Below, one piece after another: positions 1 to 37,569 of a DNA stretch of 37,569 nt. The stretch's first letter is position 1; each line of letters starts with the position of its first letter. The stretch is from a virus. Lineage: Duplodnaviria > Caudoviricetes. The translations under genes were made by a program, and so were the position numbers. The stretch is from the IMG/VR virus record IMGVR_UViG_3300033565_000011, positions 1-37,569 of that record; one strand, given 5' to 3'. The notes beneath the pieces were generated by a model. It had not been told where the DNA came from, did no database searches, and was given only the letters and a program-made list of their open reading frames with translations.

Positions 1-88
1 TATTTATATTTTTTTTTTTTTTTTCAAGCAGAAGACGGCATACGAGATTCAAGTGTGACTGGAGTTCAGACGTGTGCTCTTCCGATCT
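1..88 (+). other. Sequencing artefact: poly-T plus Illumina P7/TruSeq indexed adapter (index TCAAGT at 49-54)
   Basis: CAAGCAGAAGACGGCATACGAGAT (25-48) + 6-nt index + GTGACTGGAGTTCAGACGTGTGCTCTTCCGATCT (55-88) match the known adapter exactly. Confidence 0.99.
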
Positions 89-100
89 GTGTGAATTACC
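89..100 (-). repeat. Terminal 12-nt repeat, putative cosN cohesive end (5'-GGTAATTCACAC-3'), copy 1
   Basis: GTGTGAATTACC begins immediately after the adapter and is identical to 37558-37569. Confidence 0.8.
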
Positions 101-120
101 CGCGGGGGGAGGTGGAGGGA

Positions 121-127
121 AGGACCC
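121..127 (-). promoter_or_regulatory. cosQ-like packaging termination site GGGTCCT
   Basis: Identical to the lambda cosQ heptamer; lies 20 nt before the 12-mer in the packaging (minus) direction. Confidence 0.65.
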
Positions 128-131
128 GTGA

Positions 132-803
132 TCATCTTGCTGTCCTCATGGCCTCAGCCAAAGCGGCATCGAACTGGCTGGCCCACTCACGATCAACGAT
201 GGCCTTAGCCTTCGCGTGAAAGTCGAATCTCGATTTGTAGCGAGCGGCGACTTGCGGAAAGATGATGAGCGGGATAAGCGAGCCATTGGCAACCTTGTAG
301 ACTCCCCGCGGCCAGTTCTTTCCTGTCTGGTCTTTCGGGTCACCGTAGAAAATCTCCAGCTTGGCGCTGACTTTAATCTTGCGGCTCGTCGCCTTCTTCA
401 TTCCCTGCTCTTTGCGAGCAACAGCGACAAGCTGGGCAATGATCCCGCGAGGGATGTTGCCGTATTCGTTTAGCTTGATAGCGGCCGGGATCTTTAGGCC
501 AGCCTTTCCGGGCTGACGCACGCCGCCTGCGATTTGAAGCTGCATGTATTTCGCTTGCGCGGCCATGAACCCGACAGTGGCTTCCAGTTTGGCTTTGTTT
601 GCGTAGCGCAGGACGCGAACGCCGCGCTTGGTGAATGGGGTGGGCTTATCGAGAGCGCGCTCGAGTTCATCCGGCATCGCAGCGGCTACTTTTTTCGCGG
701 TGGCATTGAGGGCTTTGCTGGCAGCAAAGCTGACCTGCTTTCCCATGCCACTGATGCGAGCCTTGACGGCTTCGAGGCCTTCGATCTTGACGCTGATCTT
801 CAT
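132..803 (-). CDS. Lambda gpZ-like tail completion/minor tail protein
   Basis: Basic helical protein MKISVKIEGLEAVKARI...AASKALNATAK resembles the gpZ family; ATGA coupling with the upstream ORF supports the start at 803. Confidence 0.55.
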   Translation of the reverse strand: MKISVKIEGLEAVKARISGMGKQVSFAASKALNATAKKVAAAMPDELERALDKPTPFTKRGVRVLRYANKAKLEATVGFMAAQAKYMQLQIAGGVRQPGKAGLKIPAAIKLNEYGNIPRGIIAQLVAVARKEQGMKKATSRKIKVSAKLEIFYGDPKDQTGKNWPRGVYKVANGSLIPLIIFPQVAARYKSRFDFHAKAKAIVDREWASQFDAALAEAMRTAR

Positions 804-1012
804 CGCCCTGCCCTTTCCCGCTTGACCTGATCCTGCAGACAATCGGACCAGCCGTCGCAGGCCTTGCCGTAGTTGGTTTCGGTGGCATAGCTGCAGCCGG
901 GGCAGATGCGCGACTCATAGTCGATGACCGGGGCGGCAGTGACAGCGGCCAGGCAGCGGGCGCGGTCTTTCATCTCTGCTTCAGATGCGCGTTCGAAGTC
1001 ATCCATGATCAA
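800..1012 (-). CDS. TraR/DksA-like C4 zinc-finger protein
   Basis: Acidic N-terminal helix MDDFERASEAE, then CPGC and a second Cys pair (CDGWSDC); ~70 aa like phage TraR homologs. Confidence 0.5.
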   Translation of the reverse strand: MIMDDFERASEAEMKDRARCLAAVTAAPVIDYESRICPGCSYATETNYGKACDGWSDCLQDQVKRERAGR

Positions 1013-1278
1013 GCCTTACCTGCTTTGGCCTGAGCGGCAGCGGCACGCATGCCAGTCTCAGCGCCACGCACCACCAGGCTGAAGAAGACGACACCGGCAG
1101 CCAGATCAGCCAGCCAGCGTGCCCACAGGGCAAGGCCGGTGTGGTCTTTGGCTTCGACGCAGCGCTTGATCACGGCCGAGAATTCGGCGATATCGGCATC
1201 GGACCATTCCCCGGATTCCTTGCGGGCACGGGCGACCACGTCGAAATCGGCGCGCATTTTCTTCAACATCAGTTCCAT
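1009..1278 (-). CDS. Hypothetical protein
   Basis: AGGAG RBS at 1286-1290 before ATG 1278; stop overlaps the next start. Confidence 0.7.
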   Translation of the reverse strand: MELMLKKMRADFDVVARARKESGEWSDADIAEFSAVIKRCVEAKDHTGLALWARWLADLAAGVVFFSLVVRGAETGMRAAAAQAKAGKA

Positions 1279-1294
1279 TGGTTTTCTCCTGGGG

Positions 1295-1558
1295 TTCCAT
1301 ATGTTCCACAACCACCTGCCGAGATATGGAAGCTGGAAACGCTTGTCCTGTGGCCTTCTTCCATATGTTCCATATCTTCCATATCAAAATGTAGCCCTGT
1401 ACGGGGGTGCACGCCCGCGTGTACGTGTACGCGGGTGTGTGCGCCTGTGTGTGCGCAGGGGAAAGTGATATGGAACATATGGAAGATATGGAACAGCCTT
1501 GTGCTGCAACGGTTTCCGGCTTCCATATGTTGCTGCGACATATGGAACAGATATGGAA
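1295..1558. repeat. Putative replication origin: 11 copies of the 9-mer TTCCATAT(G/C) in inverted arrays around an alternating purine/pyrimidine core
   Basis: Copies start at 1295, 1323, 1359, 1368, 1377, 1467, 1476, 1485, 1521, 1539 and 1550; the array lies directly downstream of the primase-helicase gene. Confidence 0.7.
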
Positions 1559-1566
1559 GATGCGGT

Positions 1567-4074
1567 TTAGAAGCCGGCATATTCACCACCTGTTTGCGTT
1601 CTCGTTGCCGGTACGCCGGCAGTTGCTTCGACCATCAATGGCGGCCGGTACCAGAAACGGGTCATGCCGTTTCGCTTTTCGATCTTCTGGCAGCCGAGGT
1701 TGCGCAGGCTGTTACCGACACGGATCTGAATGTCCCGCGTCAGGTGCGCCGCATCAATGCCCAGGGCGTCCTTTGCTGCCGTCGCCAGGGCGAAATCAGC
1801 CACCTGCGAATACACCCAGTCATGCAGCGCATCGAGCAGGCCTTCCTGTTGCTGGCGACGGAACTGCTCAGGGTCGAAGAGCTTCTTCTGCTCGTCCCAC
1901 TCCGGCCAGTAGCGCTTGCCAGCCAGGTAATAGGCCAGCGCCTCAGCGAACAACTGCTCGCGTGCCGCAACCAGCCCATCGACATCCAGAATGCCCACGG
2001 TGACCGGCCAGAAACGCCGGCCACCGGTTGGGTCTTTGTTCCACTCCCACTCGTTCGTCGTGCCCGTGAAAACCAGCTGACGCGGCATCTTTACGAAGGA
2101 CGTGGCAAACGGTATGCGGAATTCATCAAACCGTCTGGAAAGGAAGGCTTTTTGCCGCTTCTCGTCAGAACGGGCCATTGCACCCATTTCCGCGATCTCA
2201 AGCAGCCATTTGCCCTGCAGCGCCATCATTGAATCCTTGTTACTCAGATCCAATTCAACGTCACTGAACCAGCGGTCCCCGACCAGCGCACAGAGGATGG
2301 TCGACTTCTTCTTCCCCTGCTCGCCTTCCAGGATCAAGCTGTAATCGAACTTGCACCCAGGGTGAAGGGCACGGGCGACCATGCCCATCAGGAACCAGCC
2401 ACCAGCCAGCCGCAGGTACTCCTTCTGATCCGGCGAAGTGGGTTCGCAGCCGACATAGCGTTCCAGCCAGCTGCCGATCCGCTTCTCGCCATCCCATGCC
2501 GGCAAGGCATGCAGCCAGTCCTGCACCGGGTTAAATCGATGGTTGCGCGCCACGGCATCGACGGCCTGGGCAATGATCTCCTTACCCGGTGCGAACTTGT
2601 ATCGGCGTGTCACCCAGATGCCCGTGTGCGTCGTGTCCAGATCGCTCCAGTCACCCAGTTCGCCATTGACATAGGGTGGCTCCTGCAGCTTGACGATGCG
2701 CTGCGCGTGCTCGTCAAAGCCCAGCGTGCCATGCCACGACTCGTCATGCACCAGCACGTCATACACGTTCGCGACACAGCGCTCAATCTCGCCCTTCTGC
2801 GTCCTGTGCAACCGATAAATCCAGCTATCACCCGCCCCACTCGCGCCAGCGTCTTTAGCGGTATAAATGGTTTCCGGCGGTGTTTCCGGGCGCTCAGGCT
2901 CCCACAGGACCACATTGTCCCGCAGCCAGCCAAGGCTCGTTTCCTCGTTGAACTGCCCAATCTCGCCGGCAGCGCACATGTCTGCCACATCCCAGCCATC
3001 CGGCAACGTGCCCGGCTGGGGAATCTTCACCAGCCAGACCTTGCAGCCCTGGCCATGCAGGCGCTCGGCTATCTTCACCGCGGCCTTCATGCCCGGCTGC
3101 TTGAACTCATCCAGGAAGGGCTTCGACAACGGATCGATGCCCCGCTCCTTCTCATCCTTCGACAGCTTCTCGCGCTTGCTGTCGGCATCCGGCCAGACGA
3201 TGACCTTGCGGTCCACCAGCGGCGACCAGTCGGCCTTGTGCTCGGCATTCGTGCCGCCACACCAGGTCACCACCGCCAGCTCGGGGAAGAGCAGATGCGC
3301 CACGTCGGCACACTTCTCGCCCTCGACCACCAGTACTGTCGCCTCCGGCTTGGCTGCCAGACGATCAAGGCCATACAGCGCGCGCGGCTCGCCGAAGTGC
3401 ATCCAGCGCCACTGCGATTCGCCGGTCTTCGCATGTGTTGCCCAGCAAACCGGTGTGATTTCCTTTCCGCCGTCGCTGGTCCTGAAGCGGAAGACATAGC
3501 CCAGGGTGGCACCATCCGCATCGCGGTAATGCCACAGCGCCTCGGGATGGCCCCGGCGCACATGCGCGACGGGTGGAGGCGGCGCATCAGACGGCGCAAC
3601 ACGCACAGGCACCCATTCCGTGACTGGCTTCTTCGCCGATGCCTCGGCACCGCCGGCTGCAGTCTCAGCCGACGGGGAGGACTTCTCTGTGGGGGCAGAG
3701 CGAGGCGGCACCGGATCCTGACTGCGTCCGCCTCTCGGGGGGGGTAACTGAATGCCCAGCTGGCTGGCCACATCACGCACGCCGGCCAGCTGGTCACCAC
3801 CATGGAACAGATACGCACAGAGCGAGACCAGATCGCCGCCCTTGTCATCAGACGCGAAGTCGCCCCATTTGCCGTTGGCCATATTGACCGAGAACGAGCC
3901 CTCGTTATTGTCGCTGCGCGTCGGGTTGACTGACTTCCATTCGAAGCCGGATTTATGGCCCAACGGCAGCCAGGACTTGATCAGCGAGTCCGCACTGACC
4001 AGCGCGGCATCAGCAATCGCCTTGAAGTCGATATCGTCAGCCGGCCCCCGCCGGCCATGTCCCCCGTTTGCCAT
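1567..4074 (-). CDS. Primase-helicase fusion (TOPRIM + VirE/VapE-family P-loop ATPase)
   Basis: TOPRIM motifs VVEGEKCAD and WPDAD; Walker A LEGEQGKKKS, LEIAEM, GTTN and TGGRRFWPV are typical of VapE. Confidence 0.9.
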   Translation of the reverse strand: MANGGHGRRGPADDIDFKAIADAALVSADSLIKSWLPLGHKSGFEWKSVNPTRSDNNEGSFSVNMANGKWGDFASDDKGGDLVSLCAYLFHGGDQLAGVRDVASQLGIQLPPPRGGRSQDPVPPRSAPTEKSSPSAETAAGGAEASAKKPVTEWVPVRVAPSDAPPPPVAHVRRGHPEALWHYRDADGATLGYVFRFRTSDGGKEITPVCWATHAKTGESQWRWMHFGEPRALYGLDRLAAKPEATVLVVEGEKCADVAHLLFPELAVVTWCGGTNAEHKADWSPLVDRKVIVWPDADSKREKLSKDEKERGIDPLSKPFLDEFKQPGMKAAVKIAERLHGQGCKVWLVKIPQPGTLPDGWDVADMCAAGEIGQFNEETSLGWLRDNVVLWEPERPETPPETIYTAKDAGASGAGDSWIYRLHRTQKGEIERCVANVYDVLVHDESWHGTLGFDEHAQRIVKLQEPPYVNGELGDWSDLDTTHTGIWVTRRYKFAPGKEIIAQAVDAVARNHRFNPVQDWLHALPAWDGEKRIGSWLERYVGCEPTSPDQKEYLRLAGGWFLMGMVARALHPGCKFDYSLILEGEQGKKKSTILCALVGDRWFSDVELDLSNKDSMMALQGKWLLEIAEMGAMARSDEKRQKAFLSRRFDEFRIPFATSFVKMPRQLVFTGTTNEWEWNKDPTGGRRFWPVTVGILDVDGLVAAREQLFAEALAYYLAGKRYWPEWDEQKKLFDPEQFRRQQQEGLLDALHDWVYSQVADFALATAAKDALGIDAAHLTRDIQIRVGNSLRNLGCQKIEKRNGMTRFWYRPPLMVEATAGVPATRTQTGGEYAGF

Positions 4075-4562
4075 CAGCCCGCCACCTTCCTAACGGCCGG
4101 CAGGGGGGGGGGAAGCTCGCGCACCATGGTCTCCAGCTCGGCAAGCAAGTGCATGACCGACGCCACGGTGCGATGGCCGCGCAATTTCAGCGAATTAAAT
4201 TCATCGGGTTCAATGACGCCATCGGCCCGCGCCTCAGTAAACTCCTTCGACAGCTCACCCATCTGCTGAATGATGCCCAGGTACGCCTGAAGCACATCAT
4301 CCTCAGCCGGCGCGCCGGCCGGTATGGCAAGGAAAACGCCGCCGAAATGCTCACACACCGCCTCGGCATAAACCGTCGTTTTTGCATAGTCCGCCAGGGC
4401 CAGCGCCTCGCGGGCCGTCACCTCGTAATGCGGCATCGCATCTGAAAACTTGTTGTGCAGGATGCCGGGCGAGCGGCCAATACGCTTGGCAGCGGCGGCA
4501 ATGCCGCCATCTGTCGTCAGCAGCACAGCGTGCAGCGCGTCAATCGGATCACGATGAGACAT
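4074..4562 (-). CDS. Phage regulatory CII-family protein
   Basis: GGIAAAAKRIGRSPGILHNKF HTH and C-terminal ADGVIEPDE; GAGGGG RBS before ATG 4562; located between cro and the replication gene. Confidence 0.75.
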   Translation of the reverse strand: MSHRDPIDALHAVLLTTDGGIAAAAKRIGRSPGILHNKFSDAMPHYEVTAREALALADYAKTTVYAEAVCEHFGGVFLAIPAGAPAEDDVLQAYLGIIQQMGELSKEFTEARADGVIEPDEFNSLKLRGHRTVASVMHLLAELETMVRELPPPLPAVRKVAG

Positions 4563-4619
4563 GACACACCCCCTCAGTAAACAATCCAGCGCCAAGCGAG
4601 CACACTGGATTCATGGAAG

Positions 4620-4645
4620 AAAAAGCCCAGGCCCGAAGGCCCGGG
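4620..4645 (-). terminator. Hairpin terminator (tR1-like) upstream of CII
   Basis: Minus strand CCCGGGCC-TTCG-GGCCTGGG followed by CTTTT. Confidence 0.5.
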
Positions 4646-4741
4646 AAAACGGCGGAGACAACCGCACGCAGAGAGAAAGAGGCCAGCCCATGACCGATAG
4701 AATGACGATGCCACTCACCACCCAAACGGAAAGGACCAGCC

Positions 4742-5062
4742 GTGAAACAGGAAGACACGCTCAAATCCCTGAAAGATTCGCTTTCGAAACAAACGGCCAT
4801 CATTGGCGCGATGGCCGAACAACAGGACATCCTGTCGGCACAGCTCGAAGGCATGAAGAAAGCGATACACGTCATGGCTTCATTCCTGCCAATGACAGAA
4901 GCCGATGTTTCAACCGCGTGGGAAATGGCTGCTGGCCAGGTAACGACCGAAATGGAACCGGCCGAGCCGACGACCTACATGCAGACAATCGAGCTCGAAG
5001 CGATTCGATCTTTGTTATCGGGCGCAGGAAAGGTCTGGCGGGATCGATCCCGGCGGCCATAA
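4742..5062 (+). CDS. Hypothetical helical protein, antisense to the pR operon
   Basis: GTG start with AAGGA RBS; coiled-coil-like, protein-like composition. Confidence 0.5.
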   Translation: MKQEDTLKSLKDSLSKQTAIIGAMAEQQDILSAQLEGMKKAIHVMASFLPMTEADVSTAWEMAAGQVTTEMEPAEPTTYMQTIELEAIRSLLSGAGKVWRDRSRRP

Positions 5063-5183
5063 GGGCCTCATTCTTTTTCCGCATGGCGATGTACAGCCGG
5101 CTGGAAGCAAAGTTGATTTTTACGAGCTTCTCAAAGCGCGCCCAGACTTCCGGTGGAACATCGGGAATATCGCGATCATCCAT
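4872..5183 (-). CDS. Truncated paralog of the Mor/C-like activator (dimerisation segment, no HTH)
   Basis: ATG 1 nt after the cro stop with GAGG RBS; DVPPEVWARFEKLVKINFASSRLYIA is 21/26 identical to the 34146-34397 product. Confidence 0.7.
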   Translation of the reverse strand: MDDRDIPDVPPEVWARFEKLVKINFASSRLYIAMRKKNEALMAAGIDPARPFLRPITKIESLRARLSACRSSARPVPFRSLPGQQPFPTRLKHRLLSLAGMKP

Positions 5184-5184
5184 C

Positions 5185-5451
5185 TCAAGCCGCCTCGCGT
5201 TTCGAATTTGGGGTGTTTTCGGGGTTGACCGTGGCAGTGCCGCGCAGGTACTCCCAGTCCACGTCGGGCCTGATCTCTTCGCAGGGAACGGCGCCGCGCG
5301 ATGCGCGATCAATCGCTATTGCAATATCAGCCCCGATCTTTTTCCCCGCAGAAACGGCGTTTCGCAAATAGTTGATCGTCGTCCCAGACTCTTTCTCAAA
5401 AGCCTCACGGGCGGCTGGAGACAACGAATTGATGTAATTTCTGAGATCCAT
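5185..5451 (-). CDS. cro: Cro/YdaS-like HTH regulator
   Basis: GTTINYLRN HTH and GAVPCEEIRPDVDW YdaS-type signature; divergent from the repressor. Confidence 0.85.
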   Translation of the reverse strand: MDLRNYINSLSPAAREAFEKESGTTINYLRNAVSAGKKIGADIAIAIDRASRGAVPCEEIRPDVDWEYLRGTATVNPENTPNSKREAA

Positions 5452-5457
5452 ACCAAT

Positions 5458-5486
5458 AGCTTACCCGTGGGTAATGTCTCAGTCAA
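5458..5486 (-). promoter_or_regulatory. pR-like sigma70 promoter for cro
   Basis: TTGACT (5486-5481), 17-bp spacer, TAAGCT (5463-5458); the cro ATG follows after 6 nt, so the mRNA is probably leaderless. Confidence 0.75.
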
Positions 5487-5514
5487 TACCCTCGGGTTAT
5501 TTACCGTCAGGTAT
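5461..5514. promoter_or_regulatory. Three OR-like operators, consensus WTACC-N4-GGTWW
   Basis: TTACCCGTGGGTAA 5461-5474, ATACCCTCGGGTTA 5486-5499, TTACCGTCAGGTAT 5501-5514. Confidence 0.8.
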
Positions 5515-5519
5515 TCAAA

Positions 5520-5933
5520 ATGAAGAATGCCGAGGTGGACAAAACTTTCGAAGAACGTCGCCTAGCGCTAAAAACCCTCACTGGCCGATTCGGCTATGGC
5601 GGCATCGCGCACGTCGCTAAAGAGATTGGCGTCGACGCCAGTTATCTGTCGCGGTGCCTCTACGAAGTCGGCAAGCCCGGCAAGAAGAACATCGGGGACG
5701 AAGTATCGATAAAGCTCGACGACAAGTTTCCGGGATGGCGAAATGGCACGTTGACCGCAAACTCACCCGACAATCTGATTTATGGTGAATTTGAGCAGGC
5801 CGCGCGGGAAACGGTCGATATCCTGAAGCGCCTCAGCCTACCGCGGCAACAAGAAGTATTGCGGCACGCACGACTGCTGCTACTTGACCAACAACAAGAA
5901 GATCAAAACTCTATCCAGCGCGCCGGCCTGTAA
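5520..5933 (+). CDS. cI: CI-like repressor (HTH, short, no S24 peptidase domain)
   Basis: GIAHVAKEIGVDASYLSRCL...KNIG HTH; divergent from cro across the operators. Confidence 0.8.
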   Translation: MKNAEVDKTFEERRLALKTLTGRFGYGGIAHVAKEIGVDASYLSRCLYEVGKPGKKNIGDEVSIKLDDKFPGWRNGTLTANSPDNLIYGEFEQAARETVDILKRLSLPRQQEVLRHARLLLLDQQQEDQNSIQRAGL

Positions 5934-6066
5934 TCCCGCACCGTGCGCGCGCGGGCGGGGATATGACTAATGTCATATTGTTGGCAGAATGGAAGTCACG
6001 TAGCATCAAAAGATTTACGTTGCAGGAAAACCCATGATTGCCATTCAATTCATCGTCCGCACACTC

Positions 6067-6537
6067 ATGAGCACCGCGCTGACCATACTATTGATGTTAG
6101 CCATGACAGCCCCATTTGCGCAGGCCGGCACCTACAAATGCGTAACCAACGGTCAGACCATCTATGCCGACCAGCCTTGCGCCGTCAATGCCAGGAACGT
6201 CGACGCACTACAAGATCGCTTGACCCAAGAGCAGCGCGTACAGCGCCTGGAGCAATCGATAAAAGAACGCACCCAGCGCAACAGCATAGAACGAAGAGAA
6301 AACGCTGAATTCAATGCCCGGCAACGCGCCATGGAAATACAAGTCGCTAACGAGGCTGCTCAGGAAGCAGCCAGGGAATCAACCCGGCGCAACAAGTGTG
6401 CAGAGATTGAAAGCGACATGAAGCATAACCAGCGCGCAGTTGCCCGATACCAGCAATTCGGTTGGCAACAATCGCTCACCCAGCGCGAAAACGAACTGAA
6501 GCAGAACCGGGAATCCCACGACAAAAACTGTCGGTAA
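6067..6537 (+). CDS. Secreted DUF4124-like protein (possible lysogenic conversion gene)
   Basis: Signal peptide ending AQA, then GTYKCVTNGQTIYADQPC and a coiled coil; start could also be 6034. Confidence 0.75.
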   Translation: MSTALTILLMLAMTAPFAQAGTYKCVTNGQTIYADQPCAVNARNVDALQDRLTQEQRVQRLEQSIKERTQRNSIERRENAEFNARQRAMEIQVANEAAQEAARESTRRNKCAEIESDMKHNQRAVARYQQFGWQQSLTQRENELKQNRESHDKNCR

Positions 6538-6554
6538 CCCGTCAAAAATGGTGC

Positions 6555-6578
6555 AACCCGCTTCGGCGGGTTTTTTTT
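6555..6578 (+). terminator. Rho-independent terminator of the immunity transcript
   Basis: AACCCGC-TTCG-GCGGGTT followed by a T-run. Confidence 0.85.
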
Positions 6579-6589
6579 CGCTCAAATAA

Positions 6590-6631
6590 TTACCTACGGG
6601 TATTGACACAATAATTACCCTCAGGTAACGT
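6590..6631 (+). promoter_or_regulatory. pL-like promoter with two OL operators
   Basis: TTGACA (6603-6608), 17 bp, TAACGT (6626-6631); operators TTACCTACGGGTAT 6590-6603 and TTACCCTCAGGTAA 6615-6628 match the OR consensus. Confidence 0.8.
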
Positions 6632-6659
6632 GTATTTAAACACCAACCCGGAGGCACCC

Positions 6660-6857
6660 ATGGCAACCACCCGCAACCCGCTGCAAGTCGTCAAGGAAGC
6701 GAAGCAGATCGCCGCCGACCACGGCTGTTTCATCGCTGAAAAAGGCGGCAAATTCCTCGTCTACCGCAAGACACCGATACGCCCGGTCTATCTCGGGTCG
6801 CGTGGCACGCCTGATGCGCTGCGTGCATTCGTCTGTCGCGTCACGAACTTTCACTAG
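6660..6857 (+). CDS. Hypothetical protein, first pL gene
   Basis: GGAGG RBS before ATG 6660. Confidence 0.75.
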   Translation: MATTRNPLQVVKEAKQIAADHGCFIAEKGGKFLVYRKTPIRPVYLGSRGTPDALRAFVCRVTNFH

Positions 6858-6866
6858 GGGCGGGCC

Positions 6867-7181
6867 ATGCAAAACGAACGCCCTATTGCCACCACATTGA
6901 CTCTGGAATCTCGAGGCCTAGTCGTTTCGCTTCGAGTAGAGCTTCCCGGTAACACAGTTCCATTTGTTGACGAGTCCGGTCGATTCGACTTGCAAACTTC
7001 CGCAGAGGAGACGCTGCCAATCGCTCTGGCGAAGGAAGCGCCTGCCTTGCTGCGTCAAATTCTCGAATCAGTTGAAGGATCGCTGCTGGATCGAATGTCG
7101 GCTGATGTTTCATCGGTGGCCTTGAAGTACATCCTGCGTGACGCAGTATGCGAACAGCCTAGCACGGAGGGGGCCAAATGA
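6867..7181 (+). CDS. Hypothetical protein
   Basis: In operon; stop coupled (ATGA) to the next gene; overlaps an antisense ORF at 6883-7113. Confidence 0.5.
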   Translation: MQNERPIATTLTLESRGLVVSLRVELPGNTVPFVDESGRFDLQTSAEETLPIALAKEAPALLRQILESVEGSLLDRMSADVSSVALKYILRDAVCEQPSTEGAK

Positions 7182-7393
7182 TCGCCGCCACCATCATCCC
7201 CACCACCGACGACACCTTGCTATCCGAGGTTGCGGCCATTGCCCGCGCTGCTCACCAGCGCGGCATGTTCCTGATCTCGAACGGCTGCAAGGTCGTTGTC
7301 TCCCCCGTGTGCCCGCCGGGCTTCTTCAAGATCGCTGTCAAGGTCAAGTGCCCGCAGCGCGCCGAACTGGAGGCTGAAGCATGCGCCGCCTGA
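7178..7393 (+). CDS. Hypothetical protein
   Basis: GGAGG RBS, ATGA coupling, GC-rich codon usage. Confidence 0.7.
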   Translation: MIAATIIPTTDDTLLSEVAAIARAAHQRGMFLISNGCKVVVSPVCPPGFFKIAVKVKCPQRAELEAEACAA

Positions 7394-7641
7394 TCGCCTG
7401 GTTGTACCGCATCGCCTTTGGCTTGCAGGTCAAGACGCACGACCAGCACATCGCTGACCTGCGCCTGTTGCTTGACGAACTGCAGCAGGCCGCGATGGAC
7501 ATCGATGCCGAGATCGAGATCGTCTCCGACCGGCTGCTCTCTGCCCACCTTCAGCGCGACGCCGCTGCCAAGCGCTGCGAGGCGGTCGATACCTCGATTG
7601 TCGACCGCCGCTTTCCCAATCCCGCTCCCCGCTCTTACTGA
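7381..7641 (+). CDS. Hypothetical coiled-coil protein
   Basis: GGAGG RBS; operon context. Confidence 0.7.
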   Translation: MRRLIAWLYRIAFGLQVKTHDQHIADLRLLLDELQQAAMDIDAEIEIVSDRLLSAHLQRDAAAKRCEAVDTSIVDRRFPNPAPRSY

Positions 7642-7649
7642 GGACCATC

Positions 7650-8408
7650 ATGAGCCAAGTCAAAACCATCCTGAAGGCGCTCGTCAAACTCGGCGTCGCC
7701 ACCTATGACGACCTGCAAGGCGAAACCAAGATCGAGCGCAACAAGCTGCGCTGGTCGTGCAACACCATGAAAACGGACGGCAACATCAAGCAGACCGAAG
7801 AGCCGTTGACCAAGGAAGTCGCCTGGCAGATCACCCCGCAGGGCCGGGCGCACCTGATCAAGATCGCCGGCGAAAGCATTGTGGCCGCGCCACCACTCAA
7901 GTCGGCGGCAGAGGCGCCCGCGAAGGCAGCCCAACCCATCACGGCGGACATGGCCAAGACCAAGGCCAAGGCCGTCAAAAAGAGCAAGGCGTTGCAAGAC
8001 ACCCCAGCGGACGGAGGGGCCAATATCATCCGCAGCCGCGCATCGGACAGCCACGTTGTGGCAGCTAGCACCTCCTCCGAGGGCGCGGCCGTTGTTGAGC
8101 AGCAGGCGGGTGCCATCGCGCCCACGGAAGGTGTTGATAGCACCGACCAGCCTGCTGGCTCCGACGTCCCCTTTTACCAGCCAAGCGAAGAAGCACGGAA
8201 AGAGGTTTCGGCGTGGGCTGAAAGCAAGCTATTCCAGCTTGAGCCGGAAGCCGCGCCGGTTGAATTCACCGACCCGCAGCTCTTCGCCATGGTCAGCATC
8301 GACGGCACGCTGCACATTTCGTTCGCCGGCAAGGAAATCAACCTGCCCGCCTTTGCTGTCCGCCAGTTGGGCGAATTCCTGTCCGACACCGAACCCGCCT
8401 GGGCATAA
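7650..8408 (+). CDS. Winged-helix-containing hypothetical protein
   Basis: GAGGA RBS; N-terminal wHTH-like segment ending WQITPQGR, then an Ala/Lys-rich linker. Confidence 0.7.
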   Translation: MSQVKTILKALVKLGVATYDDLQGETKIERNKLRWSCNTMKTDGNIKQTEEPLTKEVAWQITPQGRAHLIKIAGESIVAAPPLKSAAEAPAKAAQPITADMAKTKAKAVKKSKALQDTPADGGANIIRSRASDSHVVAASTSSEGAAVVEQQAGAIAPTEGVDSTDQPAGSDVPFYQPSEEARKEVSAWAESKLFQLEPEAAPVEFTDPQLFAMVSIDGTLHISFAGKEINLPAFAVRQLGEFLSDTEPAWA

Positions 8409-8410
8409 GC

Positions 8411-8722
8411 ATGCACGCCCAGCGCTTTTCTCACCCCGCCGGTGCGTTCGAGATCACCAGCCTGCCCGGCCAGTCGCAAGTTGCCATCTGCCACAGCTTC
8501 TTCGTTCGCCACGGCCAGCGCGGTCGTGGCATGGCGCATGAGATCAAGGCCAAGCAACGGCAGACGCTCAAGGATTTTCACTACGACTACGCCATCTGCA
8601 CCGTGGCGGCCAGCAACCTGGCACAGCAGGCGGTGCTCACCCAAGACGGCTGGCACAAGCTGGCCGAATTCAAAAACCACCGCAGCAACGAAGTGACCGA
8701 GATCTGGGGCACCCAGCCGTGA
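8411..8722 (+). CDS. Minimal GNAT-family acetyltransferase
   Basis: FFVRHGQRGRGMA matches acetyl-CoA motif A; TVAASNLAQQAVLTQDGW matches motif B. Confidence 0.7.
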   Translation: MHAQRFSHPAGAFEITSLPGQSQVAICHSFFVRHGQRGRGMAHEIKAKQRQTLKDFHYDYAICTVAASNLAQQAVLTQDGWHKLAEFKNHRSNEVTEIWGTQP

Positions 8723-8766
8723 TCACGCTTGCTGTTGTTGCCATTGCGTTCCTCTTCCTGGAATAA
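8719..8766 (+). CDS. Possible 15-aa hydrophobic microprotein (MITLAVVAIAFLFLE)
   Basis: GTGA overlap with the GNAT stop; ends 2 nt before the ParB ATG. Confidence 0.3.
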   Translation: MITLAVVAIAFLFLE

Positions 8767-8768
8767 CC

Positions 8769-10883
8769 ATGACCGAACAACCCCGCTACCGCACGCACAT
8801 TGGCCTGAGCGAGATCAAACCATCGCCGACCAACCCGCGAAAACACTTCAATGAAGCCGAGCTCGCCGAGCTAGCCGCCAGCATCAAGAAACACGGCGTC
8901 ATCACGCCGATCATGATCCGCCTAATCAACGATCTTGAGACGCCGCATTTATATGAAATTGTCGCCGGCGAGCGTCGCTGGCGTGCTGCCACGCTGGCCG
9001 GTTTGACCACCATCCCCGCCATCGTTCGCGATGACCTGAGCCCCGCGGCCATTATTGAGATCCAGCTCATCGAGAATTTGCAGCGACAGGACCTGCATCC
9101 GCTCGAGGAGGCCGAAGGCTATGGCCGCATGATGCGCGAGCACGGCTACACCGCCGACACGCTGGCCGAGAAGATCGGCAAGTCCCGGAGTTACATTTTC
9201 GGGCGCATGAAGCTGCTCGACCTCTCCGACGATGCGCGCCGGCTGTTCTATGCCGGCCTGCTCAACCCGTCGACCGCCCTGCTCATCGCCCGCATCCCGA
9301 CGCACAAGCTCCAGGCCAAGGCCGTCGAGGACATTACCGAGAAGGACTACCACGGCGACAGCAAGTCCGTGCGCGCTGCCGCCCGGCACATCCAGTCGCG
9401 CTACATGACCAACCTCAACAACGCGCCCTTCCCGACGGACGATGGCGAACTGATCGCCACCGCCGGGCCGTGCGGCGCCTGCCCCAAGCGCACCGGCAAT
9501 GCGCCGGAGCTGTTTGACGACGTGGCGGATTCAAACGTCTGCACCGACCCCGACTGCTACATCCTCAAGAAGCAGGCCAACGCCGAGCGCATCGCCCGGG
9601 AAGCTGGACCAGATGTGAAGGTAGTGACCGGGAACGAAGCAGAGAAGATGCTATCGATCTACGGCAACGAGACAAAGACGCATGCGCCGCTCGATAGTAC
9701 CTGTCCCGATGACCCGAAGAACCGCACCTATCGCGAGATCATCGGCGACGATGCAGCTGCCATCATCCTGGTCGAAAACCGGCATAAAGGCGGCCTCGTT
9801 CCCGTCATCGCCAAGAAGATCGTCACCGAAAAGCTAAAGTCTGAAGGCGTCGTCACACGCGCCATGGCCACACGCGATGACAACAAGAAGATCAAAGCCC
9901 AGGTAACACTGGAAAACACTTTTCGGCAGGCCCTATTCAAAACCGTACGGGAAGCAGCCCAGTCTGCCTCCACAAAAATTCCCGTGCTCGAGGCCATGGT
10001 CGCTGTCATTACGCGCCGCTTCCTCATCGATGCTGGTCAGAGCCGCGTCGAGAATGTTTCCGGTATCTGGGGTGCTATTGGCCATCATTCTTTCGACCGC
10101 GCCGACGCCTTCCGCAAGGGCGTCACCCAGTATTCCACAGACGAGCAGCTGCGCATCTGCCTTGATCTCGCCATGTTGGCCGAATCCCATACCGACGAGC
10201 ACAACCTGAAACGCAAGCCGGAAGGCTTGCTGACCATGGCCAGTGCGCTTGATATCGACGCTGATGCTCTGCTCAAGGAGGCCAAAGAATCACTCAAACC
10301 AGCCCCGAAACCTGCCAAAAAACTGAAAAAAACGCCACCCGCACCCTCTGAAGACCACTTACCCCCTACCCAAGCTGCGCCGGCGGCGGGGATAGACCGC
10401 GCGAAAAGCGAGGTGGGCGCGACCGAAGCTGCGCCGGCCGGCGAGGAAACCCCGCCCGAAAAGGCAACGGCGGAAGAGCAGAAGAGTGCAGCTAGCGCTG
10501 CGGTGGAAGAACCATCCGGAGGTGAGCGGCCATTCGACGCAGGAGATGTTGTCCACGTGATTGGCGGACCACTGGCGGGGTCTGGAAAGGGAGGTGAGAT
10601 TGAATGCGTTTACACCGATGACCGGGCGTATCCATACGTCGTGAAAATCGACGGTCAAAACAAATATTTTGCCGAAGACGAGCTCAAGCTGGTCGCAAAG
10701 GCAGAAGCAATCGAGACGGACGAAAAAACACCCGTGGCCACGCGCCGGCCCGTTCAATACCGCCACCCCAATAACCACGAACTGGAATGGACCGGCCGCG
10801 GCCGAAAGCCGAAATGGGTTGAAGCCTACCTGGCCAACGGCGGCACGATGGATAGCCTCAAGACGGAAGGAGTTGCAGCATGA
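8769..10883 (+). CDS. ParB/Spo0J-family protein with C-terminal H-NS-type DNA-binding domain
   Basis: IVAGERRWRA and ENLQRQDLHPLEEA ParB motifs, HTH, Cys cluster; C-terminal YRHP...WTGRGRKPKW is the H-NS signature. Confidence 0.9.
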   Translation: MTEQPRYRTHIGLSEIKPSPTNPRKHFNEAELAELAASIKKHGVITPIMIRLINDLETPHLYEIVAGERRWRAATLAGLTTIPAIVRDDLSPAAIIEIQLIENLQRQDLHPLEEAEGYGRMMREHGYTADTLAEKIGKSRSYIFGRMKLLDLSDDARRLFYAGLLNPSTALLIARIPTHKLQAKAVEDITEKDYHGDSKSVRAAARHIQSRYMTNLNNAPFPTDDGELIATAGPCGACPKRTGNAPELFDDVADSNVCTDPDCYILKKQANAERIAREAGPDVKVVTGNEAEKMLSIYGNETKTHAPLDSTCPDDPKNRTYREIIGDDAAAIILVENRHKGGLVPVIAKKIVTEKLKSEGVVTRAMATRDDNKKIKAQVTLENTFRQALFKTVREAAQSASTKIPVLEAMVAVITRRFLIDAGQSRVENVSGIWGAIGHHSFDRADAFRKGVTQYSTDEQLRICLDLAMLAESHTDEHNLKRKPEGLLTMASALDIDADALLKEAKESLKPAPKPAKKLKKTPPAPSEDHLPPTQAAPAAGIDRAKSEVGATEAAPAGEETPPEKATAEEQKSAASAAVEEPSGGERPFDAGDVVHVIGGPLAGSGKGGEIECVYTDDRAYPYVVKIDGQNKYFAEDELKLVAKAEAIETDEKTPVATRRPVQYRHPNNHELEWTGRGRKPKWVEAYLANGGTMDSLKTEGVAA

Positions 10884-11461
10884 ACCTGGTCATTTACGAC
10901 ACCGAGATCCGCCACGGCGTTCTCACCCCGGACAACCCGCCCCAGCCCGGCTACCGTTACTCAAAAGGCTGGCATGACTACACCGGCATGGGCATCGCCG
11001 TTATCTGCGCCTATGACATTGCCGAGGCGCGCTACCGCGTTTTTCTCGAAGATAACTTCTCCGACTTCCTCGAACTCGTCGCCGAGCGCGACGGTGTGCT
11101 GGGCTTCAACAACTGGCGCTTCGACGATAAGCTGCTGCGCGAAAACGGCTTCAGCCTGCCCCGCGAGAAAAGCCACGATCTGGCCGACGCCATCTGGCGC
11201 GCTGCCGGCATCCCCCAGGGCGAACACCCGCGCGGCCTGTCGCTCAACGCTTGCTGCAAGACGCATGGCCTGCCGACCAAAAGCGGCAACGGCGCCGATG
11301 CCCCGCAGGACTTCCAGGACGGCCGCATCGGGCGCGTCATCGACTACTGCCTGAACGACGTGCGCTGCACGCTCAATCTATACCGCTACATCGAACGCGC
11401 TGGCGGCTGCATCGATGCAAGGGACGGGACGAGCTGGCTTAATGTGCGGGTGGCGAAATGA
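10880..11461 (+). CDS. RNase H-like / DnaQ-type 3'-5' exonuclease
   Basis: Exo motifs YDTE, GFNNWRFD and YCLND. Confidence 0.8.
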   Translation: MNLVIYDTEIRHGVLTPDNPPQPGYRYSKGWHDYTGMGIAVICAYDIAEARYRVFLEDNFSDFLELVAERDGVLGFNNWRFDDKLLRENGFSLPREKSHDLADAIWRAAGIPQGEHPRGLSLNACCKTHGLPTKSGNGADAPQDFQDGRIGRVIDYCLNDVRCTLNLYRYIERAGGCIDARDGTSWLNVRVAK

Positions 11462-11724
11462 GCAACGTCGCCGAACTGCACCTGGTCAAGCAGCAACTGG
11501 CCAACCTTGAAGAGGTCGTCAAGGACATCGACATGTCCAGACCAAGGCATCTGGAAAAGACCCGCGACAAGCTGGTCGCCGACCTTGTGACCAACTTGGT
11601 CTGCTACGTCGACGACGACGCGGCCGGCCAGGAATATATGGACAAGATCATTTCCTGTGCCAACCGCTGGGCGGATCGGCTGGTGATGAATTCCGCTAAG
11701 AACGCGAGGAAGGTGCGGTCATGA
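11458..11724 (+). CDS. Hypothetical protein
   Basis: ATGA coupling on both sides. Confidence 0.7.
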   Translation: MSNVAELHLVKQQLANLEEVVKDIDMSRPRHLEKTRDKLVADLVTNLVCYVDDDAAGQEYMDKIISCANRWADRLVMNSAKNARKVRS

Positions 11725-12230
11725 GCCATACGAAAGAGCCGTGGAAAATTGCCGACCACGACAAATCAATCGTGATTTGCTTCCAAGGAAAGAAAACGGC
11801 GCACGGAACAACTCCATATTTCGCTGGCGGAGGCGCGCTTGAGTCTGAGCGCAATGCCAACGCCCGCCGCATCGTTGCCTGCGTGAATGCCTGCAAAGGT
11901 ATAGACATCGGAGCGCTTGAATCTGACGGTTTCCCAATGAAACTGGCCGGAATTCTTGCACTAAAGAATGAGCGCGACGAACTGCTAGCGCGTCTTGATG
12001 TCGTTTGCGAAGTGCAAATAGTAAGCGGCACTTATAACCGTATTCGAGCCGAAAGAGAATTTGCTGTTGATGACCTTGAATACGATCTTTTCTCCGCTGG
12101 CTGGAAAGCTGCCATCGCCAGCGTGAAAGGCGTCCAATCCCACGGTCAACCGGAAAAAAAGCCCGAAACCAGCGCGCCAGCCATTGTGTTTTTCCCGGCC
12201 GGGAGCCTAGGGGAAGAGGTGGAATCGTGA
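11721..12230 (+). CDS. Hypothetical phage protein
   Basis: HTKEPW...NANARRIVACVNAC resembles a common lambdoid early-region motif; coupled on both sides. Confidence 0.7.
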   Translation: MSHTKEPWKIADHDKSIVICFQGKKTAHGTTPYFAGGGALESERNANARRIVACVNACKGIDIGALESDGFPMKLAGILALKNERDELLARLDVVCEVQIVSGTYNRIRAEREFAVDDLEYDLFSAGWKAAIASVKGVQSHGQPEKKPETSAPAIVFFPAGSLGEEVES

Positions 12231-12913
12231 AAGAGCGCCCTATCCTATTCAGCGCCTCGATGGTTCGCGCAATCCTTGACGGACGGAAGACGCAGACACG
12301 GCGGGTTCTTAAAACTCAGCCGTCTAATGGATGGGCGATTGATACGCCATATGTACTTGGCAGGATTACATCGCCGCACCAGAAGAGAATGAAGTTTGGC
12401 GTGTTCATTCATCGCGGACTTGGCACCGACTTTCCCGAGTGCGACATCATTACCTGTCCGTATGGCCAGCCCGGTGACCGGATATGGGTGTGCGAGGCAC
12501 ACCGTCTACTGGACTGCTCATGCACCGAGACTTGCCGCGTGCCGGGCCATGTTTATTATGAGGCAGACGGCGGCGGGTATTCGGGAGCATTTCAAGGCCG
12601 ACTTCGCCCCTCAATCCACATGCCGCGCTGGGCCAGCCGGATCAGCCTTGAAATTACCGGCGTCCGGGTTGAGAAGTTGCAGGACATCAGCGAGGCGGAT
12701 GCAGAGGCCGAAGGAATTAAATCAGTGCGCGTGGCTGAATCTCAATACCGGTATGTCGACTACCTGCGCTTAGGAAAGATGGACGAAAAGGAAGCCACCG
12801 TAGGGACTGCAATCAAAAGCTACGCGACGCTTTGGGAAGCCATCAACGGCGCCGGATCATGGGATGCAAATCCATGGGTATGGGTGGTCGAGTTCAAGCG
12901 GGTGCCAGCATGA
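12227..12913 (+). CDS. ASCH/PUA-like domain phage protein
   Basis: RPILFSASMVRAILDGRKTQTRR, PSIHMPRWASRI and NPWVWVVEF motifs. Confidence 0.8.
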   Translation: MKERPILFSASMVRAILDGRKTQTRRVLKTQPSNGWAIDTPYVLGRITSPHQKRMKFGVFIHRGLGTDFPECDIITCPYGQPGDRIWVCEAHRLLDCSCTETCRVPGHVYYEADGGGYSGAFQGRLRPSIHMPRWASRISLEITGVRVEKLQDISEADAEAEGIKSVRVAESQYRYVDYLRLGKMDEKEATVGTAIKSYATLWEAINGAGSWDANPWVWVVEFKRVPA

Positions 12914-13371
12914 ACCGCCTCCAGCGCCACCACCGCGCCGCCTGCGACCAGTTCAAATCCGGCCACCACAAGCCGCCCACACGCGCCCAGGCCAAGGCGT
13001 GGCTGGCCCCGATTCGCAAAGCATTCACCGAAATGCTATCCGGCGAGGTTGATTCGCATCGCGGATATGCCATCACCCGCATTCACCACGCCGACAACGA
13101 TTTTGCGCGAATCGACCACGCCGCGAATGGCTTTACCGCCCTAATTGAGCGCCTGATGCCCGATTTCGACATCCAGCCGATCAAGCGCGTATCGAAAAAG
13201 CTGGAGAACGGCATTCTGCTTGAAGCCGCCGAGGTGCATGAATGCCTGGCACTGCTCAAGCAATGCGAGGATCGGCTGATCAAGTTCCGCCGCAGCGAGC
13301 TCGTCGACGCGGCCAACGTCGAAATGGTTGCCATCGAGCTAGAGCGCCTCGGGCTAAAGGACGCAGCATGA
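12910..13371 (+). CDS. Hypothetical protein
   Basis: ATGA coupling at 12910 and 13368. Confidence 0.7.
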   Translation: MNRLQRHHRAACDQFKSGHHKPPTRAQAKAWLAPIRKAFTEMLSGEVDSHRGYAITRIHHADNDFARIDHAANGFTALIERLMPDFDIQPIKRVSKKLENGILLEAAEVHECLALLKQCEDRLIKFRRSELVDAANVEMVAIELERLGLKDAA

Positions 13372-13664
13372 GCCTGTCCCAATCGCTGCATCAAATTACG
13401 CTCGGCACATGGTGGAATGACCCACAGCAGCCGTGGAAATCAAACCGCAAGCGCCTGAACGAAATCGCCGAGCAGCGGGAAATATTCATCGCAACCATGA
13501 ACCGCAAGCGCAAGCCGGTCACGCTGGAGCAACTGGCCAAGGAGTTTGACTGCACCGTGGCAAAAATTCGCGGCTGGGCTGGGCCGTTTGTTGAATCGGG
13601 ACAGCTTGTTCGTGGGGTGAATGAAGATAAGAAGGTGACGCTGGAGAAGAAGAAGTGTTCCTGA
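13368..13664 (+). CDS. Small HTH-like protein
   Basis: AAGGA RBS; VTLEQLAKEFDCTVAKIR is HTH-like. Confidence 0.65.
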   Translation: MSLSQSLHQITLGTWWNDPQQPWKSNRKRLNEIAEQREIFIATMNRKRKPVTLEQLAKEFDCTVAKIRGWAGPFVESGQLVRGVNEDKKVTLEKKKCS

Positions 13665-13864
13665 CCGACGCCGAACTTTTCGACCTGACAGGCTATCGGC
13701 GCAACGCTGACCGCTGCCGATGGCTAACCGAAAACAAATGGACTTTCGTTCGCAGCGCCATCACCGGCCGCCCTGCTGTCTCAAGGAGCTACGCAGAATC
13801 GAAGCTATCCGGCGCGGCCGTCCGCATTGAACCGAAGTTGAATACCGCATCGATCAGGGGGTAA
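13655..13864 (+). CDS. xis: Excisionase-like protein (DUF4224 type)
   Basis: FLTDAELFDLTGYRR...WL...GRP signature, directly upstream of the integrase. Confidence 0.75.
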   Translation: MFLTDAELFDLTGYRRNADRCRWLTENKWTFVRSAITGRPAVSRSYAESKLSGAAVRIEPKLNTASIRG

Positions 13865-13865
13865 C

Positions 13866-14858
13866 ATGCCACGCACTATGGGACGCCGCCGCCAGACCAA
13901 CCTTGACCTGCCACCCCGCATGCACATGAAGGGCGACACGTTCTATCACGTATCGACCGTCCTGCCACGCAAATGGACCAAGCTTAGCAAAGACCTAAAC
14001 GAAGCGCGGCGCAAGTGGGCAGAGCTTGAATCAGACGACAGCGCATCGAGCCTGGCCACGCTGATCGATGAATGGATGCTGACCGACGCCTATAAAGACT
14101 TGTCCGACAACACCAAAAAACAATACAGCAGCGTCGCCAAGCAACTGAAAAGCGTTTTCGCCGACTTTAATTCCGTCGCCGACATCAAGCCTCAGCACAT
14201 TGCCCAGTGGCAAGATGATCACAAGTCCAAGGTCAACGCCAACACCGGGAAATCAATCCTGTCCAACGTGCTGGCCATGGCGATCCGTCGCGGCATCATC
14301 GACCGAAACCCGGCACGGGAAGTCGACAACCTGACCGTTCAGCGGCGCAAACGCTACATCACGGACGATGAATACATAGCGATTCGGGAAAAAGCACACC
14401 CAGTCCTGCGGGCGGCGATGGACATCAGCTATGTGACCGGCGCCCGCATCGGCGACATTCTCGACATCCGGCTGTCGCACATTTCAACCGATGGCCTACT
14501 CGTTCGCCAGGGCAAGACCAACAAGCTGCAGCTTTTCAAGCGCAATTCCGCCCTCGATCTGGCCATCGACAACGCCAAGGCCATCAAGCGCCCGGTGCGC
14601 GGCCTGTTCCTGCTCTGCACCATGCGCGGCCAGCAGTATGACTATCAACAGTTGAATCTTTGGTGGGTGAAGGCCCGAGAAGAATCAGGCGTTGAGGATG
14701 TCCATTTTCACGACATTCGCGGCAAGTCCGCCACCGACGCCAAGCGCGCCGGGATGGACTACCAGGCGCTGCTCGGGCACACCACGAAGGCCATGTCGGA
14801 CAGCTATATCAAGCTAGAAGATGCTCAAATTGTCGAGCCGATGGCGAGGGTGATTTGA
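13866..14858 (+). CDS. int: Tyrosine integrase
   Basis: Catalytic residues in TGARIGD, QGKT, HFHDIR, LLGH and SY; N-terminal arm-binding-like domain; alternative start at 13878. Confidence 0.93.
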   Translation: MPRTMGRRRQTNLDLPPRMHMKGDTFYHVSTVLPRKWTKLSKDLNEARRKWAELESDDSASSLATLIDEWMLTDAYKDLSDNTKKQYSSVAKQLKSVFADFNSVADIKPQHIAQWQDDHKSKVNANTGKSILSNVLAMAIRRGIIDRNPAREVDNLTVQRRKRYITDDEYIAIREKAHPVLRAAMDISYVTGARIGDILDIRLSHISTDGLLVRQGKTNKLQLFKRNSALDLAIDNAKAIKRPVRGLFLLCTMRGQQYDYQQLNLWWVKAREESGVEDVHFHDIRGKSATDAKRAGMDYQALLGHTTKAMSDSYIKLEDAQIVEPMARVI

Positions 14859-15090
14859 TCTTTCTACAAAATTTTTGTAGAAGCTTCTACAAATATTTCT
14901 ACATTTCGCCTCGAAAGCCGCATGGCTACGTGGTGGTAAGATAATCCTACTTTAGCTGAGCAAGATTGACCAGAATCAAAGCGCCACAAGGGATTCAAAG
15001 CACATTGACAGCCAATCTTTCTACAAAATTAGATATAAACGACCACTTGAAAGCCGCATGGCTTCGTGGTCGTTTTATTTATGTAGAAAG
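14858..15090. other. Putative attP region with arm-type repeats and a convergent hairpin
   Basis: AT-rich non-coding DNA after int; six TTCTACA copies in both orientations; 16-bp direct repeat 14858-14873/15015-15030; 22-bp near-perfect repeat 14913-14934/15049-15070. Confidence 0.7.
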
Positions 15091-15180
15091 ACAAATGGGT
15101 ATTTTAGCCATCTCCAGGCCAGCCAGTGACGCCGCCAGCTCCCCGACGTTGCAATCATGCCGAGGTGCCGCAGGTTGTTA

Positions 15181-15315
15181 TCAGCGTGGCCCATAGATCA
15201 CCTTGAGAATCAATTTCTGCCAAGCCAGCCAGGCCTGAAGGCCGTGCTGCCAACAGATCAGCACGGGCGGATGCGCCGCTTTCCATTCCTGGAAATTGAT
15301 GACGGTGGCTTTCAT
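15181..15315 (-). CDS. Small hypothetical protein (44 aa)
   Basis: GGAGG upstream and ATGA coupling; MKATVINFQEWKAAH. Confidence 0.55.
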   Translation of the reverse strand: MKATVINFQEWKAAHPPVLICWQHGLQAWLAWQKLILKVIYGPR

Positions 15316-15617
15316 GCTTGAAAATCCTCCATGGCTTCCCGGTGCGTCCGGTGGCGTCTTACCTTGCTGATTCGAAAGTGCCATACTCGATAGCTGCCGG
15401 CGAAGAGCAGCAGCTTGTTTTTCGGCGTCCATAAAACGCCTCGCGGCGGTATGTACTCGATGACCTTCAGTGACTTCCATCGCCCACTACGTGCAGCGCC
15501 GAAGTGCGGAACCATCCCGCCAAACGAATGGCTACGGCGCACCCAGGCGTATTGTCGAAACATGCCGGCCGCCCAGATCCACATGGCCGCTATCCAGCAG
15601 TTCGACAGGCGCCTCAT
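15312..15617 (-). CDS. Hypothetical basic, aromatic-rich protein
   Basis: ATGA-coupled to the i-spanin stop and to the next gene. Confidence 0.55.
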   Translation of the reverse strand: MRRLSNCWIAAMWIWAAGMFRQYAWVRRSHSFGGMVPHFGAARSGRWKSLKVIEYIPPRGVLWTPKNKLLLFAGSYRVWHFRISKVRRHRTHREAMEDFQA

Positions 15618-16096
15618 TGCGGCCAAGCCTCAATCAGGGTGCGGGTATCTGAAGCGTGCCGATCAGCTGCTTCTGCCACGCCTCGATATTCATCCGCGCA
15701 CGTTCCGAGTAGCTCAAGGGAGGCGCTGGCTGTTGCACGGCAGGCTTCGGCGGTGGCTGCGGACAATCGACCACGGACGGCTGCGAGGTCGTTGCGCAGG
15801 CTGCCAGCAGAAGCGGAAGCAGCATCAGCAGCAGCACGGAGCGCGGTTTCACGTTGGGCGGCGTCATATTGGGCTTTCTGGACTTGTTGAAGCATGGACT
15901 GTTCGCGCTGGCGATAGGCGCGCTCGGTCTCGGCAGTTATTAAGGATTGTTTAACCACTGCATCATTCCACTGACCGCGCACACGCTCTGCTCCGTGGTG
16001 GCGGCCGGTGGCGTAAAGGGCGATGGCGATCAGCGCGAACATGGCCAGGCGTGCAAGCAGGCGATAAGGCTCGGGGATCAGGCTGAGCATAGTCAT
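15614..16096 (-). CDS. Rz-like i-spanin
   Basis: N-terminal TM helix then Ala-rich coiled coil; follows the endolysin. Confidence 0.8.
   Translation of the reverse strand: MTMLSLIPEPYRLLARLAMFALIAIALYATGRHHGAERVRGQWNDAVVKQSLITAETERAYRQREQSMLQQVQKAQYDAAQRETALRAAADAASASAGSLRNDLAAVRGRLSAATAEACRATASASLELLGTCADEYRGVAEAADRHASDTRTLIEAWPQ
15634..15867 (-). CDS. Rz1-like o-spanin lipoprotein embedded in the i-spanin gene
   Basis: Lipobox LLLAAC and Pro-rich mature part in an alternate frame. Confidence 0.75.
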   Translation of the reverse strand: MTPPNVKPRSVLLLMLLPLLLAACATTSQPSVVDCPQPPPKPAVQQPAPPLSYSERARMNIEAWQKQLIGTLQIPAP

Positions 16097-16641
16097 GCTA
16101 GCAGCGCCTTTTGTGCCGTCGATAAGTAAGCGACGCGCTCGGGATAGCCGTTAAGGCCGCCATTGATGCGGCGCGTGATGGTCTGGAAGCTGTTCGGGCA
16201 GTCGGCGACGGTGTTGAGACCATTCGACCACCAGAACCACGCAGCCGAGCGCGCGGCCAGGCCGGGCTGTTCGAGCAGTTCCGGGTGCTCGAGCAGCGTG
16301 GTCGCGTCATTGAACAGGGCCAGCGAGCACTGGCGATAGTTGTATTTACCGGTGATCTGGATCAGCCCCCTGCCCTTGTAGCGCTGCCCATCACCATCGG
16401 CGGCCGGGGTGTTGCCAAGGCGCGCGGCGAGACGGCCAGTGTCATAGGCGGACCCGCTGGCGATCTCGCAGGTATAGCGAAGCTCGCCGGATTCGTGTGC
16501 AACCTGAGCCAGGAAGGCTGTCACCCGGCGATGCGTATCGATACCGAATTCGGCCATGGCGGCATTGAGCGGGTCAAGCCAAATGTCGACGCGGGACTTC
16601 GCATGCGGCATCACGGCGAGGAGCTGTTCGCGAGTGATCAT
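16093..16641 (-). CDS. Endolysin, glycoside hydrolase family 19
   Basis: FLAQVAHESG, YKGRGLIQITG and TRRINGGLNG motifs. Confidence 0.93.
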   Translation of the reverse strand: MITREQLLAVMPHAKSRVDIWLDPLNAAMAEFGIDTHRRVTAFLAQVAHESGELRYTCEIASGSAYDTGRLAARLGNTPAADGDGQRYKGRGLIQITGKYNYRQCSLALFNDATTLLEHPELLEQPGLAARSAAWFWWSNGLNTVADCPNSFQTITRRINGGLNGYPERVAYLSTAQKALLA

Positions 16642-16886
16642 TTACCGCTCCTCCGATCAGCCAGCGCCATCAGGGCCAACCCGGCGAGCAGCATGATGCC
16701 GCCAACCGACAAGCCCAGCGCCGTGGCAACGCTGCCAGCACCAACCAGGGCATAGTGAAGCGTAAAGCTGACGAACTGCCACGGATGGCCGTCGAACTTG
16801 TCGGGCGAAATATGAGCGATGACGCCGAGCGTCTTGTAGAGAACGAGCCCGGCAGCGGTGATGCAGAACATGGTTTCGAACATCAT
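16638..16886 (-). CDS. Small membrane protein (holin/antiholin-like)
   Basis: Two to three hydrophobic segments; ATGA-coupled on both sides within the lysis cassette. Confidence 0.6.
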   Translation of the reverse strand: MMFETMFCITAAGLVLYKTLGVIAHISPDKFDGHPWQFVSFTLHYALVGAGSVATALGLSVGGIMLLAGLALMALADRRSGK

Positions 16887-17242
16887 TGAGCCTCCACTTT
16901 GCGGCGGGCCCAGCCGATGACGACGGGCACCATGGTTGGACACAAGGCCCCGAGCGCCAGCGCCATGAGCAGGCGAAGCGGGCTGCCAGAAGCCAGTTCT
17001 GGCTGCGTCCCCGCCAGCCAGCCAGCGGCGACCGGAGCGCCATAACCAGCAAGCAAGGCAGAGAGAGCAACCGATGCGGCGGCTTTCTTGCGGTCATCAA
17101 TGGCCGGCAGCCAGAAGCTGATCAGGATGGCGGCGACCAGTCCGATCAGAAGAGCATCGGCCTGGGCTCCCATGACGGTGCCGGTGAGGCCGATGCCGGT
17201 TCCTATGATGATGCCGGCGGCGGTTGAGTTGGGCTCAGGCAT
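16883..17242 (-). CDS. Putative holin
   Basis: AAGGA RBS, several TM segments, basic C-terminus. Confidence 0.7.
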   Translation of the reverse strand: MPEPNSTAAGIIIGTGIGLTGTVMGAQADALLIGLVAAILISFWLPAIDDRKKAAASVALSALLAGYGAPVAAGWLAGTQPELASGSPLRLLMALALGALCPTMVPVVIGWARRKVEAQ

Positions 17243-17269
17243 GAAAATCCTTTCTGGTGACGCGTTTTG

Positions 17270-19186
17270 TCATACCGAATAACATCCAGAGATCATCAGA
17301 TACGCCACAGCATCATATGGAACGGCTGCAGGCGCCCCGCCACCACTAGGCAATTGAAAAATTCTTATTTGTGACTGATTCGGCTCGAAATTAGCCACTA
17401 GCTGATTGCCTGCTGTGATTGCCAGTGTATTTGCGCGGCTTATTGTGGCCCCAGGGTATGTGCTCGATCCGGCCACGTTGAACGGCAGACCACCAATCCA
17501 CAAATCTCCTGTCCCGGTCCCGGCGCTCCAATTGACATAAAGCTCCACAAATACCAAGCGGCCAATCTTTGTGTATCTGCCGTTTTGTACTGTGTAGGTT
17601 GCAGTGCCGGCAGTTGTTCCGCCGATAACTGTCGGCGTAAACGTACCCTCTGCGTAATCATCGAGTGTGTTCGGATCAGTGGATAGATTTGGGGTCGCTG
17701 GAAAAATTACCCCATTACCTCCTGCAAGCGGGTCTTGTCGTCCTAAAACAACCCGACCATCTCTTAGCCAAACGACGTTGGCCAAAGAACCTGCGACTTG
17801 CCCCGCAAAAGTCCCAACAAAGAAAGCCTTTACGCCTGCAGAAAGGTAAACTTGTTGCACGTTGTTAGTAACGCGGCTACCAATAATGGTGAGGGTTGGT
17901 GCCGCCGTGACGTTTGCCATATAAAGCACCGTTCCGGCCGAATCTCCGGGGATGATTTCGCATCCATCAATGACAAGGTGCGCGTTGTTGTTGCCGTCAA
18001 AATACAGGTTGTATTGCCCAGGGTTGCCTTCCATATGGCAGCCCTTCATCGTCACTAAACCCGCATTCGTAAATTCTGCAACCTTCACACCATCAGCGAT
18101 GGACCCGGCAAGATTATTCCCCTCAAGCTCGCATGCAGTGAATGTCATCGCCCCATTTGGAAAATTTATCATTCGACAGGTTCGGTCGTTGTCGAAAGCC
18201 TTGATCCGCGTGAAGTGCAGGTCATTTGGCGCAAATTCAATGCCATCTGGCTCGAACTGCATCGGCATGAATGTGCTGTAAATGTTGATGTCTGAATAGT
18301 GGCTTATCAGGTTGCCGAACCCATGCAGGCCGATATAGACGCCAGTAATCGACAAGTTTTCGACTTTGACGCCTGCCCCTCGCTGCGCCTTTACACCGAC
18401 AGATGACGTATTTGCTTTACCAGGACCGACCAACGAGAACCCATGCACGTAAGCGTTCATGCGCACCTGTGGCGGGGTATCGGGAACGCGGCAATTTATA
18501 GAGATAATCGGCGCATTTGCCGTACTGGTTATCTTTGTCTGATTCCCGGCGAATTCGATACCCTCCCCGAAATTGCCGTGAATGTTGATTGACCCTGATA
18601 CTTTGTATGCAACCGCTGGAGCTTCAACACGTTTCGCCAATCCAAGCTTTGCGTGTGCGAACGCGGCGGTAAAAGCGTACAAAACATCCACCGATCCGGG
18701 CGCAAGATAGTTAGCCGTCCGGTCAGCGTCAGACATGAAATCATCAACGCTGACAGTGCGACGAAGCATTTCCTCAACATCCGTAGCGACTGCGCCTGCT
18801 CCGGACGGGACAAATCCGATCAGGGATGATCCGGATGATGCGGCCAATGAAGCCTGCAACGCCACCGCAGACCCAGATGTTTGCGCCGCAGCAGCCGCCG
18901 CAACAGCAATGTCCTTATTCGTTGCTACCGTTGCCGCATTGGCTGCCACGGCAGTTGCCTGTGTCGAAGCCGTCGAAGCGCTGGATGCCGCCGACGTGGC
19001 GCTGGTCGCTGCAGCGGTCGCGCTGGATGCTGCTGCCGTGGCATTTGAATTGACTTCAGCCGCCAGCGCATTGGCTTCGTCAACAAAATCCGGCAAGGCA
19101 GCAATGAGCGCATCCCCCCTGGCGGCGAAGCTGGCGGGGTCTTGACGGGTCGGTACTGGCGTGGGCAGAGCGGTGATTGTGGTCAT
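17270..19186 (-). CDS. Tail spike/fibre with pectate-lyase-like beta-helix (receptor binding/depolymerase)
   Basis: N-terminal anchor, Ala/Ser-rich stalk, VSVDDF followed by beta-helix-like repeats, C-terminal LDDYAEGTFTP...YTKIGRLV domain; lower GC. Confidence 0.8.
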   Translation of the reverse strand: MTTITALPTPVPTRQDPASFAARGDALIAALPDFVDEANALAAEVNSNATAAASSATAAATSATSAASSASTASTQATAVAANAATVATNKDIAVAAAAAAQTSGSAVALQASLAASSGSSLIGFVPSGAGAVATDVEEMLRRTVSVDDFMSDADRTANYLAPGSVDVLYAFTAAFAHAKLGLAKRVEAPAVAYKVSGSINIHGNFGEGIEFAGNQTKITSTANAPIISINCRVPDTPPQVRMNAYVHGFSLVGPGKANTSSVGVKAQRGAGVKVENLSITGVYIGLHGFGNLISHYSDINIYSTFMPMQFEPDGIEFAPNDLHFTRIKAFDNDRTCRMINFPNGAMTFTACELEGNNLAGSIADGVKVAEFTNAGLVTMKGCHMEGNPGQYNLYFDGNNNAHLVIDGCEIIPGDSAGTVLYMANVTAAPTLTIIGSRVTNNVQQVYLSAGVKAFFVGTFAGQVAGSLANVVWLRDGRVVLGRQDPLAGGNGVIFPATPNLSTDPNTLDDYAEGTFTPTVIGGTTAGTATYTVQNGRYTKIGRLVFVELYVNWSAGTGTGDLWIGGLPFNVAGSSTYPGATISRANTLAITAGNQLVANFEPNQSQIRIFQLPSGGGAPAAVPYDAVAYLMISGCYSV

Positions 19187-20067
19187 TAAATGAGCCCTTC
19201 AATGTTTATGGTGCAGTAGCTGATTTGGGGGTAAGTTATGTCGACCTGAAAGTCCCGATAGAAGCCATAGATCACCATCGACGAGTAGCGGTCTGATCCG
19301 ATCCATATAGCCGGAACGGCGCGCATGTCGGCGAGCGCGTCATAAACCCGATCCAGTTCGGTATTTTCAAAAATGAGGCGGGCACCCAGCCGCTTGGAAT
19401 AGGCGCGGCGGACCAGCGTTGTATTGCCGAACGCATCCGTGTTTTTGACAGAAAAGTCGTTGATGCCCATCGATGGGCCGGGCACTGTGCCGCCCAGATC
19501 GGCCTGCATGCCGAAGACCAGCACGCCGACGTAGGGCGTGCCGGGGCTGGCCGTGAAGGTGACGGTGATTTCGGCGTCGCCATAGATCGGCAGGTCGGTG
19601 ATGACAAGGTAGTTCTGCGGCTTGATCGGCTCGAAGAAATACTGATACCAGTCTGTGATGCTCGGCGAGTCGATCAGCGACACGGTTTTCGAATAGACCG
19701 ATTCCGACGCGACCACCATGTCGACCGCAACCGTCGCCGCATTGACGTTGACCATGGCAATCGCATCGCACCGCCCTGGCTTGACCGTGACAGAAAACGT
19801 GTTGGTTTCGCTGCTCGTCGTCCAGACCTTTTCGTCGAACATCGACCAGCGATTGGTCGGGCCAAGATCACGCCACCAGGTCGGCGATGTTTCCGGTTCA
19901 TGGTTGGCGTTCGCGGCCTGTAGCGACTCCCAGCGCTTGTGTGCCTTGATGACTTTGTCGGCTAGGGCATATGTGGTGCCGGATGACCATGCCGGGTGAT
20001 CGGTTTCAGGGATCGTGCAGCTGATCAGCTCGGCGTCGCCGATTGTGTTTGGGCGGACGACTATCAT
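19186..20067 (-). CDS. Tail tip protein (distal tail/hub-like)
   Basis: Follows the tape measure gene; contains a WSSGTTY...W carbohydrate-binding-like insert. Confidence 0.65.
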   Translation of the reverse strand: MIVVRPNTIGDAELISCTIPETDHPAWSSGTTYALADKVIKAHKRWESLQAANANHEPETSPTWWRDLGPTNRWSMFDEKVWTTSSETNTFSVTVKPGRCDAIAMVNVNAATVAVDMVVASESVYSKTVSLIDSPSITDWYQYFFEPIKPQNYLVITDLPIYGDAEITVTFTASPGTPYVGVLVFGMQADLGGTVPGPSMGINDFSVKNTDAFGNTTLVRRAYSKRLGARLIFENTELDRVYDALADMRAVPAIWIGSDRYSSMVIYGFYRDFQVDITYPQISYCTINIEGLI

Positions 20068-23000
20068 GCGGCCACCCGCGTTTCCGGCAGGCCGTCGACG
20101 TCGAATTTATCGAGCATGCGGGCTGTCTTGTTGGTGTTGCTGGCGATGGCCGCATGGCCGGCGCGGACTTCGGCACGGAGCTGGGCGATCTCGTTCAGTA
20201 GGTTGGTCATGGCTTCCGTCATGTTTCCGCCGCCGCCGAGCAGCGCCGAGGTATTGGCCGACGACAGGATGGTGCTGGGGCCGGTGAATTCCAGCTCCGG
20301 GCCATATTCCCCGACCAGCCGCATGCCGCCGCTGTGATAGCCGCCGCTGGCAAAACTTGGCCCTGTCCAGGCGCCGTATTTGGCGAGCATGTACGAGCGG
20401 AAGGCGCTGGAAATGCCGGCCAGCGTGTAGGGGTTGTCGTTCTGGCTGAAGGTGTAGCCATTGCCGGATCCATCGATCAACAGCCCCATGGATTCGCTGA
20501 TGCGCTGCATGGTGCCGGCAGCGGTCTGCACCGATGCGCCGATGGCCGTGCCGGCGAAGAACTGCGCCCAATCGGTCGCGGCTTGCTGGTAATTGGCGAC
20601 CACCGCAGGCGCTTGACCGCCACCAAGCTGGTCGAGAATGGCTTGCAGGGTTACCAGTTGCTGATTGGCGACGGTGAGCTGCGATTCGGCGATGGGAATC
20701 TGACGATTCGACACGCCGATAACCTGATCGACCGTGGCCAGAACGCCGGCCACATCGGCGGCATAGCTTCCGGCTGTGCCGATTTCCAGCGCCGCACTGA
20801 GAAAGTCCTGCGCGACGCCCTGCAAGCTGCTTGCCGCATCGACATTGCCCAGGCGCGCCAGCGCTGCTGTGCTTTCGTATTTGGCGCGGGTGCTGTTGTA
20901 GCGCATTTGCGGCGAGCCGGCCGTGTCCGAGCTGGCCAGAAGGCTGTCTCGATAGGCGGTCAGGCCGCTGCTGATGGTCTTGAAAGAATCAATCAGCGCC
21001 GATGCGGATGCTGCCGCAACGCTGGCCTCGTTCATCTGTGCCGAAATGGCGGCCTGCTGTGCCTTGCGCTGCGCGGCGTAATAGGCGCCGATCTGCGCGG
21101 CCTGCATTTCGCGGCTGGCCGTTATCATGGCGCCAGCGGCTGCGGCGGCATCTTCGAGCGTGGGGGTCAGTGCGGCGAAGGCGCCTTGCACGCTCATGAG
21201 CGCCTGGAAGGTGCTGCGCCCGCCTTCGGTACTCAGGTCGAGCGAATCAACCAGGCTGCGGAAGCCTTGCCGGGTGGTCGGCATGGTCTTGCCGATTTGC
21301 TCGAAAGCTTTGGCCATGTCGCGCCAGCCCTGCGCCGCTTGCTCCTGACCGGTGTAGAAGTTGGCGAAGTAGGCAGAGAACGAGGCGTTAAAGTTTTCGA
21401 TGGAGCCGAACAGGGAAACAAACGCATCGGAGGCCTTGAGGATGCCGTCGACGTTGTTGTTGCCGAAAACGCCGGTCATCGTCTTGCCCATGAGCTCGAC
21501 GACGCGGCCAACCGCATTGACTTCCGTCAGGATGCGCTGGAATGCGGCGACCCACGTTTCTCCCGACTTCCGGAGCGCGCTGATAGAGGGCGTCAGGATG
21601 TTGCTGATCGCTTCGAGCAGGCCATTCGCGGCGCTATCAGCAACGACCTTCATGTCGGTGCTGGCGACGTTGAAGTTATAGACGAAGCCCTGCAGCTTGG
21701 CGGCCAGCGTCGTGTCGTTGAAGGTTTCGCCGAGCATGATGAAGGAGTTGCGAACGCCGCGATAAAGCGTGTCCATCACGCTATCGACTTCGGCCGGTAG
21801 CGCGAACCAGTCCGTCCACTCCCGGCTGCCGCTAAACAGGCCGCCCGACTTCTTCATGTTGATGCCGTAGCCGCCCGAGAACCCCTGTCCGGCTTCGCTG
21901 AATGCGCCGGCAGTTTGCGATCCTGTCTGGTATTTCTTGCCGAACAGCGCGCCCTGAATGGCGTAGTGAATCTGGGCTGACAGCGAGCCGCCACCCATGA
22001 TGGCGTAAAACTGGCTATCAACGAACCCATCACCGAAGATTGCGCGGGCTGGCTCGTCGTGCATGCGGCGGATGTTGACCTCAGCGTCCCACATCGCTAC
22101 ATCGTCCTGCTTGGCGTAGTTTTCCCAGCGGATGCCCGCTTTCCAGGCTTCGGATGACATCCACATGCCAGCGATGATGGCGGCAACCCAGGCGACGGTT
22201 GAGACCCCTGCTGCAGCACCGGAGCCGGCTGACCCGCCCGCCGCGCTGCCACTGGATGCAGCCGTACCGTAGGCGCCATTGGTAGCGAGCAGGCCATCGA
22301 TGCCCGTTCCGGCTGCATTGGCATAAACGGTGCCCAGCGCATTGGCTGTGCTCATGCTGCCACCCGCCCATTGCGCCAGAATGCCGGCGTTGCTGTAGGC
22401 GGTATAGGCAGATGACAGGTTGTTTGCGGCGCCCAGAACACTGCCCATGCTTGACCCGCTTGATCGGCTGAAGGTCGTTCCGAGCGCAGCATCGGCCACC
22501 GTTGCCAACAGACTGCCGCCCGTGCTCATGGTCGCATTGACTATGACGCGGATAATCAGCGTTTTGAGCGACGCTTTGAGCGAGTCGACAAAGTTCTGGC
22601 CAAATGATTTGCCGCTGTCAAATCCGCGCATGAGTGCGTCCGTGAGCGACCTGTTGATGTCGTCGCCGACCTTTTCCCATTCACGGGCAGAGGCTTCGGC
22701 GGCGCGCTTGTTGGTGTCGAGGAATTCTTTCTGGCTGGCGGCACCAGCGATGCGCTTGCGCAGTTCTATTTCGCGGTCCAGAAACGCCAGATTTTCCGCG
22801 TTTGCCCCGTTTGCCTCGGCGATAACGCGCGCCTCCTCGATGCGGGCGACGATGGTTTCCTGAATTGCGGACTCGGTCATGCCGTAGTGGCGGACCTGCC
22901 GTTCAAGCGACTGGGCCTGCTTTTCAAGCGGATCGAGGGCGGCATTCAATGCCTTGGCGTAATCCTCCTGCTGCTTGGCGATGGTTTCGAGTTCTTTAGC

Positions 23001-24221
23001 CGCTTCCTTGCTCATGCGGGCCATTTCGTCGAGGCGCAGATCGGCCAGTGCCTTGGCGGCTTTTTCGGCTGAGTCGCCGGCCTTGCCAAGCGCGCCAGAC
23101 AGATCAACCACGCCTTTTGACGACGCGGTTGATTCGGTGCCGATGGCGGCGATCTTGCCGGCAAGCACGTCCGAAAACAGCGGATTGTTTGCCCTATTTG
23201 CGGAAAGCCGGGCATCCAGCGAGGCGTAAAAGGCTTTTGACTCTTCTTCGAGCAGCTTGATGGCGGCAGCCTTGTCAGACATTGACCCGCTGCCGAACGC
23301 GATGCCGCCAAGCGCGCCAATGTTCGAGATGTTTCGACCGAGTCTTTCCAGCGGCGTGGCAAGCTCGATGGCAATCTTGCCGATTAACTGCAGCTCATCA
23401 ACAACAAAGCCGGCCGCCTTTGCCGCGCTGATGGCCCATTCTTTGAGCGTGCCGTCGCTTGCCATTTCCTCGACGGCTTTTTTCGTGCCGTTCGCGGCTT
23501 GCGCAGTTTCCAGCAATGCCTGGACAAAAAGGTCTGCAACCGGCACGACTTCCATCGCCACGGTATTGACCCACGCCTTATGCACCAGCGACAGGCGGGT
23601 GATGTTGTCGTTGAGGCTGTCGGCGGCAGCGGCCTGCGCGGCGGTTACTTTGACCTGTAGCTCGCCAGCGACGGCCAGATCGTTGAGGAATGGCAGCAAC
23701 TGGGCGCCGGATTTGCCAAGGACGAGCTGAGCGGCGGCGGCGCGCTCGCTGGCGTTGCCGATGCCTTGCAGGCTTTTGGCAAACTCGACCATGACCTGAT
23801 CGGAGGTTTTCAGCTTGCCGGCGCTGTCGGTGACGGAGACGCCCAGCACCTTGAGCACTTCGCCGGCTTTTCCGGTGCCCTGCGCCGCCTCGACCATGTT
23901 CTTCGAGAGCTTGGCGAGGCCGCCGGCAACCTGCTCCATGTCGGCGCCCGCCAGCTTGGCGACGCCCTTCATGGCGGATAGCGACTCGACACTGGCGCCA
24001 GACTGCTGCGCCAGATCGTGCAATGATTCGGCGGAATCGATGGCGCCCTTGATCAGCCCGGTAAAGGCGGTGGCGCCGGCCAGCGCGGCGAATCCGGTGA
24101 GGATGCCGCCAACCCTGCTGGCCTGCTGCCCGAGCCCATCCAGCCCGGCCTGCGCGGACTTGAGCGCGGCACCGGTCTGATCGACGGCGGTGATGACGAT
24201 GGATGTTTTGTTATCTGACAT
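20064..24221 (-). CDS. Tail tape measure protein
   Basis: 1385 aa, Ala-rich and helical; C-terminal FASGG...VGEYGPE motif; follows the chaperone genes. Confidence 0.92.
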   Translation of the reverse strand: MSDNKTSIVITAVDQTGAALKSAQAGLDGLGQQASRVGGILTGFAALAGATAFTGLIKGAIDSAESLHDLAQQSGASVESLSAMKGVAKLAGADMEQVAGGLAKLSKNMVEAAQGTGKAGEVLKVLGVSVTDSAGKLKTSDQVMVEFAKSLQGIGNASERAAAAQLVLGKSGAQLLPFLNDLAVAGELQVKVTAAQAAAADSLNDNITRLSLVHKAWVNTVAMEVVPVADLFVQALLETAQAANGTKKAVEEMASDGTLKEWAISAAKAAGFVVDELQLIGKIAIELATPLERLGRNISNIGALGGIAFGSGSMSDKAAAIKLLEEESKAFYASLDARLSANRANNPLFSDVLAGKIAAIGTESTASSKGVVDLSGALGKAGDSAEKAAKALADLRLDEMARMSKEAAKELETIAKQQEDYAKALNAALDPLEKQAQSLERQVRHYGMTESAIQETIVARIEEARVIAEANGANAENLAFLDREIELRKRIAGAASQKEFLDTNKRAAEASAREWEKVGDDINRSLTDALMRGFDSGKSFGQNFVDSLKASLKTLIIRVIVNATMSTGGSLLATVADAALGTTFSRSSGSSMGSVLGAANNLSSAYTAYSNAGILAQWAGGSMSTANALGTVYANAAGTGIDGLLATNGAYGTAASSGSAAGGSAGSGAAAGVSTVAWVAAIIAGMWMSSEAWKAGIRWENYAKQDDVAMWDAEVNIRRMHDEPARAIFGDGFVDSQFYAIMGGGSLSAQIHYAIQGALFGKKYQTGSQTAGAFSEAGQGFSGGYGINMKKSGGLFSGSREWTDWFALPAEVDSVMDTLYRGVRNSFIMLGETFNDTTLAAKLQGFVYNFNVASTDMKVVADSAANGLLEAISNILTPSISALRKSGETWVAAFQRILTEVNAVGRVVELMGKTMTGVFGNNNVDGILKASDAFVSLFGSIENFNASFSAYFANFYTGQEQAAQGWRDMAKAFEQIGKTMPTTRQGFRSLVDSLDLSTEGGRSTFQALMSVQGAFAALTPTLEDAAAAAGAMITASREMQAAQIGAYYAAQRKAQQAAISAQMNEASVAAASASALIDSFKTISSGLTAYRDSLLASSDTAGSPQMRYNSTRAKYESTAALARLGNVDAASSLQGVAQDFLSAALEIGTAGSYAADVAGVLATVDQVIGVSNRQIPIAESQLTVANQQLVTLQAILDQLGGGQAPAVVANYQQAATDWAQFFAGTAIGASVQTAAGTMQRISESMGLLIDGSGNGYTFSQNDNPYTLAGISSAFRSYMLAKYGAWTGPSFASGGYHSGGMRLVGEYGPELEFTGPSTILSSANTSALLGGGGNMTEAMTNLLNEIAQLRAEVRAGHAAIASNTNKTARMLDKFDVDGLPETRVAA

Positions 24222-24555
24222 TAGCTTTTCGTCTGAACACGTCCAGGGCTTCGTTTTCCATCACTCTCAGGCCGGCGAAACAGTCGGCCCGCTCGTCGTT
24301 TTCAACTGCCATCAAATCCAGCACGGGCGGCAGCGCGGCGTAATCCAGCCCGGTTGGGCCATTCATGCCGACGCGCCACTGGGTCTGCATGGCGGAAAAC
24401 ACTTCAACCGACGCCCAGTTTTCAGGCCATACCGGCAGGATTGATTCACCACGCATCTGGTCCCAGTTTTCCTGCGGGATGCCCATGGCAGAGAGCAGCC
24501 CGACGTCGTCTTCATCGCCACCCACCATGCGGCGGGCGGCGTCCTTTAGTTTTTT
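24211..24555 (-). CDS. Tail assembly chaperone GT extension (DUF1799-like), reached by -1 frameshift
   Basis: VWPENW...TQWRVGMNGPTGLDY motif; slippery A AAA AAC at 24555-24549 just before the chaperone stop. Confidence 0.8.
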   Translation of the reverse strand, partial: KKLKDAARRMVGGDEDDVGLLSAMGIPQENWDQMRGESILPVWPENWASVEVFSAMQTQWRVGMNGPTGLDYAALPPVLDLMAVENDERADCFAGLRVMENEALDVFRRKANVR

Positions 24556-24860
24556 CTTCGTGCCTCCAGCAGCGATTCGCGGAAGGCGGAGAAGATGGCC
24601 AGGCCGCTGCCGGGGAACATGTCGAGACACTGGGCCAGCGCGTCGTCCGAGAAATCGACGCCGGGGTAGGTCCATTCGACGACGATCTCCTTGACGGCGG
24701 CGTCGAAGTCGATGGCGCCTTCGGACATCTTCTTCAGCAGCTCGTCCAGTTGCGTGCGGCTGCGGTGCTTGAAGGTGAACAGCACGCCCTCGGCTTTTTC
24801 GCCGGGGATCGGAATGTGCACCAGCGTTTTAAAAGTGGGGTTGGGTTGAAGTTTGAACAT
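24546..24860 (-). CDS. Tail assembly chaperone (gpG-like)
   Basis: MFKLQPNPTF...ARRKN signature; between tail tube and tape measure genes. Confidence 0.85.
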   Translation of the reverse strand: MFKLQPNPTFKTLVHIPIPGEKAEGVLFTFKHRSRTQLDELLKKMSEGAIDFDAAVKEIVVEWTYPGVDFSDDALAQCLDMFPGSGLAIFSAFRESLLEARRKN

Positions 24861-24956
24861 GGCCTGATTCCTTGGTGGTGGCCTGATGGGGAGCGGCGGG
24901 CATCGCGTCAGGCCGGCGCGATGTGAGGCTCATGACCCCTGCCCGCCGCAAACTCG

Positions 24957-25595
24957 TTACGAGGCGTAGAAGGACGGACGACCGAATCCGGAGATCTTGA
25001 ACGGCGAGGTGACCTTGCCGCCGGCCTGGCCGGTCGGGTTGCCGGCGTAGCCCGGATAGCCCGTAAACACCCACTTCGAACCGTCGGAAAACTGGATCTT
25101 CATGGCGCGCAGGACGCGGCCTTCGGAGGCGTTCTTCATGGCGACCTGGCCGGCGTCGGCCGGGTCCCAGTTGAAGTTGCCGGAACATTCGACAGCCGAG
25201 GCAGCGCCCGGAATGGTCTTCTTCGTGACGTCGTGGATGGTGGTGATGTCGATCATTTCGAAATCGCCGCCGGACGTGGAGAAGTCACCCATGGAGCTGA
25301 AGGTGAAGCCGAAGGTGATGGCCTGCGCCGAGCCGCTGCTGAAGGTGTCGAAACTGGTTGAGTCAACGCCCTCAAGCTCGAAGGTATTGGCCGTGACGTT
25401 GGCGACGCGCACCGTCTTGGTGTCGAGTTGCCACATGCCCAGGGCGGTGACGACGAGGTAATCGCCGTTGGCAAAGCCGTGGGCGGTAGAGGTGGCGACG
25501 GCCGGGTTGGCCTTGGTGACGCCGGTGATGGTTTTTGCCGAGCCAAGCGCGGATTGCATCGCAACTTGAACATTGGTCCAGGTTTTTGTTGCCAT
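24957..25595 (-). CDS. Major tail tube protein
   Basis: Beta-rich 212 aa protein with strong GGAG RBS in the canonical position. Confidence 0.85.
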   Translation of the reverse strand: MATKTWTNVQVAMQSALGSAKTITGVTKANPAVATSTAHGFANGDYLVVTALGMWQLDTKTVRVANVTANTFELEGVDSTSFDTFSSGSAQAITFGFTFSSMGDFSTSGGDFEMIDITTIHDVTKKTIPGAASAVECSGNFNWDPADAGQVAMKNASEGRVLRAMKIQFSDGSKWVFTGYPGYAGNPTGQAGGKVTSPFKISGFGRPSFYAS

Positions 25596-25607
25596 TTGAG
25601 TTACTCC

Positions 25608-26012
25608 TTAAGCGGAAACGCCGGGGTTTCCGGCCGGGGTGAAATACAAGGTTTCAAAATTGAGGCGAACGGAGCCAACCGGCCGCTCTAGAGAATCGTC
25701 AAAATCGACTTCGATCTGCCGCAGGACGTAGCCGGCAGCGCACAGGGCGCCTTCGACTTCGGCGGCGATCTGGTCAAGAACGTCGTCGAGCGTGGCGCCG
25801 CCTTTGGCGTAGCCGGTGACAGAAATGCTCAGAAGGCGATCCAGCGGGCCGACCGATACCGCATCGATCTGCTCGTCGTTGGTGGCAACCAGCAGGCACG
25901 GCAGCGCATCCTGCGGCGCCATGCGTGAGGCAAAGACGCGGGCGCCCGTACTGGGCAAACCCGTGACCAGCGTCACGATGTCGTTTCTGATGACGGTGCG
26001 GCGGTGTGTCAT
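25608..26012 (-). CDS. Tail terminator (gpU-like)
   Basis: Size, position before the tail tube and LDQIAAEVEGAL motif. Confidence 0.7.
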   Translation of the reverse strand: MTHRRTVIRNDIVTLVTGLPSTGARVFASRMAPQDALPCLLVATNDEQIDAVSVGPLDRLLSISVTGYAKGGATLDDVLDQIAAEVEGALCAAGYVLRQIEVDFDDSLERPVGSVRLNFETLYFTPAGNPGVSA

Positions 26013-26278
26013 GCGTCCTCCAGCCTTAACTGGGTGACGCCCGTGCCATCCGGCTGCACGCCGGTCACGATGTAGGACGCGGCCGAAATGATGACGGTGT
26101 CTCCACGGCTGACCGGGACGGATGACAGCAGATGCAGAACAGGGCTGGTGCCGTCGATCATGCCGGAAAAGGCATTGGCGAAGCCGTTGTCGAAAATCCC
26201 GCGCGCCGGCATGCCGGCGACAGTGACGTCAATGGCGAAGTCGGTGAAGAAGAGAGAGAGGTCGCTGGCGAAATCCAT
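26009..26278 (-). CDS. Head-tail joining protein (gpFII-like)
   Basis: 89 aa, ending GDTV...PDGTGVTQLRL. Confidence 0.75.
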   Translation of the reverse strand: MDFASDLSLFFTDFAIDVTVAGMPARGIFDNGFANAFSGMIDGTSPVLHLLSSVPVSRGDTVIISAASYIVTGVQPDGTGVTQLRLEDA

Positions 26279-26285
26279 GGCATGA

Positions 26286-26329
26286 ATGATGGATTTCAGG
26301 GGCCGTACAAACTAGGCAAAAAAGTTTCG
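26286..26329 (-). promoter_or_regulatory. Late promoter 3 (21-bp box, 17 bp, CATCAT, 7 bp, ATG)
   Basis: Box CGAAACTTTTTTGCCTAGTTT at 26329-26309 is identical to two other intergenic copies. Confidence 0.75.
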
Positions 26330-26360
26330 CGGGTGGATACGTTTGCACAACACCGACGGA

Positions 26361-27275
26361 TTACAGCGTCAGCGTTTTCCATTCGCCACGGCTGAGCCCG
26401 CGGTCGTCGTTGTACATGTCGGTCATGGCTTGATGCTTGTGACCGAGCAGGGTCATGGTGTTGATCCCTTGCGCCCGGAAGAGCCGTTCGGACAGCGAGC
26501 GACATTCGTGCAACGACGGCGGATTCGGGCCAAGGTTGCCCAGGGCGCCCTCCCGAGCGGTTTCAAACATTGCGGAGAGCGATGCCTCGCCCAGCTGCTT
26601 GCCGTTGTGCTTGCGCAACAGGTAGCCATCACCAGGCACGTAATAGCTGCGGCAGTCTTCAATGACTTGCTCGAGGGTCAGATCGATGGCGTCGAGTTTA
26701 AGGCCCAGCGGGATCGCCAGGCGGGCGCCGGTCTTGGCCTGCTCGATATGTAGAAAGCCTTCCCATACATCATCGAAGCGCATCTTGACCAGATCGCTGC
26801 GCCGCTGGCCGGTGATGAGCGCGAGGGCCAACATCCTGGACACCCAGGGCGTCGTGTTGGTAATGGCATAGCCCAGGATCGCCCACCACTGCTCGAGCGT
26901 CAGGCGCTTGCGCTGCACATGAACAACAGGGACTTTGACAGACTGGGCAGGGTTGCGATCAATCCAGCCATAGTTCATGGCCTCGTTGAAGCAATCGCGC
27001 GACTCAATCAGTATCCGCTTGGCCGCATGCGGATGCTGTGCATAGATGCCGAGCACCATGCTGGCCACTTCGTGGGGCTTGATCGCTGAGATTATGCGAT
27101 CGCCAAGGCCGTCAAGGATATGGACGAGGCTGCTTTTCCGGTTGGCCCTGGTCTTGTCGCTGATCGGGCGAGCATCGATGACCTTTCGATAAGTGTCAGC
27201 CCACTCGTTCAGGGTCCGATACTTGGGAAAAACCCGGCCCATGGTGGATGCCAGGAGCCGGGTTGATAGGGTCAT
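26361..27275 (-). CDS. Second tyrosine recombinase, lambda-Int-like core without an obvious arm-binding domain
   Basis: TGQRRSD, QAKTG, PPSLHECRSLSERLF, LLGH and MYNDDRG parallel the lambda Int C-terminus; 304 aa. Confidence 0.9.
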   Translation of the reverse strand: MTLSTRLLASTMGRVFPKYRTLNEWADTYRKVIDARPISDKTRANRKSSLVHILDGLGDRIISAIKPHEVASMVLGIYAQHPHAAKRILIESRDCFNEAMNYGWIDRNPAQSVKVPVVHVQRKRLTLEQWWAILGYAITNTTPWVSRMLALALITGQRRSDLVKMRFDDVWEGFLHIEQAKTGARLAIPLGLKLDAIDLTLEQVIEDCRSYYVPGDGYLLRKHNGKQLGEASLSAMFETAREGALGNLGPNPPSLHECRSLSERLFRAQGINTMTLLGHKHQAMTDMYNDDRGLSRGEWKTLTL

Positions 27276-27321
27276 GATTTCGAAAAACGTGAAGAGATGA
27301 GCGGAAAGTGAATCGCGGGGA

Positions 27322-27867
27322 TTAGATTACGCGGAACCTGAACGTGCTGGATACAGGCGCAACAGTCGGGCCTACACATAGTTTGTTCTGGAATAGGATC
27401 AATCCAACTCCAACCTCAAGCGTCTGAACGCCAGTCGCCCACACTCGCTTGTATGCCGATCCTTGCGCCATGCCGTCGCGCCAAGTCCAAGTAATTCCGT
27501 TCGTTTCATCGACCCACTCAACCTCTCGCGCCACAAATGGCATGTCGAAATAAAGCGGTAACTCTTCCATCTTCGTGACAGTCACGGCCTCGGAAGCAGT
27601 TACCCGCAAGTTGTCCCACAATCGAAGGCTGGTATTAGTCGTGATTGTTCGCAGCACATTGATAAATTTCTGCGTTGCTCCGACAACATGCACAACATCC
27701 GGCAAGGCAAATCCCGTTGTATTTGCAACAGCAGTAATCGTATCGCCTGCCGCCGTTGCCGTTCCTGCTTGAGATGTCATTGCTGTAGCGTCAGTGCTTG
27801 CGCTACCCTGAACGGAAACAATCGTGTCGCCAGAGAAAATGGCGTTGTAATTAGTAGTCAGTGCCAT
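27322..27867 (-). CDS. Hypothetical beta-rich protein (possible virion accessory)
   Basis: GAGG RBS; Thr/Val-rich; lower GC than the core genes. Confidence 0.7.
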   Translation of the reverse strand: MALTTNYNAIFSGDTIVSVQGSASTDATAMTSQAGTATAAGDTITAVANTTGFALPDVVHVVGATQKFINVLRTITTNTSLRLWDNLRVTASEAVTVTKMEELPLYFDMPFVAREVEWVDETNGITWTWRDGMAQGSAYKRVWATGVQTLEVGVGLILFQNKLCVGPTVAPVSSTFRFRVI

Positions 27868-27875
27868 TTTTCACC

Positions 27876-29423
27876 TCAAGAAGAAAGAGCGGCTTTAACA
27901 AGCGACGCTTGCAGGTCAATACCGGCTTGATAGGCATGTACGCCATCATCGAGCGCGACATTCCAATTAGCTCGCCAATCAATTACGGTGCATACACCGC
28001 TTGTCCCGAGCGCCAGTGTGAATGCGTAAATATCCGCGTGAAGCTGGTTGTAAGCAGCGGTGGCGGAGTTCAGAAGCAGATTGTGGAAGTCCGTTGTCAC
28101 ATAGACTTTTGCTCCGTATCGACGGCAAATTTCGATTGATCTCATCAGCCTTGCCTGAACTTGAGAAAGCAGAAACTCCGTACCACTTGTCGAGCTTCCG
28201 TATTCAGAAAAATCATTAAATGACACATTTGGCAGAATTACGTCCGTCGGTCTGAATCCTTGGGCAAACATTTGCTCAAGCTGCCCGAAGAAATTGGCGT
28301 AAGTCGTCGTAGAGAAACCGAGATTGACCGGGATAACAGGGGCGGCAGCGGTACTCAGTTCGCCACAAGCCTGAATAATCCAGTTGTTTAGACTGTAACT
28401 TTGATTGCCCCCGTTTTCCGTGATCGAGTCACCGCAAGCGGCAACCGACCGGACTGCTACTTTATATCTATATTCAAACGCGATTGTGCATGGGGACCAC
28501 TGGAAATTCGCTTCAGTTGGTGCTGCCGGAACATTTGTTAGAGTCCCTATGGCATCAGCAGAATGGCCCATGACAAACTGCCGCCTATACCAAGGGAACG
28601 AAGATGCGTTTTTCCAAAGAGGATTTTTGTCAGAAGTAAAAGCCTGTGTCTCACCAGCTACCGCAGCCTTCTTCGCTCGCCATAGCATGTAATGTTTTCC
28701 ATCGGATGCCGGAACGGTCTTTATATCAATCCAATCCGATTTTATGCAGCTTGTGACCGGGTAATATCCGGTAAGCGTGGATTGATTCCTGAAATTAGAC
28801 GCAGGCCGCAAACGGCCTGATTTACTAGCACGGCCATCATTAAACTGCCCACCCCACTGAGCGCGGCGCCATCCATATTGATTTGCAGGGAGCGTTTTAT
28901 CTGCGGATGACTCAGCCATCAGGTTGTACTGAGTGCCGCCGACCTGCGGGTAAAACGCATTGGCAACGCTATCGTTTAGCAACTGATCAGTTGGCGCGAC
29001 GATAACTTCCCATCCAGACGACTCGTTAATGTATTCCTTGGAGAAAACCCACACGCGAACAGCACAAATTTCAGACTCAAGCGTTTCTTTACCGACCTTA
29101 CAACCAATATTATTGTTTGTTCCGCCAGATGAAAACGTCGAACCCATCCCCCACATTCTGTGCATTGCAACACTTGTTTTTTGTGCGGCGCCGCCAAGCA
29201 CCATCGGCAGCCCCGTGGCCGGGTCTAAAATTTCACTCTTCCCGGTGACATTCTTAGTTGCCAGCACAGGGACGGCGTCATCACCGATGTCAGGTAAGGT
29301 GGTGTAGACGGCACGGTTGAGTGACACGTGGCGCGCTTCAGCGTCTGGGGTCAGGGTCAGGACGGAACCGACTGCCTGATGTACGCCGGCGAGCTGGATT
29401 CCTTCAAGCAGTCTGATGGTCAT
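27876..29423 (-). CDS. SGNH/GDSL hydrolase-domain protein, possibly virion-associated
   Basis: Blocks CGDSIT, NLGFS, SFND and DGVH; AAGGA RBS; higher-GC N-terminus and lower-GC remainder. Confidence 0.8.
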   Translation of the reverse strand: MTIRLLEGIQLAGVHQAVGSVLTLTPDAEARHVSLNRAVYTTLPDIGDDAVPVLATKNVTGKSEILDPATGLPMVLGGAAQKTSVAMHRMWGMGSTFSSGGTNNNIGCKVGKETLESEICAVRVWVFSKEYINESSGWEVIVAPTDQLLNDSVANAFYPQVGGTQYNLMAESSADKTLPANQYGWRRAQWGGQFNDGRASKSGRLRPASNFRNQSTLTGYYPVTSCIKSDWIDIKTVPASDGKHYMLWRAKKAAVAGETQAFTSDKNPLWKNASSFPWYRRQFVMGHSADAIGTLTNVPAAPTEANFQWSPCTIAFEYRYKVAVRSVAACGDSITENGGNQSYSLNNWIIQACGELSTAAAPVIPVNLGFSTTTYANFFGQLEQMFAQGFRPTDVILPNVSFNDFSEYGSSTSGTEFLLSQVQARLMRSIEICRRYGAKVYVTTDFHNLLLNSATAAYNQLHADIYAFTLALGTSGVCTVIDWRANWNVALDDGVHAYQAGIDLQASLVKAALSS

Positions 29424-29441
29424 GATTTTCCTTGTTCAATT

Positions 29442-29463
29442 AAAAAAAGGCCCGGAGGCCTTT
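29442..29463 (-). terminator. Rho-independent terminator after the capsid unit
   Basis: Minus strand AAAGGCC-TCCG-GGCC followed by seven Ts. Confidence 0.75.
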
Positions 29464-29475
29464 GTTTTCTGGCCG

Positions 29476-29778
29476 TTAGGCGTCAGGGTTTTCGTTGCCC
29501 GTGTCGCCCGGTTGCGGGATTACCGGATCAGCGGCTTTCTTGCCCTTGGCCTTGGCTTTGGCCATGGCTTCTGCAGCCTTGACCATCTCGGGCGGGGCGG
29601 TAAAGCGGCCGTCCTTGAACGGGTCGTCAGACTTGTTGACGTAGAGCGCGCGGTTGGCCGTGGTCAGCTTGATGGCGACATCTTTCGGCACGTCACAGAT
29701 GGCGGCTTCGTCTTCATGCACACCGCCACGGTCGTCGCCGTAATTGACTTGGGTACCGCTGATGATGATGATCTTCAT
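29476..29778 (-). CDS. Small head-associated protein
   Basis: AGGAG RBS before ATG 29778; follows the capsid gene. Confidence 0.7.
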   Translation of the reverse strand: MKIIIISGTQVNYGDDRGGVHEDEAAICDVPKDVAIKLTTANRALYVNKSDDPFKDGRFTAPPEMVKAAEAMAKAKAKGKKAADPVIPQPGDTGNENPDA

Positions 29779-29854
29779 GGTTTTCTCCTGTGCCCGGGTC
29801 TGCCACGCCCGATCTCCAATGAGACCGGGCGCGCATGCTACGGGCTGGGGGTTA

Positions 29855-31891
29855 TTAGGTCGTGGTGATGTCTTTGACGACAACGAAGGAGCCGACATTG
29901 CGGACGTTGAAGTCGATGTCCTGCAGGGCGATGATGCGCTTGCCGCCGCTGGTGGCATTGGCATAGGGGTCGAGCATGATATCGACGCCGCCCCACAAAC
30001 CGACCACAAAGTCAGCCCAGTTGCCGAAGGCGGCAGCGGAGCAGACGCCAGAGCTGGTGCCCTTGGTCAGGTTGCTCGGGACGGTGTTGGTGACGTAGGC
30101 GTCGTAGCCCAGCACTTCGCCGATGCCGCGCTCACGGCCGGTCATCCAGACCGGCTTGCCGTTGGTCGAGGCGAATTCCTGCGTCTTGCGGGACTTGCCA
30201 CGGACCTTGCTGTTGGTGACATAGGCCAGGTTGCCGACGTCCGCATTGCCATTGGCGACACCCGTTTCCATGTCGACATACATGTCGTAGGTCGGGGCGC
30301 CACCGTTGGTGCCCATGGCGACGGAGCCGATGCCCGAAATGTTAAACAGGCCGTAGGGCTGGTTGCTGGCACCAGTGCCGTTGAAGGCGCCGTTCTGGGC
30401 TTCGAGGGCCAGGACGCGGGCGAGATCCATGCGGACGAAGAGTTCGACAGCGATGGACGACTGCAGCAGCAGGCGGCGGCTATAGTCGGTGAAGCCGCCG
30501 ACGGTCTTCGGCGTCAGGGGCATCTGGCCGATGGTCTGCTGCGATTCGGTCGGGGCGGAACCTTCTGCGACCCAGTAGCCGGTGGCGGCGCCGGTCTGGC
30601 TCGGGATGGCGATGTTGCCGGACAGGTCGTTCAGGATGGTGACGCCGAGACGGTCGAGGACCATGGCGTTGCGCATCAGATCGATGAACGAGGAGCCGAG
30701 CAGCTCGGTGGCGACGAGGTTGCCACCGGCCGTCGGGGTGCCGGCCGTGAGGTCACGGAAGTATTGTTGCGTGGCCATCGAGGAGCGGGAGACCATCTGC
30801 AACAGGTTGCGGACGACACCGGCCACATCCTTTTGATGGACAACCAGGCCGCGACCGAGAACGTCAGCCGGCAGGGTCAGGGCGCCACGGGATTCGCGTT
30901 CGGCGATGCGGGTTTCGGACTTATCGCGCTTATCCTGGGCAGCACGCGAGCATTCCATTTCAAACGGGGCGATCTTGGCGGCATTGGCCGGATCTTGCGC
31001 GGCGAGGAAGGCGCGGCAGAAGGAGTAGGACTGGGCTTCCTTGTCCGACAGGCCGATTTCCGGGGATTCGGCAACACGCAGCTGGCCGTTGTCCTTGAGT
31101 TTGGACAGCACCAGGGAGCGGAAAGCGTCGGCGGTCGTGCCGGCATCGGCGTGGGTATCGGCCAGATCGGACATGTTGAACTGGCGACCAATTGCCGCGA
31201 TGTCACGGCAGCGGGCGCGCTCGAGAGCGATCTGGTCCGGGCCGGTGACTTGCACGTCGACCGTGCGGGTGGCGGGGATCGGGGCCGCCGGGGTTTCGAC
31301 TACTTGAGTCATGCTGCGTTCTCCTTGGGAGGGTTGTGATTCCCCGGCGGACGGGGTATCGAGGTCAATCGAGCTGGTGCTCGGCTGGGTTTCTTGATCA
31401 ACTGGGGTAATTGTCGAATCCGCAAAATTGGCGGCTCGATAGAAGCCGGCGCCAACGTCGGCGGGTTCGGCGACCATGGCAACGTGCGTGGGCTGCCAGG
31501 CCGATGTAACCAATACGCCGTCGGCACGGAATGTCGATTTGACGCGAACATAGCCAACACTGACGGAGCGGATGGTGCCGTTGCGCACGTCGGTTTCGTA
31601 ATCCGCTGCCTCCTGGCGCTTGCCGAACCGGGCGAAGCCGCGCATCTGGCCAGCATGAATCGCGATGTCTTCAATGACGCCGACGTTGATCTGGTTGCCG
31701 CGATGAGTGGCGATGATTGGTAGTGGTGAGCGGGAAAGGTCAACCGCACGGTCGTCATGCACCAGAATTTCGGCAACGTCGCCCATGTCAACCGCAGCAT
31801 CGGTTGAACAGACAACCGGGATTCGTTCGGCGTCGGCAGCGGTGTCGCTGTCGAATTTCATGATTCGGATGGCGTTTGTGGTGAGTTCCAT
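29855..31891 (-). CDS. Prohead protease-major capsid protein fusion (HK97 fold)
   Basis: N-terminal protease motifs ATH and SVSVGY...PAD, acidic linker, scaffold-like helices, capsid motifs WVAEG, SRRLLLQS and FGNW. Confidence 0.9.
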   Translation of the reverse strand: MELTTNAIRIMKFDSDTAADAERIPVVCSTDAAVDMGDVAEILVHDDRAVDLSRSPLPIIATHRGNQINVGVIEDIAIHAGQMRGFARFGKRQEAADYETDVRNGTIRSVSVGYVRVKSTFRADGVLVTSAWQPTHVAMVAEPADVGAGFYRAANFADSTITPVDQETQPSTSSIDLDTPSAGESQPSQGERSMTQVVETPAAPIPATRTVDVQVTGPDQIALERARCRDIAAIGRQFNMSDLADTHADAGTTADAFRSLVLSKLKDNGQLRVAESPEIGLSDKEAQSYSFCRAFLAAQDPANAAKIAPFEMECSRAAQDKRDKSETRIAERESRGALTLPADVLGRGLVVHQKDVAGVVRNLLQMVSRSSMATQQYFRDLTAGTPTAGGNLVATELLGSSFIDLMRNAMVLDRLGVTILNDLSGNIAIPSQTGAATGYWVAEGSAPTESQQTIGQMPLTPKTVGGFTDYSRRLLLQSSIAVELFVRMDLARVLALEAQNGAFNGTGASNQPYGLFNISGIGSVAMGTNGGAPTYDMYVDMETGVANGNADVGNLAYVTNSKVRGKSRKTQEFASTNGKPVWMTGRERGIGEVLGYDAYVTNTVPSNLTKGTSSGVCSAAAFGNWADFVVGLWGGVDIMLDPYANATSGGKRIIALQDIDFNVRNVGSFVVVKDITTT

Positions 31892-31898
31892 GGTGCGT

Positions 31899-31942
31899 AG
31901 TCTCGTTTTGGCGGGTTTCTAAAACTAGGCAAAAAAGTTTCG
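31899..31942 (-). promoter_or_regulatory. Late promoter 2 (21-bp box, 17 bp, GAGACT, 7 bp, ATG)
   Basis: Identical box at 31942-31922 upstream of the capsid gene. Confidence 0.75.
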
Positions 31943-31943
31943 T

Positions 31944-33533
31944 TCAGGGCGTTTCGGGTGCTGGTGTGGGGTCGGGTTCCGTTGGCCTAACTGGCGCATC
32001 GGGCGGGCCATAAAGAAGCTCTTCAGCCTCGACCTCGGCGGCGATCTCGTCGGGGTCATCGCCACGCTCGAGGATGATCCGGCGGCGACTGGTAACGCGG
32101 TTTTTAAGGTTGATCTCGTCGGCCGTGGCTTCCTTGACCGGATCAATGCCAGCCCAGCGGCGTGGCTGCCAGGTGGTAGCGGCTTGATATTCCGGCAGGC
32201 GGGTAGCGGGCACACCGCGGTCGGCCAGCACCAGGTAGGGCAAGACGGCGGCGAATACTTCAGCATGCAGCCACTTGATGATGATGGCCTGCACCCGCTT
32301 AAACTGTTCGCGCTCGGCCACGATACCGACCCGCGCCGATGAGAAATTAACGGCCTCGAGGTCATTGCCCAGGGTGACGTAGGACATGCCGCGAGCAGCG
32401 GACCAGCCACGCAGTTGCTGCTTGACGTAGCCGTCGGCCGAGACGTCTGGCCACTTGGATTCGAAGGGTTTGAAGTCGAAACCTTCAGGCAGCGTGTCGT
32501 ACTGGCCGGGCATGGTGGTGGCGTACTTTTGCGCGGCACTGGTGATGGCGGTGATTTCGTCGGGCGTCAGAACCTTGCCGGTAGCCTTGGCGGCTTCAAG
32601 CACGTGGGAAATGATGGTGTCGGCAAAGCCGGTGGGGGCTTCGCCGGTGGGGCTTGTGAAAAAGCCCTGGCGCTTGGCGGCGTTGGTGCTGGCGACGGCG
32701 GCGGATTCTTCGAAGTCGTGCAGCATCCAGAGGCGACGGGCGCCACCGGATAGCCAAGGGTAGCCCCGCAGCTGGCCGACATGACGGCGCAGGAAGCAGT
32801 GGCGAATTTCGCTGGCCGGAATGCGGACGTGACGACCGACAGCGAAGGTGCCGGCGGCATCGTCGCCGACCTTGGCGGCCTTGATCCAGTAGGCGAGCGG
32901 CCGGCCGTCGTTGTCGATTTCAATGCCCATGCGGACGCGGTTGCCGAGCCATTCGCGGCTGAGTTCGACATCGAGGAGCGAGGGGTCGAGTAGCTGGATC
33001 TGGAATCCATACTTGCCCTTGCCGGGACGCAGGCGGTAGAGCAGTTCGCCGTCTTCCGGGCCGGCGGCCAGGGCGAGCGATTCGACATCGCGCCAGCTCA
33101 TGCCGGACACTTCACAGTCTTTTCCCCAGTCGGCGAAGGCGTTTTCCAGTCGGGTGTTGAGATCCTTATCGAGGCTGCCGGCGCGGGTCTTGATGCGCAT
33201 CTGCAAGGGGATGCCGGCCGCGCCAAGCACGCCGTCATCGAGGCGCAGCATGTAGCCGATGGCCCATTCGTCGTTGCGGGACATGGCCCGGGCACGCGAG
33301 CGCAGGGTCGGCAGCTGCCGGGAGAGGTCTTCATTGATAGCGCCGGCCGTGGTCGGCCAGTTTTCTACCCAGGCCGGGGTCTCGGCGGCGGCAAAGCTGC
33401 GCTGGGCTGTGCGCAGGCCGGCCATTTTCTGTGTTTGTACGGTGGTGGCGATGCTGCGAACGGTAGAGTTCAGCCATTCGGCGCGGTCGGCGGCGCTTTC
33501 CTTGGGTTTGAAGAATCGATCGAGCAGGCCCAT
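31944..33533 (-). CDS. Portal protein, lambda family
   Basis: LRSRARAMSRND, GQLRGYPW, NFSSAR and WAGIDPVKE motifs. Confidence 0.92.
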   Translation of the reverse strand: MGLLDRFFKPKESAADRAEWLNSTVRSIATTVQTQKMAGLRTAQRSFAAAETPAWVENWPTTAGAINEDLSRQLPTLRSRARAMSRNDEWAIGYMLRLDDGVLGAAGIPLQMRIKTRAGSLDKDLNTRLENAFADWGKDCEVSGMSWRDVESLALAAGPEDGELLYRLRPGKGKYGFQIQLLDPSLLDVELSREWLGNRVRMGIEIDNDGRPLAYWIKAAKVGDDAAGTFAVGRHVRIPASEIRHCFLRRHVGQLRGYPWLSGGARRLWMLHDFEESAAVASTNAAKRQGFFTSPTGEAPTGFADTIISHVLEAAKATGKVLTPDEITAITSAAQKYATTMPGQYDTLPEGFDFKPFESKWPDVSADGYVKQQLRGWSAARGMSYVTLGNDLEAVNFSSARVGIVAEREQFKRVQAIIIKWLHAEVFAAVLPYLVLADRGVPATRLPEYQAATTWQPRRWAGIDPVKEATADEINLKNRVTSRRRIILERGDDPDEIAAEVEAEELLYGPPDAPVRPTEPDPTPAPETP

Positions 33534-33534
33534 G

Positions 33535-34092
33535 TCAGCCCTTTCCGGCGCGGTAATAGACGCGGCCCGGCACGTCGCCGCCGTTCAGCATGGCAAGGGC
33601 GGCGGTTTCACGGGCGACGAGCTGCTTGTAGTGGTTGACGAGGGCCATGATCTGGGCGACGTCACGGAATTTCATGCGTTTCCCGTCGATCTCGTATTCA
33701 GCGACCACGGCTTTGCCGCCGGTCAGGTAGGTGGCAAGCGAGGCCTCAGCCGCATCGAGCGCCTTCTTGTTGGCACTGCGGCCGTCGAAGGTGACGGCCA
33801 CGGTGAGGTCGGGCAGGATCGTGATGTCTTTCTGCTCGAGCGTGACCTTGTCGGCGCCCTTTTCAACCCAGCTGACGAGGACGGCTTTGCCGGCTGTCCA
33901 GCTCGCGGTGCTGGACGCAGCCAGCGCGACTTCGTAGTCGTCGCCAGCGGGCGTGGCCGTCAGATTGATGGCGGTGCCGGTCGGCCAGATGAGTCGGTAT
34001 TTCAGGGACCAGCCGGCGCTGGCCGGGTAGGCAGATAGCGACTCAGACCAGCTGGCCGAGTCGCCGGCGCGAAAGATGGTGGGCTCGTTCAT
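33535..34092 (-). CDS. Head completion protein (gpW-like C-terminus with extra N-terminal beta domain)
   Basis: Between terL and portal; VAEYEIDGKRMKFRD resembles gpW. Confidence 0.65.
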   Translation of the reverse strand: MNEPTIFRAGDSASWSESLSAYPASAGWSLKYRLIWPTGTAINLTATPAGDDYEVALAASSTASWTAGKAVLVSWVEKGADKVTLEQKDITILPDLTVAVTFDGRSANKKALDAAEASLATYLTGGKAVVAEYEIDGKRMKFRDVAQIMALVNHYKQLVARETAALAMLNGGDVPGRVYYRAGKG

Positions 34093-34098
34093 GCGCGC

Positions 34099-34142
34099 AG
34101 TGTGGGCGCGCGGATGGGGTCAAACTAGGCAAAAAAGTTTCG
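34099..34142 (-). promoter_or_regulatory. Late promoter 1 (21-bp box, 17 bp, CACACT, 6 bp, ATG)
   Basis: Identical box at 34142-34122, 3 bp after the stop of the Mor-like gene. Confidence 0.75.
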
Positions 34143-34145
34143 CCA

Positions 34146-34397
34146 CTACCTCAGCTTTTTGAGGCGACGGGCGTACTGCACCGTGACGCCGAGCATCTGC
34201 GATATCTTCTCGGTGTTTTCTTCCTGGCTGGCCTCGAGCTGGGCAATGAGCCGGCCCTTTTTCTGACTGGCGATGTAGAGCCGGCTGGCGCCGAAGTTGA
34301 CGCGCACCAGCTGCTCGAAGCGGGCCCAGACTTCCGGCGGCACGTCATCCATGTTGCGCTTGGCCAGCTCGAGGACTTCCCGCAGATCATCAGCCAC
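34146..34397 (-). CDS. Mor/C-family-like late transcription activator
   Basis: NFGASRLYIA resembles the Mor-family FGGxxxYIP linker; C-terminal HTH TEKISQMLGVTVQYARRLKK. Confidence 0.7.
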   Translation of the reverse strand: MADDLREVLELAKRNMDDVPPEVWARFEQLVRVNFGASRLYIASQKKGRLIAQLEASQEENTEKISQMLGVTVQYARRLKKLR

Positions 34398-36627
34398 GGC
34401 GTGCGCCCTTTCGGTTGGCCATCATGGCGGCCCAGGCTTGTTTGGCACGGGCGGCAAGCATGATGTCGGACGCTTCGGAGGATTCTGATTTTGGGCTTTT
34501 TTCCGGGTCGACCGCAGCAGGGTCTTGTTCAGACGTTTGCACTTGCCCGGCTTCCTCTTCCTGGTCAGGATCATCCGGCAGGTTGATGATCTTGACGATC
34601 GGATCATCCTGCACGATCAGCGTGCCCTGGCGAAGTCGCAGCTCATCGAGATCCCATTGCCCCGGCCGGCGCAAGTGCAGGCGCAGGTGACGGCTGAGGT
34701 AAAGGGCGTAGACCGTGCAGTCGAGTGCCTCATTGCGGCGGTCGGTGCGGGCTTTCCAGGCGCGGCGGCGCGGGTTGGTGCGGCTCGGGATCTTGATCTC
34801 GGAGAGCATCTGCTCATAGAAGTCATCGCGCACGCCTTCATACCAGTGCATGCGGCCGGAACCATTCCCGGCCAGACGGATGCGCCCGCCCTCTTGCGCC
34901 CAGCCGAGGATCAGATCCTTGGCCTTGGCGGTACCGACCATATTGACCTGCAGGCCGAACTTGCTGGCCTTGGTGGCTTTGCGGTTGGGGTCGACCACTC
35001 TCGGCGGCGTCCAGATTTCGATACGCCCCTCGGCATCGGCGGCGCCCTTGAGGGCGAGCACCGGGCGGGCCTGCCGGTTGTGTTTACGCACGAAGGCATA
35101 GGCGGCATCGCTAGTCTGGCCGTCCGAGCAGTCGATGCCGCAGCCGGCAATGCGCAGGTCGACGCCGGTCTGGGTGGCGACGGTCTTGTCGAGCATCTGC
35201 TCGAGCTCGATCCATGCGCCCTGGTGCGCGACGACGGTCTGGCCGTAGACCTCGCCCCAGTAGGCCAGCCACATTTCCTCGCCACGACCGACGACCCAAC
35301 AGGTGATGGCGAGGCGATCATGCTGCACGTCGACCGTCAGCAGCGGCACCAGGGCGCCGACCGGGACGGACCACTCGGCATACTTCTCGGCGCGCTTGCG
35401 CAGTTCCTCTTCCTCGGGAAGCTCGCCGGAGTACTCCCAGCACATGCCGCGCGTCGAGTTCCAGAAGGCGACCATCTCGGTCGGGTCGCCATGATCCATG
35501 AGGTGCTGGGCACGGAGGAACTTTTCGGCGAGGACTGGGACCCGGCTGCCGTCGAAAACACTCTGCAGCTCGTTGCAATAGAAGCCGGGATCGGGTGCGT
35601 CGGCGGTCGGTTCCCAGCCGTAGTACGGAGCGACGCGGGCAGCGGCGCGGATGTTGGCAATGCGCTCATCGTCGGACCAGATACCGCCACAGTGCGGGCA
35701 GGCATAGAAGGCATCTTCATGCCGGGCGCGGCCGTAGACCTCACGCGAGGGGTAGCGGGCATCGATGTCCGGGGCGTTAAGTTCCTCGGTCGTCAGGTTC
35801 ATGCCAGGGATGACGACGTGATCCCACTCGACTTCGTGACGCTCGCCGCAGTCGTGGCAGGTCACCATGAAGCGGCGCTGGTCGGTGGTCTTCATCTCCT
35901 TTTCGATTTCGGAGGCGCCCTTGGCCGTGGGCGAGCCGCCGATCAGCTCGAAGGAATTGCGGATTGTCTTGCCGCGTTCCCGCAGCAGCGCGATCGCATT
36001 GCCCTGCCCCTTGACGTCCTTGTTGGTGTCGTCCGGTTCCTCAACGATGCGGACCTTGGCCGAGGTGGATTTCACATCGGACGGCGAGTTCGACGCGACG
36101 AACTTGATCAGCCCGCCCGGGTAATGCTTGCGCGTGGCGCTGTTGCCATCGGAGCGCGACTTCAGGCGGATGCGCTTGGCCAGCTGCGCCGTGGCACGGA
36201 CCATCGGTGAAAACTTCTCGGCATCGAAATCCTTGGCCGATTTTTCGCGCGGGAACATGACGACCTGGACGCAAGGCTCCCAATGGACGTGATAGCCAAG
36301 CACGTTGCACACGACCCCGGCGGTGTAGCCCAGCTGCGCCGACTTCTGCACGATCACCCGCCGATTCTTGGCCGGGTTGCACTCAGCCAGGATGCCCCGC
36401 AGCGCGGGCGTGTTTTCCAGATCATAGGCGCCAGCGTAGTCGTTGGTTTCCTCCCTGGACAACACCCGGTAAGTCTCAGCCCACTCGATAATCGACAACG
36501 GCTTCGGCGGCTCGAGCTCAGCAAACACCCGGGCCAACATGGCATCCAAAGCAGCCGACGCCCAGCCGTGATCACCAGGAATATCCTGGAGCGCGATCTG
36601 ACGGTAGGTGACGGCTGGGGTGTTCAT
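34390..36627 (-). CDS. terL: Terminase large subunit, lambda gpA family
   Basis: KSAQLGYT Walker A, VEEPD, GSPT, CxxC pairs, VDVQ and RNEALDC. Confidence 0.95.
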   Translation of the reverse strand: MNTPAVTYRQIALQDIPGDHGWASAALDAMLARVFAELEPPKPLSIIEWAETYRVLSREETNDYAGAYDLENTPALRGILAECNPAKNRRVIVQKSAQLGYTAGVVCNVLGYHVHWEPCVQVVMFPREKSAKDFDAEKFSPMVRATAQLAKRIRLKSRSDGNSATRKHYPGGLIKFVASNSPSDVKSTSAKVRIVEEPDDTNKDVKGQGNAIALLRERGKTIRNSFELIGGSPTAKGASEIEKEMKTTDQRRFMVTCHDCGERHEVEWDHVVIPGMNLTTEELNAPDIDARYPSREVYGRARHEDAFYACPHCGGIWSDDERIANIRAAARVAPYYGWEPTADAPDPGFYCNELQSVFDGSRVPVLAEKFLRAQHLMDHGDPTEMVAFWNSTRGMCWEYSGELPEEEELRKRAEKYAEWSVPVGALVPLLTVDVQHDRLAITCWVVGRGEEMWLAYWGEVYGQTVVAHQGAWIELEQMLDKTVATQTGVDLRIAGCGIDCSDGQTSDAAYAFVRKHNRQARPVLALKGAADAEGRIEIWTPPRVVDPNRKATKASKFGLQVNMVGTAKAKDLILGWAQEGGRIRLAGNGSGRMHWYEGVRDDFYEQMLSEIKIPSRTNPRRRAWKARTDRRNEALDCTVYALYLSRHLRLHLRRPGQWDLDELRLRQGTLIVQDDPIVKIINLPDDPDQEEEAGQVQTSEQDPAAVDPEKSPKSESSEASDIMLAARAKQAWAAMMANRKGARRG

Positions 36628-36842
36628 TACTTTCCAGCCACTTCGCCTGAATTCAAAATAATTTTAGGGACCGGCGTACACAGCGCGCATTTCGGAGAAG
36701 TCATTCTTGGGTCCTTGTGGATACCCACATGCCACTCCCAGACGATGCAGATTGCCGGGCCAAAAAGTTTTCTGGGGGCTGCCTGATGCAGGCATTTCCC
36801 TTCGAACTTGTAGCTAGTGCAATTTACGTTTACCGGCATCAC
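36627..36842 (-). CDS. Small Cys-rich hypothetical protein
   Basis: Coupled between terS and terL; five Cys; lower GC. Confidence 0.55.
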   Translation of the reverse strand: MMPVNVNCTSYKFEGKCLHQAAPRKLFGPAICIVWEWHVGIHKDPRMTSPKCALCTPVPKIILNSGEVAGK

Positions 36843-37033
36843 TCACCACCCTCTTTTTTGACGCCGAACATGACCCGCATCGGAACGCCTGTTACCTCTG
36901 AAGCGATAGCGCCGAGGGCATCACAAACAGCTGATAACTCAGGCTCATCGATCCCTGATTTCTTAACCAGGTTATGAGCCGCCTCGGCAAATTCGCGTTT
37001 CAACACCACAAGACTTTTCGCAGCTTCCATCAC
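36839..37033 (-). CDS. Small hypothetical protein
   Basis: Overlaps the terS stop and the next start; lower GC. Confidence 0.55.
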   Translation of the reverse strand: MMEAAKSLVVLKREFAEAAHNLVKKSGIDEPELSAVCDALGAIASEVTGVPMRVMFGVKKEGGE

Positions 37034-37512
37034 TCATCCCCCTCTTCGTTTTCAACAATCTGCACGTCCTGCCAGCGCGACAGCTTCACCAGGAAGGCCT
37101 CATACGAAAGGGCTAGCAGGTCTTCCATTTCCTTGATCGTCTTCCCTGGCACTTCACGCGCCAGGCGAGCCGGCTCGTTGCGCCACATTTCCCGGGCAGC
37201 CACCATCGCAGCCCGCAATTTCGGTTCGATCTGATCGGCCGGCAGCAGCAGCCCGCGCTTCTCAGCCAGCTCGAGCTCGATCTTGTCGGCCTGCACCCGC
37301 GCCAAACGATCCTGCGGCTTCTCGCCCTGGACCTTCTTGACCTCGCGCGTTAGCAGCCAGTTGATGCACTCAGTCGCGTCATACAGACTCGGCACACCCG
37401 GCCCGCCACGCTCGGCGACCGGCATGCCATCGCGCTGCCAGTTGTCGATCGTCTCGCGCGACACGCCGAACATGTCGGCAATGCCCTGCTGACCGGTAAC
37501 CACCATGGCCAT
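37030..37512 (-). CDS. terS: Terminase small subunit, lambda Nu1-like
   Basis: wHTH IADMFGVSRETIDNWQRDGMP; AGGAGG RBS at 37523-37528; next to the genome end. Confidence 0.9.
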   Translation of the reverse strand: MAMVVTGQQGIADMFGVSRETIDNWQRDGMPVAERGGPGVPSLYDATECINWLLTREVKKVQGEKPQDRLARVQADKIELELAEKRGLLLPADQIEPKLRAAMVAAREMWRNEPARLAREVPGKTIKEMEDLLALSYEAFLVKLSRWQDVQIVENEEGDE

Positions 37513-37557
37513 AGTCAGTAAACCTCCTGAACGGCCCAGAACTGGCGAAACATCGGG

Positions 37558-37569
37558 GTGTGAATTACC
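37558..37569 (-). repeat. Terminal 12-nt repeat, putative cosN cohesive end, copy 2
   Basis: Identical to 89-100; 45 nt upstream of the terS ATG. Confidence 0.8.

Follow-up and report, generated by a model that had tools for sequence, protein, structure and literature searches.

The activators Mor and C of bacteriophage Mu (PF08765; 1rr7, 9l0x, 9l0y) are two paralogs that work at different stages, both of them intact and arranged in a cascade. In the Mor dimer each monomer is described as contributing its helices 1 and 2 and one strand of an antiparallel pair, and the invariant glycine of its linker as a pivot for the moving helix-turn-helix (HTH) (PMC2582627). In the account given of the Mu C/Mor tetramer (10.1101/2025.05.02.651988), DNA is gripped by the HTH as well as by the strands, and in C the strands also touch sigma region 4. 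TrlR of Agrobacterium is a truncated paralog of TraR that forms inactive heterodimers (PMC13043044). An engineered CI-CTD of phage 186, a regulator fragment without DNA binding, is reported to sequester the full protein (PMC7708051).

The stretch of DNA analysed here, referred to as the window, is the whole of a 37,569-nucleotide IMG/VR record and represents a 37.6-kb temperate phage with a completeness of 95%. Within the same replicon it has a predicted late activator gene and, behind cro, a paralog of that activator without the DNA-binding domain. The late gene resembles Mu Mor/C in having two helices, a G-x-x-x-x-Y-I strand and a C-terminal HTH, and in that several late operons have a dyad box ~20 nt ahead of a -10-like hexamer. 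It differs in being only 83 aa, in its place after terL of a lambda-like non-transposable phage and in having itself no match to PF08765. The early paralog, unlike either Mu protein, is without the HTH and most of helix 1.

In phage lambda, late regulator Q is restrained early on by the antisense role of paQ. The latter is a CII-activated promoter (PMC7708051), and as a device restraining a late regulator early it is comparable to what is proposed below. However, paQ lies within Q and works there in cis as an antisense promoter, whereas the window has a distant, protein-coding partial copy for which RNA pairing is not conserved in relatives. The mechanism proposed for the early copy is the same as that of TrlR, yet TrlR belongs to the LuxR family, acts in plasmid conjugation, keeps the whole N-domain and has been tested in the laboratory; the window copy is of Mor/C descent, would act in phage late control and has half a dimer domain. 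The 186 CI-CTD was engineered and is directed at a repressor, whereas the window has a natural gene whose proposed target is a late activator. Neither a natural truncated Mor/C paralog nor such a late-gene circuit was found in a full-text literature search at abstract level of mostly non-subscription sources. The arrangement is real and recurrent, and apparently undescribed.

The predicted late activator and its partial early copy

On the minus strand the gene order is cro (5185..5451; YdaS-type repressor-like, phrog_35, PF15943), the early ORF (4872..5183, 103 aa), a 186/CP76-type cII (4074..4562; PF06892 E 4e-18, phrog_101), a primase/VapE helicase and small genes. Past the contig ends it continues with terS, terL (gpA type, 34390..36627), the 83-aa gene (34146..34397, overlapping the terL stop) and the head-tail, portal and capsid genes. 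A divergent cI-like regulator lies at 5520..5933 on the plus strand, identified by phrog_5736 (E 4e-4) and position. An intrinsic-terminator-like hairpin (4626..4645, minus strand) separates the early ORF from cII, and a comparable hairpin and T-run are present in the related locus L007. The topology listed by IMG/VR is linear. Window positions 89–100 are a repeat of its terminal 12 nt, relatives have cII, primase, terS, terL and activator in unbroken order, and the map is likely to be circular. Because of this repeat and the contiguous order in relatives, the early copy and the activator are placed ~8 kb from one another along the direction of transcription, where the initial annotation gave ~29 kb.

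The Mor/C kinship that had been claimed for the late gene is supported by profile and fold. An 80-sequence family profile matches Mu Mor (1rr7) nearly end to end, over profile positions 6–82 (E 1.2e-4). PF08765 is matched by 7 of the 80 wider family members (best 1.1e-8), with no match for the late protein and its 19 closest relatives. Residues G36 and Y41 are invariant in 20/20 sequences and align to GGQVYIP of Mor. The model of the late protein (pLDDT 88.6) has helix 1, helix 2, a strand linker and a three-helix HTH, and in a structure comparison with 1000 chains Mor, C and Mor-TAC rank 1–3, although at middling Z values of 5.6, 5.2 and 4.6. All 83 residues are aligned in these three rows (rmsd 2.4 for C), against Z 3.4 over 44 in the next row. 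In a first model, for which 20 sequences were used, helix 2 and the strand were merged; Foldseek gave no significant match with either model, and tblastn of the late protein against 50,697 annotated phages gave none. We infer from these sequence features that the late gene encodes the transcription activator of the late operons. A Mor/C-family gene directly after terL, either classical or compact, is common in lambda-like Betaproteobacterial phages (L020, L066, L068, L071, L075, L046 and L047).

Three minus-strand copies of a 22-nt box with the dyad AAACT-N9-AGTTT are present in the window where 0 are expected by chance, each ahead of a late operon. These predicted late-promoter boxes precede the head-tail/portal genes (34121..34143), the protease/capsid gene (31921..31943) and the connector/tail genes (26308..26330), and are kept ahead of the same genes in 8 related loci. 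An exact scan for the box returned one contig, which is unrelated. Mu C is described as binding such dyads at late promoters (PMC2582627).

The early ORF begins at an ATG (5183) placed 1 nt past the cro stop, as had been annotated, with GAGG 9 nt upstream. The block in common with the late activator (5073..5162, minus strand) comprises Mor helix 2, the beta-strand (YIA) and a basic patch. Recounting gave the same values as the initial annotation: 21/26 residues are identical between 5085–5162 and 34269–34346, and 9 of these 21 use synonymous codons. At the nucleotide level 61/78 positions are identical, and the differences fall 4/2/11 at codon positions 1/2/3. It is the only long direct repeat in the window (tblastn within the window, E 3e-14 to 5e-16). 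The similarity stops near late residue 48, which confirms that it ends upstream of the predicted HTH helices (62–69 and 73–82). The early ATG aligns near late residue 11, which leaves out the greater part of helix 1 (residues 3–15), and the profile match is restricted to positions 11–54. Helix 2 and the strand linker are therefore present while the complete dimer domain of helix 1 plus helix 2 is not, and to call this the dimerisation domain would be an overstatement. Of 8 early blocks, 6 retain the invariant glycine of the linker; the window copy and the homologue P0021 have alanine there. No C-terminal HTH was found, nor a match to any HTH family or to any Pfam, PHROG or NCBIfam family, and an atlas search gave nothing usable. 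Lacking two of their defining features, the HTH and the complete dimer domain, the early ORF does not belong to the Mor/C activators, and an intact early 'middle activator' as in Mu is ruled out by the absent HTH.

Selection at the protein level, which had been suggested from the synonymous codons, is supported by three results for the shared block. By the NG86 method dN is 0.119 and dS 1.02 (dN/dS 0.12). When 8 late genes serve as outgroups, 13 of the 17 differences are assigned to the early branch; 8 of these are at third positions (binomial p 0.035). Neutral simulation attains at least 21/26 identity with p 0.015. The evidence that the early protein is under selection is nevertheless only moderate, because similarity was the basis for choosing the block and because dS among the late genes is compressed by their high GC3. 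Across 8 early blocks the helix-2 F and L/I are kept and conservation tracks that of the late family (Spearman 0.73); the W and Y anchored these blocks, and their invariance is therefore circular. Translation of the early ORF by coupling to cro seems likely, given the coupled ATG and the dN/dS. The ATG as specific proof was rejected, since such a codon is generic, being found at the cro stop in 6/7 fragment-free junctions.

Over its final 63 codons (residues ~41–103) the early ORF lies antisense to an ORF on the plus strand (4742..5062), which the initial annotation had left out of its account; the shared block is outside this overlap. The antisense ORF encodes a helical protein of 106 aa with an N-terminal coiled-coil pattern and its own SD-like motif, and has homologues in L007 and L027. 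A weak IraP/anti-RssB-like feature match (0.87), without support from Pfam, is a lead only. The frames conflict in the overlap, the antisense wobble position being sense position 2. Wobble divergence inside versus outside the overlap is 32/61 versus 30/37 for the window and L007 (p 0.005) and 23/63 versus 25/40 for L009 and L016 (p 0.015), with no significant difference for the window and L027 (p 0.53) or L007 and L027 (p 0.058). There are hints that this region is dual-coding, because two of the four pairs diverge less at wobble positions within the overlap than outside it. In L027 an internal stop interrupts the antisense ORF, and the sense frame stays open. The open tail frame was rejected as proof of coding, the null p being 0.01–0.69 given the antisense protein (0.11 for the window).

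Small antisense helical ORFs occupy the cro-cII slot in many relatives; they share a coiled-coil start, and their identity is low. Examples are L007 2601–2897, L009 2637–2948, L016 9506–9820, L042 4186–4440 and 4588–4896, and L013 9500–9778. Viral scans with the antisense ORF and with P0053 found zero relatives.

Copies in related phages

Loci with this cII number 55 and form 22 clusters, window included, two of them with short upstream sequence. For the cluster count the locus with the most upstream DNA was scanned from each, other loci being covered separately. Upstream of cII an N-terminal block is found in 3 of the 22 clusters (the window, the L007/A. caeni group and G320), a C-terminal piece in another 3 (L027, 2.6e-4; L016 and L009, both weak, iE 0.037 and 0.07) and no piece in 16. 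HTH-less N-terminal copies lie between cro and cII in two further Rhodocyclaceae prophage lineages. The one-off decaying duplication that the initial annotation had considered is at odds with this recurrence of post-cro copies in other phages.

The ORF in the same slot of L007 and L041 is homologous to that of the window (37% over 93 columns). Helix 1 is retained in the G320 copy, and all other N-block copies are without most of it. In L027 (1057–1457) cro is directly followed by an HTH-only piece of the late activator, and this piece is coupled to an ORF with homology to the tail of the window ORF. Further forms, for which a post-cro position is assumed, are a short N-block protein (P0066) and proteins with an N-block, an insert and a recognition helix (P0021, P0053, P0084, P0097 and the degenerate P0106), the latter five having a proline-rich stretch in place of the first HTH helix. 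The whole cassette has been exchanged in one relative, 4718–5209 being replaced by 439 other letters.

Among the relatives with named hosts, 4 of the 5 genome loci are from Rhodocyclaceae and one of them is in Azonexus caeni; a prophage of A. caeni KACC11481 has the same layout. Order-wide and genus-wide searches matched 1/401 and 1/129 genomes, in both cases G001 only. The family-wide search matched 48/401 genomes, and of the 15 regions taken from the stronger matches only that of G320 has an early copy. Where a compact activator is in view, a piece is present in 4/4 cII clusters, against 1/5 for classical Mor, a contrast to be read with the profile's better detection of compact-type fragments. 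L043 has a different cII, a compact activator and no piece. The early piece is dispensable, because it is absent from 16 of the 22 cII clusters and from L043 despite its compact activator.

A search of related phages for a post-cro ORF co-evolving with the activator had been proposed. Recurrence after cro was found, but co-evolution with the own activator is seen in just one of the three lineages that have both genes. None of 57 late blocks is closer to the early block of the window than that of its own activator (3 tie, own included). The early blocks of L007 and G320 have 12/26 identities to their own activators, and 17 and 22 late blocks, respectively, are closer. A tree of 48 blocks and 31 columns is for the most part poorly resolved, with the early copies scattered (6 changes versus a shuffled mean of 7.6). 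A single origin of the early copies is compatible with it (AU p 0.079), so that their 'repeated capture' is unproven.

Proposed function and alternatives

The reading that we favour, at a little below an even chance, is that the post-cro gene encodes a translated, TrlR-like anti-activator that would probably delay late transcription. Through its coupling to cro, the early copy would come second among the proteins made from the lytic transcript, before the terminator-like hairpin, and the activator would be the last gene, ~8 kb further along. Helix 2 and the YIA strand of the early copy could replace the partner subunit in the helix bundle and the antiparallel strand pair. Because Mu Mor and C activate as tetramers that need both HTH and strands, one early-copy subunit would be enough to spoil the activator tetramer and keep the activator off the three predicted late promoters. 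The early copy would be in excess, because the terminator-like hairpin follows it and a search for a consensus promoter between primase and activator found none. The outcome would be a threshold or delay on the late genes. Counted against the anti-activator are the loss of most of helix 1, which is half of the four-helix bundle per monomer, the early blocks of L007 and G320, which do not match their own activators best, the lack of any piece in most relatives and the C-terminal pieces found instead in three lineages. Should both proteins be encoded on a single transcript, this reading does not account for how the activator eventually wins. A broader version, which we consider less likely than not, is that broken activator copies (dimer-half only, HTH only, or with the HTH split by an overprinted insert) have repeatedly been put behind cro in a group of lambda-like Rhodocyclaceae phages as anti-activators, forming a protein-decoy late-gene timer that does the job of lambda paQ and is dual-coded with an antisense gene.

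The main alternative is that the early ORF is a relic. In that view the activator was duplicated into the early region long ago, and within a hypervariable cro-cII cassette the duplicate gained an insert, came to be overlapped by the antisense gene, was fragmented and was in part renewed by recombination; its pieces would still be translated through cro coupling and would no longer regulate the activator. This is rather unlikely on the whole, and has much of the variation between relatives in its favour. N-only, C-only and N+insert+C forms are all found, the opposite, C-terminal piece in some relatives fits the fragmentation of an old duplicate, the cassette can be replaced wholesale (4718–5209) and the ATG after cro is generic. 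The early blocks of L007 and G320 are on long branches and unlike their own activators, and the C piece of L016 is of the compact type, although this phage has a distant classical Mor for an activator. A relic does not, however, readily account for the dN/dS of 0.12 outside the antisense overlap, with synonymous changes mostly on the early branch, nor for the helix-2 core residues retained in copies merely 10–15/26 identical to one another or the whole layout retained in the diverged P0084 and P0097.

The early protein may also be functional with another target: it would jam Mor/C activators encoded by rival phages or by resident prophages, or bind DNA or RNA polymerase alone via the strand, with the overlapped tail as a new domain. 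In two of three lineages the block is nearer to the activators of other phages than to its own, the tail seems constrained by the two lower wobble values (p 0.005 and p 0.015), and the strand contacts of Mu C with DNA and sigma region 4 offer a precedent. The other two wobble comparisons (p 0.53 and p 0.058) and the unexceptional open tail frame of the window (null p 0.11) weaken this case, and the best match within the window genome is its own activator; we regard another target as improbable. A real antisense gene implies leftward transcription as far as the block, and a CII-driven establishment transcript across the region could pair in trans with the activator mRNA, as paQ acts on Q. The duplex predicted for the window is strong, at -169 kcal/mol versus -100 +/- 7 for shuffles. 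It is at shuffle level in L007 (-117 versus -112) and G320 (-116 versus -116), 11 of the 17 differences are at third positions, the longest exact match is 14 nt, and the promoter scan gave one consensus site, the chance expectation, with no leftward promoter mapped. Antisense RNA is thus a very improbable explanation.

How Mor/C-type late activators are timed outside Mu is of interest because the phages described here are without a Mor-to-C cascade. If the anti-activator is real, a natural decoy made out of the activator would constitute a new circuit in phages, for timing or for the lysis-lysogeny decision, and a small sequence-defined inhibitor would be available for probing Mor/C tetramer assembly. 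The A. caeni KACC11481 prophage makes the idea testable in a named strain. Even an inert early copy would be a clear case of duplication, fragmentation and sense/antisense overlap of a regulator within one slot.

Other features of the genome

Positions 1–88 of the window presumably represent sequencing-adapter read-through left on the contig, and the ORF at 55–219 is an artefact of this adapter-like sequence. Just 3' of the primase gene, at 1260–1561, many 9-nt units in both orientations form nested inverted repeats. These are likely to be an iteron replication origin, and the ORFs called across them are probably spurious. The integrase is at 13866–14858. We take the gene at 26361–27275 (minus strand), from its motif pattern, to be a second tyrosine-recombinase-like gene; it lies within the late region, between the capsid-side genes and the third late box. 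After the capsid region, ORFs of 515 aa and 181 aa (27322–29423, minus strand) are unusual in size and place for a head module. The early-left operon includes a 704-aa ORF (8769–10883, plus strand), which from its motifs we assume to resemble ParB at its start and H-NS at its C-terminal end.
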